DNA of 64,000 bases from an uncultured cyanobacterium (lineage in GTDB: Bacteria > Cyanobacteriota > Cyanobacteriia > Pseudanabaenales > Pseudanabaenaceae), in contig OY969811.1 in assembly GCA_963703315.1 (NCBI GenBank), positions 384,001-448,000 of the forward strand, read 5' to 3'. A program made the position numbers and the translations under genes. How positions within the stretch are numbered: the stretch's first letter is position 1; every line of letters starts with the position of its first letter. The notes under the pieces were generated by a model that saw only the letters and a list, made by a program, of their open reading frames with translations, made no database searches and was not told the DNA's origin. Shown piece by piece: positions 1 through 64,000 of this stretch.

Positions 1-28
1 CGCGAATGCAGTCATTGACTTCTGGTAA

Positions 29-1073
29 TCCCCTACTCGCTAGGGGACGCGATCGATTGAAAACCATGATTTCACCTGTAGTTTTTTAATTTCTTTCTCT
101 TCTCCTACTTGCTAGGGGACGCGATCAATTGGAAACTCCTGACGGGTATCGTTTTGAAGCTTCCACAACCATAATCTCCTACTCGCTAGGGGACGTGATC
201 GATTGGAAACGGTAAATTGCGGTGTAAACCGATAGAGAGAAATGTCATCCCCTACTCGCTAGGGGACGCGATCGATTGAAAACCATGATTTCACCTGTAG
301 TTTTTTAATTTCTTTCTCTTCTCCTACTTGCTAGGGGACGCGATCAATTGGAAACAATGTGTACAAAACCATGTTTTCACCATTACCTAATTCCCTACAC
401 GCTAGGGGGTGCGATCAATTGGAAACACTAGAACGATTGGATCGGATGTGCCAATTATTAATCTCCTACTCGTTAGGGGACGCGATCGATTGGAAACATC
501 CATGTCCATGCTTCTTGAGTCTGGAAATTATCCTCTCCTACTCGCTAGGGGATGCGATCGATTGGAAACTTCGCAATATCCTTAATGGGGTTCGTTGCCT
601 CTGTAGTGGTCTCCTACTCGCTAGGGGACGCGATCGATTGAAAACCACTTCACTGGATAAAGTTGCGATCGCGTTGGTTATTTCTCCTACTCGCTAGGGG
701 ATGCGATCGATTGGAAACTGCAACTTCATGACATCAGGATCGTATTGCTGATCTCCCCTACTCGCTAGGGGACGCGATCAATTGAAAACTGACAACGCTT
801 AATCGCTTGGTATGTTTGCTCAAAACTATTCTCCTACTCGCTAGGGGACGCGATCGATTGGAAACATAGGAGTATCAACTACAGGAGTATCAACTACAGG
901 AGTTCCCTACTCGTTAGGGGGCGCGATCGATTGGAAACATATCGGAAACACTCGTAAAAACCATGTATCCTTGCTCTCCTACTCGCTAGGGGACGCGATC
1001 GCTTGGAAACATCTCAAGCCATTGCTCAACTTCTTTATTTTCGTTAAAATACTCCTACTCGCTAGGCGATCGC
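29..1073 (+). CRISPR. CRISPR array, trailer end; consensus repeat TCTCCTACTCGCTAGGGGACGCGATCGATTGGAAAC (36 bp), probably type III-associated
   Basis: Full repeats start at 29,101,175,248,320,391,462,534,610,683,754,830,903,975; truncated repeat at 1051; spacers 35-40 nt. Repeats end in GAAAC/AAAAC and the degenerate copy is at the right, so transcription is on +. Array continues off the left edge; no cas genes in window. Confidence 0.97.
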
Positions 1074-1114
1074 TACTTATCAACCTTAAATTCAATCATA
1101 GATTAAAAACTAAA

Positions 1115-1531
1115 ATGCCAGCAAGAGATATCTATCACGATCAATGTAAAAACGCTCTAATTGCAGATGGTTGGACGATTACTCACGATCCCTTGTCGTT
1201 GAAAATTGGGAAGAAGGATATGTTTGTGGATATAGGTGCGGAGAAGTTTTTGGCGGCAGAAAAACATGGGCAGAAAGTGGCGATTGAGATCAAGAGTTTT
1301 GTGGGCAATTCAGAACTTGAAGACCTCAAAAATGCAATCGGTCAGTATGTTTTATATCAAAATGTTTTAGAATTGACTGAGCCAGATCGTAAGCTGTATC
1401 TGGGAGTACGTGAGCCTGTGTTTCATGAGTTGTTTGAAGAACCGATTGGTAAACTTTTGTTAGATAAAGGTATTGTCAATCTTCTTGTTTTTAATTCTGA
1501 ACGTGAGGTGGTAGTGAAGTGGATAAATTAG
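1115..1531 (+). CDS. xisH: XisH-family protein (PD-(D/E)xK-like)
   Basis: MPARDIYHD...GWTITHDPL...DIGAEK...AIEIKSF...AIGQY. True ATG at 1115; the upstream in-frame extension is CRISPR sequence. Confidence 0.9.
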   Translation: MPARDIYHDQCKNALIADGWTITHDPLSLKIGKKDMFVDIGAEKFLAAEKHGQKVAIEIKSFVGNSELEDLKNAIGQYVLYQNVLELTEPDRKLYLGVREPVFHELFEEPIGKLLLDKGIVNLLVFNSEREVVVKWIN

Positions 1532-1857
1532 TGGATTATCGGCAGATTATTTGTGATGTTTTGAGTCAATATTTGGATATTGATTATGCGAATGTTGATG
1601 CGAAGAATAAGGCTGCGTTTGATCGGGAGACCGATCAGTACATGATTGTTTCGGTCGGCTGGGATCGCGATAAGCGGCGGGTACATGGCTGCCTTGTCCA
1701 TGTGGAAATTATGGATGGGTTGGTGTGGGTGCAGAGGGATGGTACGGAATATGGTGTGACTAATGATTTGGTCGAAGCTGGTATTCCTAAATCAGATATT
1801 GTGTTAGGGTTTCATCAGCCTGACGTGAGGCAATATACAGGTTTTGCAGTGGCTTAA
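1519..1857 (+). CDS. xisI: XisI-family protein
   Basis: MDKL..YRQII...VGW...RVHG...VWVQRDGTEYG...GIPKSDIVLGF; overlaps xisH. Confidence 0.9.
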   Translation: MDKLVDYRQIICDVLSQYLDIDYANVDAKNKAAFDRETDQYMIVSVGWDRDKRRVHGCLVHVEIMDGLVWVQRDGTEYGVTNDLVEAGIPKSDIVLGFHQPDVRQYTGFAVA

Positions 1858-1864
1858 GTATGTA

Positions 1865-1929
1865 TCCCCTGCTCACTAGGGAACGCGATCGCCTCAAAAA
1901 AAGCAGCCCGTCAAACAGGCTGCTTTTTT
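1865..1929 (+). terminator. Degenerate CRISPR repeat (1865-1900) followed by intrinsic terminator
   Basis: tcccctgctcactagggaacgcgatcgcctcaaaaa matches the repeat at 29 in 29 of 36 positions; followed by aaaaaagcagcc-cgtcaaaca-ggctgctttttt. Confidence 0.75.
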
Positions 1930-2024
1930 GTTTGCTTACTCACTCGAACAGGCGGATGAGCTATCATTATGATCAGCAATTACGAATTTAGATCTTACTT
2001 CTTAATTTTGAGAGACAAGTAATT

Positions 2025-2684
2025 ATGGTTGCAATAGTTGAGAAAGAAAAGACTTTAAACCAGAGCATTATTCTGAATGGATGGAAAACAGCAACTTGGG
2101 AAGACTTTTTGGAAATATCTCAAGCAAAAAACAACGATAAGGCGAAATTTTACTATTTTCAAGGGAGTTACTACAGCGAAATGGGAGTTGGAGCAGATCA
2201 TGCTTTTGATAATGATTTGATTGGTTTTTTAGTAAACCTTTACTGCATGATGTGCAAAATTCCTATCAAAGGCTATACAAACTGTAGTTATCGCAAAATG
2301 GGAATACGCGAATGTCAGCCAGATATTTCTTATTATGTTGGCGATCGCACTCAGAACGCACCTCAAAGTAGCGCGATCGTCGATCTTGATGAGAGTTTAC
2401 CCCCTGATATTGTGATTGAGATTGCCGATACCTCCTTGGGCTACGATCTCGGCGCAAAGCGCTTGCTATACGAAGAAGTGCGCGTCGGTGAATATTGGGT
2501 AATCGATGTCCAGAATATGAAAATCACCGCGTTCCGTATTTTGCAGGGTTTAGGAAGCGAAAGGGTTACAGAATCCTCTGTATTAGGAGGATTACAATTG
2601 AGTTTATTAGAGGAAGCTTTGCAACGTAGCCGTGAAATAGATAATTCCCAAATTGGTTCTTGGTTTATGGATCAGTTAGGTTAG
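2025..2684 (+). CDS. Uma2-family (DUF820) endonuclease
   Basis: QPDISYY...PPDIVIEIA...KRLLYEE..V.EYWVID motifs. Confidence 0.88.
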   Translation: MVAIVEKEKTLNQSIILNGWKTATWEDFLEISQAKNNDKAKFYYFQGSYYSEMGVGADHAFDNDLIGFLVNLYCMMCKIPIKGYTNCSYRKMGIRECQPDISYYVGDRTQNAPQSSAIVDLDESLPPDIVIEIADTSLGYDLGAKRLLYEEVRVGEYWVIDVQNMKITAFRILQGLGSERVTESSVLGGLQLSLLEEALQRSREIDNSQIGSWFMDQLG

Positions 2685-2719
2685 AGAGATGGATTTTCCC
2701 TGATTGCTATTAATTTGTT

Positions 2720-2813
2720 GCGCCTAATTGCTAGGGAACGCGATCGCCTCATAAAAAAGCATTCCATCAAACAGGCTGCTTTTTTGTTGATTGATTACTC
2801 ACTCGAACAGGCG
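2720..2813 (+). repeat. Second copy of degenerate CRISPR repeat plus terminator block
   Basis: ctagggaacgcgatcgcctc...aaacaggctgcttttttgtt...ttactcactcgaacaggcg is shared with 1876-1954. Confidence 0.75.
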
Positions 2814-3021
2814 ATCGGCTGAAAAGTACCATCCAAAATCTCTGATAAAATATAGCTGATGATCGCGGTAGGCAAACTGCAAATGATGACGGTCTGACTA
2901 CTTTGAAAGATTTAGATGTTTCTGATTATCTCGGTCTAACTGGCTTGGGACTAGCGATCGCCCAAGAATTTAGCTTCTGGGCTACGGCTGTTTATTATGA
3001 TGTATCAGGAGAGGATTGATT

Positions 3022-3264
3022 ATGAAATTAGAGCGAATTACTTGCAACCCTAAGATTATGAATGGACAACCCTGCATTCGTAATATGAGGCTAACTGTAC
3101 GGCGTGTTCTTGAAGTTTTGGCGATCTATCCCGATCGCTTAGAGTTAAGGCAGGAGTTTCCTGAGTTAGAAGATGAAGATATTCGGCAAGCTTTACTTTT
3201 TACTTCTAGCTATTTGGCTGACAAAATTATCGAGTTGCGTATAAGTGATGAAACTGCTGCTTGA
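3022..3264 (+). CDS. DUF433 antitoxin-like protein
   Basis: RITCNPKIMNGQPCIRNMRLTV...FPELEDEDIRQAL; RBS aggagagg upstream of ATG 3022. Confidence 0.88.
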   Translation: MKLERITCNPKIMNGQPCIRNMRLTVRRVLEVLAIYPDRLELRQEFPELEDEDIRQALLFTSSYLADKIIELRISDETAA

Positions 3265-3616
3265 TCAGGGTTTGCCGCGTTCTGCTGCAATGTTATTGCG
3301 AGAATGTGGGTATGAGTCGTTTCATGTGGCAGATTTAGGGTTATCGGCATCGGCAGATGAAGAGATTCTAAACTGGGCGAGTCAAGAAAATTTTACTGTG
3401 GTTACGCTTGATGCTGATTTTCATGCTCTATTAGCTTTGTCAGCAGCAGATAAACCTTCTGTGATTCGGATTCGGATTGAAGGTTTGAAGGCTATACCTC
3501 TGCTGAAAATACTACAAACTGTAATCAAAAATTGTGAGACAGAAATTTTGTCTGGTGTAGCAATTACTGTAGATTCCAATCGTATTCGCGTTCGCAATTT
3601 ACCATTGTTGCCATAG
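3248..3616 (+). CDS. DUF5615 PIN-like toxin
   Basis: MKLLLDQGLP...HV...DEEIL.WA...VVTLDADF; overlaps DUF433 gene. Confidence 0.88.
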   Translation: MKLLLDQGLPRSAAMLLRECGYESFHVADLGLSASADEEILNWASQENFTVVTLDADFHALLALSAADKPSVIRIRIEGLKAIPLLKILQTVIKNCETEILSGVAITVDSNRIRVRNLPLLP

Positions 3617-3651
3617 TTATTTGATAAATGTGTATCAGGAGATGATTAATT

Positions 3652-4293
3652 ATGAGCGTTACTGTTCCGATCAAATCGATTGATCTACGACATGGTAGTG
3701 CGATCGCCATACATTCCCTGAGTTGGCGCGATTGTGAAGACATCCTGAATGAATTAGGTGAAGATCGCCATACTCGCATTGCATACTACCAAGGCACTTT
3801 AGAAATTATGTCTCCATTAGCAAGGCATGAGCGCCCCCATCGCCTCGCGGGTTATATTGTGACCACAATTTTAGACGCGCAAGGGAGAGATTGGGAAGAT
3901 TTTGGCTCAACTACCTTTTATCGAAAAGGAAGTGCTGGTGTGGAACCTGATACTTGTCTCTATGTGACTAATTCAGCTTTAGTGCGTGATTGTCAAGAGC
4001 GTATCGATGTCGATATTTATCCGCCACCTGACTTGGCGATTGAGTCGGATGTCACTTCTAAGACTTTGTTATCTGCTTACGAAGCGATCGCCGTGCCTGA
4101 AGTTTGGATTTATCGTAATGATAGCTTGAAGATATTTTTACTAACCGATGGACATTATCTAGAGTCAGAGAATAGTCTGCTTTTTCCAGATATACCAATC
4201 AAGACGCTGATTCCACAGCTTGTAAATCAAGCGATCGCGATCGGAACAAGCGCCATGTTAAGAGAGTTTCGCAAATCTCTAATAGGAGTATGA
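3652..4293 (+). CDS. Uma2-family endonuclease
   Basis: GTLEIMSP...HE...EPDTCLY...PPDLAIESD...VPEVW. Confidence 0.88.
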   Translation: MSVTVPIKSIDLRHGSAIAIHSLSWRDCEDILNELGEDRHTRIAYYQGTLEIMSPLARHERPHRLAGYIVTTILDAQGRDWEDFGSTTFYRKGSAGVEPDTCLYVTNSALVRDCQERIDVDIYPPPDLAIESDVTSKTLLSAYEAIAVPEVWIYRNDSLKIFLLTDGHYLESENSLLFPDIPIKTLIPQLVNQAIAIGTSAMLREFRKSLIGV

Positions 4294-4296
4294 AAA

Positions 4297-4878
4297 ATGA
4301 CCACAGTGATTCAAGCGCCAGTGATAGAGACAGTTACAGCGCAGCAAATGACATTGGCGGAATTTTTAGCAAGCTCTGAGTCGGATCAGAATTATGAATT
4401 TATCGATGGTCAAGCGGTGAAAAAAATGTCTCCAAAGAGATTTCATGCTGCCCTTCAGGGTGTTTTGTATCGGTACTTGGGTGATTTGTTTGAGGGTAAA
4501 GGTTATGTTTATCCTGAATGGGGGATAGTGCTAACACGCAACGATCAAGATTGGTGTCCCGTGCCTGACTTGACCTATATTTCGATAGAACGATTGCCTA
4601 GTGATGTCGGTAATGAAATCTGTCCAGTACCGCCTGAGTTAGTAATTGAGATTATGTCAGAAGGACAGACTTTTAAGGAATTTGTGGCGAAGGCAGGTGA
4701 TTATTTGAAGGCTGGGATATTGCGAGTATGGGTTATCGATCCGATGAGAAGATCTTTGACAGTGTTCTATCCCGATCGCCCACCTGAAACTTATCAAGGC
4801 GATCGCCTATTAACCGATGAGTTATTCCCAGATTTGGCAGTGACATCAGAGCAGTTTTTTGTAAAAGCAGGAATTTAA
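4297..4878 (+). CDS. Uma2-family endonuclease
   Basis: YEFIDG...MSP..FH...VPDLTYIS...PPELVIEIMS...VWVIDP. Confidence 0.88.
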   Translation: MTTVIQAPVIETVTAQQMTLAEFLASSESDQNYEFIDGQAVKKMSPKRFHAALQGVLYRYLGDLFEGKGYVYPEWGIVLTRNDQDWCPVPDLTYISIERLPSDVGNEICPVPPELVIEIMSEGQTFKEFVAKAGDYLKAGILRVWVIDPMRRSLTVFYPDRPPETYQGDRLLTDELFPDLAVTSEQFFVKAGI

Positions 4879-4897
4879 AAATTAGAGACAAGTAATT

Positions 4898-5172
4898 ATG
4901 GTTGCAATAGTTGAGAAAGAAAAAGTTTTAAGTCAAAGCTTTATTCCAAACGGATAGACAACAGCAACTTGGGAAGACTTTTTAGAAATATCTCAAACAA
5001 CAAGCAACGATAAAGCGAAGTTCTATTATTATCAAGGGCAATACTACAGCGAGAATTTTTTAAGTGCAGAACATGGAGCGAACCATTACCTAACAAGTTT
5101 TTTAGTAAACCTTTACTGCATGATGCTCAAAATTCCTCTTAGATGTCCAGCACATGAAAATCACCGCGTTCC
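4898..5172 (+). pseudogene. Uma2 pseudogene, paralog of 2025-2684
   Basis: Same leader and start (gagacaagtaattatggttgcaatagttgagaaag); TGG>TAG at codon 20 (4955); internal deletion joins ...aaaattcct to gatgtccag...atgaaaatcaccgcgttcc. Confidence 0.85.
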
Positions 5173-5261
5173 TTTTGCTCTTTTGCTTAACAAAGCAGGA
5201 CAAAGCACTGTAAGATAACAACTACACATCGGGGCATCCCATCTATGCCTGACTTTTTGCC

Positions 5262-6023
5262 ATGACGATCGCCATGACACGCAATGACGACTTAACTATC
5301 TTAGATCTTGAAGCATCTCCTCTCAGTCCATTGGATTTGCCGCCCGAAGAGGAAATGCCTCTTCCCGATCCTGATGAAATGTTAGCTCTTCTTAACTCAG
5401 AGACCATACTAGAGAGAATGCAAGCCGCTAGAGCTTTTTGTGAATTAGAGGATGAGCGAGCCATCCCCCGCTTAATTGACCTGTTGCAAGATGAATGTCC
5501 TCTGGTGCGGGTCAGCGCTGCTTATGCCTTGGGACGCAATAAAAGTGAACAGGCGATCGCCCCATTAATTAGTCAGCTTAGCCAAGATTGGAATGGCTAT
5601 GTGCGGAAGGGGATCGTCTGGGCATTAGGAACCTGTCGTGCTACCTTGGGTCTAAGACCATTAATTTCTGCTCTCAAATATGACATTACGGCAGTGCGGC
5701 TATGGGCAGCAAGTGCATTGGGACAGTTAGGGGATCTCGAAGCGATCGCGCCTTTAGTTGATGCTTTAACCGACGATCCGATGTCCGCAGTGCGGGGTAA
5801 CTGTGCATGGTCACTGGGTAAGCTGATCGTCCAGAAGCGTCGCGAATTTGATACTCAAGATGAGGTTTATCATGACGCAGTGGATGCGCTGATTAATGCC
5901 CTGAGTGATGATGACTTGAGTGTACAGACTGATGCTAGAAATGCCTTGCGGAAGCTCGGTGATCCGCGTGGGTTAAAAGTATTGGATCGGATTGAAATGG
6001 ATCAAGGCTATTGTGAGTTTTGA
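5262..6023 (+). CDS. HEAT-repeat (PBS lyase-like) protein
   Basis: Repeated VR..AA.ALG / AI.PL..AL.D units. Confidence 0.85.
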   Translation: MTIAMTRNDDLTILDLEASPLSPLDLPPEEEMPLPDPDEMLALLNSETILERMQAARAFCELEDERAIPRLIDLLQDECPLVRVSAAYALGRNKSEQAIAPLISQLSQDWNGYVRKGIVWALGTCRATLGLRPLISALKYDITAVRLWAASALGQLGDLEAIAPLVDALTDDPMSAVRGNCAWSLGKLIVQKRREFDTQDEVYHDAVDALINALSDDDLSVQTDARNALRKLGDPRGLKVLDRIEMDQGYCEF

Positions 6024-6034
6024 AAAATTGAGTT

Positions 6035-7633
6035 TTGAAAAATATAGTAAGTAACACAACAGGCAAAGTTTTTATTGTCGGCGCAGGAATTGGCGGCGTA
6101 GAATTCTTGACTGTTCGGGCTAGGGATTTGATTAGTACGGCTGAGGTAATTATTAGTGATGCGCTAGTCGATCGCAGTTTATTGGATTTGGCAGTACCTA
6201 CCGCCGATCTGATCATTGCTGGTAAACGGGGCGGACAGGAGAGCATTAAGCAAGCTGAAATCAATCAAATGCTGGTGGAGAAATGCTTACAGGGTAAGCA
6301 GGTGGTACGGCTCAAAAGCGGTGATCCTTGGATTTTTGGGCGATCGCTACCTGAGATATCCGCATTGCAAGCCGCCGATTGTGCATGGGAAGTAATTGCG
6401 GGAGTTTCCAGTGCGATCGCTGCGCCGATGTTGGCGGGTATACCACTTACGGAAGTAGATACAAGTTCTTGCTTTGCGGTGATGACAGGACATGATTTGA
6501 GTCGATTACCTTGGGAGGCGATCGCCAAAATTCCTACCTTAGTAATTTTGATGGGAACGAATAATCTGGGGGAATTGCTAGCAAAACTGAGTGATGGCAA
6601 ATCTGCGGATACAAATATTGCGATCGTGCGTTGGTGTGGACGACCTGAGCAACAGGTTTGGACAGGGACTGTGACGGATATTTCTGGAAAATTGCCCGCA
6701 GGATCGCTCTCACCATCGGTGATTATAGTGGGTGAAGTTGTCAAGTTTCATGGGCAGTTGAGTCAGGACTTGAATTTGAAGGTTGTTGCTCCGCCGAAGG
6801 CGGAGCAACAACCTTCTGTACTTCAAGAACAGGAACACTTACCATTGCAAGGCAGAACGATTTTAGTGACAAGGGCGGCGGGTCAGGCTAGCCAATTTAC
6901 AGATTTACTGATTAGTCAAGGAGCCTCAGTGATTGAGATGCCCACTTTAGCGATCGTGCCGCCGACTAGTTGGGAAATGCTTGATCAGGCGATCGCCCAG
7001 ATCTCTAATTATGATTGGCTAATTTTGACCTCTGCTAATGCCGTTGAGAGCTTTTTTGGACGCTTACGAGCATCAGGTCAAGACAGCCGTGCTTTACATT
7101 CCCTCAAAATCGCCGTAGTTGGGCGCAAGACTGCCGAAGTTCTTTCAAATTACGGAATTACGCCTGATTTAGTGCCAAATGACTTCATTGCTGATGCTTT
7201 AGTTGATGCTTTTCTGGCTATTCCCGATCATGTTTTAACTGGCAAAAGAATGTTATTTCCGCGAGTGCAGTCGGGGGGACGCGAGATTTTAGTGGAGCAG
7301 TTGCAACAACAGGGCGCAATTGTAGACGCGATTCCTGCCTACGAATCAGGCTGTCCTGAAGCGATCGATCCTGTCGCACTTGCAGCAATCCAAAATCAAA
7401 GACTAGATGCGATCGCCTTTGCTAGCTCCAAAACCGTGAAGCACTTTTGTCAATTACTGGATCAGATTGCTCCTAGACAAACTTGGCAGTCATGGATCAC
7501 CTCGGTGCAAATTGCTTCGATTGGTCCCCAGACCTCTAAAACTTGCCATGATTTGCTAGGACGAGTTGACTGTGAAGCGGTGGAATATACCCTAGAGGGT
7601 CTGGCTGAGGCGATCGGCAAAATCATTTTGTAG
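6035..7633 (+). CDS. cobA/hemD: Uroporphyrinogen-III C-methyltransferase / synthase fusion (CobA-HemD)
   Basis: GKVFIVGAG, VVRLKSGDP.IFGR; C-terminal ILVTRAAGQ, LILTSANAVE, FASSKTV, ASIGPQT. Confidence 0.92.
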   Translation: MKNIVSNTTGKVFIVGAGIGGVEFLTVRARDLISTAEVIISDALVDRSLLDLAVPTADLIIAGKRGGQESIKQAEINQMLVEKCLQGKQVVRLKSGDPWIFGRSLPEISALQAADCAWEVIAGVSSAIAAPMLAGIPLTEVDTSSCFAVMTGHDLSRLPWEAIAKIPTLVILMGTNNLGELLAKLSDGKSADTNIAIVRWCGRPEQQVWTGTVTDISGKLPAGSLSPSVIIVGEVVKFHGQLSQDLNLKVVAPPKAEQQPSVLQEQEHLPLQGRTILVTRAAGQASQFTDLLISQGASVIEMPTLAIVPPTSWEMLDQAIAQISNYDWLILTSANAVESFFGRLRASGQDSRALHSLKIAVVGRKTAEVLSNYGITPDLVPNDFIADALVDAFLAIPDHVLTGKRMLFPRVQSGGREILVEQLQQQGAIVDAIPAYESGCPEAIDPVALAAIQNQRLDAIAFASSKTVKHFCQLLDQIAPRQTWQSWITSVQIASIGPQTSKTCHDLLGRVDCEAVEYTLEGLAEAIGKIIL

Positions 7634-7819
7634 AGTTGCGCTGCAACTCTAGAGCTATAGCTCTTGGATGTCTAAAGATTACAAAAACAAGCAAATTCTG
7701 ACATTTACTAGTTTTTTTCATACAATAGATGAATAGGCTAAATAAGCACTTCTAAAATCGACACCACTTTTTTGTGAGATTAATTAGCTTAGTAGCACTT
7801 TTTATTGAGGCTGAATTGT

Positions 7820-8911
7820 ATGGAACTTGTTGCGTATCTTCACGGTGAAATGCTATGCGAACGCTTACAGCACGGAGAATCTATTGATCAGGTTTTAGAT
7901 TGCCAACTGCTTGAGGCGATCGCGAAGTCTTCCCATCATGCTAAGTCTGTGGCTTGCGTGGGACTAGCGGCGGGAATGATCGCCATTAATACGACCCCGA
8001 TCGCAGCTTTTGCCTACAGCCCTGATGTTGCTAATGTGCAGCAGCTATTAGCTAAACGCGGCTTTAACCCTGGGGCGATCGATGGCGTAAAAGGTACGGC
8101 AACCAAGGAAGCAATTATTGCCGCCCAAACATTTTATAAGCTAACTGCTGATGGTGTCGCTGGCGCACAAACTATAGCCGCTTTGGAAAATGATGGCTAC
8201 AGCGATGCAACTCAAACCATACCAACTAGCCCTAATTCATCGTCATCGGAAGCCGTAAAAAATGTACAGCAGTTGTTAAGCGCTCGTGGTTTTTATAGCG
8301 GCGCGATCGATGGTGTCAAAGGTCCCGCAACCACTGAAGCGATCATTGCCGCCCAAACATTTTATAAATTAACTGCGGATGGTGTAGCAGGAGCTCAAAC
8401 CATTGCTGCGTTGAGTGGTGATGGCTATGTTGGATCTAATGCTTCGTCCCCAGCCATATCAATTCTTCCTACATCATCGGATGCCGTCAAAAATTTGCAG
8501 CAATTACTCAGCGATCGCGGCTTTTACGGTGGGGCGATCGATGGTATCAAGGGACCGATGACCCAAGAAGCCGTGATTTTGGCTCAGAAAACCTATGGCT
8601 TAATTCCTGATGGTGTGGCGGGATCTTTGACAATTGCTGCCCTAGAAGCAGATAAGGCAGTCGGCAGTAATGTTGGCAATAATGTCGTGGCAATTAGTTA
8701 TAAGGAAAAAGCTAGCTCTACAACTGCAACCGTTGATAATGACCTCAAAAAAGTACAGGCACTTTTAAGTGAACTAAGTTTTTATGATGGCGCGATCGAT
8801 GGTGTTCAAGGTTCAAAAACCACTGAAGCAATCAAAAAAGCCCAGACTTTTTATAGCTTGCCCGTCACTGGTGTGCTTGATGCCCAGACTTTAGCTGCCC
8901 TGAAGTCCTAG
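7820..8911 (+). CDS. Secreted protein with four peptidoglycan-binding (PG_binding_1) domains
   Basis: Four V.N.QQLL..RGF..GAIDG.KG..T.EAI..AQ..Y.L..DGVAG..T..AL units after a MELVAYLH N-terminus and a hydrophobic segment. Confidence 0.85.
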   Translation: MELVAYLHGEMLCERLQHGESIDQVLDCQLLEAIAKSSHHAKSVACVGLAAGMIAINTTPIAAFAYSPDVANVQQLLAKRGFNPGAIDGVKGTATKEAIIAAQTFYKLTADGVAGAQTIAALENDGYSDATQTIPTSPNSSSSEAVKNVQQLLSARGFYSGAIDGVKGPATTEAIIAAQTFYKLTADGVAGAQTIAALSGDGYVGSNASSPAISILPTSSDAVKNLQQLLSDRGFYGGAIDGIKGPMTQEAVILAQKTYGLIPDGVAGSLTIAALEADKAVGSNVGNNVVAISYKEKASSTTATVDNDLKKVQALLSELSFYDGAIDGVQGSKTTEAIKKAQTFYSLPVTGVLDAQTLAALKS

Positions 8912-8960
8912 ACTAGAAGGGGTGTGGCTTTGCGCCGCCCTTTCTAGTAGCAAGTAATCT

Positions 8961-9740
8961 ATGAACGCTGTAATTGATCTTGATATTCCCAAAATGGCGA
9001 TCGCCCTCGGTATGGTGGCGATCGCCATTAGTTTCTCGGTCTGGCAAAAATTAGCGATCGCCAAGAATTTAATCATTGCCACATTTCGCAGCATCATTCA
9101 GCTAATCGTGGTGGGATTTTTACTGGATGCCGTATTTGAAATCAAACAGCCTGTAGTAATCCTATTCATTATTTTATTAATGAGCCTCATGGCAGCCCGT
9201 GAAGCCAAAAACCGTGTCCGTGAAAAAGTGCCTTATGTGCTGCCGATTATGTGGATATCGGTTATTGTCGGCACATTGGCTATTCTCGCCTACACCACAT
9301 TTTTAGTCGTGCAACCTGATACTTGGTATGCACCGCAATATTTGATTCCCCTCGCAGGGATGATTTTAGGTAATTCGATGAATGGCGCAGCGATCGCCGC
9401 CGAGAGATTTACACAGGATTTAGTCAAGCGATCGCGGGAAATCGAGACCCATTTATGTTTGGGCGCAACACCACAACAGGCGATCGCCAATTACCAATCT
9501 GAGGCAATTAGAGCCGCAATGATTCCCACAATTAACGTGATGATGGTCGCGGGTGTTGTTTCATTACCGGGGATGATGACGGGACAGATTTTAGGTGGGG
9601 TATCACCATTATTAGCCGTACGCTATCAACTAGTCATTTTATTTGCTGTCACCACAGCCAACCTAATCACCGCTTTAATATTGACTAATCTCGTGAGCCG
9701 TCAGTTTTTTACGCCTGCCCAACAACTTCGCCTTCCCTAG
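8961..9740 (+). CDS. fetB: FetB/YbbM (UPF0014) ABC permease
   Basis: YLIPLAGMILGNSM, LGATP.QA, GVVSLPGMMTGQILGG.SPL.AVRYQ. Confidence 0.85.
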   Translation: MNAVIDLDIPKMAIALGMVAIAISFSVWQKLAIAKNLIIATFRSIIQLIVVGFLLDAVFEIKQPVVILFIILLMSLMAAREAKNRVREKVPYVLPIMWISVIVGTLAILAYTTFLVVQPDTWYAPQYLIPLAGMILGNSMNGAAIAAERFTQDLVKRSREIETHLCLGATPQQAIANYQSEAIRAAMIPTINVMMVAGVVSLPGMMTGQILGGVSPLLAVRYQLVILFAVTTANLITALILTNLVSRQFFTPAQQLRLP

Positions 9741-9788
9741 GATTGTTTTCTCGCCGAAGGCGAGCAAGCAATTCCATAATATAGACAT

Positions 9789-9841
9789 AAAACCCAAAAG
9801 AGAGTTGCGGCGCGTAGCGCCGCAACTCTCTTTTGGGTTTT
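9789..9841. repeat. REP/SDR-like perfect palindrome between convergent genes
   Basis: aaaacccaaaagagagttgcggcgc-gta-gcgccgcaactctcttttgggtttt; relatives near 18608, 19859, 21519, 31397, 36877, 42321. Confidence 0.85.
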
Positions 9842-9857
9842 GGTACAGCTATATTGT

Positions 9858-10304
9858 TTAGATTCCTAACTGTCGTCTAGCTTCAAACAATCCCAGAGCT
9901 GCACTCACAGACAAATTGAGACTACGAACTTTAGTATTTTCCATAGGAATATAGACCGCAGGATGATTACTCAGAACTTCTGCTGGTAAACCACTAGATT
10001 CACTGCCAAATAAAAGCCAATCGTGATCTTGAAATTGAAATTCGCGAAAATGCTTTGCGCCGCGAGCGCTAAAACAAACCCATCGCCCGCCTTTAGATGC
10101 TTCACGTAAAGATTCGATATTTGGATGCACAGTCACGTTTACATAGTCCCAATAATCTATGCCTGCGCGTTTGAGTTGGCGATCGCTAATTTCAAAGCCC
10201 AGAGGCTCAACTAAATGCAAATGTGTATTCGTAGCGGCACAGGTACGAGCGATATTGCCAGTATTAGGCGGAATTTCAGGATAGATAAGAGCGACTTGCA
10301 GCAT
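9858..10304 (-). CDS. trmL: tRNA (cytidine/uridine-2'-O)-methyltransferase TrmL
   Basis: PEIPPNTGNIARTCA, KRAGIDYW, FGSESSGLP, RSLNLS. Confidence 0.93.
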   Translation of the reverse strand: MLQVALIYPEIPPNTGNIARTCAATNTHLHLVEPLGFEISDRQLKRAGIDYWDYVNVTVHPNIESLREASKGGRWVCFSARGAKHFREFQFQDHDWLLFGSESSGLPAEVLSNHPAVYIPMENTKVRSLNLSVSAALGLFEARRQLGI

Positions 10305-10427
10305 TGACTATAGCTATATTTAAAGACTGTGTTATTAGCACAGTCTTTAAATATAGCGCTTTTCAAGCAAGCGATGTATAGAGGATTATTTCCCCGCCGA
10401 AGGCGGGGAAATAATTACGAAAATTTA

Positions 10428-10823
10428 TTAACGCTTGGTGCGTTTTTCAATATCTTCAAGAGTTTGTAAGACAAGGCGCTTAGCTTGTAGTTTCCAACCC
10501 CATTTCTGAACAGCGATCGCTACACCCGTACCAATAACAGTGGCAATGAAATCTACTGGTTGTTCCATCGATATACCCAGCAATAACCCTAGCCCTGCAA
10601 TCCCCCAAAAAGGTAAAGATACGGACTGGCGATTTTTTTCTACCATTTGACTAATATTATCGGTCGGCATCGTGGCGATTAGCTCAGCTTTTGCTTGCTT
10701 TTGTTCTGATGCACTGAGGGATAAGCCAAACTTTTGGCGCAATTTTTCAATTTTACGGGCGGTGGTGCTGTACTGCACTAACTCATCTTCCGCCATAAGA
10801 ATTAGACGCTCTAACTTTGCCAT
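10428..10823 (-). CDS. Hypothetical membrane protein
   Basis: 131-aa ORF with two hydrophobic segments, directly downstream of hemH. Confidence 0.7.
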   Translation of the reverse strand: MAKLERLILMAEDELVQYSTTARKIEKLRQKFGLSLSASEQKQAKAELIATMPTDNISQMVEKNRQSVSLPFWGIAGLGLLLGISMEQPVDFIATVIGTGVAIAVQKWGWKLQAKRLVLQTLEDIEKRTKR

Positions 10824-10842
10824 TGGTCAATTTGGATTAATT

Positions 10843-11994
10843 TTATTGAAAGATTTGTCCTCGTCCTAGCCACAGTTCTAATAGCAAAATTAGAAACCCT
10901 AGCATGGCGAAGCGTCCATTCCACACTTCGGCAGATTGGGTCATACCCCACTCCCAACGCTCTTGAGGATAGAGCTTCGTATTCTTTTGCGGTTGGATCG
11001 TTTCCGCAAAAGTAATGGGGCGATCGCTTACAGCTTTATTCACCACATCGGCTAGGGCTTGAATAAAGGTAGGGTCAGTATCGGGGGCAGGAACTCTGGC
11101 AAAGGTTTCAATACCAGCGTGTTCCGCGATCTCACGATATTCCATATCGATTTCTTCGAGGGTTTCGATATGCTCAGATACAAAGCTAATTGGCACTACG
11201 ACTAATTCTTTCACACCCTGTGCCGCTAGTTCTTCGATCGCCACATCGGTATAGGGCTGCAACCACTCAACAGGTCCCACACGACTTTGATAGGCGAGTT
11301 TGTAAGGATTAGGACGATTGAGCTTTTGCATGATTAACGCCGCACAAGCTTCGATTTCCTTCTGATAGGGATCGCCTGCTTCTTCGATATAGCTCACAGG
11401 CACACCATGAGCGCTGAAAAATATATAGGCTTCGCTAGGATTTTTAACTTGATCGAGCTTATTAGCGATTAGGTTTGCCATTGATTGCAAGTAGGCAGCA
11501 TTGTCATACCAAGAAGGGACAACGGTATATTTGATTTTTTGTAAGTCAGGATCGGTTTTCCAAATGCGATCTAGTAAGCGAAAGCTAGAACCTGTGGTAC
11601 TAATCGAAAACTGGGGATATAGAGGCAAAATTACCAATTCTTCAATTTTGTCCCGTTTGATTTGGGCGATCGCCTCTTCAGTGAAAGGATGCCAGTAGCG
11701 CATTCCTAAATAAACATGAGCATCATGACCATTTTGTTGAAGCTGCGATCGCAGAGCTTGTCCTTGAGCTTCAGTAATACGTCTGAGTGGTGAGCCACCA
11801 CCAATTTTTTTGTAATTTTCTTGAGATTTTTTGGCGCGAAGAGTTGAAATCAACCAAGCTAGGGGCGCTTGCAGCAATGGTGAGGGTAAGCGAATAATTT
11901 CTGGGTCAGAAAATAAGTTATACAAAAATGGGCGGACATCTTCTATTTTGTCGGGTCCACCGAGGTTGAGCAGTAAAACTCCTAATCGCCCCAT
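10843..11994 (-). CDS. hemH: Ferrochelatase with C-terminal CAB/HLIP motif
   Basis: [41 protein letters not shown]-terminal [13 protein letters not shown]. Confidence 0.97.
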
Positions 11995-12186
11995 ATCAAT
12001 CGCTATGTCCTTGTATCATTGGATGAGTCTCACTAATTATAGCTACCGTCAGGAGCGTTACGCAGTTTTAGGCGAATAAACTTAGAACTTACGCAAACAA
12101 ACCAAGAACTCAAGTTCTGGGCTGCGAAGCTAAAGTCAGCTAAAGCAGACTAAGAAACGTCCTCTGATTAACTCGTTTCAACAGGT

Positions 12187-12963
12187 TTAAGCTTTCAGCC
12201 CGTAATTTATTACAGGGCTATTGCTTGTTTGTAACCATGCGATCGCCTGTTGAATACTAGTTACTTTGTCACCTTCAGGCATCTGCGGACGCTGCACCAT
12301 AATGATCGGAATCCCCAGTTCCCTTGCGGCGACGATCTTGGCATAGGTCGCATCACCGCCACTATTCTTACTGACGATCGCTTGAATTTGGTATTCTCGC
12401 AATAATTGCCGTTCTTGTTCTAAATTAAAAGGTCCGCGATCAAGCAGTAATTGACTATTGGACAGTGTCAGATCAGGCGGATCGATGGAACGGATGAGAT
12501 ACCAAGTGTCTGGATAACTATGCGATCGCTGCAAAAATGGCTCTAGTTGTTGTCGTCCTGATGTGATAAATACGCGCTTTACTGATTCAGGAATTGCTTC
12601 GGCGGCAGCTTCCACAGTTTCGACTTCAATCCAATGATCGCCAGCTACTTTTTCCCATTGCGGACGTACAAGCATGAGGTGCGGGATGTTCACAATTTTG
12701 GCAGCGATCGCCCCATTGATCGTAATTTGCCCCGCACAGGGATGGGTCACATCGATTAACAAATCAATACTATTTGCTCGTAAATAATTTGCCAATCCTT
12801 CCGCACCGCCAAAACCACCGATGCGAACTTGTCCAACGAGGGCGGCTGGCTTTTTAGTGCGCCCTGCGAGGGAACTAATCACTTCGATTTCGGGAATAGT
12901 GGCAAGCTTGGCAGCAAGTTTTACCGCATCTCCAGTACCACCTAAAATGAGAATTTTTTTCAT
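12187..12963 (-). CDS. cobK: Precorrin-6A/cobalt-precorrin-6A reductase
   Basis: ILILGGT, SLAGRT, RIGGFGG, ID.THP, RGPF, VSKNSGG, YAKI.AAR.LG. Confidence 0.93.
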   Translation of the reverse strand: MKKILILGGTGDAVKLAAKLATIPEIEVISSLAGRTKKPAALVGQVRIGGFGGAEGLANYLRANSIDLLIDVTHPCAGQITINGAIAAKIVNIPHLMLVRPQWEKVAGDHWIEVETVEAAAEAIPESVKRVFITSGRQQLEPFLQRSHSYPDTWYLIRSIDPPDLTLSNSQLLLDRGPFNLEQERQLLREYQIQAIVSKNSGGDATYAKIVAARELGIPIIMVQRPQMPEGDKVTSIQQAIAWLQTSNSPVINYGLKA

Positions 12964-13032
12964 GATGGATAATATCAAGAACCGATTGTTTGTGGTGCGG
13001 CGTAGCCGTGCCATAAACAATCTGCTTCTTTA

Positions 13033-13365
13033 CTAAACGTCTTGGTCTGATGCATCTAAAAGTCCTAACCTCAATAGTTTTTTCGCTAAAACATACGCAT
13101 CTTGCTTACTACCATCTTTACGAATGCCGAGGGCAACAACTAGAACTGTTACTTGAGCTTGTTCAATTTTATAGATGATGCGATATCTTTGCCCAACTGC
13201 TCGCACACTATAGTAACCATCTAATTCGCCTAGTAATGGTTTTCCCTGCATCTCAGGTGATTCGCTGAGTTTATCAATGCGATCGCTAATTTTTTGACGG
13301 ATACGGCGATCGCTGATGTCTTGCAACAACTGGAAAGCTGTGGGTTGAATGACAATCCGATACAT
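13033..13365 (-). CDS. RelE/ParE-family toxin
   Basis: GKPL.GEL.GYYSVR...YRIIY.I...V.V; overlaps the antitoxin gene. Confidence 0.87.
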   Translation of the reverse strand: MYRIVIQPTAFQLLQDISDRRIRQKISDRIDKLSESPEMQGKPLLGELDGYYSVRAVGQRYRIIYKIEQAQVTVLVVALGIRKDGSKQDAYVLAKKLLRLGLLDASDQDV

Positions 13366-13634
13366 CACAGATTCAAGTCTCGTTTAGCAGATTCCCAATC
13401 TATTCCTTGCTCTGCTTTTGCCTCTGCAATTCCCTGACGCAAGTTAGTCATGAGATTCGCATCACCTAAAATGTCTAAGGTTTCGAGGATGGACTCGTAA
13501 TGTTGCCATGTCATCACCGCTAAGACAGGTTTACCTCTACGGGTAATGGCAAGGGTATTGCCATCTTGAGCCAACTTTTCAGGTAGAGAGGTTAGCTCAT
13601 GCCTTGCCTCGGTAATGGGAATGTTAGATAGCAT
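13365..13634 (-). CDS. Phd/YefM-family antitoxin
   Basis: IPITEAR..L..L...ITRRGKPV.AVM...YESI.ETL.IL. Confidence 0.88.
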   Translation of the reverse strand: MLSNIPITEARHELTSLPEKLAQDGNTLAITRRGKPVLAVMTWQHYESILETLDILGDANLMTNLRQGIAEAKAEQGIDWESAKRDLNL

Positions 13635-13651
13635 GATTTTGAGAATTTGTC

Positions 13652-13669
13652 TGTACATTTAAGTGTACA
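13652..13669. promoter_or_regulatory. YefM-type autoregulatory operator
   Basis: Two TGTACA hexamers (13652, 13664) spaced 12 bp just upstream of the antitoxin gene; the same arrangement is known for the E. coli yefM-yoeB operator. Confidence 0.7.
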
Positions 13670-13710
13670 ACTAATTTCATTAAAACCCAAGAAGTTAGTT
13701 TGCTGTAGCT

Positions 13711-13842
13711 GTAGGATGTGTTAGCGATAGCGTAACGCATCATTTGCGGTCATTGAGTTCGTTACTAATCCGATGAACCCCAAGAAGTTCGCGGCTCATT
13801 TGTGGTTATTGAGTGCGTTACGCTGACGCTAACACACCCTAC
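13711..13842. repeat. GTAG-type REP pair (REPIN)
   Basis: GTAGgatgtgttagcgatagcgtaacgca ... tgcgttacgctgacgctaacacaccCTAC in inverted orientation. Confidence 0.8.
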
Positions 13843-13918
13843 GATAGCTATAGCTATAAATGTCTTGAAGCGTGATATTTTAACTTGAGATGCCTAAGAT
13901 ATACCACACTTAAAAATC

Positions 13919-15685
13919 ATGCTGCTTGAAGTTGAAAATTTGACTGTCCGTTATGGCGATGCAGAGCCTGCGGTCGATCGCGTTACTTTTCATTTACAAG
14001 CAGGTGAAGCCCTTGGATTAATTGGTGAAAGCGGTTGTGGTAAATCGACAATTGGGCGATCGCTGATTAAACTACTGCCCCAATATGCCAGTACAGAAGG
14101 GACGATTTGCGTCGATGGTGAAGCGATCGCTGAGAAAAAAGATGGCAGATGGCGCGGCGAAAAAGTTGGCTTAATTTTTCAAGATCCGATGACGCGGCTC
14201 GATCCCTTGATGAGTATCGAAGCTCATGGTTTAGAAGTACTGGCTTCCCATTACCCCAAAATCTCGGCACATTCGGCAAAGCAAAGAGTATCTGAAGCCC
14301 TGCGATCAGTTCGCATCGACCCATCACGCGCTAAGCAATATCCCCATGAATTTAGCGGCGGGATGCGTCAAAGGGTAGCGATCGCTCTATCCCTATTGCT
14401 CAATCCTGTCCTATTAATTGCCGATGAGCCAACTACGAGCCTTGATGTCACCGTTGCTACTGATATCCTCAAAGAGCTAACTGTACTTCGCAAAACCCGC
14501 TCTATGGGATTATTGCTAGTTACCCATGACCTCGGCATGGTTGCTGAATATTGCGATCGCATTGCAGTCATGTATAACGGGGCGATCGTGGAAACAGGAA
14601 CCGTTGCCGATATTTTCCAGTCACCGCAACATCCCTATACCCAAAGCCTATTGGCTTCTGTATTGCACTTTAATCCTGAAAGTTTAGTACCTAGCCAAAA
14701 TATTACAGAAGTTCCAGATCAAGAAATTCCAGATCAAGAAATTCCAGAAACTATCTCACAGGAAACTTCTTCAGAAAATCAAACAGAAAATCCAGAACTT
14801 GAGAATATCTCAGATTCTCCCACTCAAGATGCTGTAATCACAGAGGTAATTATTCCTAAGCAAGCAAAACCTAGAGTAATTCTGTATGTAAATCAGCTTA
14901 GAAAGCATTATGTTACTGGCGGAAATCCGATCAGTCGCTTGATTGATCCTGCGATCGGACTGGTTAAAGCCGTCGATAATATTGATTTAGAAATATTTTC
15001 AGGAGAGATTTTTGGCATTATTGGTGAAAGTGGCTCTGGCAAAAGTACGACAGGTCGAGCAATTTTGCAATTGATTAAACCCGATCGCGGTTCCGTGCGA
15101 TTTAATAGTGTGGAACTCACTCAACTCAAAGGTGAAAAATTGCGCCAAATGCGATCGCAGATGCAAATGATCTTTCAAGATCCTCGCGCTTGTTTCAGTC
15201 CCTACATGAGTGTATTTCGTAGCGTTGCCGATCCCTTATTAATTCACAAACTTGTCCCTAATCTAGAAGCTGCTAGGGAAAAAGTTGAAGCAATTCTCGA
15301 AAAAGTAGGACTGAGTTCGGAATTATCAGAACGCTATCCTTCTGATTTATCAGGTGGTCAGTTGCAACGGGTGGCGATCGCCCGCGCCTTGATTACCAAT
15401 CCTAAATTTGTGATTTGCGATGAGCCAGTGAGTATGCTTGACGCTTCGATTCAGAGCCAAGTTTTGCAACTAATGCGCGACCTCAAAGAAGAATTTAAAC
15501 TGACTTATATATTTATTACCCATGACCTAGCTGTTGCCCAATTTTTCTGCGATCGCATTGCGGTGATGCGTAACGGTAAAATCGTAGAGCAGGGCAGTAC
15601 TAACGACGTGTTGACTAATCCACAGGATGAATACACCAAGTCTCTAATCACTTCGATTCCACGTATTCCACATATAAACAGCTAA
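13919..15685 (+). CDS. Peptide/nickel-type ABC transporter ATP-binding protein, two ATPase domains
   Basis: GESGCGKST and GESGSGKST, FSGGMRQR and LSGGQLQR, P.HPYT; acidic linker between domains. Confidence 0.92.
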   Translation: MLLEVENLTVRYGDAEPAVDRVTFHLQAGEALGLIGESGCGKSTIGRSLIKLLPQYASTEGTICVDGEAIAEKKDGRWRGEKVGLIFQDPMTRLDPLMSIEAHGLEVLASHYPKISAHSAKQRVSEALRSVRIDPSRAKQYPHEFSGGMRQRVAIALSLLLNPVLLIADEPTTSLDVTVATDILKELTVLRKTRSMGLLLVTHDLGMVAEYCDRIAVMYNGAIVETGTVADIFQSPQHPYTQSLLASVLHFNPESLVPSQNITEVPDQEIPDQEIPETISQETSSENQTENPELENISDSPTQDAVITEVIIPKQAKPRVILYVNQLRKHYVTGGNPISRLIDPAIGLVKAVDNIDLEIFSGEIFGIIGESGSGKSTTGRAILQLIKPDRGSVRFNSVELTQLKGEKLRQMRSQMQMIFQDPRACFSPYMSVFRSVADPLLIHKLVPNLEAAREKVEAILEKVGLSSELSERYPSDLSGGQLQRVAIARALITNPKFVICDEPVSMLDASIQSQVLQLMRDLKEEFKLTYIFITHDLAVAQFFCDRIAVMRNGKIVEQGSTNDVLTNPQDEYTKSLITSIPRIPHINS

Positions 15686-15759
15686 ACCAAATAATTTTAA
15701 AAAGCCTTGCAAAGCTTTGAAAAAATTATTTGATTATTATTCATTTGCAACCCGCGACA

Positions 15760-17115
15760 ATGCCCGATTTCCCCGCACAAGAATTTCTTAATTCGCATTT
15801 TCTCAATCCCGATCGCTCTAACCTTGAAGATCTCCGCAAGTTGGGCTATGCATTTGTGGATTTGATCGTTGATTCCGTTCTTGATACGCAAAATCAACCC
15901 TTTGTTCAAGATGATTCTTCTTTCTCAATTAATATTCCTGAACAGGGGAGCGAACTTTTAGAACTATTAGCAGAAGTGCGATCGCAGATTTTGCCACGTA
16001 CTGTGAATTTCCAAAATCCTCGCTACATGGGACACATGGATAGCGTACCTGCGGCAATTACGATCTGGGCAGATGCTCTAGTTTCGGCAATTAATAATAA
16101 TATGCTCAGTTATGAACTAGCTCCCATATTTACACAAATGGAAGCGCAACTGATGCAATGGTTTGGCAATCTATTTGGTATGGGAACCGATTGTTTTGGA
16201 ACCCTCACCGCAGGAGGTAGCCTCGCCAATATTTCGGCACTATTACTAGCGAGAAACTGGAAACAACCTCAGAGCAAAACTATTGGGAACTCTACTAATC
16301 TAGTTGCCTTTGTTTCCGATGCTGCCCATACTTCCTTTGAGAAGGCGATGAATGTGATCGGTGTGGGCAAAGAGAACTTAGTCCGCGTAGCCACCAATGC
16401 GCGGGGCGAAATCATGATCGAAGAATTAGAACTAGAGATTCAAAAATCGATTAGACAAGGTAAACAGCCTTTTTTTGTGGCAGCGATCGCAGGTACAACG
16501 GTGACAGGGGCAGTGGATGCGATTCATTCAGTGGGTGAAATTGCCAAGCGCTACGACTGTTGGTTTCACATTGACGCTGCCTACGGTGGAGCAGGTATTT
16601 TTACACCGAAATTACAACCGCTATTTCAGGGCTGTGAGCTTGCCGACTCCATGACCTTTAACCCGCAAAAATGGCTATGGGTAGCGCGAACCTGTGCCAT
16701 GCTGCTAGTCAAGGATAAACAGCATCTCGTCGATGGCTTTGATGGCGAACTTCCCTATATGGATGATCAAACTCTCAACTTTGGTAATCTGAACTTACAA
16801 GGAACCAGACGTACTGATAGCCTCAAACTATGGATGGCACTCAAGGCAATGGGAATTTCTGGTTGTCGCTATCTAGTCGAGCGATCGCTGGATCTATCCA
16901 ATAATCTGCGGCAATGGGTAGAGGACTCCACCGACCTAGAACTTATCTGTGAGCCAACTCTCAATATTATCTGTCTCAAATCGAATAATCCGCACCTGAG
17001 TAGTATGGAATTGCGCCAACAATGGATCGATGATGGCAAACTATGGCTGTCATTACCACTTTGGAAAGGCGATCGCATTCTCAAAGCCGTCGTTTTACAT
17101 CCCTATGCAGGTTAG
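15760..17115 (+). CDS. Group II PLP-dependent decarboxylase
   Basis: YMGHM, GGS.AN, AH.S..KA, AGTT.TGAVD, W.HIDAAYGG, DS.TFNPQKW. Confidence 0.88.
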   Translation: MPDFPAQEFLNSHFLNPDRSNLEDLRKLGYAFVDLIVDSVLDTQNQPFVQDDSSFSINIPEQGSELLELLAEVRSQILPRTVNFQNPRYMGHMDSVPAAITIWADALVSAINNNMLSYELAPIFTQMEAQLMQWFGNLFGMGTDCFGTLTAGGSLANISALLLARNWKQPQSKTIGNSTNLVAFVSDAAHTSFEKAMNVIGVGKENLVRVATNARGEIMIEELELEIQKSIRQGKQPFFVAAIAGTTVTGAVDAIHSVGEIAKRYDCWFHIDAAYGGAGIFTPKLQPLFQGCELADSMTFNPQKWLWVARTCAMLLVKDKQHLVDGFDGELPYMDDQTLNFGNLNLQGTRRTDSLKLWMALKAMGISGCRYLVERSLDLSNNLRQWVEDSTDLELICEPTLNIICLKSNNPHLSSMELRQQWIDDGKLWLSLPLWKGDRILKAVVLHPYAG

Positions 17116-17253
17116 TTTTGCGCTTGAGTTGGATATAAATAGCATTAGTAAGCTAATAAATCGCCATAATCGACCGTTATAATTTACAGTTATGAGTTGT
17201 AGCAGTGCTTTTCGCTACTTTATTCACAAATAGTTCCTAAGCCGAGATGTCTC

Positions 17254-17706
17254 ATGCTTTGCCCGTTTTGTCAGCATACCGATAGCCGTGTTCTAGAATC
17301 TCGTTCGGCAGAGGCGGGCTGTAGTATTCGACGCAGGCGCGAATGTCTTAGTTGTCAACGTCGCTTTACGACGTATGAACGGATTGAGTTTGTGCCAATT
17401 ACAGTTTTAAAGCGAGATGGTGCTAGCGAGTCCTTCGATCGCTCTAAACTTTTGCGCGGCATGATTCGCGCCTGCGAAAAAACTGAGGTGACGCAAACAA
17501 TCCTCGAATCGATCATTGACGAAATCGAAGCACAACTACAAGTACGCGATCGCCATCAAGTCTCTAGCGTCGAGATTGGCGAGCTGGTTTTACAATATTT
17601 ACAAGATGTCAGTGAGGTTGCCTATGTGCGATTTGCCTCTGTATATCGAAAATTTCGAGGGGTTCGGGACTTTGCCGAAGCTTTAAACCACTTTGCAGCA
17701 AATTAA
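17254..17706 (+). CDS. nrdR: Transcriptional repressor NrdR
   Basis: CPFC...SRVLESR...IRRRREC..C..RFTTYE, ATP-cone, [11 protein letters not shown]. Confidence 0.97.
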
Positions 17707-17925
17707 TGTCAAATTTGTTACTGGGGATTATAAAAGCAAATTGGAGGGGAAATATTGCTCCCCTTATAGATTCTGGGCTTTGCAGCTACTTCTAGCTAAA
17801 GCATGAAAAACGACAGGTGACAAAAATTTGTAAAGAAAAGTTGAAATTTTTTATAGACCCTAGCTATAATAACTATGTTTTGTAATCCCGATCGCATTTC
17901 AGGGTCTAAATTAGGAGGTATTGAT

Positions 17926-18234
17926 TTGGCAAGGAGACGTAAGCGCAAAAGTAGACGTCGCCAAGAAGGGCGCAAAATCCTAGAACATATTCCTCAATTT
18001 AGTATCGATAGCGGCGAAGACAAGCCTGTGACGGCTGCACGTAAGTACATTCATACACATGGCATTCTTCCTCCAGCACTGTTGCTCGTAAGACGTAACG
18101 AGCATACAACAGATCGATACTTCTGGGCAGAAAAAGGACTGTTCGGAGCACAGTATGTTGAAGAAAATCACTTCTTGTTCCCTAGTCTGAAGCCACCCGA
18201 AGAAAGAGAAGTTGCCCTTGCTGGGTGTCGATAG
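17926..18234 (+). CDS. DUF3155-family cyanobacterial protein
   Basis: ARRRKRKSRRRQEGRKIL...KPVTAAR...RNEHTTDRYFWAEKGLFGAQY; TTG start after AGGAGGT. Confidence 0.82.
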   Translation: MARRRKRKSRRRQEGRKILEHIPQFSIDSGEDKPVTAARKYIHTHGILPPALLLVRRNEHTTDRYFWAEKGLFGAQYVEENHFLFPSLKPPEEREVALAGCR

Positions 18235-18836
18235 GCTTTTATCAATTTATTAAAGCAATCCGAGACTTCAAATTTTTCATCTGCATAACTTTTCAGCACT
18301 TTACATATAAAACGTAGACACCTATCTCTATCAAATATTGATGCTTATCGTGTCAACGATAAAAAATCTAGGTTTATTTGTAAATTGCTGTAAAAGTAGG
18401 TATAAAGAGTGAATATATTTGATTTGTTTTTATATCAAATGTATTCAAATTTTTTATGGTTATTTAATTAAATGATCAATGGGGATTTCTTAATAGTATA
18501 GATACTAGCTGTTAAGCTTTTTTATAACATCTTCCAGAAGTGACATTTCGCTTCTGGATTTTTATTTTGATAGCTATAACAAAAAAGAGTTAGCTAGTAC
18601 AAGCCAAAACCCAAGAAGCGAGTTGCGGCGCGAAGCGCCGCAACTCGCTTCTTGGGTTCATGTCCTAAGCAAAACTTGCTTTGCGATATTGCTAAGTAAA
18701 AAACAGAAAGCAGCAGTGTTTTGCACTGCTGCTTTCTGTTTTTTACTTATTAAAAAGAGCGAACTAGATGTCGCTCTTTTTAATAAGTAATTAAATTTTT
18801 CATGTCAAGCATAGAAGGAAATCACAAAAACGATCA

Positions 18837-19049
18837 TTAAGCGTTTACAACTTCATTGCTGTGATTTTTTTTCCAACCTCTAGGTAATTTCAGATCATCA
18901 GGATCAACGTAATGGCAGGCATAGTCATCTAAGCAGATCAATGCCCAACCGTTGCCGTCGATATTGACTAACTTATAAGAAGCTTCCAAGACGAAAAAGC
19001 CTTTGTGGTTGCGGGTATCGGGCTTTACTCTGACGTTATCTAAGATCAT
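18837..19049 (-). CDS. Small hypothetical protein (70 aa)
   Basis: Isolated ORF with RBS-like aaggaag upstream and hairpins downstream. Confidence 0.55.
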   Translation of the reverse strand: MILDNVRVKPDTRNHKGFFVLEASYKLVNIDGNGWALICLDDYACHYVDPDDLKLPRGWKKNHSNEVVNA

Positions 19050-19294
19050 TTTATTAACTTCCTTTTAAATAAAAAACTGACAACTAGCTGCAAATAAGAA
19101 ATCAGCAGCTTGATTGATTTATATTTAGGTAGCCTAGCACTCTTGACAAAAATCCTGTGTTAAGTTTTTCTGACAAAATTGTATTAGCTATGAAGTTCTG
19201 TGATGTTAGATAAAGTTATTTATTAAATCTAGTCAGTTTCAATTCATAAATGTTGACAAAAGCTAGAAATTAATAAGAGTTAATTAAATTGATT

Positions 19295-19717
19295 TTAGTT
19301 TAGTAACCAATCTCTAACCTTTTCAAGGGCTTTCCAGTCAGGACGACGACGTAAACCTTCTTCAAAATTCTCAACAATTTCTGGCTTAATATCTTTCAAA
19401 ATCATGAGCCAATTTTGAGCAGCTTCCACCTGTTCGCGCACACCTTTTTGGGATAACTCTAAGAGGGCGATCGCTAGATTAATCCGACCTTGAGGATCTT
19501 CAGGGGCAATTTTTACTGCTTTTTGGGCGGCTTTGACAGCAAGTTTGGCATTGTTGTCTAGCAAATATAACCAAGATAAACAGATCCAACCGCTAGCAAC
19601 TTTGGGTTGGCGATCGCATATTTTTTCAAACACAGGAATTAAGGTCGCCGCAGATTCACCTTGTTTGTAGCGTTCTAAACCTTGAGTGAATAAATCTTCT
19701 ACAATTTCTGTACTCAT
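19295..19717 (-). CDS. TPR-repeat protein
   Basis: GWICLSWLYLL...A.KAAQKAVKIAP.DPQ.RINLA.A. Confidence 0.8.
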   Translation of the reverse strand: MSTEIVEDLFTQGLERYKQGESAATLIPVFEKICDRQPKVASGWICLSWLYLLDNNAKLAVKAAQKAVKIAPEDPQGRINLAIALLELSQKGVREQVEAAQNWLMILKDIKPEIVENFEEGLRRRPDWKALEKVRDWLLN

Positions 19718-20024
19718 CGAGCGAATCAAAACTCCAAAGCCGTGTTTTTTGCCTTAGTGATATTAGCATAAAGTTGGCTCACAACTAATTTATATTGCCG
19801 TAAATGCGTTATTGAGAGTTTGCTTTAGCTTACAGAGCTTTACGCTGACTTGAAACCAAGAGAAATTTTTGAAAGCGCGGCTTTGCCGCGCTTTCAAAAA
19901 TTTCTCTGCACTACTTTAAGTCTCAATAGGCTGTAATGCTGATCGAATTTGGGCAAGATAATCACTAAGAAGTAACAAAATAAGTCTTTGTAATGAAAAA
20001 TCAGGTTCAGAGAAAACGAGGGTT

Positions 20025-21521
20025 ATGAGAGTGAGTCGCGATCGCAAATCAGCTAGCAATCCTAATAAAAATCCTAATCGACCTAGTGAATACGTTACGC
20101 AACATCTTGATAAGCGTGATATTCGGGCAGGTAACCAGATCAATCAATGGAATATGGTCGAGGTTAACTGGCTGCGATCGCTGTTATTAGTTATGAGCGA
20201 TATTTTGGGATTAGGGATCGCTTGGAAAGTCTCACTTAATCTTAATCAAGTTTTTTCGCCTTTACCACCAGAACTTAATTGGGGAGAATTTTTAGGATTA
20301 ACAGGTTTATTTTGGGCTTTTGCGGCAGTATTGATCACCAATTTTGCTTATCACAGATTTTATCGAGGTGAATCGCAATGGCGGAACTATGTCAAGCAAG
20401 CTCAAGTAATTAGCAGTGTTTACCTGTCGTCTTTGGTGGTTTGTTATTTCTACGATCCTAAAGTTGATGCGCCGCGATCGCTATTTTTCCCAGCTTGGAT
20501 TGGTAGTGTCGTCATGATTATTGGTTTACGCTTGCTATTGACTCTGATATTCGATCAGTTTTTGCTCGCTAGAAACCACACACCCGTATTTATCATTGCT
20601 CCCAGCGATCGCCTCTCCTATCTTGCAAATATTATCGAAAAACGGACGGGATATATAGTTGTCGGTGTTCTTGCTTCCTCACTGGCTAATACTTCTCACT
20701 TAATGCAATCAATCATCAACTCTGGAGCAAAAGAAGTAATCGCTGAAGGGCTTCCCGAAACTCAACTTGCTTCGCAATTATATTGGCAACTGCGAAATGC
20801 GGGAATTGGTTTAAGGTTAGTGCCATCTAGTTTGATGCTGCTCCATCGGCGCGGGAATCCAGAGATTTTTGCATCAATGCCCATGATTCGGATTGAGTCA
20901 TCGCTACTGGCAAATTGGGAATATATATTTAAACGTTGCTTAGACTGGAGCACAGCGTTGATTGGATTGATTGTGCTAGCACCTGTATTTATCGCGATCG
21001 CGATCGCTATAAAAATCAGTTCTAAAGGTAGTATTTTTTATACCCAAGATCGCATTGGCTTACATGGACAATCTTTCCGTATGTGGAAGTTTCGGAGTAT
21101 GTTTATGGATGCAGAGCGTCGTCAGGCAGAACTCGAACATCTCAACAAAACTACGGATGGAGTCATGTTCAAAATCGAGCGCGATCCTCGGATTATTCCC
21201 ATCGGTAACTTTTTGCGCTGTACTAGTCTGGATGAACTTCCCCAATTATTCAATGTTTTGCTTGGTCAAATGAGTCTTGTCGGTCCTCGACCTTTGCCAA
21301 TTCGAGATGTGGCAAAATTTACTAATTGGCATCATACCCGTCATGTAGTGATGCCAGGAATTACGGGATTATGGCAAATTTCTGGGCGATCGGATTTAGA
21401 TACTATTGATGATGTTGCCAAATTAGATTTGTTTTACATAGATCGCTGGTCATTAAATTTTGATTTAGAAATTTTGATTGAAACTATACGACTGGTTGTC
21501 TTTGGAAAAGGAGCCTACTAA
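20025..21521 (+). CDS. Priming sugar transferase (WcaJ/WbaP-like polyprenyl glycosylphosphotransferase)
   Basis: KRCLD, F.MWKFRSM, DPRI..IG.FLR.TSLDELPQL.NVL.G.MSLVGPRP, PGITGLWQISGR. Confidence 0.93.
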   Translation: MRVSRDRKSASNPNKNPNRPSEYVTQHLDKRDIRAGNQINQWNMVEVNWLRSLLLVMSDILGLGIAWKVSLNLNQVFSPLPPELNWGEFLGLTGLFWAFAAVLITNFAYHRFYRGESQWRNYVKQAQVISSVYLSSLVVCYFYDPKVDAPRSLFFPAWIGSVVMIIGLRLLLTLIFDQFLLARNHTPVFIIAPSDRLSYLANIIEKRTGYIVVGVLASSLANTSHLMQSIINSGAKEVIAEGLPETQLASQLYWQLRNAGIGLRLVPSSLMLLHRRGNPEIFASMPMIRIESSLLANWEYIFKRCLDWSTALIGLIVLAPVFIAIAIAIKISSKGSIFYTQDRIGLHGQSFRMWKFRSMFMDAERRQAELEHLNKTTDGVMFKIERDPRIIPIGNFLRCTSLDELPQLFNVLLGQMSLVGPRPLPIRDVAKFTNWHHTRHVVMPGITGLWQISGRSDLDTIDDVAKLDLFYIDRWSLNFDLEILIETIRLVVFGKGAY

Positions 21522-21574
21522 ACCCAAAAAAGCTCTGCGGCGCTTTGCGCCGCAGAGCTTTTTTGGGTTTTATT

Positions 21575-22462
21575 TTATCTTCTTCTCGGACGACGAGCCG
21601 ATCGCTTAACTGGTGGTTCATCTTCGTAAGGCTTTTCGTAAGTATTTCCATAAGACTTAGGGCGATCGCCAAAATCATCACCATAATCATTTTTGTCCCA
21701 ATCATCAAAACCATCAACATCACCTTTATAAGCATTTCTGGGCGGATCTAAAGGCTCAGTGTATGGATCAGTGTAACTATCTTGATAAGAGCGATCAAAT
21801 TCACTTTCTTGATCAAAATTAAAGTCTTGAGGTGGACGGGACTTTGTACGGGGGCGGCGCTTAGGTTTGGGACGGGGGGCGCTATATTCATCTTCATATA
21901 AATCACGCTCTTGCCGACTTTGATAAATCTTGGTGGCTTGTTGTCCAGCCTGATTAAAAAGTTTGCCTAATTTTTCATCGATCGCAAAGCCTTTACGGGT
22001 TTGAATAGAAATAGTGCTACTAATGCGATCGTGGAAGGCTTGACGTTTTTCGTTATCGACGATCGCAAAGGCAGCATCGGCAACAAAGGGAATCCATGCA
22101 AAGACAATTAAGGTTGACGTGACGGTTTTAATCAGAAAAATGGAGCAGATAAAGACAAATATTTCCCGCTTCATAAATGCGCCGAGTCCAGCCGTTTTGC
22201 CATACTCTGCATCAATCACCCGAATGCTGATCAGCCATCTCCCAAAGCTCTGTCCCTGTGCGCGGGCGGCAATAAATACGCGAAAGACAAACCATGTCGA
22301 GATAAATATAAACAGATGCAGAGGATTAGCTGGGTCAATCGATAATATTGAGACGGTTAATTCGGAAATAAACCAACAACTTAAAAAGTCTACGATGAGC
22401 GCTCCGAGGCGTTGATTGACCGTAGCAAGGGGATAGCGGCTGTAAGCTGGCTCGAAGTCCAT
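21575..22462 (-). CDS. RDD-family membrane protein with acidic, low-complexity C-terminal tail
   Basis: A...QRLGALIVD, GQSFG.W...IRV, RQAFHDRI..T. Confidence 0.85.
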   Translation of the reverse strand: MDFEPAYSRYPLATVNQRLGALIVDFLSCWFISELTVSILSIDPANPLHLFIFISTWFVFRVFIAARAQGQSFGRWLISIRVIDAEYGKTAGLGAFMKREIFVFICSIFLIKTVTSTLIVFAWIPFVADAAFAIVDNEKRQAFHDRISSTISIQTRKGFAIDEKLGKLFNQAGQQATKIYQSRQERDLYEDEYSAPRPKPKRRPRTKSRPPQDFNFDQESEFDRSYQDSYTDPYTEPLDPPRNAYKGDVDGFDDWDKNDYGDDFGDRPKSYGNTYEKPYEDEPPVKRSARRPRRR

Positions 22463-22577
22463 TATGGTTGCTTGTGTGATTGCTTGATTCGTGATGAAGG
22501 CACAGAGTTATATTCTATACTGCGAAGTATGGAGGCAAATCAAGCGATCGCGCCTATCTACAAGGAGCAAAATCAAA

Positions 22578-23051
22578 ATGACAGAGGCTATAACTCGTAA
22601 ATCTCTCAATGCCTCTCTATATGAGTCAGACTTTTTGCTATGGACTGAAGAAACCGTAGCTAAGCTCAAGGCTAGAGATTTTGACCATGTGGACTTTGAA
22701 AATTTGATAGAGGAGATCGAATCATTGGGGCGTTCTGAAAAAAAGGAGGTTAGAAATCGGCTCAAAACTTTGCTAGAACATCTAATCAAGAGGATCTATA
22801 TTGATATGCCTCAAGAGTTCAATGGATGGGAACGCACTATTAGAGAGCAACGTGCTGAAATTAGGGTCGAACTCAAGGATATGCCAAGCCTAAAAAGGTT
22901 TTGGGATGAGTTATTTGATGTGGCTTGGGGACTTGCCTTGCTCAAAGTAAAGGATGAGTATGAGAAAAAAGGCGATCACATCCCTGAGCAATGGCAGTTT
23001 GACCGTGACATTGAGGCAATGTTGAGTGTTAAGTTTTGGGAAAATAAATAA
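22578..23051 (+). CDS. DUF29-family protein
   Basis: LYESDFLLW...D.ENLIEEIESLGRSEK...LL.HL.K...W..TIREQR. Confidence 0.88.
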   Translation: MTEAITRKSLNASLYESDFLLWTEETVAKLKARDFDHVDFENLIEEIESLGRSEKKEVRNRLKTLLEHLIKRIYIDMPQEFNGWERTIREQRAEIRVELKDMPSLKRFWDELFDVAWGLALLKVKDEYEKKGDHIPEQWQFDRDIEAMLSVKFWENK

Positions 23052-23158
23052 AACCTAAATCAGTTAGGTAGATTGGTATACAAACAAAGTAAAAATGTCT
23101 GCTTTAAGAATGTTGAATGTTTGTTTACATTAGCTCTGTTAATATACAGCTATGTTAT

Positions 23159-23959
23159 TTAAATATCTTCATAAATCAAAGGAGAGATATTATCCATTGA
23201 TAGTTGCATAAGATTCGTTAGGATTTTACCTTCAAACAGAATTGATCTCCCATAGCTAAGTATTTCTGATCTGTACTGCTTTTTATCGATGTTTACATCA
23301 TTTTCATTTTTGATCTTACTATTTCTTTTGTCAATTGAACGATTGATTGCATATATCCTCATAAAAGTATTTACAACTAACTGCTTAGGATGATTTGTTT
23401 TTGACTCTGAAAGAATCAATCCACCAGTTTTTTCTGATTCATTATTTATATACCTATGTCCAATATAGAAGTCATATTTCATCTTATCCCAAAAATCTGT
23501 TTTTAAAGGCATTAAGAGCTCCATAGGATTTGATGTTTGATAGTAATCTTGAAAATTTATCTCTTCTATCTTCAACAGGGATATATTCTCATTTAAAATT
23601 AACAAATTATGCATAAGCTCTTCCCATATAGAAAACATTATTGCTTTTTCCTTAGCTTCTTTTTCTTGCTTTTTTAATCTCGTAACAACATACTGACCAA
23701 GAATGAAAGTACATAGAGGTATCAAGGTTTTAATTATCTCTGAAGTCCCTTTTGCAAGTATATAAGAACCAAGTCTAGAAGCTATAAAAGGAGATGAAAT
23801 CAACAAAAAAGAATCTATAAAAACCCCTTTTTTGTCTATTTTTTTATAGTGATCAATAATGCTTTTAATCCAGCCTTGCTTATAAACTATCCATAATACT
23901 GAAGCTAATAAGCCTAAAAATGCAGGCATGATATTTTGATTAAAAATATAATGAATCAT
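23159..23959 (-). CDS. AT-rich hypothetical membrane protein
   Basis: 266-aa ORF with N-terminal hydrophobic segments; low GC and no HIP1 sites. Confidence 0.65.
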   Translation of the reverse strand: MIHYIFNQNIMPAFLGLLASVLWIVYKQGWIKSIIDHYKKIDKKGVFIDSFLLISSPFIASRLGSYILAKGTSEIIKTLIPLCTFILGQYVVTRLKKQEKEAKEKAIMFSIWEELMHNLLILNENISLLKIEEINFQDYYQTSNPMELLMPLKTDFWDKMKYDFYIGHRYINNESEKTGGLILSESKTNHPKQLVVNTFMRIYAINRSIDKRNSKIKNENDVNIDKKQYRSEILSYGRSILFEGKILTNLMQLSMDNISPLIYEDI

Positions 23960-24291
23960 AAATATATTAGGTGGTTATAAGGTTGCACTTGAATATTTTT
24001 TAAGTATTCAGGTTAAGTATGTAAAACCATGTGATCTGTATTTATAACTCTCAAAAGAGTTTTTGAAAGTTGACTATGAATATATATCAATAAGGTTTTT
24101 TTATAATATAAATTTGCTGTGGTTTATTAGGATCACAAAGTAATTGTAGTAAAAAACTATTTTTTAATAAGGCTGTGACTAGATTTAAAGTACCTGTAAT
24201 TTCTTGATTTTTATTGATCTCTATTTCTAAAGTAGTCATTTTTACTTTTCTTAACCTCAGTTTAGTTATAGCTTAACAAAGCTCAAATTCC

Positions 24292-25020
24292 ATGAATAAT
24301 CAGCAACAATTGGCGATCGCCATAGGCAACACCAGAATCAAGGCAGTTGTGTTTGGTAGCGATCGCCAAATTCTTGAGGAATATGCCTATACCCATGATC
24401 AATTACCGATTTTAGAAGCGCAGCTTGCGGATCGAGATTTTGCAGACATTGCGATCGCCTCAGTTGTGCCTGAGCTAATCACTATCTGGCATGATTTACC
24501 ACAAACGCAAATTTTGAAAACTAGCGATGTCCCTTTGCGAGACTTGTACGCAACGATGGGATGCGATCGCGCTTTAGCGGCTTTTGGGGCAGGGGAAATC
24601 TATGGCTATCCAGTTTTGGTGATTGATGCGGGGACAGCGATTACTTTAACGGGAATTGATGCGGATAAGGCTTTAGTTGGTGGGGCAATTGTGGCAGGAT
24701 TGCAATCGCAATTTGCTTGTTTGTATCAAAACACGGCAGCTTTACCCAATCTAGAAATTCCTGAGACTTTGCCAGAGCGATGGGGCAAGGATACAACTAG
24801 CTCGATTCAAGCAGGAATTACTCACATATTATTAGCGGGTTTGCAAGCTTATATAAATGATTGGCGATCGCAATTTGCCGATAGCAAGGTGATTATTACT
24901 GGAGGAGATGGAGAACATTTAGTGAAATGGGGACTACAAGTAGATATAATTGATAAGAATCTAATTTTTTGGGGATTATGGCATTGTCGTGAGTTTCAAT
25001 CCAAAGCTTTGTCGCAATGA
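24292..25020 (+). CDS. coaX: Type III pantothenate kinase
   Basis: IGNTRIK, ASVVP, Y.TMG.DR, VIDAGTAIT, GGAI..G, IITGGDG. Confidence 0.92.
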   Translation: MNNQQQLAIAIGNTRIKAVVFGSDRQILEEYAYTHDQLPILEAQLADRDFADIAIASVVPELITIWHDLPQTQILKTSDVPLRDLYATMGCDRALAAFGAGEIYGYPVLVIDAGTAITLTGIDADKALVGGAIVAGLQSQFACLYQNTAALPNLEIPETLPERWGKDTTSSIQAGITHILLAGLQAYINDWRSQFADSKVIITGGDGEHLVKWGLQVDIIDKNLIFWGLWHCREFQSKALSQ

Positions 25021-26416
25021 AAGCGAAGTCGAAAGTAAATTAATTGTCCAGTATCTTTTGCCTACGCTTGGTTATGATGCGAGTAAATGGCATCAGGAAG
25101 TTGCTTTAGGTAGTATTCGCTTAGATTTTTTAGCCCTGACTTCTCAGGTTTTTCCCAGCATTACCGATTCAGCGCCCAAGATTGGTGTGGTGATGGAAGC
25201 TAAGCATCCAAAGCACAATCTTAATTCCCATGTGCGGCGATTGAGTTATTATTTAACGCGCTTACGGGTTGTCTATGGTGTATTAACCAATGGTAAAGAT
25301 TTTCGGATTTATGAGCTTGTAGGCGATCGAGTCAAGCTAAATTTTCAATGTCAAGGTGCAGAAATTACCGACAAAATCGAAAAAATCAAGGATATTATTG
25401 GCAGAGACAAATTAGCTGGGATTAAATCTTCAACTGCTGAGGCTGTCGATAAATCTAGTCCACCACTTAGTTCGCTAGTTAATATTACATCGCCACAATC
25501 TCCACAAGTTTCTATTTCTATTCCCAATCCCAATCTCAATTCCAACATAAGAACTATGAAAACGATCGCAATCTATCACAACAAAGGCGGCGTTGGTAAA
25601 ACCACGACTACTATTAATCTCGCTGCCGCCATTAGTCGTAAAGGTTTGAAAGTTCTCATTATTGATCTCGACAGTCAGGCAAATACTACCTATGCCGCAG
25701 GGCTAATGAAGTTTGAGACTGAAGAAGAAGACACGCTCAAAGATAGCAATATTTACAATGTTGTCTTCTATCCCAAATCCAACTATATCCCTGAAATTGC
25801 CCTCAAGAGTACCTTTACTTATCCACCAGTGGATGTCATTCCCGCGCATATCAATCTGATTTGGCAAGAAGCAAGATTGGTTGATAAAGATAGTTCTAAA
25901 ACGCATCTAGTCAAGAAATTAGAAATGGTTAAAGATGACTATGATGTGGTGCTGATCGACACGCCACCATCGCTCAATCTCTATGCCAAAATCGCGCTAA
26001 TTGCCTGTGATTATTTGATCATTCCCTCTGACCTCAAACCCTTTGCTAATGAAGGTTTACGCAATGTCAAAAACTTTGTCGAAGAAATAGATGAGTTTCG
26101 CTCTTTTATCAATAAACCTGCGATCGAGGTTTTAGGCGTATTACCTTCTAAGATTTTGACTAATGCCAATTACATTAAGTCAACTCTACCCAAACAGGAG
26201 AAAGTAGTCGAAGAGCGCTATGGGTTTCCTGTACTCGAAACTAGAATTTTTCAGCGTGAAGATTTATCGCGGGCAATTGATAATTTCATATTTGAAGGCG
26301 ATCGCCAAATTCCTGATCCCAAATCTATTTTTGACTTTAAGCCCGACTCGATGTCTGCTGCTGAGTTTGAGGAATTAGCTAATGAAGTTCTTGAAAAAAT
26401 AGGATTAAGTGCATGA
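24989..26416 (+). CDS. HsdR-N-like (PD-(D/E)xK) domain fused to ParA/Soj ATPase
   Basis: N-terminal ESEVESKLI...LGY...RLDF...MEAK...GVLTNG..FR; then from 25556 KGGVGKTTT, IDLDSQAN, IDTPPSL. Confidence 0.85.
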   Translation: MSFNPKLCRNESEVESKLIVQYLLPTLGYDASKWHQEVALGSIRLDFLALTSQVFPSITDSAPKIGVVMEAKHPKHNLNSHVRRLSYYLTRLRVVYGVLTNGKDFRIYELVGDRVKLNFQCQGAEITDKIEKIKDIIGRDKLAGIKSSTAEAVDKSSPPLSSLVNITSPQSPQVSISIPNPNLNSNIRTMKTIAIYHNKGGVGKTTTTINLAAAISRKGLKVLIIDLDSQANTTYAAGLMKFETEEEDTLKDSNIYNVVFYPKSNYIPEIALKSTFTYPPVDVIPAHINLIWQEARLVDKDSSKTHLVKKLEMVKDDYDVVLIDTPPSLNLYAKIALIACDYLIIPSDLKPFANEGLRNVKNFVEEIDEFRSFINKPAIEVLGVLPSKILTNANYIKSTLPKQEKVVEERYGFPVLETRIFQREDLSRAIDNFIFEGDRQIPDPKSIFDFKPDSMSAAEFEELANEVLEKIGLSA

Positions 26417-27348
26417 GTCTATTAACTTCTTCCATTGATCTAGATACAATCACTCCACCAAGTGCAGTACCTAGTTCTCAATTTCCAGTACATCAAGTTG
26501 AGAACCTTGCTAATTTATTTTTAAAAGTTGGCGATACAGTTAGCCCAATCCTTTTACGCAAAGTTTCACCGATCGCTTTTGAAGTTTTAGAAGGTCATTT
26601 TGAATATTACGCAGCAATTAAAGCGCAGGAAATTGATGAGCAATTCACGGCGATTCGTGCATATATTGTGCCACCTGAATTAGAAACCACAATTTTGGAA
26701 CAGTATCAATTTTTGCGATCGCCTTCTGCATCAACACCTATTCCCAATCCTCCGCAAGTGACTAATGTATCTCCAGATTTAGATAAGATCGAAGAGGCGA
26801 TCGCTAATCGATTAGAGCAAAAATTAACTGCGGCGATCGAGAAAACCATTGAAGAACGTATCAGTGCGAGTTTGCAAGTAATTGTGGGGCAAGTTACCAA
26901 GCAACTAGATGCTCATTTAACCGATTTCCGTCAGTCTCTATCCCTTGTTCCCATTCACCAAATCCTTGAAGTTAAAAATCAACCTAATCAATCAATTCTA
27001 GAGGTAGTACCTGAAAAAGCTACTAAAACTGTTAAAACTCAAACGACTTCTAAAGCTGCACCTAAAGCCACAGCTAAACCTAAGACTGAGCGCGTCAAAA
27101 CTACAGCTAAAGATAAAAGTATTGATAATAATGATCCTAAAATCTCACAGGTGCTTAACGACTTTAATACCCTGAGTGTTGCGGATCTAGAGAGTAAATT
27201 GAAACAATCAGCGAAAGGGAATACCAAATTTGCCCGACCAATTCATGAGCAGCGATCGCAACAACTATTTACCTCGATTGATGATGTAGTGGCAAGAGTT
27301 GAGAAACTAGGTGAGGCAACGATCAAGAAGATCATCGCAGCTTGGTAG
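26413..27348 (+). CDS. ParB-N-like protein with coiled coil and C-terminal helix-hairpin-helix-like tail
   Basis: PILLR...FEVLEGHFEYYAA resembles a degenerate ParB box; F.SIDDVV.RV.KLGEAT..KI at the C-terminus; ATGA overlap with parA. Confidence 0.65.
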   Translation: MSLLTSSIDLDTITPPSAVPSSQFPVHQVENLANLFLKVGDTVSPILLRKVSPIAFEVLEGHFEYYAAIKAQEIDEQFTAIRAYIVPPELETTILEQYQFLRSPSASTPIPNPPQVTNVSPDLDKIEEAIANRLEQKLTAAIEKTIEERISASLQVIVGQVTKQLDAHLTDFRQSLSLVPIHQILEVKNQPNQSILEVVPEKATKTVKTQTTSKAAPKATAKPKTERVKTTAKDKSIDNNDPKISQVLNDFNTLSVADLESKLKQSAKGNTKFARPIHEQRSQQLFTSIDDVVARVEKLGEATIKKIIAAW

Positions 27349-27533
27349 CAGATTGAGGCTGATTAGATTTTTTGGCAATGAATATAGATATAGTTAGCTA
27401 TATTCACACAATCGATTGTCCTAAAAAAATAACTAGTCTATGAGTATTTTTACTTATCGATATGGACAAATTTGTGTAAAATTATTAAGACTTTGTAAAA
27501 AAGCAACTTTATATACTAAAAACTTAAAATCTT

Positions 27534-28736
27534 ATGGCAAAAAAGAATCTCGCAAGCTTGACCTCTGCTGACTTAGCAGGCAAGAAAGTATTAGTCAGAG
27601 TCGATTTCAACGTTCCTCAAGACGAAACTGGCAAAATTACCGACGATACCCGTATTCGTGCCGCATTACCAACCATTAATTACCTCAGTGATGCAGGCGC
27701 TCGCGTCATCCTCACCAGTCACTTTGGCAGACCCAAAGGCGTAACCGAAAGTCTCCGTCTCAATCCTGTTGCAGTACGTTTATCTGAATTGCTTGGTAAG
27801 CCTGTAGTTAAGACCGATGATTGTATTGGTGATGCTGTTGCTGCACAAGTCAATGCGCTTAACAATGGCGATGTCGCTTTGCTAGAAAACGTGCGTTTCT
27901 ATCCTGAAGAAGAAAAGAACGATCCTGAATTTGCGAAGAAATTGGCTTCCTTGGCTGATATCTATGTAAATGATGCATTTGGTACTGCTCACCGCGCCCA
28001 TGCTTCGACTGAAGGCGTAACCAAGTACATCAGCACCTCCGTGGCAGGTTTCTTGCTCGACAAAGAATTGCAATACCTCAGTGGTGCGATCGACAATCCG
28101 CAGCGTCCTCTCGCGGCGATCGTTGGTGGTTCTAAGGTTTCCAGCAAGATCGGTGTCATCGAAACCCTGCTTGATAAGGTTGATGTATTGCTGATCGGCG
28201 GCGGGATGATCTTCACTTTCTACAAGGCGCGTGGCTTAAGTGTTGGTAAGTCCCTCGTGGAAGAAGACAAGTTGGAATTGGCTCGTGCTTTGGAAGTGAA
28301 GGCTAAAGAACGTGGCGTAAAGTTGTTACTACCTACCGATGTAGTGGTTGCGGATAACTTCAAACCTGATGCTAATGCTCAAACTGTCAGCATTGAAAAT
28401 ATTCCTGATGGTTGGATGGGCTTGGATATTGGTCCTGACTCCGTGAAGGTATTCCAAGATGCGCTTGCTGATTGCAAGTCCGTAATCTGGAATGGTCCTA
28501 TGGGTGTATTTGAATTTGATAAGTTTGCCGTTGGTACTGAGGCGATCGCCCATACCCTCGCTGGCTTGACCGAAAAAGGCACAATCACGATCATCGGCGG
28601 TGGTGACTCCGTAGCTGCCGTTGAGAAGGTTGGCGTTGCTGAAAAGATGAGCCACATCTCCACTGGTGGTGGTGCAAGCTTAGAATTGCTCGAAGGCAAA
28701 ATCCTCCCCGGTATTGCCGCTTTGAATGAAGCATAA
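27534..28736 (+). CDS. pgk: Phosphoglycerate kinase
   Basis: [52 protein letters not shown]. Confidence 0.99.
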
Positions 28737-28739
28737 GAA

Positions 28740-28771
28740 ATAAAAAGGGTCGCTAAGCGACCCTTTTTATT
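28740..28771. terminator. Bidirectional terminator hairpin
   Basis: ataaaaagggtcgc-taa-gcgaccctttttat between convergent genes. Confidence 0.7.
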
Positions 28772-29225
28772 TAACCCAAAAATCAACATTTAACATTGAG
28801 TCAATATCTCGCTCAAACTGCCATGTATCAGGAAATTGATAGCCTTTTCTGGCGTACTCGCCCCTAACATCCTTTAAGGCATATTTCCAAGCGGAATCAA
28901 AAAACTCATCCCAAAATCTTTTAAGACTAGGCATATCATCAAGCTCAACCTCAATGTCAGTCCGTTGGGTTCTGATCGTATTTTCCCATCCCTCAAAGCA
29001 GTCAGGCATATTGACATACATTCGTTTGAGTAGATGGGTAAGTAACACCCGCAAGCGATTTCTGACTTCCTTTTTCTGAGATATGCCCAAGCTCTCGATC
29101 TCCTCTATCAAGTTTTCAAGATCCACATGATCAAAATCCTTAGCCTTGAGTTTGGCTATGGTGTCTTGAGTCCATAGGAAAAAATCGGACTCATATAGAG
29201 ATTTACGAGCAATAGCCTGTGTCAT
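28767..29225 (-). CDS. DUF29-family protein (close paralog of 22578)
   Basis: LYESDFFLW...ENLIEEIESLG...DMPSLKRFWDE. Confidence 0.88.
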   Translation of the reverse strand: MTQAIARKSLYESDFFLWTQDTIAKLKAKDFDHVDLENLIEEIESLGISQKKEVRNRLRVLLTHLLKRMYVNMPDCFEGWENTIRTQRTDIEVELDDMPSLKRFWDEFFDSAWKYALKDVRGEYARKGYQFPDTWQFERDIDSMLNVDFWVK

Positions 29226-29422
29226 TTTTATCTCCTAATGATGCCTACAGCACTTTGCGCTTAAACCAAAACTAAAAATGGCGTAGCCATTTTTAGTTTT
29301 AAAAACCCTTACTGGGTTTAATACCAATTCACAAAAGTGTGACAACACTTTTGTGAATTGGTATTAAACCTATAATCAATAAATCATTGGTGGTTCGGCT
29401 TTGCCGAACCACCAATGATTTA

Positions 29423-30241
29423 TTAACGGAAATTATCAGGATTAAGTCTTCTACCGCCGCCAGTGAAACCACTATTGCTCAAGCTAGCACCAGTACCACC
29501 ATCACTAGGATCAAGGAATGGCTTTAAGTAAAGGTTGCCACCACGCATATTAGAAGGTGTAGTAGCTGTAGAACGACTTGGTGATAACACGGAGTTAAGC
29601 ACACCATTGATACCTGAGAGATCAATGCCTAAACCGAGATCACTACTGATGTTACCTAAAGTGCGATCGCGTCCGCGATAGGTACTCACTGCCGTAGTTG
29701 TTTGACCACTATCAGCAGTCGCGAGATTTCCAAAGACCTTATCGCGAGTGGCGATCGGATCTTGCCCATTAGGAACCGTTAGCACAATTCGACAAGTAGA
29801 GTTTTTGTCAGTCGTTGCACAAATAACGTTGTAGCCATTTTCAGTACTGGTTCGCATTTCTACTAAACCATCAGGACGATAGGACTCTAAGCGACGGCTG
29901 ATTTCATTACAACGGCGTTCAGGTGACCAACCATCACCCATCGTACTAGGAGCAGCCCAAGGGAAATATTTCTGAGGTTGGCTCTTAGGTTGATAGACGA
30001 CGATGTATTGACCTTCACGCACCTGACAGCTAAAGCGAGCTGTTTTATTGTCCGTAGGGTTTGCCGCTTTATCGTTGGGATTTTCAGAAGGAAGTGTTGA
30101 AGGATTGGACGTAGGGTTTGTTTCAACAGGGATGACCTGAGCAATGCTGGGCATTGCTACTAGAGGTAGAGTAAGGGCGATCGCTACCGACAAGTAGCCA
30201 ATACGTCGAAATTTGGATAATCGATCAGGTTGGTAATTCAT
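29423..30241 (-). CDS. COP23-domain secreted protein
   Basis: Signal peptide; RFSC...GWSPERRCNEISRRLE...NGYNVIC...C....T. Confidence 0.82.
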   Translation of the reverse strand: MNYQPDRLSKFRRIGYLSVAIALTLPLVAMPSIAQVIPVETNPTSNPSTLPSENPNDKAANPTDNKTARFSCQVREGQYIVVYQPKSQPQKYFPWAAPSTMGDGWSPERRCNEISRRLESYRPDGLVEMRTSTENGYNVICATTDKNSTCRIVLTVPNGQDPIATRDKVFGNLATADSGQTTTAVSTYRGRDRTLGNISSDLGLGIDLSGINGVLNSVLSPSRSTATTPSNMRGGNLYLKPFLDPSDGGTGASLSNSGFTGGGRRLNPDNFR

Positions 30242-30434
30242 AGAATTGGTGGGTGTGTAAGGAGTTGTGAAGGCAATGAATCAGAAATCCCCCCTAAATA
30301 TTTTGGTTGATCTTGAGATCTGTTACAGCATTGTGTCCACAAAAGATTTTATGGACAGACTATTGTTTGACCTACGATGTAGCTAACCACATCTTAATGA
30401 CATTAGTTTTAACCAAGATGTTCCCAAAATATTT

Positions 30435-31253
30435 TTAGTCAATTTCACTTTCTTCGGGATCTGCCCCTCTTGGTAACGGCTCTCGCAAAATTACAGTATT
30501 TTGTAGCTTACCAATACCCTCAATTTCTATATAAATGCGATCGCCTTCTTGAATTGGTCCTACGCCTTCTGGTGTACCTGTGAGGATCACATCCCCTGGT
30601 AATAAAGTCATGATCTGACTAATGTAGGAAACGATGTAGTCGGGAGAAAATACCATTTCATCAATTGGTGCGGACTGGCAGGGCTTTTTGACATCATTGA
30701 TAAAGGTTTGGAGTACGGCTGTGGGACTAATTTCTCTGACAATCCAAGGTCCCAAAGGACAGAAAGTATCAAATCCCTTACCCCTTGTCCATTGGCTATC
30801 ACTTCTTTGAATATCTCTAGCGGTAACATCGTTGGCGATCGTATAGCCCCAAATTGCAGCGATCGCTTGATTAGGAGTAAGGTTAAAAGCTTTTGCGCCA
30901 ATCACTAGAGCTAGCTCTCCCTCATACTCGACGCGCTTCGATTGCGGTGGCAAAGCAATCTTATCGTCAGGAGAAATAATGGTGGTGGTGGGTTTTAAGA
31001 ATATGATTGGCTCCTTCGGTACTTCTCCGCCCATCTCGGCGGCATGAGCCGAATAGTTTTTGCCAACAGCAACAATCTTGCTTGGTTCACAAGGAGCTAA
31101 AAGCTGATAGGTCTCTGGTGCAAGTAATTCACCATTTGGCTCCCCTCCCAGCCAAGGCGCTGTATTGAGTACCTTTACGGATTGATTTAACTCCAACAGA
31201 CCGTAATAAACTTCCCCTTGGAAAGTTTTTACGCGAACATAACGATCCGCCAT
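30435..31253 (-). CDS. Fumarylacetoacetate hydrolase-family protein
   Basis: KIVAVGKNY..HA.E, YEGELA, GYTIANDVTARD, GKGFDTFCPLGP, GDVILTGTPEGVG. Confidence 0.95.
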   Translation of the reverse strand: MADRYVRVKTFQGEVYYGLLELNQSVKVLNTAPWLGGEPNGELLAPETYQLLAPCEPSKIVAVGKNYSAHAAEMGGEVPKEPIIFLKPTTTIISPDDKIALPPQSKRVEYEGELALVIGAKAFNLTPNQAIAAIWGYTIANDVTARDIQRSDSQWTRGKGFDTFCPLGPWIVREISPTAVLQTFINDVKKPCQSAPIDEMVFSPDYIVSYISQIMTLLPGDVILTGTPEGVGPIQEGDRIYIEIEGIGKLQNTVILREPLPRGADPEESEID

Positions 31254-31308
31254 AGCATCTTGTGTGTATCTAAATATTTTAAGAGGGGCAACCTAGCAGA
31301 ATTGATTA

Positions 31309-31482
31309 TATAGCAATCGCCAGTATAAACCTAGTTCACCAAAGAGAGTGGCGGTGCATTGCACCTCCTTTCTCTTTAAGGTTTTAATTGTGCCGCATAC
31401 AAAACCAAAAGACGAGTTGCGGTGCTTTGCACCGCAACTCGTCTTTTGGTTTTGTATCCTAAAAAGACTGGCGACAGCTATA
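31309..31482. mobile_element. MITE-like element with TATAGC..CGCCAGT ends enclosing two palindromes
   Basis: tatagcaatcgccagt ... actggcgacagctata inverted termini. Confidence 0.6.
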
Positions 31483-31518
31483 GTTAATTTACAGAAATAT
31501 TGGTTCAGGAATTGTGTA

Positions 31519-32676
31519 GTGGTGACTCGGCAACAAATCGGGGTGATTGGTGGTGGGCAACTGGCTTGGATGATGGCGATCGCTGCCAAACGTCTTGGGC
31601 TAAAGCTGGCAGTACAGGCAGCAGTTCCTGATGAATCAGCAGTGCCTTTTGCCGATCGCGTGATTTATGGCAAGGTTGCTGATGCTACTGCCACAGCTAA
31701 GCTCGCTGAGTATTGCCAAGTAATTACCTTTGAGAATGAATTTGTTGATTTAGTTGCTTTGCAAGAATTGCTTAGTCAGGCGGGCGATCGCGGTTTATTG
31801 TTTTTACCAAAGTTAGAAACCTTAGCAATATCCGTCGATAAACTCAATCAGCGTCAACATTTTCGCGATCATCACATTCCCACACCCGAATTTTATAAGG
31901 TCGATACAGACACAGAACTTGTAGCGGCGGCGGAACGCTTGGGTTATCCTCTAGTACTCAAAGCCAGAAGGCATGGCTATGACGGCAAAGGAACTTGGGT
32001 CACTCATAGCCCAATAGAGTTGCAAGCAGCGTGGGAAAGTATGCACAAAGTCCCAGCGATCGCCGAAGCTTGTATTCCCTTTGAATCAGAATTAGCGGTG
32101 ATTGCAGCGCGATCAGAATCAGGTGAACTAGTCATTTATCCTGTTGTGGAGACTATACAAGCTAATCAAGTTTGTCGTCGCACGATCGCCCCTGCAAGAA
32201 TTGCGCCTCAAATCGCGGCAAAAGTCAATCACATTGCTCAGCAAATTGTGACTACTCTTGAGGCGATCGGGGTATTTGGTATTGAATTCTTTTTGACAGC
32301 AACAGGCGAAATCACCGTTAACGAAATTGCTCCGCGCACTCATAATTCAGGACATTACTCGATCGAAGGCTGTCAGACTTCTCAATTTGAGCAGTTATTG
32401 CGCGTGGTCAGTGGTCAGCCCTTGGGAAATGTGGCGATGGTTGCCCCTGTGGCGGTAATGGTCAATTTACTAGGTTTTGAAAAAGCATCTGGGGCTGATG
32501 CCAATTATGTCGAGAAACGTCAAGTGATCGCGAGTTTTCCCAACACCCATATTCATTGGTACAACAAAACTAGTTCTGCTGTGGGACGCAAACTCGGTCA
32601 TGTCACAGTCCTAGCAGAAACCCACGATGTTGCTATTGATCTGAGCGATCGCATTGAGAGCATCTGGTACAGCTAA
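31519..32676 (+). CDS. purK: N5-CAIR synthase
   Basis: IGVIGGGQLA.MM, ITFENE, LK..R.GYDGKG, NEIAPR.HNSGH, GRKLGHV; start position approximate. Confidence 0.95.
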   Translation: MVTRQQIGVIGGGQLAWMMAIAAKRLGLKLAVQAAVPDESAVPFADRVIYGKVADATATAKLAEYCQVITFENEFVDLVALQELLSQAGDRGLLFLPKLETLAISVDKLNQRQHFRDHHIPTPEFYKVDTDTELVAAAERLGYPLVLKARRHGYDGKGTWVTHSPIELQAAWESMHKVPAIAEACIPFESELAVIAARSESGELVIYPVVETIQANQVCRRTIAPARIAPQIAAKVNHIAQQIVTTLEAIGVFGIEFFLTATGEITVNEIAPRTHNSGHYSIEGCQTSQFEQLLRVVSGQPLGNVAMVAPVAVMVNLLGFEKASGADANYVEKRQVIASFPNTHIHWYNKTSSAVGRKLGHVTVLAETHDVAIDLSDRIESIWYS

Positions 32677-32754
32677 AACCCGAAAGTCTGTGGCGCACGC
32701 GCAGCGTGCGCCACAGACTTTTGTGTTTTATATTTAATTGCGCTCAGCTACTTA

Positions 32755-32858
32755 TACCAATTCACGAAAGTGTGACAACACTTTCGTGAATTAAAAACCA
32801 AATCCAGTAAGGATTTTCAAAACTAAAAATGGCATAGCCATTTTTAGTTTTGGTATTA
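32755..32858. mobile_element. Double-hairpin MITE-like repeat (related copies at ~29268-29368, inverted, and ~38203-38308)
   Basis: ataccaattcac.aaagtgtgacaacactt..gtgaatt and aaaactaaaaatggc.tagccatttttagtttt modules shared between copies. Confidence 0.7.
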
Positions 32859-33106
32859 GCTAACTATTGGCAATGCAAAAAATGGTACATCAAGCCAAAA
32901 TGCTGATATAGAAAGCGTTTCAAATAAGCGCTTTAGCTGATGAAAACCCTTTTCGCTTCGTGGGAACTTATAGATGCGTCTCAATTGTTTCATTGAACAA
33001 GAGTTAGCGGGAAATGGATTTACTGACGTTGCCATTACCCGCTATTTTTTTCGCGCAAAGCGCTATAAAATCCAAAAATAAAGTGAGGGCGCTTTGCGCC
33101 CTCACT

Positions 33107-33973
33107 TTATTTTTGGGCAAGATTACTAGCATGATAAGAACTTCGTACCAATGCCCCCGATCGCACATGGGCAAACCCAATTGACTTGGCGATCGCCCCT
33201 AATTGATCAAACTCTTCAGGAGTCCAATATTTTTGTACAGGCAAATGCTCAAGGGATGGACGCAAATATTGACCAATGGTGAGCGAACTGCAACCAACAG
33301 CATATAAATCTTGCATGGTTTCCGTTAACTCAGCCACCGTTTCGCCATGCCCCACCATCAGCCCAGATTTAGTAATAATGCGATCATCAAGCTCTTTGAC
33401 GATCTCTAACACCGAAAGCGATCGCTCATATTTTGCCCCACGCCTTACTTTTCCCTGCAAGCGTCGTACCGTCTCAATATTGTGGTTATAGCAAACAGGC
33501 TTAGCCGCAACTACTGCCTCAATGCAACGGCGATCGCCCCGAAAGTCGGGAGTTAACACTTCGATCTTGGCATGGGGGCGTGATTTCCGAATGGCTTGCA
33601 TCGCCTCCACAAAGCAACTAGCCCCCTGATCTGCCAAATCATCCCGCGCTACTGAGGTCAACACCACATAATCTAAACCCAATAATTCCACTGCCTCCGC
33701 TACCTTGTTCGCCTCATCAGGATCAAGGGGCATCGGCTGATGTCCTTTATCGACTTGGCAAAATCCACAGGCGCGGGTGCAGGTTGGACCCATTAATAAA
33801 AAAGTTGCCGTCTTTTGGGCATAGCACTCTGCTCGATTAGGACAACGCCCCTCTTCACAAATGGTATGAATTCCCCTCTGTTTAACAATTTTCTGCACCT
33901 CAGAAATTTCACTAGCCTTACCAATCTGGGGACGCAACCAACTGGGTAAACGCAACTCTTCTTTCGCGGGCAT
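33107..33973 (-). CDS. lipA: Lipoyl synthase
   Basis: [41 protein letters not shown]. Confidence 0.97.
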
Positions 33974-34278
33974 ATAGTTTAAGACTTAGATATATTTTGT
34001 GTTTTGCCGTTTAGGATCGGTGGTGCTTCGCGCCGTCCATCCTAAATCTTGTCAGAAAAAGTCAGATAAAACCTGATCAAAACCCTTTACAGATGCAACT
34101 CTATTGACTAGCATATTGCACTGACACATTTTACTGCCATTACAGCATGAGGACTATCAGAGCTTTTATCTTGCCACAGGCAAAATAAAAACCTCAACCC
34201 CTTACTGTGATTATTTTTTATTTTGCAAATGAGTATGTACTCATTTGCAAAACGCTATAAGAGAATTTTGGAGGGATC

Positions 34279-35682
34279 TTGTTCGATCTATTAACCAATA
34301 TTCTGATCTGGATTATTGCAGTCCCAGTTTTTCTGATCCTATTTAGAGCCATCCCTAAAGATTGGTTTCGTATTTTTGGTCTGGTCATTTTTACGGCACT
34401 AATTATTATTGTTTTTGCCAACTTCCGATTTGTTGAAGATCCCACCCCAAAAATTGTTATTGACTTTCTCTCCTTTCCATTTACATTAACTGGAATCATT
34501 CTACTTTTACTGTTTTTTAATTTTCAATTAAGGCTAAAAGATGCCAAGATCAAAAGTGGTGATAAGGTTGATAACAAAGGAGTTGCTGATAGAATCAGCA
34601 TTGTTACCAGAGAAATATTAATAGTTTTAATTCTGTTTGCGATCGCCACAAATAACGCCACATCAGATCTATTTAACTGTTACTTAGAACAGCAATCGGT
34701 TAATGCCAGCGAACAATCCTTACGTCGCCCGATCCTCAACCTATCCCAACAGGATTTAGCCCAAAGAGAAGTATTTGATCTAATTGTTGTGCTTGCCGAT
34801 AATCCGCCCTCCGTTCCCCGTCTCCAAGAAGCCTTGAAAAGATGGAATGATTCCCCACGCAACCCGAAACCTTACATCCTCCTAAGTGGTGGCAGAAGAA
34901 CCACGTACCAACCAACCAAAGGCTATCCCTGCCTGATCTCACCAGAAGCTTTACCCAATCGCACCAAAGCGACAATCAGAGATGAAATTATTAGCTTAGG
35001 CTATGACTCTCGCTATGAAGATTACTTTTTAAATAGTCCTACAGTGACAACTGCCGCCCTTCCACAAATTGATTTGACCGAAGCCGATCAAATGTGTGAC
35101 ATATTAATTAACTTAGCCTTTCCTAATACACCAAATATTGCGGCTCTTCGGGCTTCAATAATTATTGAAGCATCGGGTAAAAGCATTCGCAGTAGCGGTG
35201 ACGAAATTAGAAAACTGATTAAAGATATTCAAACCAAGAAAATCCCTTTCATTTCCGATCAACTTAGAGATGATGCTCGCAATGGTCAAAGAACTTTACT
35301 AATTACCTCACCAATTGAAGGCACTCGTGCTTTTTTGTCCTTTAGAAATCAAGAATTCAATACTTCTTTAATAACTACTGACTATCGTTCTTGGCGATCG
35401 CGTCCCATCCCCTTGACCAGATATATCCCTGAAAAACAAAGTCAACTTGAAAGTAAATGTCCTGCCCCAATTGCTAAACAATTTAAGATCCGCCCTGAAT
35501 ATTTTCTGTTTAGCGCCAGCTCTTTTCTGCAATCAGAACGCTCATGGACAGAAATTAAAGAGCTTATATTCTATACCCTCAGATTTTGGTTGCGTCCACC
35601 CTTAACTGATGAAAAAGCTTATTTTCCTCAACAGCAAGGTCTTCCTGAACAAGCAATACCATCTCCTGCGATCGGTTCATAA
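34279..35682 (+). CDS. Membrane protein with divergent YdcF/DUF218-like domain
   Basis: Four TM segments, then IVVL, ILLSGG, EA.QM..IL, IIIE, LLITS...RA, E..W.E. Confidence 0.6.
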   Translation: MFDLLTNILIWIIAVPVFLILFRAIPKDWFRIFGLVIFTALIIIVFANFRFVEDPTPKIVIDFLSFPFTLTGIILLLLFFNFQLRLKDAKIKSGDKVDNKGVADRISIVTREILIVLILFAIATNNATSDLFNCYLEQQSVNASEQSLRRPILNLSQQDLAQREVFDLIVVLADNPPSVPRLQEALKRWNDSPRNPKPYILLSGGRRTTYQPTKGYPCLISPEALPNRTKATIRDEIISLGYDSRYEDYFLNSPTVTTAALPQIDLTEADQMCDILINLAFPNTPNIAALRASIIIEASGKSIRSSGDEIRKLIKDIQTKKIPFISDQLRDDARNGQRTLLITSPIEGTRAFLSFRNQEFNTSLITTDYRSWRSRPIPLTRYIPEKQSQLESKCPAPIAKQFKIRPEYFLFSASSFLQSERSWTEIKELIFYTLRFWLRPPLTDEKAYFPQQQGLPEQAIPSPAIGS

Positions 35683-35719
35683 AAAAAGCCCCGCTTTGCG
35701 GGGCTTTTTTTATTGGAGA

Positions 35720-36235
35720 TTACTTAGCTACACCTTGAGCTTCTAGAAGTTGTTGCTTCAAGCGCTCAAGATCAGATGCCCAACGGGGATCAGGTTGATG
35801 CGCTTCGGAAGAGCTACTACTAGAACTAGATGAACTTCCAGTAGACTTTTTGTTATTACTACGCTTCTTGCGTTTAGCCGCAGCTTTAACTGGTGCAGCA
35901 ACTGAGCTTGTAGATGAAGATTCGCCTTCTGCCTTAACAGAATCATCCGAACCTTCTTCATCGGAGCCATCCTCACCTTTACCTTTAGTACGAGGCAAGG
36001 CTTTTTCCAGTTTTAACACAGCACCGTTGAAGTCATAACCGTTAAATTTTTCAATGACTGTATCGGCAACTTCATCAGAACCTACAGTCACAAATCCAAA
36101 ACCTCGGCATTTACCAGTTTTGCGATCCGTTATAACTTTTAAAGATACTGAATCACCTGATTCATTGAAAATTTTTTCTAGAGCTTGGCGATCTAATTCT
36201 GCTGGCAGGTTGCCAACATAAAGGCGAATGGACAT
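35720..36235 (-). CDS. RRM RNA-binding protein (Rbp3-like)
   Basis: RNP2 LYVGNL, RNP1 RGFGFV, C-terminal QPDPRWA..L..LKQ. Confidence 0.92.
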   Translation of the reverse strand: MSIRLYVGNLPAELDRQALEKIFNESGDSVSLKVITDRKTGKCRGFGFVTVGSDEVADTVIEKFNGYDFNGAVLKLEKALPRTKGKGEDGSDEEGSDDSVKAEGESSSTSSVAAPVKAAAKRKKRSNNKKSTGSSSSSSSSSSEAHQPDPRWASDLERLKQQLLEAQGVAK

Positions 36236-36688
36236 GATGATAGAAAACCTCTACGCTATGAAATCTTCAGCAGGTGACTAGAGCAGCCGCTACAAAAAAC
36301 TTGTTTAAAAAGCTTGTTTACTACTTGCTAGCTTAAATTGGAGCTATTGATTAGGTGCTACCTGCGATCAATTTAATGAATGTTTAATTCGACACCCTTG
36401 TGCCATACAACAACATAACATACAAAATGCTCATCTTTCAAACAAAATGTAATGAAAGTATCAAAATCGGATCTATTCCCTTCCCAGTGAATAATTTAGT
36501 GGTGCATGGCTTCGGCGCTCACCACTAAATCTTGGCGTTGTCTCTTTAGAAATTTACCAATGATTTTAGGGTTTATGTTAAGTTCTATCACTTTTATTTG
36601 TGATTATTTGTGGTTATCTAAAATTTACTTGACTAATAAAATTTAAGGAAATTAATATTCACCACAATGAATTTACATTAAATTTTAT

Positions 36689-36847
36689 ATGGAAATTATT
36701 GGGGCTTTACTTATTAGCGGCTGCGTGTATCTTTCTCAACTTCTCAATGCTTCTGACGAGAAGAAAGAAAAAGAAATGGAGAAAAAAATTAAGGAAAAAC
36801 TCAAAAATGATCAATATGTCAATATTCGCATCATCGAGAAACCTTAG
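36689..36847 (+). CDS. Putative 52-aa small protein (not in ORF track)
   Basis: MEIIGALLISGCVYLSQLLNASDEKKEKEMEKKIKEKLKNDQYVNIRIIEKP*. Confidence 0.45.
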   Translation: MEIIGALLISGCVYLSQLLNASDEKKEKEMEKKIKEKLKNDQYVNIRIIEKP

Positions 36848-37060
36848 AATTTAGAGCAAGGGTTAGCTAGATCCAGAAGAGGAGTGGCGGCGCGAAGCGC
36901 CGCCACTCCTCTTGTCCTAAACAAAACTTTTTTTGCTATAGGCGTTGCAAAGTAAATAATTAGTGGTGTGCAACTTTGTCACACACCACTAATTATTTAC
37001 TGGGAAGGGAGTAGGTATACTAGAAAAATCTAAACTTGCTTGAAGTCTGGAGTGAAAATC

Positions 37061-37681
37061 GTGAAGCAAAAGTTGCAAACAGTGAGTGGAGAACTCAAAC
37101 AGCAAGTGAAAATCTTGGCAGGTTTGGTGGCAACTTTTTGGATTATTGTCATTTTTAATGAAATCATCCTTGAACGTATTTTAGTAATTGCTAATGGTTG
37201 TGGATTGAGTCGTGGACTCAATGGTTTGGGGATCGTTCCTCACAGCTTGATTGGGTTGCGCGGTATTTTATTTGCACCATTTTTGCATGGCAATTTTTAT
37301 CACGTTGCTGCTAATACTGCGCCCTTTATTGTTTTGGGCTGGTTTGTTATGTTACGAAATATTAGTGATTTTTATTTTGTATCGGCAATCTCGGCATTGG
37401 TCGGTGGGTTAGGAACTTGGTTAGTTGGTAGACCATGTTCAGTGCATATTGGGGCAAGTGGCGTGATTTTTGGCTATTTTGGCTATTTATTATTCCGAGG
37501 CTATTTTGAACGGAGTTTTGTGGCGATCGCTATTTCGATCGCGATCGCGATTACCTATGGAGGGCTAATTTGGGGAGTGCTGCCTACACGCTCTTATATT
37601 TCATGGGAAGGTCATTTATTTGGTTTCATCGGTGGGATCATCGCTGCCAAGTTGTTATCTCCCAGCAAAAATCTGACATAA
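37061..37681 (+). CDS. Rhomboid intramembrane serine protease
   Basis: PFLHG...H...N, GASGVIFG, SWEGHLFG. Confidence 0.92.
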   Translation: MKQKLQTVSGELKQQVKILAGLVATFWIIVIFNEIILERILVIANGCGLSRGLNGLGIVPHSLIGLRGILFAPFLHGNFYHVAANTAPFIVLGWFVMLRNISDFYFVSAISALVGGLGTWLVGRPCSVHIGASGVIFGYFGYLLFRGYFERSFVAIAISIAIAITYGGLIWGVLPTRSYISWEGHLFGFIGGIIAAKLLSPSKNLT

Positions 37682-37735
37682 AAAAGGAACCGCATTTAAT
37701 GCGGTTCCTTTTTTATGAATGTTATGAATGTTTAG

Positions 37736-38113
37736 CTAGGCAACACTTTTGATTGCTTCTAGCAAGCTACGAGTGCAAGCGCCTTTATCACAAAAAGCAT
37801 CAATATTTGCCCCATTAGAAATAGCTTGAGCTTTGCCCCCATCGGCTGCTGAATAAGCGACAATTTTAATATGAGGATATTCGGTCTTAATGGCGTTAGA
37901 TGCTGTCCATCCATCCATTACGGGCATATGTAAGTCCATGACTACGATATCAGGCTCATCCCTATGTACTTTAGCGATCGCCTCTTTACCATTAGTGGCT
38001 ACTTCTACAGATCCGATACAGGATTGTAGTGAAAGAGCTAGCTGCAATGTACATCGTGTTAGTTCGTGGTCATCTACCACCAAAACACGCAAAGTTTTTG
38101 TAGAAGATGTCAT
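37736..38113 (-). CDS. Single-domain response regulator
   Basis: VLVVDDH, PDIVVMDLHMPVMDG, K. Confidence 0.9.
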   Translation of the reverse strand: MTSSTKTLRVLVVDDHELTRCTLQLALSLQSCIGSVEVATNGKEAIAKVHRDEPDIVVMDLHMPVMDGWTASNAIKTEYPHIKIVAYSAADGGKAQAISNGANIDAFCDKGACTRSLLEAIKSVA

Positions 38114-38533
38114 TTTAGGCTCGGCAAGAAGGGCTTGACAATTACTTTGTTATGTAATTTAAGATACCTCTTTTCTAATGAGAAAGCTTCTATCGCAGGG
38201 ACTAATACCAATCCCAAAAATGGCGTTGCCATTTTTGGGATCTCCAAATCTTGGTGGATTTGTTTTTTAATTCCCTGAAGTGTTGCTGCATTTCATGGAA
38301 TTGTTATAAGAATTGAGGCGCGAAGCGCCTCAATTCTCTTTTGATTGGTGATCCTTTCGATGTATATTCGTAATCAATTTTTAACTAACTCAGGCGAATT
38401 TTTCATATATTTTGCCCTACTCACGCAATTTAGCGGATCGCAGCCTTCAATTGGCGAGTGTAAGCTATTGAAATAAGACAGCCAAGAGTAGTTAAAAACT
38501 ATTCACTAGTTAGACTAGGACGATTAGTCAAGT

Positions 38534-39655
38534 ATGCTTTCGATTGCCGAGCTTGCCCATAAACGAGATCCAGAGGCGATCGCCGCAATAATTCGTCAGG
38601 AATTACAACCTCTCGATATTGAGAGACTTGAGGTTGAGGTGACGATTGTCGATAGCAGCTTAGAACTACAAGTTCGCACAGATTCTGCCATTGACAAGGA
38701 AAAACTCCTGACATTAGTTCGTGGCGAACTGCAAAATTTACAGATAGAATCAGTAGCAAAATTTAGAATTCACAATTGGCGTAATGATCCAGAAATGCAT
38801 GAGCAACGCCTTTTGTGGACGGAGCAGTTTATGCTAGATTCGCCAAAATCATCACCTGTAGCTACTTCATCTCATGGCGAGATTGAGCCAGATAAGTTGC
38901 GATCGCCTGAAAATCGCCCACCAGAGCCACAATTATCTAAGCATTCCGTATTGCAGCAGGCGATCGCCAAAATTGCCCTGTCTAATCCTGAAGCCAAAGC
39001 TAATTTACTAGATGCTGAATTAAACCCGCAGTCCAGAGCAAACGCAAATAATGCAAATAATGGTGCAGCTAATACTGCAATTGTCCTTAATACTAATAGG
39101 AAAAAACAATCTCCAGCAGCTTTTGAGGATAACTACTGGCACTTGTTATTAGTGGGCTTATCGATTGTCTTGCTGGGACTGGGCATTGGGGCAGCAGTCA
39201 AGGCACTGACATTCAAGGGTGTAACCGAAGCAAATTCTTCGGCAGCCACGTCCGTTAGCAATAACTCCGTAAAAGATGCAGCGACAGCTAAAATCTCTTC
39301 CAGCAAGGATATTGATGCATCTTCTGCTTCTAAAAATTCATCTCTAGCCAACCGTTCTTCTACATCGGAAGCGATCGCCCCGACAACAAATATTGTTAAT
39401 CCTGCAAACACATCACCGATCGCTGTACAGGAAGAGGAACAAGTTATAACTTTAGAAAAGTTTAATCGTATTCAAAAAGGAATGACTATTGAACAGGTGG
39501 AAAAAATTTTTGGCGCATCTGGAAAAGTTATTGCCGAAAATAATTCGAGTAATAGTATTGGGCGCGTTTATTCGTGGAAAAATCCACAGGGTAGCAATGC
39601 CATCATTGAGTTTAAGGACGGTCAAGTAGTGGCTAAAGCTCAAGCTGGTTTATAA
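38534..39655 (+). CDS. Single-TM hypothetical protein with C-terminal DUF3862/BLIP-like domain
   Basis: TM at LLLVGLSIVLLGLGIG; ITLEKFNRIQKGMT.EQV.KIFG..G...YSW...F.DG.V..KAQ.GL. Confidence 0.65.
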   Translation: MLSIAELAHKRDPEAIAAIIRQELQPLDIERLEVEVTIVDSSLELQVRTDSAIDKEKLLTLVRGELQNLQIESVAKFRIHNWRNDPEMHEQRLLWTEQFMLDSPKSSPVATSSHGEIEPDKLRSPENRPPEPQLSKHSVLQQAIAKIALSNPEAKANLLDAELNPQSRANANNANNGAANTAIVLNTNRKKQSPAAFEDNYWHLLLVGLSIVLLGLGIGAAVKALTFKGVTEANSSAATSVSNNSVKDAATAKISSSKDIDASSASKNSSLANRSSTSEAIAPTTNIVNPANTSPIAVQEEEQVITLEKFNRIQKGMTIEQVEKIFGASGKVIAENNSSNSIGRVYSWKNPQGSNAIIEFKDGQVVAKAQAGL

Positions 39656-39837
39656 GACCAGAGAGGTTTACCCGCCGAAGGCGGGTAAACCTCTCTGGTT
39701 GGGATAGGGAAGGTGATTTATGCTTTCTCTAATTTTTTGTGTCTATTGCTATAAAATTACATACTGGGGAGGCTAACTAGCTTTTTGATGTAGCCAACTA
39801 GTAACCCCTAACCAAAGACTAGTGGGAGAACAATTTC

Positions 39838-40476
39838 TTGGGTATCGATTTACGCAGCTACGTTTATTTAGACAACTTACAAAAACAAAACGCTGCTTAC
39901 TTAGGAACGATCGCACAAGGATTTTTACCCTTACCTGGTGATACCTCTCTTTGGATCGAAATTTCCCCTGGGATTGAAATTAATCGCATTACTGATGTCG
40001 CCCTAAAATCAACTTCAGTACGTCCTGGAGTCCAAATTGTTGAGCGCTTGTATGGCTTATTAGAAATTCATTCGGCAAGTCAGGGGGAAACCCAAGCCGC
40101 AGGTCGAGCAATTTTAGAGATGCTGGGCGTAACTGAACAAGATCGCATTAAACCTAGATTGCTGTCCAGTCAGATTATTCGCAATGTTGACGCACATCAA
40201 ACGCAACTGATTAATCGCTTTCGTCGTGGACAAATGCTCTTGTCGGGGCAGACTCTATACATTATGGAAGTGGAACCTGCCGCCTATGCTGCCCTTGCAG
40301 CGAATGAGGCGGAAAAAGCGGCTTCGATTAATATTTTAGAAATTGTGGCAGTGGGTAGCTTCGGGCGCTTATATCTTGGCGGTGAAGAGCGCGATATTAT
40401 GGCAGCCTCGGCGGCGGTACTAAATACCATCGAAAATATTAAGGGTCGTGATATCTGGAACGATCGCCAAGAGTAA
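39838..40476 (+). CDS. ccmP: Carboxysome shell protein CcmP (tandem BMC)
   Basis: [64 protein letters not shown]. Confidence 0.92.
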
Positions 40477-40501
40477 TCAAAATTTGTTTTGCAAATTTTG
40501 A

Positions 40502-40792
40502 TTACAGATCATCTTCCCAACCACAACATCTACAACGCCATTGCTCTGGGGGGATTCGCATTCTTGAAAAGTAAGTGCGACATTCAGGGCATTTACCCGT
40601 AAAGATTGGATGCCAACCATATTCTGTTTCCATTGCAGGGTCATAATGTGTGAGATCTTCAGGTTCCCACAATTCCGCCGAGGCAAAATCTGAGCAAACG
40701 CCCCAATCAGGACCGTAAGGATGTACTGCACAGACTAAAAGTTGGCTGTGAGAGTAAAAGTTACAGCGATCGCATAGGGATATTTTTGCCAT
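40502..40792 (-). CDS. Cys-rich small protein (DUF6464-like)
   Basis: C..C.FY......CAVHP.GP...C.DF plus C-terminal CPEC...CRCC zinc ribbon. Confidence 0.7.
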   Translation of the reverse strand: MAKISLCDRCNFYSHSQLLVCAVHPYGPDWGVCSDFASAELWEPEDLTHYDPAMETEYGWHPIFTGKCPECRTYFSRMRIPPEQWRCRCCGWEDDL

Positions 40793-40801
40793 ATTTGTAT
40801 T

Positions 40802-42166
40802 TTAACTAAACCGCGCAATCTCAACCCCATTCTGAAAAATAACTAACTCTAGATTAAGTGAACTAGCAGGGAAAATCGCATCCTTGGCAACTGCTCGAAT
40901 TTCATAGGGAGATTTAAGTTCACTAGCTACTCTAAACAGTTCAGTCAAGGCTTCAGGTGAAAAATTACCAACTTTTCCTGTCAACGGATTTCCGAGAACA
41001 CCTTCAGTACGAGCGCGAATGCTAACTAGCAAGAAGAGTTTTTCAATCTCGGATGCGATCGCTTGGGGTGACAGATTTGGATTGAATTGGAGGGTGGCAA
41101 TTGCATAGCCACGAGCAAAAATCTGACGGTTGAGGTTAACATCAGCCGTAATCGCAATTTTGGTTTCCCGTTTCAAAAAGTTACCTGCGGAGAAAATCCG
41201 AATTACATAACTTCTACCATCTTTGATCCGATTGAGCAATCCTTCAAGCTGGGCATCAGTAACTTTGATGACAGGTTCTTGGGGAGCTTGATCGGGTAAA
41301 AAATCTAAGGCTTCACGAGCATTACGTTCTGCTTGTTGCAGTATTTGCATACTGGCTTGCCGTAGTTCAGATTGGCTCAAGTTGGGACGCACAACCCCAA
41401 TCGATAGAATTTGATCGGCAAAAATTGCTACGTTGCCTTTGCGTAAAGCTGCAAGGCTGACTAGTAATTGCTCACGGGCAGATTCAAGAGATGCTACCTC
41501 TGCACCCAGCGAGACTCTTTGCTTTTCAATTTCCGCTAAACGCTGTTCTGATTCCCCAACTCTTTGTTTGAGAGTTTCGCGATCGCGAGAAATAGTGACC
41601 AACTCACTGGCAATACGTTCTTTTTCATTGCGAAGTTGACTACTTTCAGCTTGGAGACTTTCTTGCTCTGCGGTCAAACTTTGAATGCGATCGCGCAGAT
41701 CCGCTTCCTGCTTTGAGGCTTTTTGTAACTCCTCATCAGCTTGGGCAAACTTGCTTTCAACGGCTTTTAATAGTTTTTGAGTCTCTAGTTGTTTCTGCAC
41801 AGCTTGAACTAAGGACTTATTGATTTCGCCCAAACGTTGTTGGGCTTTTTCCTGCTCAGTTTTAGCGGCATTTAGCTCAGTTTCAATCTTTTGCTTTTGT
41901 GCTTGACTACTAGATAACTCAGAGCGAATACTTTCGAGGCGAAATAGTCCATCCCTTAACTGTCCACTGAGAAGTAATAAAATCCCTAAAGTTGAGGCAG
42001 AGATCATGCCTCCAGTGGCGATCGTCACTAAAGTAGCAGTGTCACGCGGTCTGAGGTTAAATATGCTAAGTCGCGCTCTACCAACCTTAGTACCAATGCG
42101 ATCGCCTAATGTTGCGATCATGCCTCCTAAGATCAAAATCGCTAAAATCAGCGTATATCCAGCCAT
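40802..42166 (-). CDS. DUF3084 coiled-coil membrane protein
   Basis: GG.IAT.GDRIG.KVG.ARLS.F.LRPR.TA, long coiled coil. Confidence 0.88.
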   Translation of the reverse strand: MAGYTLILAILILGGMIATLGDRIGTKVGRARLSIFNLRPRDTATLVTIATGGMISASTLGILLLLSGQLRDGLFRLESIRSELSSSQAQKQKIETELNAAKTEQEKAQQRLGEINKSLVQAVQKQLETQKLLKAVESKFAQADEELQKASKQEADLRDRIQSLTAEQESLQAESSQLRNEKERIASELVTISRDRETLKQRVGESEQRLAEIEKQRVSLGAEVASLESAREQLLVSLAALRKGNVAIFADQILSIGVVRPNLSQSELRQASMQILQQAERNAREALDFLPDQAPQEPVIKVTDAQLEGLLNRIKDGRSYVIRIFSAGNFLKRETKIAITADVNLNRQIFARGYAIATLQFNPNLSPQAIASEIEKLFLLVSIRARTEGVLGNPLTGKVGNFSPEALTELFRVASELKSPYEIRAVAKDAIFPASSLNLELVIFQNGVEIARFS

Positions 42167-42499
42167 GTAACTCCTGAGTCCTCACGGTGTTGATTTTAGC
42201 AGATTCTCGCCGTAGGGGGTAATTCATGAATTATCTCTTGTAAATCTATCGCCAGTCTGGTTATTCCCTTCCCACTCTAAAATAGGTGTTATAGGCATAG
42301 CCAAGCAAGTTAAGACATAAAACCCAAAAGAGAGTGGCGGCGCTTCGCGCCGCCACTCTCTTTTGGGTTCTGGTAAAGTGAATAATTGGTAGTGCGCGGC
42401 GCAGCCGCGCACTACCAATTATTCAGGGAGTAAAATATGGTTTTTAAGGCATTTTTGCGTAAGTCTTATCTGTCTCAAATGTAATGCAAGTGAATAACT

Positions 42500-43171
42500 A
42501 TGATTCAATTGGAAAATATTCGCAAAGCCTACCGTCTTGGTGAAGTTGATGTCCCTGTACTGAGAGGTATTGATTTAGATATTCAGTCTGGAGAATATGC
42601 TGCGATTATGGGAATGTCGGGATCTGGCAAATCAACGCTGATGAATATCATTGGTTGTCTCGATCGCCCTTCATCGGGTAAGTACTATCTCGAAGATCGA
42701 GAATTGACAACCTATAACGATGATGAACTTGCTTATATTCGCAATCGTCGGATTGGGTTTGTATTTCAGCAGTTTAATTTGCTTTCACGTTCCACTGCGC
42801 TAGAGAATGTGATGCTACCAATGATTTATTCTAATATTCCCAAAGAAAAGCGTCGTCGTCTGGCAACCGAAGCCCTAACCAAAGTGGGACTTAAGGATCG
42901 GATGCTCAATCGTCCTAATCAACTATCAGGTGGACAACAGCAGCGTGTAGCGATCGCCCGTGCTTTAGCTAATCGCCCTGCCCTGATTCTTGCCGATGAA
43001 CCGACAGGTGCATTAGATACGCAAACCTCCCATGAAGTGATGGAGTTGTTAGGAGACTTAAATGAGCAGGGAATTACGATTGTTCTGGTTACCCATGAGC
43101 CAGATGTTGCCGAGAGGACTCGTCGCATTATCCGTATTCAAGATGGCTTAATTTCTACTCCCTCCCACTAA
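42500..43171 (+). CDS. ABC transporter ATP-binding protein (MacB/LolD-like)
   Basis: GMSGSGKST, LSGGQQQRVAIARAL, ADEPTGALD. Confidence 0.93.
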   Translation: MIQLENIRKAYRLGEVDVPVLRGIDLDIQSGEYAAIMGMSGSGKSTLMNIIGCLDRPSSGKYYLEDRELTTYNDDELAYIRNRRIGFVFQQFNLLSRSTALENVMLPMIYSNIPKEKRRRLATEALTKVGLKDRMLNRPNQLSGGQQQRVAIARALANRPALILADEPTGALDTQTSHEVMELLGDLNEQGITIVLVTHEPDVAERTRRIIRIQDGLISTPSH

Positions 43172-43228
43172 TAAGAATAAGCGATCGCCTAGTTCTTGTG
43201 CTGCCTGCTAAGCGGGCGGCATAAGCTT

Positions 43229-45046
43229 CTATGGTTTAAGTGAAGAAGAGATAAATCCATTCTTGATTAAACTCTTAGCAGATTCAGCATTTACAGGTCT
43301 AGAAAATAAATACCCCTGAGCAAATGTACAACCTAATTTTTTGATTTCTGCTAACTGCTCCTCAGTTTCCACCCCTTCCGCGATCGTATGCATCTTTAAA
43401 CTCTGAGCTAGAGCAATAATTGCACTGATAATCTCTGTATTCTTGCCATTTTCCCCAATTCGCATTACAAAGGAGCGATCTATTTTGAGATGATCGATGG
43501 GTAATCGATGGAGATAGCTGAGTGAAGAATAACCTGTCCCAAAATCATCGATACTCAACTGAATATGGCGATCGCGCAATTTTTCAATAATCTTGCCAGC
43601 AAAGTCGGCATTCTCCATAATGTCACTTTCGGTAATTTCTAGTCTTAAAGAAGCTCCATCAATTCCAGTTTCCAACAGAATATTATCGATCTGCTTCAAT
43701 AAGTCAAAACTCATAAAATGTTTTACAGAAAGATTGACATTCATCGTCAGAGATGGGGCAACCACCCCATCATTTCGCCATTGACGCAATTGCTGACAGG
43801 ATTGACGCACCATAAAGAGATCAATTGCCACTACTAATCCTGTATCTTCAGCGATCGGGATAAATTTAGTAGGAGCGACTTGTCCTTTTTCAGGATGATT
43901 CCAGCGCACTAATGCTTCCAAGGAAGAAATTTCGTTAGTGTTAATGTCAACTATTGGCTGGTAATAAGCTTCAAATTCATTCCTCTCTAAGGCGTGTCTT
44001 AGTTCAGACTCTAATTGAAAGTTATGGAGAGCATGGCTATGCATGGTTTGCTCAAAGACCTGATAGCAGGCTTTTCCATTTGCCTTGGCGCGATACATGG
44101 CGGTGTCAGCATCACGCAAGATATGTTCAGGCTGTGTGTAAATATTACTACCCATAACAATGCCAATACTGACATTGGTAAATACCTGATAATCAGCGAT
44201 TTGGAAAGGTTCAGACAATTCACGCAAAATCTTATTAGCAATTTGGGTTGCCGTAGAGACATCATCAATATTGTGGAGCAGGATTACAAATTCATCGCCC
44301 CCTAGACGACAAAGCATGGAACTAGGATGCAGGCATAGCTCGATCCTGCGAGCGAGTAAAACTAATAGCTGATCTCCAACGGAATGACCGAGGGAGTCAT
44401 TTACTGATTGAAAGCGATCGCAATCTAAAAATAAAACCGCAAAGTGATAACCGACCTGATTATTGGCTTGTTGGAAGATCTGCTCTAAGCGTTTCATAAA
44501 CCAAGTGCGATTAGGTAGCCCCGTGAGGACATCGTGTAGCGCTAGATGCAAAAGTCGCTCTTGCGCTTGTAGACGCTCGGCAATTTCTTGTTCTAGCTGG
44601 ACAGTTCGCTGGCGTACCCTTTGTTCAAGTTCAGCATTTAGTTGGTTGATTTCTTTTTGGGCGGCTCTTAAACTTAAGTGGGTTTGAATACGGGCTAAAA
44701 CTTCTTCTAACTGAAATGGTTTGGTGATGTAGTCCACACCACCCACACTAAAAGCTTTAACTTTATCGATGACTTCATCTAAAGCACTCAAAAAAATTAT
44801 GGGAATATCACAGGTTTTTTCATTGGCTTTTAGACGTTGACAAACTTCGTAGCCATCGATATTGGGCATCATGATATCGAGCAGAATCAAGTCTGGATTT
44901 GCTGCTTGAGCTACTGTCAAAGCCATTAAGCCATCAGTAACACTCCGAACCTTATAGCCTTGCTCCGTTAAAGTTGTCGATAAAAAGCGTAGGTTATTCG
45001 GCATATCATCGACTATCAAGATGTCTCCACTATATTCTCTAGTCAT
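43229..45046 (-). CDS. REC-GGDEF-EAL c-di-GMP enzyme
   Basis: ILLDIMMP receiver; RLGGDEF; EALVRW; DDFGTGYSSL. Confidence 0.95.
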   Translation of the reverse strand: MTREYSGDILIVDDMPNNLRFLSTTLTEQGYKVRSVTDGLMALTVAQAANPDLILLDIMMPNIDGYEVCQRLKANEKTCDIPIIFLSALDEVIDKVKAFSVGGVDYITKPFQLEEVLARIQTHLSLRAAQKEINQLNAELEQRVRQRTVQLEQEIAERLQAQERLLHLALHDVLTGLPNRTWFMKRLEQIFQQANNQVGYHFAVLFLDCDRFQSVNDSLGHSVGDQLLVLLARRIELCLHPSSMLCRLGGDEFVILLHNIDDVSTATQIANKILRELSEPFQIADYQVFTNVSIGIVMGSNIYTQPEHILRDADTAMYRAKANGKACYQVFEQTMHSHALHNFQLESELRHALERNEFEAYYQPIVDINTNEISSLEALVRWNHPEKGQVAPTKFIPIAEDTGLVVAIDLFMVRQSCQQLRQWRNDGVVAPSLTMNVNLSVKHFMSFDLLKQIDNILLETGIDGASLRLEITESDIMENADFAGKIIEKLRDRHIQLSIDDFGTGYSSLSYLHRLPIDHLKIDRSFVMRIGENGKNTEIISAIIALAQSLKMHTIAEGVETEEQLAEIKKLGCTFAQGYLFSRPVNAESAKSLIKNGFISSSLKP

Positions 45047-45118
45047 TAGTTAGCCATATAACCATAAAGTTTTTTGCTTAAAGCTTTCCCAATGACAACT
45101 AGGTGTCACCGAATCTAA

Positions 45119-45234
45119 TAAGTAGCCGGGCATAATTAAAAGCCAGAGCCAAAACCTGTGGCGCACGCGCAGCGTACGCCACAGGTTTTGGGACAGGTTT
45201 TGGGATTTTATATTTAATTGCGCCCAGCTACTTA
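45119..45234. mobile_element. MITE-like element with internal palindrome
   Basis: Inverted ends taagtagccgggcataattaaa / tttaattgcgcccagctactta; partial copy at ~32682-32754. Confidence 0.7.
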
Positions 45235-45424
45235 TTAGCAAGGCATCATTAAGCATTGATATTAAGCTAGCCATTGATTTTAAGTCTATTATTACAATCC
45301 GTTTTATGTTTTTTATTTAGGGAGGTACAAATGACTCTTTACTCTAAAAAGCAATGATGGACTGCACTGCTCAAAGTTTATAATGGATGTACCAATGATC
45401 AAGGCGATCGCGACGATTACTTAT

Positions 45425-48400
45425 CTACTTATCAAGATTCTGCTCAAGAGCTTCTTGAGCTAGACCCATGATCTGATTGTAACAAAAATTATCAGCAAGA
45501 CTGAGTAAAGAATGAATTAAAGCCGTGTTATTGCTGGGAATATCCTCCGCTAATTCGGCAATTAAGTCACTGTCTGCCATACTTGCAGATCGATGTAGTT
45601 TTTTGAGCCAACTAGTCGGCATTTGCGGCAAAAATTGTTTGAGATAGGAGATTGATGTTTCAAGGTCAATGTTTTCCCTGCCAATATTACCCATGACATC
45701 AGCATTCGTTTCAGTTTCGTATAGATAAACTACTCCGAGATATTCTGCCAACTTTTCTAAAATTAATGCTTCTCGAAATGGTTTCCGCACAAAGTCATCA
45801 CATCCTGCCGATAGAATAATCGTTTTTTCTTCTTCTAAGGCACTGGCGGTTAAGGCAATAATTACGGTCGCCTGTCCTTTTAAGTGAGCTTTAATCTGCC
45901 TTGTGGCTTCATACCCATCCATAACTGGCATTCGCATATCCATCCAGATAAGTTGGGGCTGCCACTCTTCCCAAATGACGATCGCTTCTGCCCCATTTTC
46001 GGCTTCACGGACTTGGAAGCCCACAGCTTCGAGCAATTTAACTAGCAAATGCCGACTTTCCCAACGATCTTCGACAACTAGAAGTCGATATTCAGGTTGG
46101 TTGGGGGCTAAGCCAATCACATAGCGATCGCTTAGTGGTTTAGACACAGCAGGAGCTTTAGGTACATCTACTGGTAGAAAAACCTCAAAACTACTGCCTT
46201 CTCCAACCCTACTACTGACAGCAATCTTACCCCCTAAAAACTGAGCAAACTTACGGCTGATCGGTAAACCTAAACCTGTTCCTTCGGAGGATTGTTTACC
46301 TAGTTCCGTTTGTTCAAAGGCTTCAAAAATCTTTTCTAAAGAGTTGGAGGGAATCCCTTCACCAGTATCAGCTACGGTAAATTTTAAAATCGTCTGATTT
46401 TCTAATCTGACAACTTCTGTGGGAATTACGGATGGCTCGATCGCCTCAGCAGCTAAAGTCACAGATCCAAAGGTAGTGAATTTAATCGCATTACTCAACA
46501 AATTAATGAGAATCTGACGTAGTTTTCCTTCATCGGTATTAATCCAGCGTGGGACTGTTGGCGATCGCGTAAAGTTTAGCTGCAATGCTTTATCGTTAAC
46601 TTTCAGGCGAAACATTTTTTCGATAGTATCGAGCAGATGATATAGATCGAAACTAGTAATGTTTAGGGTGATGCGTCCAGATTCGATTTTGGACATATCT
46701 AAAACATCATTAATTAGTTCCAATAAATGTTCACCGCTATTATGAATTATTTTCAGATAGGAACGATGCGTATCCTTGAGCGTTGGATCGCGTGCCATTA
46801 GTTGAGCAAATCCCAGAATCGCATTTAGAGGTGTACGCAGTTCATGGCTCATCCTTGCTAAAAACTGTCCCTTTGCTTGGCTAGCGTCTTCAGCAGCTTG
46901 TTTCGCCTGTTGGAGTTGTTGCTCAGTGTGTTTGCGCTCAGTGACATCACGAGTTACCCAAATTACCGTTTCCGTATTAATCGGCGAGATACTGGCATTC
47001 CACCAAACTGGTTGACTGTCAGGGTGAAAACAATATTCGATATTTAAAGTTTTCTGTGTATCTAAGACTTGGCGTACAGAACTGGTGAATAACTCTGCGA
47101 GATCTGCTGGCAGGATTTCGGAAGGAAGTTTGCCAATTACCTCATTAGGTGTGAGCCATCCCACTTCGCGACGGGTGGGCGGGATTTTGAGAATCCGTCC
47201 TGTGTGATCGCGTACCAAGATCACTTCATCCATCGCCCCGAACAAGGCTTGCATTTCATCATTAGCTATTTTGAGTTTTTCTTCTGCTTGCTTATGATCA
47301 ATTCCCACCGCGATCGCATTGGCAATCAAATCGATAACTCGGACATCGGTATCTAGATGGGAATGCGAAATCATGATCATGATACCAATGACCTTGTTTT
47401 TGACAATCAGAGGATATCCCACTAGCGAAGCAATTTCTTTTTCTTGTAACCAGAGACGATCAGCCTCTGATAAATCTGCCAAAATCTGATCCGTTAATAG
47501 AGGCTGAAAACGCCCTTGGGTAATCGACCACATTTTGTCTTTCCCAATCAGAGTACTCAGGCGATCGCTATCTGATTGATTGTATTGACCAGTACTGACT
47601 TGTAAATCTAAAGTAGTTCCTAAGGGATTCATTGTCCAAATCTGAGCAAAAGCCACATTCATGTGTCGCCATAGAGATTCGACAAAGGATTGGAGGACAT
47701 CCTCTAATGTATAAAGTTGGGTTGATGCCGAACCAATTTCTGCCATTAAAATTGATAAATGCACGCGATCTAACAGTTCTGCTTCTACTTGCTTGCGATC
47801 GCTAATGTCAAAAATAGCTCCATCTAGCCACAATTGATCATCGTCACTGAAAACTCCTTGTCCTTTTTCATAAAGCCAACGAATATTGTCTTGAGCGTCA
47901 ATAATCCGATATTCAAGACAATATTGCTGTCTACAAGCTAGACTTTCACTAATATCCCGCCTAACCATCTCACAATCATCTGGATGAATGATACTTGACC
48001 AACTGCGGATTTGATTTTGGATAAAGTCTTCGGGCTGATAGCCTGTAATCTCGGTAACGGCTCCACCGATAAACGTCATTGTCCAATCGAGATCGTAGTC
48101 ACAACGATAAACAATCCCTGAGAAATTGGCAACTAAACTTCTAAACTGTTCTTCAGATGCTTGCAGCTCAGATGTACGTTCCTGAATTCGCAGTTCCAGA
48201 TTTTCATTAGTATTCTTTAATTCATAAAAAGAATGTTTTAGCTGGGTTGCCATTTGGTTAAATGATTGGGATAGCAGATTGAGTTCATTAATCCCCACAG
48301 GAGGGACTTCCCGATCTAATTCTCCATTTGCCAAAGCCTGACTAGCTAAAGTCAATCGCTGTAATGGTCTATTGATATATTGAGTAGTAAAAATCCCTAA

Positions 48401-49510
48401 GGCGATCGCACTACCAATTGATAGACAAGCAAATAGAATGGTTGTCTGCCGATTGATATCAATCTGCTCTGTAAAGTCTGACTCAGGCATGACCACCACA
48501 ATTAGCCAGTTAAGCCCATAGTCATCTCGATAAGGAAGTACTTTGAGAAATATTTGCTTCCCATCAATCCCAAATTTAATATTCTGCTCACTATTGATCT
48601 GCTCCCAGCCACCACGACCTTCTAAATATGCGGCGGCGGCTCGAATCGTTGATTGATTAATATTCTTAGCTGATATCCTTTGGAGATCTGGAGAGTTATT
48701 AGTGGTTGTATATAGATTCTCAGAAGTTGAGCTAGCGACTAATAGTCCAGAAGATTCGACAATAAAAGCTTGTCCTGACTTTCCGATGTTCAATTCACGC
48801 AGAAATTGACTAATATTTCCCAAAGCCAAATCTGTTCCCAAAATGCCAATGCGATCGCCATTCGCTCCATAGACCGCGAGACTAGCTGTAATTACCTGTT
48901 CAGGCAATTTGGAATCTTGATAAATGGGACTCCAAATCGGTTTCGCTGTTTTTAACGCTACTTGATACCAAGGTCGTTGACGAGCATCATAGAATTCTGG
49001 TTTCTCTTGAATTTGCAGACGGTTGCCTTGAGCATCAAGCGCATAATAATAACGCTGAAAACCACCCACATTCACTGCTAGCTGTAAAGACTTCTCTGGG
49101 CTGTATCCCTTATTCAAACGAGTGACTCCCACAAATTCCCCAGCCTTTTCGCCTCCATAATAAATCCAAGCAACTGTCGGGAAGTTCTGAATTTGTTGCC
49201 AGAGATACTTCTCACTAGCCTGACCTTGAGTTTTTAAGATGCCTTGCTGCACAGCATCGGCATTCAGTTTATTGACTAGATGCGGAGTTCTCAGATAAGA
49301 AGTTAGTTTTTGTTTGATGCGATCGCTGATTTCATTCTGGAGTTGCTCTACTAAGTTAGAGGTTGTCTGCTGCTCACTGCGCCAAGACAACCACGCAATT
49401 AAGCCCAATATACCAATAATCAAGGTCACAAACTGACCAATTAGAATAAACTGCAATGGCAACTTTCGCGGTTTACCAGAAAGAGATTGCGGCAAAAGGC
49501 GATCGTTCAT
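45425..49510 (-). CDS. Hybrid sensor histidine kinase (Cache-HAMP-PAS-GAF-PAS-HK-REC)
   Basis: YDARQRPWY Cache motif, HAMP, MSHELRTPLN, NLLSNAIKFT, GTGLGL, WMDMRMP. Confidence 0.95.
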   Translation of the reverse strand: MNDRLLPQSLSGKPRKLPLQFILIGQFVTLIIGILGLIAWLSWRSEQQTTSNLVEQLQNEISDRIKQKLTSYLRTPHLVNKLNADAVQQGILKTQGQASEKYLWQQIQNFPTVAWIYYGGEKAGEFVGVTRLNKGYSPEKSLQLAVNVGGFQRYYYALDAQGNRLQIQEKPEFYDARQRPWYQVALKTAKPIWSPIYQDSKLPEQVITASLAVYGANGDRIGILGTDLALGNISQFLRELNIGKSGQAFIVESSGLLVASSTSENLYTTTNNSPDLQRISAKNINQSTIRAAAAYLEGRGGWEQINSEQNIKFGIDGKQIFLKVLPYRDDYGLNWLIVVVMPESDFTEQIDINRQTTILFACLSIGSAIALGIFTTQYINRPLQRLTLASQALANGELDREVPPVGINELNLLSQSFNQMATQLKHSFYELKNTNENLELRIQERTSELQASEEQFRSLVANFSGIVYRCDYDLDWTMTFIGGAVTEITGYQPEDFIQNQIRSWSSIIHPDDCEMVRRDISESLACRQQYCLEYRIIDAQDNIRWLYEKGQGVFSDDDQLWLDGAIFDISDRKQVEAELLDRVHLSILMAEIGSASTQLYTLEDVLQSFVESLWRHMNVAFAQIWTMNPLGTTLDLQVSTGQYNQSDSDRLSTLIGKDKMWSITQGRFQPLLTDQILADLSEADRLWLQEKEIASLVGYPLIVKNKVIGIMIMISHSHLDTDVRVIDLIANAIAVGIDHKQAEEKLKIANDEMQALFGAMDEVILVRDHTGRILKIPPTRREVGWLTPNEVIGKLPSEILPADLAELFTSSVRQVLDTQKTLNIEYCFHPDSQPVWWNASISPINTETVIWVTRDVTERKHTEQQLQQAKQAAEDASQAKGQFLARMSHELRTPLNAILGFAQLMARDPTLKDTHRSYLKIIHNSGEHLLELINDVLDMSKIESGRITLNITSFDLYHLLDTIEKMFRLKVNDKALQLNFTRSPTVPRWINTDEGKLRQILINLLSNAIKFTTFGSVTLAAEAIEPSVIPTEVVRLENQTILKFTVADTGEGIPSNSLEKIFEAFEQTELGKQSSEGTGLGLPISRKFAQFLGGKIAVSSRVGEGSSFEVFLPVDVPKAPAVSKPLSDRYVIGLAPNQPEYRLLVVEDRWESRHLLVKLLEAVGFQVREAENGAEAIVIWEEWQPQLIWMDMRMPVMDGYEATRQIKAHLKGQATVIIALTASALEEEKTIILSAGCDDFVRKPFREALILEKLAEYLGVVYLYETETNADVMGNIGRENIDLETSISYLKQFLPQMPTSWLKKLHRSASMADSDLIAELAEDIPSNNTALIHSLLSLADNFCYNQIMGLAQEALEQNLDK

Positions 49511-49542
49511 AAAAATAACTTAGGGGCAAGTTTTTGTATGTT

Positions 49543-49875
49543 TAGGACTTACGCAAATTAAAAACTGCCCTCATCCCCCACCCCCTTCTCCCAGAGAGGG
49601 AGAAGGGGAGTAAGAATTTTTTCTTGTTCCCCTCTCCTCTTTGGGAGCTACCGTGTACACACAAGTCTAACTGTCTACGTTTCGATTGATCTAAGCCCCC
49701 TAAATCCCCCAATTCTGGGGGACTTTGAAAGAATTTTATTTTCTTGTTCCCCCAGAATTGGGGGCTAGGGGGCGATTAATTGTTGACTTGACTAGGTTTT
49801 ATGACTTGTGTGTACACCGTAGCTTTGGGAGAGGGGCTAGGGGTGAGGGTCTTAGCAACTTCTGCGTAAGTCCTA
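49543..49875. mobile_element. Nested MITEs
   Basis: Outer TIR taggacttacgca with ATGTT duplication; inner element 49648-49822 with TIR ctac.gtgtacacacaagtc and 9-bp duplication CTTTGGGAG. Confidence 0.88.
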
Positions 49876-49896
49876 ATGTTTTCAGATTATCTTACC

Positions 49897-50577
49897 CTAG
49901 CTCAAGGTTTTGACTGTGATAGCTTGTAAACATCTGGTAATTCTTGCCGCAATGCGTAACCGCTTTGCATACCAATTAGCAACTGGATCTACCCCTGAGA
50001 GTTCGCTGGTCGCAATCCGATTCAGTCCATGATCGGCTCCAGAGCTATGGATATATTTGTCATCACCAATATAGATGCCGACATGAGTTGCTTTTTGAGC
50101 AGTCCCAAAAAAGACAAGATCACCGATTTGCATTGCATAAAATGGGATTGGCTCACCAAAAGCCTCTTGTTGATAAGCATCACGGGGAATCCAAATCCCA
50201 ACTGAGGCAAAGGCTGCTTGCATTAATCCCGAACAGTCATAATTTGGTGCAACCGTCCCGCCCCATAGATATTTATTGGGGACTGCCATTGCTTGTTTGA
50301 TAAAATCTATTACCTGCGGCAGGCGATCGCTGATTTCCTGAGCAGTTAAAACTGGCGGTAAATTATCAACAAAACTTGGGCGATCGCTTGGTACTAACTT
50401 CTCAAAATCTCGGCGATCGAGCAATCCTGTATAACTATCTTCGAGTAATTGAATTTTTAGGAAACTGGGCTGAGATTCTACTACTTGCAAATATCTACCC
50501 TTTGCCATCTGGGTCGCGAGGCGATCGAGCTTTGGTGAATCGTAAATATTAATGTCAGCCAAACTACGATAAATCAT
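49897..50577 (-). CDS. NlpC/P60 (C40) cell-wall peptidase
   Basis: YLWGG....DCSGL, PRDA.QQ, GDLVFF, HVGIY, YIHSS. Confidence 0.92.
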   Translation of the reverse strand: MIYRSLADINIYDSPKLDRLATQMAKGRYLQVVESQPSFLKIQLLEDSYTGLLDRRDFEKLVPSDRPSFVDNLPPVLTAQEISDRLPQVIDFIKQAMAVPNKYLWGGTVAPNYDCSGLMQAAFASVGIWIPRDAYQQEAFGEPIPFYAMQIGDLVFFGTAQKATHVGIYIGDDKYIHSSGADHGLNRIATSELSGVDPVANWYAKRLRIAARITRCLQAITVKTLS

Positions 50578-50726
50578 AAGTACAGTCTATTAAAAATTTC
50601 TCTGGGGTTTCATTATCTGCATGAAATGGATATTTCAGAATCATCCCACATTAGCTGTCCAGTGCCATACTTGTTGTATCTAGAGGTTGTTACTTGTAAT
50701 CTGGGAATAAAGTCTTGTCAATAACA

Positions 50727-51995
50727 ATGTCACAACAAACAGTGTCAAAACGAAGAAGCGATCGCTTGGTGTTATCTAATGGCATTGTGGTCTTAGTAAC
50801 CGAAAATCCAACGGCTGACATTATCGCAGCACGTTGCTTTTTTGCAGGTGGAGAGCGCGTTGAAACCCCTCAAAAGTCTGGTCTAACCCATTTAGCGGCT
50901 TCATTGATGACACGCGGTACGACCCACTATTCTTCGTTAGAAATTGCTGAACAGGTGGAGTCCATTGGCGCATCACTAGGTACTGAGTCTTCTAGTGATT
51001 ACTTTTTGCTATCTCTCAAAACAATTACTGCTGATTTTCATGACATCCTGTTGCTAGGATCAGAAATTTTGCGATCGCCTAGCTATCCCAATAGTGAACT
51101 GGATCTGGAGAGACGACTGACCATCCAATCAATCCGATCGCAGCAAGAGCGTCCCTTTACGATTGCTTACGATCGCTTGCAAAGGTTGATGTATGGCGAT
51201 CATCCCTATGGATTTTCTAGTTTGGGGACTGAAGAAAGCGTTAGTGCGATTACTCGTAATGATCTAGTAGATTTTCATCAACATCATTTGCGCCCCGATC
51301 AAATGGTGGTCAGTATCGCTGGCAAAATTTCTCCTGAACAGGCGATCGCACTGGTTGGTGAAGCCTTTGGCGATTGGCAAAGTCCTGCTCAACCTCAGAT
51401 AATTACTACGCCTACACCCCAGTTTCAACCATTGTTAGTCACCCATGAACAGGATACCCAACAGGCGATCGTGGTCATCGGCTATCCTGCCCCATCGGTT
51501 AGCTCTCCTGACTATGCAGCTTTAAAAATTATTTCAACTTACTTAGGCAATGGTTTATCCAGTCGCCTATTTGTGGAGTTACGGGAGAAGCGTGGACTTG
51601 CCTACGAAGTTTCGGCATTTTATCCCACTCGTTTAGAAGCATCGCAGTTTGTCGCCTATATTGGCACGGCTTCGCAAAATACGGGTACGGCTTTGGCAGG
51701 TTTGCGCCATGAGTGCGAGAGATTGGCAATGGTTGCCCTCACGGAAGATGAGCTATCAATTTGTAAAAGTAAGCTGCTCGGACAATATGCCCTCGGTAAG
51801 CAAACTAATAGTCAACTCGCGCAAGTCTATGGCTGGTATGAGGTAATGGGGCTAGGGCTAGAGTTTGATCACCAATTTGTCGAAGCGATCGAGTCGGTGA
51901 CTGTCGCTGATGTTCAGAATGTGGCTCAAAAGTATTTTGCTACGCCTGCGATTTCTGTGGTTGGTTCTGTAGATGCTTTGAAACAGGTAAACTAG
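50727..51995 (+). CDS. M16 peptidase subunit (non-catalytic type)
   Basis: LSNG, GLTHL...LM.RGT (HxxEH absent), SSRLF.ELREKRGLAY. Confidence 0.88.
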   Translation: MSQQTVSKRRSDRLVLSNGIVVLVTENPTADIIAARCFFAGGERVETPQKSGLTHLAASLMTRGTTHYSSLEIAEQVESIGASLGTESSSDYFLLSLKTITADFHDILLLGSEILRSPSYPNSELDLERRLTIQSIRSQQERPFTIAYDRLQRLMYGDHPYGFSSLGTEESVSAITRNDLVDFHQHHLRPDQMVVSIAGKISPEQAIALVGEAFGDWQSPAQPQIITTPTPQFQPLLVTHEQDTQQAIVVIGYPAPSVSSPDYAALKIISTYLGNGLSSRLFVELREKRGLAYEVSAFYPTRLEASQFVAYIGTASQNTGTALAGLRHECERLAMVALTEDELSICKSKLLGQYALGKQTNSQLAQVYGWYEVMGLGLEFDHQFVEAIESVTVADVQNVAQKYFATPAISVVGSVDALKQVN

Positions 51996-52206
51996 TTTGG
52001 TATATAGCTCTCGCCATTTGCAAGAACAAATCAAAACCCAAGAAGCGCTTCGCACCGCCAAGCGTCTTCTGGTTTTGTGTCCTAACAAGACTGTGAAGTA
52101 CAAGATTGTTTCCCCGCCGAAGGCGGGGAAACAATCCTCTTACCTCGCTTGCTTGAAAAGCGCTATAAAACTTGTAAATCATGTATTTAATGGAGTGAAT
52201 TTATCT

Positions 52207-52665
52207 GTGTTGAATCTCAAAGGTTATGGGAAAAGCTTTAAACAAGTCGCGATCGCCTTTTGCTTGATGGTTATACTAGTTGGGACGATGTTTTTACCAG
52301 TTTTAACTCAACCTGCACTAGCTCAAAGTGGAGCGACCGCCTCAGCCCGAAATGCATCTATCGAAAAGTTGCAAGTGCTTAGCGATCGCTTTGATCGTCT
52401 CGAAAAATTTGTCTATCAGCGCAACTGGAACGATGTCATCACTTATATTCATGGTCCCTTTGGCGAAATTCGCCGTGAAATCAGAGCGATCGTCGGTCAG
52501 TTAGACAAAACTCAGAAGAGCAAAGCTACTGATTTGGCAAATGACCTATTCAAAAACTTTATAAAAATTGATAATGCTGCCAAAGATAGAGATGGAACTG
52601 CGATCGATGCTGCATTTAAAGACGCACTCCAATCTTTTGAAGCCATCATTGATTTAGTCATCTAA
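52207..52665 (+). CDS. psbQ: Photosystem II extrinsic protein PsbQ-like
   Basis: Signal peptide, then RL..FV..RNW.DV.TYIHGP.GE.R...A..L...LF.....D.AA; start approximate. Confidence 0.78.
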   Translation: MLNLKGYGKSFKQVAIAFCLMVILVGTMFLPVLTQPALAQSGATASARNASIEKLQVLSDRFDRLEKFVYQRNWNDVITYIHGPFGEIRREIRAIVGQLDKTQKSKATDLANDLFKNFIKIDNAAKDRDGTAIDAAFKDALQSFEAIIDLVI

Positions 52666-52710
52666 ATTATAAAAGGGACGCTTTGCGTCCCTTTTATAAT
52701 TTATGGGTTT

Positions 52711-53850
52711 ATGCAAAAACCAATTTATCTTGATTGTCATGCTACTACACCTGTCGATGAGCGGGTGTTAGAAGCAATGTTGCCCTATTTTCGAGAGTCA
52801 TTTGGGAATCCTGCTAGCGGGCATCTGTACGGATGGGAAGCGGAGTCGGCAATTAAATTAGCGCGTGAGGCGATCGCCCATTCCATTAATGCGATACCTG
52901 AAGAAATTGTTTTTACCAGTGGTGCAACTGAAGCTAATAATCTGGCACTGAAGGGAGTTGCTGAGGCTTACCACCAAAAAGGGCGGCATATCATCACGGT
53001 TCAAACCGAACATAACGCCATTCTCGATCCCTGTAGTTATTTACAATCTCTAGGATTTGAGATTACCTATTTAGCTGTTCAATCCGATGGTCTCATTGAT
53101 TTACAGGAATTAGAAGCTGCGATTCGTCCAGATACAATTTTAGTCTCAGTCATGGCGGCAAATAATGAGATTGGGGTGTTGCAACCGATCGCTACCATTG
53201 GTGCAATCTGTCGCGATCGCCAAGTTCTCTTTCATAGCGATGCCGCTCAAGCGATCGGTAAAATCCCCCTTGATGTGAAGGCAATGCAGATTGATTTGAT
53301 GTCGCTCACTGCCCACAAAATCTATGGTGCAAAGGGAATTGGTGCTTTATATGTAGGTCGTCGTCCTAGAGTCAATCTTGCACCACAGTTACATGGAGGC
53401 GGACATGAAAGGGGAATGCGTTCTGGAACTCTCTACACTCCACAAATTGTTGGTTTTGCTAAGGCGATGGAAATAGCGATCGCTTCTCAAGTTGAGGAAC
53501 AACATCAAGCTCTAACACTAAGACAACATTTATGGGAACGCTTAAGTGAGCTTGATTGTGTACTGCTCAATGGACATCCTAGCCAACGACTTGCGGGTAA
53601 TCTCAATGTTAGTTTTAAGGGAATTAATGGAACTGCTTTAATCTTAGCTTTACAACCAGTTGTTGCCATCTCTTCAGGTTCCGCTTGTAGCTCCGCCAAG
53701 ACTTCCCCTTCCCATGTTCTCACGGCTCTCGGACATTCCAAAGAACTAGCTTATGCTTCCATTCGTTTTGGTATTGGCAGATTTAATACCTTTGATCAGA
53801 TAGAAACTGTTGCCAATCATGTGATTGTGTCAGTGCGATCGCTTCAGTGA
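52711..53850 (+). CDS. iscS: Cysteine desulfurase (IscS/NifS)
   Basis: YLD..ATTP, FTSGATE.NN, ANNEIG, HSDAAQ, TAHKIYG.KG, SSGSAC. Confidence 0.93.
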   Translation: MQKPIYLDCHATTPVDERVLEAMLPYFRESFGNPASGHLYGWEAESAIKLAREAIAHSINAIPEEIVFTSGATEANNLALKGVAEAYHQKGRHIITVQTEHNAILDPCSYLQSLGFEITYLAVQSDGLIDLQELEAAIRPDTILVSVMAANNEIGVLQPIATIGAICRDRQVLFHSDAAQAIGKIPLDVKAMQIDLMSLTAHKIYGAKGIGALYVGRRPRVNLAPQLHGGGHERGMRSGTLYTPQIVGFAKAMEIAIASQVEEQHQALTLRQHLWERLSELDCVLLNGHPSQRLAGNLNVSFKGINGTALILALQPVVAISSGSACSSAKTSPSHVLTALGHSKELAYASIRFGIGRFNTFDQIETVANHVIVSVRSLQ

Positions 53851-54219
53851 TTTGGAGTCTGCCATAAATCGTTACAGTTATTGATCGCCAAATCAGGCAA
53901 GATCTATTGCTAAAGGTTCTCAAAATTTCTTCAGCCTTTAGTTTATAAGTTCTCAGAGAAATGTCAATCTTTGCGAAGCTTAGTAAATAAATGTGATGAT
54001 AATCAAATTTGGTGCTTTTACAGTAGATATAATTAGAACGTATCAATGGATTTAAGGTATTTATACCAAGCAAAAAACTTGATTTTAAGACTTAATTAAT
54101 GAGTCATTTATCGAAAAGTTCTTAATTAATCTCTTAACTAGTGTTTGAGGCTGCAACTTGATCCATCTTGATCCATGAATTTGATCTAATCATTAACTTG
54201 GTTAGGGAGTTAAATTATC

Positions 54220-56658
54220 ATGACTAGCTTGACTTTCGCTTCAGAAACATCTAGAAATATCCCCAAGGAACAAGCGTTAGTTCTTTGGTTTGACGAGGTA
54301 GGAATTTCGGATATTCCTCTAGTGGGTGGGAAAAATGCTTCTCTAGGAGAAATGATTCGGCAACTGCAACCCAAAGGGGTAAATGTTCCCAATGGCTTTG
54401 CAACTACTGCCTACGCTTTCCGTTATTTTATTGAGAAAGCAGGTCTAGAAGTCAAACTGCGTGAACTCTTTGCCGATCTCGATATTGAGGACATGAATAA
54501 CCTGCGCGATCGCGGTCGGCAGGCACGAGCTTTAGTTCTCAGCACCCCATTTCCTGACGATCTGCAAATGGCGATCGCTATGTCCTATCAGAAACTCTGC
54601 GATTGCGAGACTTCCTGCGGTAAAGAAGCTGATGTCGCTGTCCGTTCTAGCGCCACCGCCGAAGACTTGCCCGATGCCAGCTTCGCAGGACAACAGGAAA
54701 CCTATCTGAATGTCTATGGTGCGAACGAAGTTGTCGATGCTTGCCATCGCTGCTTTGCCTCACTATTCACCGATCGCGCCATTTCCTACCGTACCATCAA
54801 TGGTTTCGATCATTTCGATGTAGCGCTCTCCGTCGGTGTACAGAAAATGGTACGTTCTGATCTTGCCGCCTCTGGTGTCATGTTTTCTATCGACACCGAA
54901 ACAGGCTTTAAAAATGCAGCGTTAATCACCGCCGCCTATGGCTTAGGTGAAAATGTCGTGCAGGGTGCAGTCAATCCCGACGAGTATTTTGTTTTCAAAC
55001 CCACTCTCAAACAAGGATTCCGTCCCATTCTCGAAAAGCGCCTTGGTACAAAGGAAATCAAGATGGTCTATGACATTGGCGGCGGTAAGCTGACCAAGAA
55101 TATTTCCGTCCCCATTTCCGAACGGGTCAAGTTCGCGATTACCGATGATGAAATCCTCAAACTCGCAGAATGGACTTGTATCATTGAAGATCACTATTCG
55201 GAAGTACGCGGCAAGCTGTCACCAATGGATATTGAATGGGCAAAGGATGGCAAAACTGGTGAGTTGTTCATCGTTCAAGCCCGTCCTGAAACCGTTCAGT
55301 CGCAAAAATCTGGCAACATTCTCAAGAACTACAAGCTGAATGGATCTAGCAATGTCCTGATTGCAGGTCGTGCCGTTGGCGAAATGATTGGTCAAGGCAA
55401 AGCCAACGTAATTCTGGAAGTGAATAACATTGAAGATTTCCAAGCGGGTGAAGTACTGGTCACGAACAAGACTGATCCTGATTGGGAACCCATCATGAAG
55501 AAGGCGAGTGCGATCGTCACAAATCAAGGTGGACGCACCTGCCACGCCGCCATCATTGCGCGAGAAATGGGTATTCCTGCGATCGTTGGTTGCAGCAATG
55601 CTACAGGTGTGATCAAAACTGGTCAGGAAGTCACGATTTCCTGTGCAGAAGGTGAAGAAGGCAAGGTTTATGAGGGGCTAGTTCCCTTTGAAGTAATCGA
55701 AACTTCCCTCGATAATTTGCCTACACTTTCCACCAAAATCTTGATGAATGTGGGTAATCCCGAAGAAGCCTTTGGTTTATCTTCCATTCCCTGCGATGGC
55801 GTTGGCTTAGCCCGTATGGAGTTCATCATTGCTAACCACATCAAAGCCCATCCCCTCGCCCTGATGAACTTCGACACCCTCGAAGACAAAGCGGCGAAAT
55901 GGGAAATCTCCCAACTGACAGCACGCTATGAAAACAAGGCTGACTTCTTTGTAGACAAGTTGGCTCACGGTATCGGCACGATCGCCGCCGCATTTTATCC
56001 CAAGCCTGTTGTGGTGCGAATGTCCGACTTCAAGAGCAACGAATACGCCAATCTCCTTGGTGGTCGCGCCTTTGAACCTACCGAAGAAAATCCGATGATC
56101 GGCTGGCGTGGTGCATCCCGCTACTACGATCCTAAATATCGCGAAGCCTACGGTTTGGAATGTCAAGCCCTGAAGCGTGTCCGCGATGACATGGGCTTAA
56201 CCAACGTGATTCCCATGATTCCTTTCTGTCGCACTCCTGAAGAAGGTCGTAAGGTGCTTGCGGAAATGGAAAAACATGGCTTGAAGCGTGGTGAAAATGG
56301 ATTAGAAGTCTATGTGATGTGCGAAATCCCCAGTAACGTGATCTTGGCGGATGAGTTCTCCCAAGTCTTTGATGGCTTCTCGATTGGTTCCAATGATCTC
56401 ACACAGTTGACCCTCGGCTTAGATCGTGACTCTTCTCTTGTTGCCCATATCTTTGATGAGCGCAATGAAGCGGTTAAGTCAATGGTTCGCACGGTTATTC
56501 AAAAGGCAAAGGCTAATCACCGCAAGATTGGTATTTGTGGTCAAGCTCCTAGTGACTATCCAGAGTTTGCGAAGTTCCTTGTTGAGCAAGGCATTGACTC
56601 CATCAGTCTCAATCCTGATTCTGTCTTGAAGACAATGCTCGAACTCGCGAAAATGTAA
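54220..56658 (+). CDS. ppsA: Phosphoenolpyruvate synthase
   Basis: VGGKNASLGEM, VRSSATAED, GGRTCHAAIIARE, EENPMIGWRG, FSIGSNDLTQ. Confidence 0.98.
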   Translation: MTSLTFASETSRNIPKEQALVLWFDEVGISDIPLVGGKNASLGEMIRQLQPKGVNVPNGFATTAYAFRYFIEKAGLEVKLRELFADLDIEDMNNLRDRGRQARALVLSTPFPDDLQMAIAMSYQKLCDCETSCGKEADVAVRSSATAEDLPDASFAGQQETYLNVYGANEVVDACHRCFASLFTDRAISYRTINGFDHFDVALSVGVQKMVRSDLAASGVMFSIDTETGFKNAALITAAYGLGENVVQGAVNPDEYFVFKPTLKQGFRPILEKRLGTKEIKMVYDIGGGKLTKNISVPISERVKFAITDDEILKLAEWTCIIEDHYSEVRGKLSPMDIEWAKDGKTGELFIVQARPETVQSQKSGNILKNYKLNGSSNVLIAGRAVGEMIGQGKANVILEVNNIEDFQAGEVLVTNKTDPDWEPIMKKASAIVTNQGGRTCHAAIIAREMGIPAIVGCSNATGVIKTGQEVTISCAEGEEGKVYEGLVPFEVIETSLDNLPTLSTKILMNVGNPEEAFGLSSIPCDGVGLARMEFIIANHIKAHPLALMNFDTLEDKAAKWEISQLTARYENKADFFVDKLAHGIGTIAAAFYPKPVVVRMSDFKSNEYANLLGGRAFEPTEENPMIGWRGASRYYDPKYREAYGLECQALKRVRDDMGLTNVIPMIPFCRTPEEGRKVLAEMEKHGLKRGENGLEVYVMCEIPSNVILADEFSQVFDGFSIGSNDLTQLTLGLDRDSSLVAHIFDERNEAVKSMVRTVIQKAKANHRKIGICGQAPSDYPEFAKFLVEQGIDSISLNPDSVLKTMLELAKM

Positions 56659-56659
56659 A

Positions 56660-56691
56660 TAAAAAAGCGGCGCTTAGCGCCGCTTTTTTTA
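56660..56691 (+). terminator. ppsA terminator
   Basis: aaaaaagcggcgc-tta-gcgccgcttttttt; essentially identical copy at ~61446-61476. Confidence 0.8.
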
Positions 56692-56746
56692 TGACTTAAC
56701 TTACTAGCATCAATTAAAATATGAGTAATAGTCTTTAATAATCAAT

Positions 56747-57004
56747 ATGCCTCTCAATGAGCTTTTACCAACTGTTAGCCAATTAAACCATGAGGATAAA
56801 CTTCGGTTAATCCATTTTCTTTTGCTTGCTGTAGCGAAAGAAGAAGGTTGTAATTTGGAAGCAACACAGGTTAATCCAGAACAAAATCTACTCAATCAAT
56901 TAGCATCAACTCATGCAGTCGTATGGTCGCCTCAAGCTGATGCTCAAGCAGTTACAGCCTTATCAGATCTTTTGAGAGATGCAAAGGAAAAAGCAAATGC
57001 TTAA
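56747..57004 (+). CDS. Small hypothetical protein (antitoxin-like)
   Basis: ELLP.V.QL...DKLRLIHFL helical pattern; overlaps next gene. Confidence 0.7.
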   Translation: MPLNELLPTVSQLNHEDKLRLIHFLLLAVAKEEGCNLEATQVNPEQNLLNQLASTHAVVWSPQADAQAVTALSDLLRDAKEKANA

Positions 57005-57416
57005 TGGACAACGCTTTAATTTTATCGAGAAAATTGATAGCGCTGGGCGATCAGTCGTTATGCCCTATTTGCCTTTGCGGCTTACTAATGGCAGTCAATC
57101 TATAGAAGTCCTAGCTTTATTGGATACAGGGGCAAGTGTAAACGTATTACCCTATGACATGGGCTTACAATTAGGAGCAGTTTGGGAAAAGCAAATAGTA
57201 AAAATTCCATTAAGTGGCAATCTTTCTCGCAATGAAGCAAAAGGTTTAGTTTTGTCTGGTACTGTTGGAAATTTCTCAAGCACCTTATTCGCTTTTGCTT
57301 GGACTCAATCAAATGATTCACCTGTAATTCTTGGACATATGAACTTCTTTACTGAGTTCAATGTTTGTTTCTATCGCCATGAATTAGCTTTTGAGATTAG
57401 CTCAGTATCAAGGTAA
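56997..57416 (+). CDS. Retropepsin-like aspartyl protease
   Basis: ALLDTGASVNVLP and C-terminal ILG..NFF. Confidence 0.82.
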   Translation: MLNGQRFNFIEKIDSAGRSVVMPYLPLRLTNGSQSIEVLALLDTGASVNVLPYDMGLQLGAVWEKQIVKIPLSGNLSRNEAKGLVLSGTVGNFSSTLFAFAWTQSNDSPVILGHMNFFTEFNVCFYRHELAFEISSVSR

Positions 57417-57552
57417 TGCGATCACCTAACACACTAAAAAACCTGTAAATTTATTTATCACAAATAAAACAATAATTCAGCAATTATTTGTTAGCTAACT
57501 ATTGACAAAATAGATTTTGCTGTAGTTAAATAAATCAGGACAGAAAATATCC

Positions 57553-57738
57553 AATATTTGGGTATACGTCTTAAGCAGAATACGAGCGCTTCTCAGTTCA
57601 GTGTATATTCATTATTTTGACTTAGCACTAATTGAATGCATTTTGGCAATTATACAAAGAGTACTAGTTCAACATACTGAGTATGCACCGAACTGAGAGG
57701 CGCTTGTATTCTGCTTAAGACGTTTACGGTCAAATATT
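57553..57738 (+). ncRNA. Long imperfect hairpin (putative structured leader or ncRNA)
   Basis: Arms 57566-57629 and 57660-57723 pair at 54/64 Watson-Crick positions plus 5 G-U on the + strand; outer aatatttg/caaatatt extension. Confidence 0.7.
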
Positions 57739-57833
57739 CTAGAGAAGTATGCTATCTATGCATAGGCTTTTCGTATATTTGGCAATTTGATATTTCAAGT
57801 CTGTTAAACAATTATTTAACGGAGCTATTTGAA

Positions 57834-58121
57834 ATGCCTAAGCAAATGAATAAAAAACAAAAGGATGCTCTAAAGTATCAACTTGCCTACGTTATAGGGT
57901 TTGGGGTGTCTTGTTTTTGGAAAACTTGTTGTTCTTCGTCTGATGTATTTACGCTTGATGAGCTAACTCTTGATCATCTAATCCCTAAAAGTAAAGGTGG
58001 CTCGAATAACCGAGAGAATTTACGCCTTACCTGTATTCATTGTAATAGGTCGCGCGGTAATAGCTTATTTCCACCTTCACAAAAGTATAGAAGTTCATCT
58101 TTGAACAACTCTGATAAATAG
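57834..58121 (+). CDS. Small HNH endonuclease
   Basis: TLDHLIPKSKGGSN..ENLRLTC.HCN.SRGN, upstream Cys cluster; RBS ggag. Confidence 0.88.
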   Translation: MPKQMNKKQKDALKYQLAYVIGFGVSCFWKTCCSSSDVFTLDELTLDHLIPKSKGGSNNRENLRLTCIHCNRSRGNSLFPPSQKYRSSSLNNSDK

Positions 58122-58129
58122 CTTTTGTG

Positions 58130-58166
58130 CAACTAAAACCTAGATTTTAAATTTAGGTTTTAGTTG
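58130..58166 (+). other. Intergenic hairpin between HNH gene and rnc
   Basis: caactaaaacctaga-ttttaaa-tttaggttttagttg, ~15-bp stem. Confidence 0.6.
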
Positions 58167-58206
58167 ATTTAGACAACTATATTTCTAACAAATAAACTCA
58201 ATAAAA

Positions 58207-58887
58207 ATGCATAAACTTTTGATTTTTAATGACGAAAAATTACTTCGTCGTGCGCTTACTCATCGCTCTTTTGTGAATGAAAACTTTGATGAATCTGGAC
58301 ATAATGAAAGACTAGAATTTCTTGGCGATGCCATTCTTAATTTCATTAGTGGAGAATATCTATATGAACAAAACCCTGAAATGGCAGAAGATGAAATGAC
58401 TCGCAGACGTTCTGCTCTTGTGGATGAAAAACAACTTTCTCGATTTGCTACTGAAGTTGGACTAGATTTTAGAATCCGTTTGGGAGAAGGTGCAAAAAGA
58501 GAAGGTGGTTTTACTAATCCTAATATTCTGAGCAGTACATTTGAAGCGGTTGTTGGCGCTTATTACTTAGATAATAAGCGTAATATCGATGTACTTCGTC
58601 CTTTAATAGCACAACTATTTGACTCTGTGCCAAAAGATGTCATGGTTGTTCGCTCTAGTATAGATTCCAAAAATAAACTTCAGGAATTTGTGCAGGCAAA
58701 TGGAGAACCAAAGCCAGATTATAAAACTGAGCAGGTCGGCGGAATGTCTCATGCTCCAGAATTTCTAGCTAAAGTTTATGTCAATGGCAAAATTTGTGGT
58801 GAAGGGAAAGGACGTAATAAGAAAGAGGCAGAGAAAGAAGCTGCGGCTGACGCACTAGCTAAACTAAAAAAGCGGGGATTTCTTTAA
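58207..58887 (+). CDS. rnc: Ribonuclease III (accessory paralog)
   Basis: ALTHRS, NERLEFLGDA signature, FEA.VGA.YLD, dsRBD (KNKLQE..Q...H.PEF...G.G.NKKEAE..AA). Confidence 0.95.
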   Translation: MHKLLIFNDEKLLRRALTHRSFVNENFDESGHNERLEFLGDAILNFISGEYLYEQNPEMAEDEMTRRRSALVDEKQLSRFATEVGLDFRIRLGEGAKREGGFTNPNILSSTFEAVVGAYYLDNKRNIDVLRPLIAQLFDSVPKDVMVVRSSIDSKNKLQEFVQANGEPKPDYKTEQVGGMSHAPEFLAKVYVNGKICGEGKGRNKKEAEKEAAADALAKLKKRGFL

Positions 58888-58934
58888 ATACTCAATTCAA
58901 AAGCAATTGGTACATTGGTTGGCTTGAATATCTT

Positions 58935-59129
58935 GGCGATCCCTGTTTGATATTGAGAGAATAGACGATTAGGTTTGTTGGTTATGAGGGGAGATCGCTG
59001 TTTGGTTTTGAGATTTAGGCGATCGGGTTTATGGGTGGTGAGGGGCGATCGCTATTTGATTGGGGAATAGGCGATCGGGTTTATGGGTGGTGAGGGGTGA
59101 TCGCTGTTTGATTTTTATGGAGGGGCGAT
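58935..59129. repeat. HIP1-based tandem repeat cluster 1
   Basis: Alternating ~26-27 nt units GCGATCGCTGTTTGAT... and GCGATCGGGTTTATGGGTGGTGAGG. Confidence 0.85.
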
Positions 59130-59465
59130 TCAACTTAAAATTACTAATATCGACTCAGATGGATTGCTGTCTAGCAAATAAATTTGTTCCTTATATTTAG
59201 TGATTAGTGCTACGAGAATATCACGATTACAATTGCCAATTCTCAACCAGACAAGCTTCGGCGGATGCCCATAAAGCAAACTCCGTTGATAAAAATCTGA
59301 ATCCTTGGAAACTATTGTAAATCCATTGTCTTGAGCATATTCCCAAACATCCTCATCAGGAAATCCCTTCAATCCGCAATCACGAACGTGCATACTCTCT
59401 GGAAAATCTACAGATAATATACGCGGCAACTTTGGAGATAAATTCTCATCAAACAGCAACTTCAT
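59130..59465 (-). CDS. DUF5615 PIN-like toxin
   Basis: MKLLFDENLS...HVRD.GL...DE.VW.YA...IVSKDSDF...PPK.VWLR.GN. Confidence 0.88.
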   Translation of the reverse strand: MKLLFDENLSPKLPRILSVDFPESMHVRDCGLKGFPDEDVWEYAQDNGFTIVSKDSDFYQRSLLYGHPPKLVWLRIGNCNRDILVALITKYKEQIYLLDSNPSESILVILS

Positions 59466-59688
59466 AGGGAACCACTGTTAAACTGCGATCGCGATCAGCT
59501 GCAAAAGCAAAACAAGCCTGTATATCCGCAAGGGTTAAATCAGGAAAATCATCTAATACTTCGTCAACAGTCATCCCACCGCCAAGATAGTCAAACACAT
59601 CTGATACGGCAATGCGTGTATTAACTATACATGGCTTACCACTACGAATATTCGGACTGATGCGTATGCGATCGCGATATTTTTTCAT
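59449..59688 (-). CDS. DUF433 antitoxin-like protein
   Basis: RI.I.P.IRSGKPCI..TRI.V.DV...L..G....E.L.DFPDLT..DI.AC. Confidence 0.88.
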   Translation of the reverse strand: MKKYRDRIRISPNIRSGKPCIVNTRIAVSDVFDYLGGGMTVDEVLDDFPDLTLADIQACFAFAADRDRSLTVVPYEVAV

Positions 59689-59753
59689 AACCAAGATTTG
59701 CACATAACTAATTTCATAATAACAGCGTCCTTAAAAGAATTTAGAGATTGAGG

Positions 59754-59828
59754 GGCGATCGCTGTTTGATTTGGGGGGAAGAGGCGATCGGGTTTTAGGG
59801 GTGATGAGTGGGCGATCGCTGTTTGATT
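59754..59828. repeat. HIP1-based tandem repeat cluster 2
   Basis: Same A/B units as cluster 1. Confidence 0.8.
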
Positions 59829-60107
59829 TTAAGCAACCTCACTCAAAGCGTCACGAATCACCTCATCACTCACACCGTGCCGCTTTAAGCTCTCAATAAA
59901 TATAGAAACAGTATCCCCATCTAATCTCTCAAGATCAGCACGAAGCCCTTGACCAATATAAGCACGAACTAAAGGCTGATATCCAGAAAATCCTAACAAT
60001 GGTGCAACTTTTTTCAAATCTTCAATTACATCCTCAGGAATACGGATTGTCACCGTTGCCATCGGACGATTTCGATCCAATCGTTTTTTTAAAGCTTCAG
60101 TTTTCAT
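59829..60107 (-). CDS. Putative RHH antitoxin partner of BrnT
   Basis: VTIRIPEDVIEDLK.VA..LGFSGYQPL.RAYI; overlaps brnT 3' end. Confidence 0.78.
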   Translation of the reverse strand: MKTEALKKRLDRNRPMATVTIRIPEDVIEDLKKVAPLLGFSGYQPLVRAYIGQGLRADLERLDGDTVSIFIESLKRHGVSDEVIRDALSEVA

Positions 60108-60393
60108 AATATTCATGCTCCTTGCGAGTTGCTTTTCTTGCAGAAATAATCCGAACTAGATCGTTCTCCCGTTCAACATAAACAACGTAAAGAAGATTCC
60201 ATCGTTTATCTAAAGCAATCACAGCGTCTCGTTCCTCATCATTACGACTTGCATCAACTACTACTAAAAATGGATCAAAAAAGGCTTCAGTAGCTTGCTG
60301 AAATGTCACACCATCATGATTAATCTGATTAATTCGAGCCTTCTCCTCATTCCAAACAAATTTAATCCCGTTCAGTACAAAATACACATCCGT
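60097..60393 (-). CDS. BrnT-family toxin; probable start codon reads ACG
   Basis: F.WNEEKA..N...H.GV.F..A..AFFD...ER...I...RIISARKAT.KE. Confidence 0.8.
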   Translation of the reverse strand, partial: TDVYFVLNGIKFVWNEEKARINQINHDGVTFQQATEAFFDPFLVVVDASRNDEERDAVIALDKRWNLLYVVYVERENDLVRIISARKATRKEHEYYEN

Positions 60394-60400
60394 ACCGTAT

Positions 60401-60430
60401 ATTTTAGCCAAAGCGTATTTACGTTGTCAA
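60401..60430 (-). promoter_or_regulatory. Sigma70-type promoter of the brnT cassette
   Basis: TTGACA-18 nt-TAAAAT on the minus strand; 7 nt separate the -10 from the ACG at 60393. Confidence 0.7.
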
Positions 60431-60460
60431 TACAAATTTATCCAAAGATTTTGTGCTGGT

Positions 60461-60579
60461 GGTGATCGCTGTTTGATGTGGAGATTTAGGCGATCGCTGT
60501 TTGATTTGGAGGGATTGGCGATCGGGTTTTGTGAGTTGTGAAGGAGCGATCGCTGTTTGATTTGAGGGAATAGGCTATC
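60461..60579. repeat. HIP1-based tandem repeat cluster 3
   Basis: Same units as cluster 1. Confidence 0.8.
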
Positions 60580-60825
60580 TTATGCCACACTAGCCATAAG
60601 CCTAACTGATGGTCTATCCGCACGAGTCGGCAAACGGAAATAACTCATCGGCAAAGTGACAACTGAAACTGTATTACCCAGCATATCGAAAAACTCAACA
60701 CTATAACCAGTTTCCAATCCAATGACATCATGCCGTTCTACCACCGTTCCAATATCCCCAGCATAAACTCCCTCATCAGGTAGATTAGTTAATAGAATTA
60801 CATCAGAATAAAGTGGAAAATTCAT
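60580..60825 (-). CDS. DUF4926-family protein
   Basis: V.L...LP..G...GD.GTVVE.......GYSVEFFD..G.T..VV.L. Confidence 0.8.
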   Translation of the reverse strand: MNFPLYSDVILLTNLPDEGVYAGDIGTVVERHDVIGLETGYSVEFFDMLGNTVSVVTLPMSYFRLPTRADRPSVRLMASVA

Positions 60826-60843
60826 TGCAGCCTCCAAATATTG

Positions 60844-61176
60844 CTAATCGGGAACTAAAGTAATTAAGCGAGCAAAATCTGTACCTTTATCTATTTGCCA
60901 TACCGTCTTAACAAATAACTGTCTATTTATCGGAGTCAGTAAATTTGCACTAATTTCATATCTCACACCATACGCAGTTTCTTTAACTACATTAGCATCT
61001 ACCCCAAGATGAAATTTACGAATGTCGGCTTCTAACTGTTGCCAATTTTCTAGTGAATATCCAAACAAAATTAATAATTTAGCCTTTGTGCCACCGCGTT
61101 TATGCTCACTATTGAGTAGATATTCAGTTAACTTTGACGGCTCAATGACTGCGCGATCGCTATTCGGAATTCTCAT
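60844..61176 (-). CDS. DUF6883-like protein (putative toxin)
   Basis: A.I...KL..YLLN.EH..G..KA......GY...NW..L...YG.RY...TVW.......RLIT. Confidence 0.72.
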   Translation of the reverse strand: MRIPNSDRAVIEPSKLTEYLLNSEHKRGGTKAKLLILFGYSLENWQQLEADIRKFHLGVDANVVKETAYGVRYEISANLLTPINRQLFVKTVWQIDKGTDFARLITLVPD

Positions 61177-61224
61177 GTATTTTAGCGCTTATCGCTTTAC
61201 TTGAGCCTATCATAATCAATGCGT

Positions 61225-61313
61225 GCGATCGCTGGTTAATTGGAGATTTAGGCGATCGGGTCTTATGGGTGGTGAGGGGCGATCACTGTTTGATATTGAG
61301 GTTTAGGCGATCA
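61225..61313. repeat. HIP1-based tandem repeat cluster 4
   Basis: Same A/B units; abuts the ppsA relic. Confidence 0.8.
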
Positions 61314-61315
61314 CA

Positions 61316-61480
61316 TTTGAGCCTACTGAAGAAGACTCCATTGATTGTCGAACTCCCGAAGTTTGAGCAAGGCACTAAGGCACTCGATCAGTCTCAATCC
61401 TGATTCTGTCTTATAGACGATGCTCGAACTCGCCAAAATGTAAATAAAAAAAGCGGCGCTTAGCGCCGCTTTTTTTATGA
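61316..61480 (+). pseudogene. Collapsed relic of the ppsA 3' end plus terminator
   Basis: Successive blocks match ppsA 56071-56099, 56227-56242, 56582-56593 and 56602-56694. Confidence 0.82.
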
Positions 61481-62113
61481 GTGCAGCATAGAGGTGACTA
61501 AAATCGCAATCTCAGTTCTATTTCGCAGATTTAACTGACTTAAGATATTCGTAATATGATTTTTGACAGTTTTTGTTGAGATGTAGAGATTGGAAGCAAT
61601 TTCTTCATTATTAGCACCAGTAGCAATTAACTTGACGATTTGTCTTTCTCTCGGTGTGAGCTTATTCCAATCCCTTGTCGATACTTCTGAAACCTCAGGA
61701 ATTCTGGCAATTACTTTCCTACCCAAATTCAAATCTAAATGCATATATCCTCGATGCACTGCCTGAATCGCAAAGGATAATTCTTCAGGGAGCGTATTTT
61801 TTAAGATATAGCCCGATGCTCCAAATTTTAAGGCTTGGGAGATATATTCTTCGGTATCATCAACTGTCAGAATTAGAACTTTAGTGTTCGGAAAGAGATC
61901 GCATATTTGTTTAGTAGCTTCGACTCCATCTAGATGCGGCATCTGCACATCCATCAGTACGACATCAGGTTTGAGGAGTTCGACTTGCGTGATCGCTACT
62001 TGCCCATTTTCCGCCTCTCCCACAATCTCTAAGGAAGTTTCATCACCGAGCGAAATCTTCAACGCCCGCCGAATAAAAGAATGATCATCTACAAGCAAAA
62101 CACGGATTTTCAT
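61475..62113 (-). CDS. NarL/LuxR-family response regulator
   Basis: VLLVDDH, VVLMDVQMP, LTPRE...G..NEEIA..LYIS.KTVKNH. Confidence 0.95.
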   Translation of the reverse strand: MKIRVLLVDDHSFIRRALKISLGDETSLEIVGEAENGQVAITQVELLKPDVVLMDVQMPHLDGVEATKQICDLFPNTKVLILTVDDTEEYISQALKFGASGYILKNTLPEELSFAIQAVHRGYMHLDLNLGRKVIARIPEVSEVSTRDWNKLTPRERQIVKLIATGANNEEIASNLYISTKTVKNHITNILSQLNLRNRTEIAILVTSMLHS

Positions 62114-62185
62114 GGGATTTGCCTAGTTATGGGAGACTGCTAAAACCTAGCTTAGCGCTTGCGATCGCTTCCAGCAAGTAACAAT

Positions 62186-62231
62186 AGTCTCAATTATTGA
62201 TAGGACTATAGTCCTATCAATAATTGAGACT
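62186..62231. promoter_or_regulatory. Perfect 46-bp palindrome in divergent intergenic region
   Basis: agtctcaattattgataggacta|tagtcctatcaataattgagact, with no spacer. Confidence 0.65.
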
Positions 62232-62306
62232 TCCTCTTCATGTGTAATTTAAGTTTCCACTTTAGGATGGAAATGTAGAAATTAGGAATTAGAGAGGTTT
62301 ATAGCA

Positions 62307-62675
62307 ATGTTCAAGGTTTTAGTTGTTGAAGACAGCAAAGTTCAAAGAGAAATGATGGCGAGTTTACTCAAAGAGAATAACTTTGAAACTACTACGGCTA
62401 GTAATGGGTTAGAAGCGATCGCTCAGGTTAAAGCAAGTCATCCAGATGTGATCATTTTGGATATCATTATGCCCAATATGCATGGTTATGAGCTTTGTCG
62501 TAAACTGCGAGACAATCCTGATACTTGGGATATCAATATCGTGATGTGTTCATCCAAATCTACAGACGCTGATCGCTATTGGGGATTTCGACAGGGTGCT
62601 AATGCATATATTAGCAAGCCTTTTGCACCTGATGATTTAGTTGATACTGTCAAAGAGCTATTGAAGAATAAATGA
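62307..62675 (+). CDS. CheY/PilH-like single-domain response regulator
   Basis: VLVVEDS, IILDIIMP.M.GYELCR, DRYWG.RQGA.AYI.KPF. Confidence 0.92.
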   Translation: MFKVLVVEDSKVQREMMASLLKENNFETTTASNGLEAIAQVKASHPDVIILDIIMPNMHGYELCRKLRDNPDTWDINIVMCSSKSTDADRYWGFRQGANAYISKPFAPDDLVDTVKELLKNK

Positions 62676-62683
62676 TATCCAAT

Positions 62684-62721
62684 AAAAAAAGCAGCACCAC
62701 TAAGTGGTGCTGCTTTTTTTA
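62684..62721 (+). terminator. Intrinsic terminator
   Basis: aaaaaagcagcaccac-taa-gtggtgctgctttttt. Confidence 0.75.
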
Positions 62722-62810
62722 TTCCAAATTTTACCTTTCCCCTTATCAGCGCGGAGTAATGAAATCCAGTTTAATGCTATTATGTATATACAAAATGTAT
62801 TTATATTTCA

Positions 62811-63095
62811 ATGCAATTTGAGTGAGACGAAAATAAAAATCAGTTAAATCAGCAGAAACACGGTATTAGTTTTGAAGAGGCAAAGGAAATTTTCTATGAC
62901 ACCGTTTTTACTTCCATCAGTGAAAAATTTGACTATGGTGAAATCAGAGAAGTTAGTATCGGTGCAATTCAGAAGGTTTTGATTGTGGCTGTAGTGCATA
63001 CAGATCGTAGTGGTAAGGTTCGGATTATTTCGGCAAGAAAAGCTACCCTTAAAGAAAGAAGAAAATATAATGAATATCTCTCAGAAGCGCCTTGA
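62811..63095 (+). pseudogene. BrnT toxin with premature stop at codon 5
   Basis: MQFE*DENKNQLNQQKHGISFEEA...RIISARKAT.KER; TGA at 62823 where the family has Trp (FEWD). Confidence 0.88.
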
Positions 63096-63324
63096 AGAAA
63101 TCCTTAATATCCCTGATGATGCGATCGATACTTCAGATATTCCCGAACTGGGCGATCGCTTTTGGGAGAATGCAAAAATGGTAACTCCGATCACGAAAAA
63201 GGCGGTTTCGATTCGTTTGGATAGTGATGTTTTGGATTGGTTTAAGGGGCAAGGGAAGGGTTATCAATCAATAATTAATAATGTCTTGCGTACTTACGTC
63301 CATCACCAACAAAACAAAACATAA
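63070..63324 (+). CDS. BrnA-family antitoxin
   Basis: ID.SDIPEL...FW.NA...K..VSIRLD.DVL.WFK.QG.GYQ..IN.VLR.YV. Confidence 0.9.
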   Translation: MNISQKRLEEILNIPDDAIDTSDIPELGDRFWENAKMVTPITKKAVSIRLDSDVLDWFKGQGKGYQSIINNVLRTYVHHQQNKT

Positions 63325-63364
63325 ATCCTAATTTTTCTTTTTACCGTAAATATTGTAAACATTC

Positions 63365-63547
63365 GTAGGGGCATAGCATTCCCGCGACAATTTCTAAATT
63401 TTCAGGTTCCCTTGATTTGGGAATGCTATGCCCAATACCTGACAACGCAGGGACAATTTATCGATGAAAGCGAAGAGGGTTCTGCATTTGCGATTGGAGG
63501 TTTATGTGGGGTGTTTGAGAATGGTGGCGCAAATGCAAAACCCCTAC
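63365..63547. repeat. GTAG-type REP/REPIN-like element
   Basis: GTAGgggcatagcattccc...gggaatgctatgccc and gggttctgcatttgcg...cgcaaatgcaaaacccCTAC. Confidence 0.72.
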
Positions 63548-63568
63548 AAATTTTTTCCTTTTACGTTT

Positions 63569-63841
63569 TTACTTTTGCCTTGTCGCGTGGAGTTCTTGGA
63601 CTAGATTTGTTGCTAATCCTTCTAAATAGAGGGTGTCGTAACTGAGGTCTATTCCATTTGACCATTCCACTGAGCCAGCAACGACTCGTACTGAGGTAAA
63701 TAGCGCTGTGTTTTTTAGTTGGGTAAATACACCTTTGTTGAGGTATGGTTTCAAATCGAAAATTTTTTGTTCGCCATTTTCAAACCAGAGCATTAAACAA
63801 TAGTTCTCAAGGGGCTTAACTTTTTTGACGTAGGGATTCAT
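63569..63841 (-). CDS. DUF2442-family protein
   Basis: V.PL.NY.L.L.F.NGE.K.FDL.PYL..GVF..LK...F..V......VEW.NG.DL. Confidence 0.82.
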   Translation of the reverse strand: MNPYVKKVKPLENYCLMLWFENGEQKIFDLKPYLNKGVFTQLKNTALFTSVRVVAGSVEWSNGIDLSYDTLYLEGLATNLVQELHATRQK

Positions 63842-63906
63842 CATAATCTAGGTTTTAATTTTAGCTCCAAAAAAACTACAATAAACTTAGTTTAAATTAT
63901 AAATTT

Positions 63907-64000
63907 ATGCAAAAGCCATTTGATCGCATTACGTTCAATCCGCAGATTATGGGCGGTAGAGCTTGTATTCGGGGAATGCGAATTACGGTTTCTTTGGTAT
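63907..64000 (+). CDS. DUF433 protein, 5' part (runs off window)
   Basis: MQKPFDRITFNPQIMGGRACIRGMRITVSLV. Confidence 0.8.
   Translation, partial: MQKPFDRITFNPQIMGGRACIRGMRITVSLV

Follow-up and report, generated by a model that had tools for sequence, protein, structure and literature searches.

The window, by which we mean the whole 64-kb stretch of DNA that was analysed, contains a cassette at positions 57502-58887 in which a long hairpin, a gene for a small HNH nuclease, a short hairpin and a complete rnc gene follow each other on the + strand. The sequence-only reading of this DNA had described the same order, with a TTGACA upstream of the long hairpin, and each of these parts was recovered in our analysis. 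The short hairpin between the genes, earlier estimated at ~15 bp, has two 18-nt arms at 58130-58147 and 58149-58166, and the rnc reading frame encodes both RNase III and dsrm domains. The features of the locus are as follows.

57502-57531, + strand: promoter-like region, with a -35 box TTGACA at 57502-57507 and a -10-like stretch at ~57523-57531
57545-57552, + strand: 5' strand of the closing helix P0 (RNAalifold on 16 leaders, alignment columns 17-26 with 281-288)
57553-57739, + strand: giant hairpin P1, with a ~75-bp stem in which single mismatches are conserved and the basal 7-bp box is invariant
57742-57772, + strand: small stem-loop followed by a U-rich run, from folding
57788-57795, + strand: 3' strand of P0, part of a conserved UGAUAUU motif
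57791-57836, + strand: local hairpin that includes the Shine-Dalgarno GGAG and the start codon AUG of the HNH gene, from folding
57834-58121, + strand: small HNH nuclease gene, 95 aa (PF01844 at 9e-12, PF14279 at 1e-9)
58130-58166, + strand: hairpin between the genes, ~17-18 bp (arms 94% complementary; folds)
58207-58887, + strand: RNase III gene, 226 aa, with a nuclease and a dsRNA-binding domain (PF14622 at 9e-32, PF00636 at 7.5e-23, PF00035 at 7.7e-22)

Fold and conservation of the long hairpin

The long hairpin contains an inverted repeat with arms of 76 nt each (57562-57637 and 57652-57727), which are 82% complementary and separated by a spacer of 14 nt, and folding extends the stem beyond these arms to 57553-57739. 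The element is one intramolecular hairpin. As RNA of the + strand it folds at -96.6 kcal/mol, compared with a shuffle mean of -40.7 (z -13.6; 0 of 200 shuffles as good), and the - strand folds at -89.2 kcal/mol. Our covariance model R1 places the hairpin at 57555-57735 and scores it higher on the + strand (175 bits) than on the - strand (118 bits). In the minimum-energy folds the + strand has 6 G-U pairs and the - strand has 2, close to the earlier count of 5 and 2. Across 37 distinct hairpins, the gene strand holds 323 G-U pairs and the opposite strand 139, which is the pattern expected of RNA, and the gene strand gives the better fold in 31 of the 37.

In an alignment of 23 hairpins with 57 stem pairs, 38 pairs show changes on both sides. 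The share of paired cells is 93.1%. Shuffled alignments give 81.0%, with 0 of 500 as high as the real one, and sliding the partners out of register lowers the share to 30-43%. These compensatory changes and the G-U bias across relatives indicate that the stem is conserved by selection at the RNA level, on the gene strand, as the sequence-only reading had proposed from this one copy. Stem length ranges from 65 to 130 bp across loci, and loci with an NYN gene that the covariance model missed still have stems of ~80-130 bp.

The hairpin was found in a single place in the 4.57-Mb genome, both by the covariance model and by a DNA search, in which the next match is 19 nt long (E 0.45). It is therefore neither a REP nor a MITE, and the earlier statement that it is unrelated to such multicopy families holds. 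When positions 56500-59500 were scanned against Rfam 15, 12 matches appeared at E up to 1 and none reached the gathering score; the best was a microRNA hairpin model with 35.2 bits, where 80 are needed.

The predicted leader

Folding and alignment together predict a structured leader RNA of ~300 nt. At its upstream end, TTGAC lies in a fixed register, ~52 nt before the start of the hairpin model, in 17 of 19 loci of many genera, followed in those loci by a TGn extended -10-like stretch. A generic consensus promoter scan, whose number of matches equals chance, does not list the site at 57502. The long stem is enclosed by P0, several pairs of which show changes on both sides in the 16 aligned leaders, and 14 leaders show almost no variation in the UGAUAUU motif. 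The segment 57728-57850, which lies between hairpin and HNH gene, folds at -31.4 kcal/mol (z -3.3). When an alignment is inspected by eye, other genera have a stem-loop at the position of 57742-57772 with different stem letters, as well as a stem adjoining the ribosome-binding site; RNAalifold on the segment from hairpin to start codon alone gave no consensus structure, and the stems there were recognized by eye only. The stem-loop at 57742-57772 may be an attenuator, a terminator or a processing hairpin. Further downstream, 12 of 13 aligned Pseudanabaena loci carry the hairpin between the genes in almost unchanged form. The generic promoter scan lists a promoter-like site at 58170-58198, and rnc may have a promoter of its own.

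RNA libraries contain sequences of this kind. The 24 RNA runs found are represented by contigs of relatives ~90-95% alike, and each run covers a small share of the stretch (0.05-0.14). These are metatranscriptome libraries in which DNA is possibly present, and their contigs are uninformative on transcript starts, ends or levels. The contigs span the hairpin to the HNH gene, and one reaches into rnc. Contigs of two studies break near the 58130-58166 hairpin, which we take as a weak hint.

The stem-loop and U-run that follow the hairpin, seen by eye in many genera, could terminate a separate hairpin RNA. Such an RNA would have its own promoter, end at the small stem-loop and either act in trans as an antitoxin or decoy for RNase III, the nuclease or both, or be diced into functional small duplex RNAs. 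Several observations would suit it: the stems of NYN loci reach ~130 bp, far beyond the need of one cleavage site; hairpin subtype and HNH subtype are inherited together while rnc is nearly constant; and one locus carries the hairpin and HNH gene with no rnc in cis, in a genome with other RNase III genes. However, a terminator scan called nothing at 57742-57772, and P0 joins sequence 5' of the hairpin to sequence near the ribosome-binding site and thereby speaks for an uninterrupted leader. One 654-nt RNA-library contig also runs from the 5' edge of the hairpin through the HNH gene, although this evidence is weak. A repeat search revealed neither an array of direct repeats nor long stretches in which the hairpin arms could pair with the mRNA downstream. 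The tandem RNA repeats of a type III toxin-antitoxin system and the overlapping antisense RNA of a type I system were thus not found, and neither type fits the cassette. Guide RNAs would fit poorly to the HNH, NYN and YoeB proteins of 76-260 aa that follow the hairpin in different genomes. We therefore consider a separate RNA improbable, and the second model of the sequence-only reading, in which small RNAs cut from the stem guide the HNH protein, found no support and is hard to reconcile with unrelated nucleases in one slot.

Distribution of the cassette and its nuclease slot

With the covariance model, the hairpin was found in 15 of 48 Pseudanabaena genomes, and the arrangement is conserved in this genus and in many other cyanobacterial genera. 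Of 37 cyanobacterial rnc loci, the model matches 25. In 24 of these the match is on the same strand as rnc, and 23 matches are uncut and lie upstream of rnc; the match at locus L105 is cut by a contig end. Four non-cyanobacterial rnc loci gave 0 matches. At loci newly found by the model, a nuclease gene and then rnc follow in 7 of 7 and 8 of 8 cases. In other genomes the nuclease gene always comes after the hairpin, and rnc is next in all but one locus. Other combinations also occur: HNH and rnc without the hairpin at one locus, and rnc without hairpin and nuclease at L109, L121 and L122. Three apparently intact small-HNH genes lie apart from any listed rnc, and the covariance model gave no match at either of the two that were scanned, with the reading frames inspected at one of the two. 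Within Pseudanabaena the occurrence of the cassette is patchy and toxin-antitoxin genes surround it, and 32 of 84 scanned flanking reading frames carry Pfam families of the toxin-antitoxin type.

The HNH protein of the window belongs to a small-HNH family, which we define by a length of 76-100 aa, a set of invariant columns and a gene directly upstream of rnc. The family has invariant His, Asn, Cys and Pro-Pro columns in alignment A3; the window protein, as the first row of this alignment, has all 17 invariant columns, and it matches the family profile at 3.3e-35. Small-HNH proteins have Pfam matches to HNH families only and contain no RuvC part. In a class sample of 301 genomes, 30 of 36 family members are encoded directly upstream of rnc, and the same is true of 8 of the best 12 NYN genes in this sample. 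The slot between hairpin and rnc usually holds this one family; elsewhere it holds an NYN gene, a YoeB_toxin gene without an antitoxin gene, or a gene for a 219-aa protein with a weak RnlA/HEPN lead. These comparisons indicate that the hairpin, a nuclease slot and RNase III are the constant parts and that the occupant of the slot is exchangeable. The hairpin-HNH-rnc order of the sequence-only reading is thus a conserved linked unit, with the revision that HNH can be replaced by an NYN, a YoeB-like or possibly a HEPN-like gene. The hairpin is not a multicopy MITE, its stem covaries, and HNH and rnc are linked in other genomes, on these three points the reverse of what that reading had listed as speaking against it.

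The C-terminal tail of the HNH protein was considered as a conserved docking peptide and rejected because it is common to Pseudanabaena-type sequences only. A predicted complex of an RNase III dimer with the HNH protein scored 0.01, which counts neither for nor against an interaction.

A DNA-level element was also weighed. The hairpin might be a site of recombination (an integron attC, for example), the place that the HNH nuclease targets or homes to, or one end of a mobile element, and it would then act as a cruciform or single-stranded DNA hairpin with no RNA role. Single-stranded DNA would likewise fold in a strand-specific manner, the adjoining gene varies like a cassette, and one RNA-library contig has an alternative insert in place of 57869-58178. 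Nevertheless, such an element is very improbable given the single copy and the G-U excess described above. The hairpin is also linked to the downstream gene and not to the preceding one: upstream genes differ between loci, and the conserved promoter separates them from the hairpin. No integrase or transposase was found as a conserved neighbour, a tblastn search of plasmids returned ordinary rnc genes only, below 60% identity, and a scan of IMG/VR viral contigs found no relative. An attC site in particular was rejected on three features, namely copy number, covariation with the downstream gene and the intervening promoter.

In PADLOC-DB 2.0 there was no system-level match, and the rnc protein matched 0 families; domain-level matches were weak (HNH to PtuB at 4e-4, NYN to the NYN model at 6e-11). 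Together with the Rfam scan and a literature search that found no description of the cassette, this bears out the earlier proposal that the system is undescribed, although the 811 structures catalogued by PMC12873609 may include the hairpin.

RNase III and the control of the nuclease

The genome has two other full-length RNase III proteins, with which the cassette enzyme shares 54% and about 24% identity, and all 14 orthologues compared keep the signature acidic residues. The sequence-only reading had called this enzyme dedicated. It is an extra copy in Pseudanabaena only and the sole copy of its type in many other genomes. Solo and hairpin-linked rnc copies interleave in a quick tree, where the genome's core paralogue sits on a long branch and its placement is not reliable. 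Cyanobacterial HEPN-RNase III fusions belong to the same RNase III lineage (40-62% identity). In the quick tree most of them do not group with the hairpin-linked copies, and none of 7 fusion loci has a long inverted repeat or a model match. At L150, a HEPN part and an rnc part were matched across one TGA stop, and its rnc lies within the hairpin-linked group; this locus may represent a split HEPN plus rnc.

Since many genomes have no second rnc of this type, the linked gene is possibly a housekeeping one with an ordinary autoregulatory leader. The hairpin would then be an oversized operator of the rncO kind and the nuclease a cooperating RNA or DNA processing enzyme, with no role in conflict or defence. 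Autoregulation of RNase III by leader cleavage is established, and the interleaving in the tree is in line with this reading of the cassette, as is the interpretation of the HEPN-RNase III fusions, in PMC3710099, as cooperating 'two-headed RNases'. We nevertheless regard plain autoregulation as unlikely. Unrelated families occupy the slot, among them a YoeB-type toxin that lacks an antitoxin; the HNH proteins of Pseudanabaena loci share only 35-92% identity, and the rnc of the same loci 84-94%; the Pseudanabaena cassette is patchy and surrounded by toxin-antitoxin genes; and the two core rnc genes of the source genome have no such leader.

RNase III probably controls a potentially toxic nuclease through the hairpin. 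The specific reading that we favour, tentatively and with slightly less than even confidence, is that the hairpin provides the leader of nuclease and rnc with an inbuilt target for RNase III, through which the enzyme brakes a toxin-like nuclease. This corresponds to the first model of the sequence-only reading and fits the comparative pattern best. A promoter would drive the ~300-nt structured leader, with the ~75-bp stem as its core, ahead of nuclease and rnc, and the long stem would serve RNase III as a substrate encoded in the same transcript. A cut near the invariant stem base would separate the structured 5' domain from the nuclease mRNA, and removal of the leader would set the stability or translation of this mRNA. 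RNase III activity would in this way keep the nuclease low and feed back on its own synthesis, with the logic of an RNase antitoxin, similar to type V. If RNase III were lost, inhibited or occupied by other dsRNA, the nuclease would be released. We infer the cleavage of the leader by RNase III, the direction of its effect and the toxicity of the nuclease.

The conservation of the stem as RNA, the exchangeable nuclease or toxin slot, the conserved linkage, the position of the hairpin in a predicted leader, the long stems of NYN loci missed by the model, rnc standing alone at L109, L121 and L122 while the nuclease is rarely found apart from rnc, core rnc genes without the leader, and flanks rich in toxin-antitoxin genes all suggest such a brake. 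Against it, the linked rnc is the sole copy of its type in many genomes, the HEPN-RNase III fusions suggest by analogy that nuclease and RNase III cooperate and are not opposed, one HNH-rnc pair has no hairpin, stray small-HNH genes lie away from rnc, and the generic promoter scan omits the proposed promoter; the possible termination of a separate RNA counts against it as well.

We also considered the cassette as a toxin or immune module gauged by dsRNA, in which the leader hairpin competes with cellular dsRNA for RNase III. Phage dsRNA, or a phage factor that blocks RNase III, would spare the leader, the exchangeable nuclease (HNH, NYN, YoeB-like or HEPN-like) would be made, and RNase III would be both sensor and antitoxin. 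This is rather unlikely in our view.

If the brake reading is true, a widespread conserved structured RNA would be added to the known cyanobacterial RNA families, and its stem of 65-130 bp would be among the longest conserved bacterial hairpins. A general RNase would gain a specific regulatory target via a substrate encoded beside its own gene, in a toxin-control module with an exchangeable effector and a constant RNA and RNase. Why cyanobacteria retain several RNase III genes, and whether bacteria read dsRNA load as a danger signal, would become testable. The pair of hairpin and RNase III might also serve as a portable post-transcriptional switch for cyanobacterial engineering.

Comparison with known systems

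RNase III cuts long dsRNA, and in both Escherichia coli (rnc, with rncO) and Streptomyces (absB) the enzyme regulates its own gene by cutting the transcript. The cassette would resemble them in that a hairpin which RNase III may be able to cut lies ahead of rnc, in what would be one transcription unit, with negative feedback as the proposed logic. It differs in its stem of 65-130 bp in place of a short hairpin, in the nuclease gene that stands between this stem and rnc, and in the conserved leader of several helices around the stem, with no Rfam match. In GhoS/GhoT, a type V toxin-antitoxin system, the RNase antitoxin GhoS cuts the mRNA of a toxin that is a membrane peptide. The proposed likeness is a ribonuclease encoded beside a toxin gene that silences it by cutting its mRNA; however, the candidate toxins of the cassette are nucleases (HNH, NYN, YoeB-like), the gene order differs, and the RNase is a general dsRNA enzyme that would obtain its specificity from a hairpin in cis. 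HEARO, or the omega-RNA of IscB, is likewise a structured RNA associated with an adjoining HNH-domain gene, but the HNH proteins of the cassette have 76-100 aa and no RuvC, the same RNA also precedes NYN and YoeB genes, and it reaches no Rfam gathering score.

The cyanobacterial HEPN-RNase III-dsRBD fusions, termed 'two-headed RNases' by Anantharaman et al. 2013 (PMC3710099), occur in the same phylum and combine an RNase III of this lineage with another nuclease; they are single fused proteins, and 7 of 7 loci are without the long hairpin. In Bacillus subtilis, RNase III silences the prophage type I toxins txpA and yonT by dsRNA cleavage and is essential because of this silencing, according to PMC10989914. 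The proposed action of the cassette is similar, in that RNase III would lower a toxin mRNA by cutting dsRNA. Type I systems form their duplex with an antisense RNA supplied in trans and depend on a housekeeping RNase III whose gene lies elsewhere, whereas the cassette has an intramolecular hairpin and carries rnc within itself.

The cassette and its leader RNA

The cassette parts named in the sequence-only reading, an inverted repeat upstream of a 95-residue HNH gene, a second hairpin, a complete rnc gene and a TTGACA at 57502, were all found, with genes and hairpins on the same strand:

57502-57507, + strand: TTGACA, read in the sequence
57562-57637 / 57652-57727, + strand: giant hairpin, an inverted repeat with 76-nt arms, 82% complementary and 14 nt apart
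57834-58121, + strand: HNH ORF of 95 aa (ORF and domain search)
58130-58166, + strand: hairpin between HNH and rnc, 18-nt arms
58207-58887, + strand: rnc, complete, with RNase III and dsRNA-binding domains

In RNA folding, the + strand of 57540-57750 forms one long hairpin of -96.6 kcal/mol, against a mean of -40.7 kcal/mol for shuffled sequences (z -13.6; 0 of 200 shuffles as stable), and the - strand of the giant hairpin region reaches -89.2 kcal/mol. DNA and covariance-model searches find the hairpin in single copy in the 4.57-Mb genome, which agrees with the claim that it is not a REP/MITE element.

A G-U bias had been read as selection on an RNA duplex, and the wider comparison upholds this. 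Among 37 distinct hairpins, the gene strand folds better in 31 (mean difference 9.9 kcal/mol) and carries 323 G-U pairs, compared with 139 on the opposite strand. RNAalifold on 23 hairpins gives 57 pairs; for 38 of these, at least one sequence has changes on both sides. In this consensus structure 93.1% of cells are paired. Shuffles give 81.0%, with none of 500 reaching 93.1%, and sliding the 3′ partners by 1-3 columns lowers pairing to 30-43%. As the hairpins share ancestry and themselves supplied the structure, the shuffle count carries less weight than the slid control or the number of pair types. Seven base pairs at the stem foot show no change other than a coupled U-A to C-G switch, while single mismatches return at fixed positions of the aligned stems and shortened hairpins (109-122 nt) retain the base but not the tip. 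These alignments indicate that the giant hairpin is under selection as RNA on the gene strand.

Covariation extends beyond the hairpin. Across 16 leaders, aligned from 25 nt before the hairpin up to the start codon, RNAalifold finds 72 pairs, 42 with compensatory changes, including an 8-bp closing helix in which 57545-57552, just 5′ of the hairpin, pairs with a nearly invariant motif at 57788-57795. Over the ribosome-binding site and AUG of the window's HNH gene a local hairpin is predicted, and two small stems in the post-hairpin region recur, by eye, in other genera with different letters. TTGAC stands in the same register, ~52 nt before the start of R1 (the covariance model of the giant hairpin), in 17 of 19 loci from many genera, with a TGn extended -10-like stretch ~17-18 nt after it. 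A generic consensus promoter scan, whose match count equals chance, does not list the site at 57502. By this comparison, the hairpin is part of a conserved leader with a predicted conserved promoter.

Three of four metatranscriptome runs have contigs, from relatives ~90-95% alike, over the hairpin, HNH and rnc; as DNA may be present in these libraries, the expression signal is a weak hint only. One 654-nt contig spans 57544-58193, from the 5′ edge of the hairpin to just past the intergenic hairpin. Contigs of two studies break at the HNH/rnc junction, with lower depth on the rnc side (421 vs 99 and 10.7 vs 4.6), and a third continues across it.

Linkage across cyanobacteria and the nuclease slot

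Close relatives of the window rnc gene are from Pseudanabaena. In 61 related genomes, 14 of 30 fetched loci have an HNH match of at least 43% identity, each with an rnc orthologue directly 3′ on the same strand; the remaining 16 have weak HNH-domain matches without rnc. A long hairpin lies 5′ of HNH in 12 of the 14 loci, and of the other two one is cut by a contig end and one has a degraded HNH. R1, built on 12 hairpins, detects the element in 15 of 48 Pseudanabaena genomes and in 13 of 151 genomes sampled class-wide (10 of 80 genera), with rnc 3′ of the hairpin in every new locus (7/7 and 8/8). An approach from rnc gives R1 matches in 25 of 37 cyanobacterial loci, 24 of them on the rnc strand and 23 both uncut and upstream of rnc; the match is cut by a contig end in locus L105 and lies only on the opposite strand in L126. 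R1 had no match in the four non-cyanobacterial rnc loci run, of 19 found. The hairpin-HNH-rnc order is conserved in Pseudanabaena and other cyanobacterial genera.

In 301 sampled genomes of the class, 104 of which carry RNase III of the cassette type, a small-HNH profile finds 36 family-level places (E ≤1.2e-19), parted from generic HNH by two intermediate matches at ~1e-17. Thirty of the 36 abut rnc from upstream on the same strand; of the six others, three are broken or partial and three apparently intact. Individual loci depart from the full order: L180 has a hairpin (65 bits) and HNH without rnc downstream, in a genome with other RNase III genes; in L163 the 380 nt before the HNH-rnc pair lack a long hairpin (z -0.4); L109, L121 and L122 have rnc without hairpin or nuclease gene; and L110 has a 123-aa ORF of no known family without hairpin. 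No further conserved neighbour genes were found among the compared loci. The hairpin's single copy, its link to the downstream gene, the conserved promoter and the G-U bias make it highly improbable that it works as an element at the DNA level.

The claimed unit holds in its linkage, but HNH is not a fixed partner. Most slots between hairpin and rnc contain one small-HNH family of 71-102 aa with 17 invariant columns; a 157-aa form (L094:2442-2915) owes its length to a tandem duplication of the tail and the C-terminal half of the domain. Thirteen loci fetched via rnc have an NYN protein of 157-264 aa instead (Laspinema, Phormidium, Argonema, Floridaenema, Coleofasciculaceae, Oscillatoria, Cyanomargarita and others), and all four of these scanned against Pfam match PF01936. 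Genome scans added three NYN loci (L082, L083, L165), and 8 of the best 12 short-NYN matches in the class sample abut rnc. Four NYN loci without an R1 match keep very long stems: L113 (120-nt arms, 95% complementary), L115 and L116 (-187 and -200 kcal/mol over 280 nt) and L127 (-109 kcal/mol). Two Pseudanabaena loci, L057 and L102 (a fragment), have a YoeB-like protein; that of L057 matches PF06769 at 1e-16, and its gene follows a shortened hairpin with no space for an antitoxin gene before it. A 219-aa slot protein in one locus has no Pfam match, and its nearest atlas clusters carry RnlA/HEPN families (scores 0.86-0.89, a weak lead).

In Pseudanabaena, rnc is 84-94% identical between loci whereas HNH is only 35-92% identical. 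HNH and hairpin subtypes go together in the aligned loci, and the final HNH codons, intergenic hairpin and rnc are nearly constant. In one RNA-library contig of a relative (run X4), both flanks match and 352 other letters replace the 308 at 57869-58178, by alignment a different nuclease-slot insert occurring in a natural population.

We note two further observations. One Pseudanabaena assembly carries two complete cassettes on two contigs (L096, L100), which differ in HNH and hairpin subtype and whose rnc genes are ~92-93% identical to the window's. Two genomes of one genus have, between NYN and rnc, a ~130-140-nt palindromic element with GC-rich sub-hairpins (L165:1151-1291, L167:2430-2560), which resembles a small mobile repeat that has entered the cassette.

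RNase III copies and genomic surroundings

The window genome has four RNase III-family genes: the cassette rnc, two other full-length genes (54% and ~24% identical to it) and a short one. No long leader hairpin was found before the two core paralogues. A full-length cassette-type rnc (at least 77% identity) is present in 17 of 48 Pseudanabaena genomes and partial or split in three more, and a ~51-57%-identical paralogue is listed for 42 of the 48. By these counts the cassette rnc is an extra copy in Pseudanabaena, which fits the description as "dedicated"; the description fails in many other genomes of the 301-genome sample, which have no copy of this type besides the linked rnc. In a quick tree, one well-supported group of 68 rows contains the hairpin-linked RNase III, intermixed with solo copies; the place of the core paralogue is unsure.

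The metal-binding position of the second signature stretch is Asp in most bacterial RNase III. Among 90 RNase III (the window's and 89 related), this stretch reads Ser-Thr-Phe-Glu in 64 and Asn-Thr-Phe-Glu in 10, with Asp at the Ser/Asn position in only two. The Ser also occurs in solo copies and hence marks the lineage rather than the cassette.

Cassette flanks differ between genomes, and 32 of 84 flanking ORFs scanned (112 listed) match toxin-antitoxin-type Pfam families. In the window, DUF433/DUF5615, BrnT and DUF4926/DUF6883 genes come right after rnc. They belong to a run of small toxin-antitoxin-type genes at 59130-63844, with two response-regulator genes among them: DUF5615 (PIN-like) with DUF433, BrnT with a 95-aa partner, DUF4926 with DUF6883, a BrnA antitoxin and DUF2442. 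Searches of plasmid and viral sequences found no relatives.

Directly after rnc, 58920-59120 contains several look-alike ~55-60-nt units rich in the palindrome GCGATCGC, probably the REP/MITE-like family noticed in the sequence-only reading. Upstream, at 56747-57416, an 85-aa ORF overlaps a 145-aa ORF with weak matches to retropepsin-like aspartyl proteases. The 85-aa ORF also precedes the cassette in three other Pseudanabaena loci (84-89% identity); the protease ORF accompanies it in one of them and stands alone in a fourth. The two ORFs may be a module of their own.

Possible function and known systems

A conserved RNA leader goes together with a nuclease gene and, in nearly all cases, with RNase III. 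Long dsRNA is cut by RNase III, which in E. coli and Streptomyces regulates itself by cutting the leader of its own operon. The giant hairpin would be a cis-encoded substrate of RNase III, whose action on it would set the fate of the nuclease-rnc mRNA.

We tentatively favour a reading in which RNase III may act as a brake on a toxin-like nuclease, with type V-like logic, over plain housekeeping autoregulation of rnc with no toxin role, because unrelated nuclease and toxin families occupy the slot, solo rnc genes exist but solo nuclease genes are rare, and the Pseudanabaena cassette sits among toxin-antitoxin genes. The HEPN-RNase III fusions, and the genomes where the linked rnc is the only one of its type, still lend weight to the housekeeping reading, the less likely of the two. 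Still less probable is a separate RNA, serving as a decoy or a source of small RNAs. A bolder version, in which the cassette would be a dsRNA sensor, is speculative and in our view unlikely.

The cassette had been called undescribed, and nothing found speaks against this: the Rfam scan of the hairpin region gave no family at gathering score, PADLOC gave no matching system, and a full-text literature search found no description, although the supplementary structure list of PMC12873609, outside that search, could contain the hairpin.

The nearest relatives by protein are ~90 cyanobacterial proteins of ~400 aa, in which HEPN (PF18731) is fused to an RNase III 40-62% identical to the cassette's. 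Most of them fall outside the hairpin-linked group of the tree, and seven of seven fusion loci lack a long inverted repeat and an R1 match. At one locus (L151, G095:C60:39838-41776), the fusion gene adjoins a second, unfused rnc on the same strand. PMC3710099 described the fusion in 2013 as a "two-headed RNase". The two arrangements share related RNase III and differ in form, a fused protein without hairpin as opposed to separate genes with a hairpin. In B. subtilis, toxin mRNAs are silenced by RNase III, according to PMC10989914. Pieces of the regulatory logic are known already; the giant conserved hairpin, the multi-helix leader and the swappable nuclease slot have no described counterpart in the sources searched.
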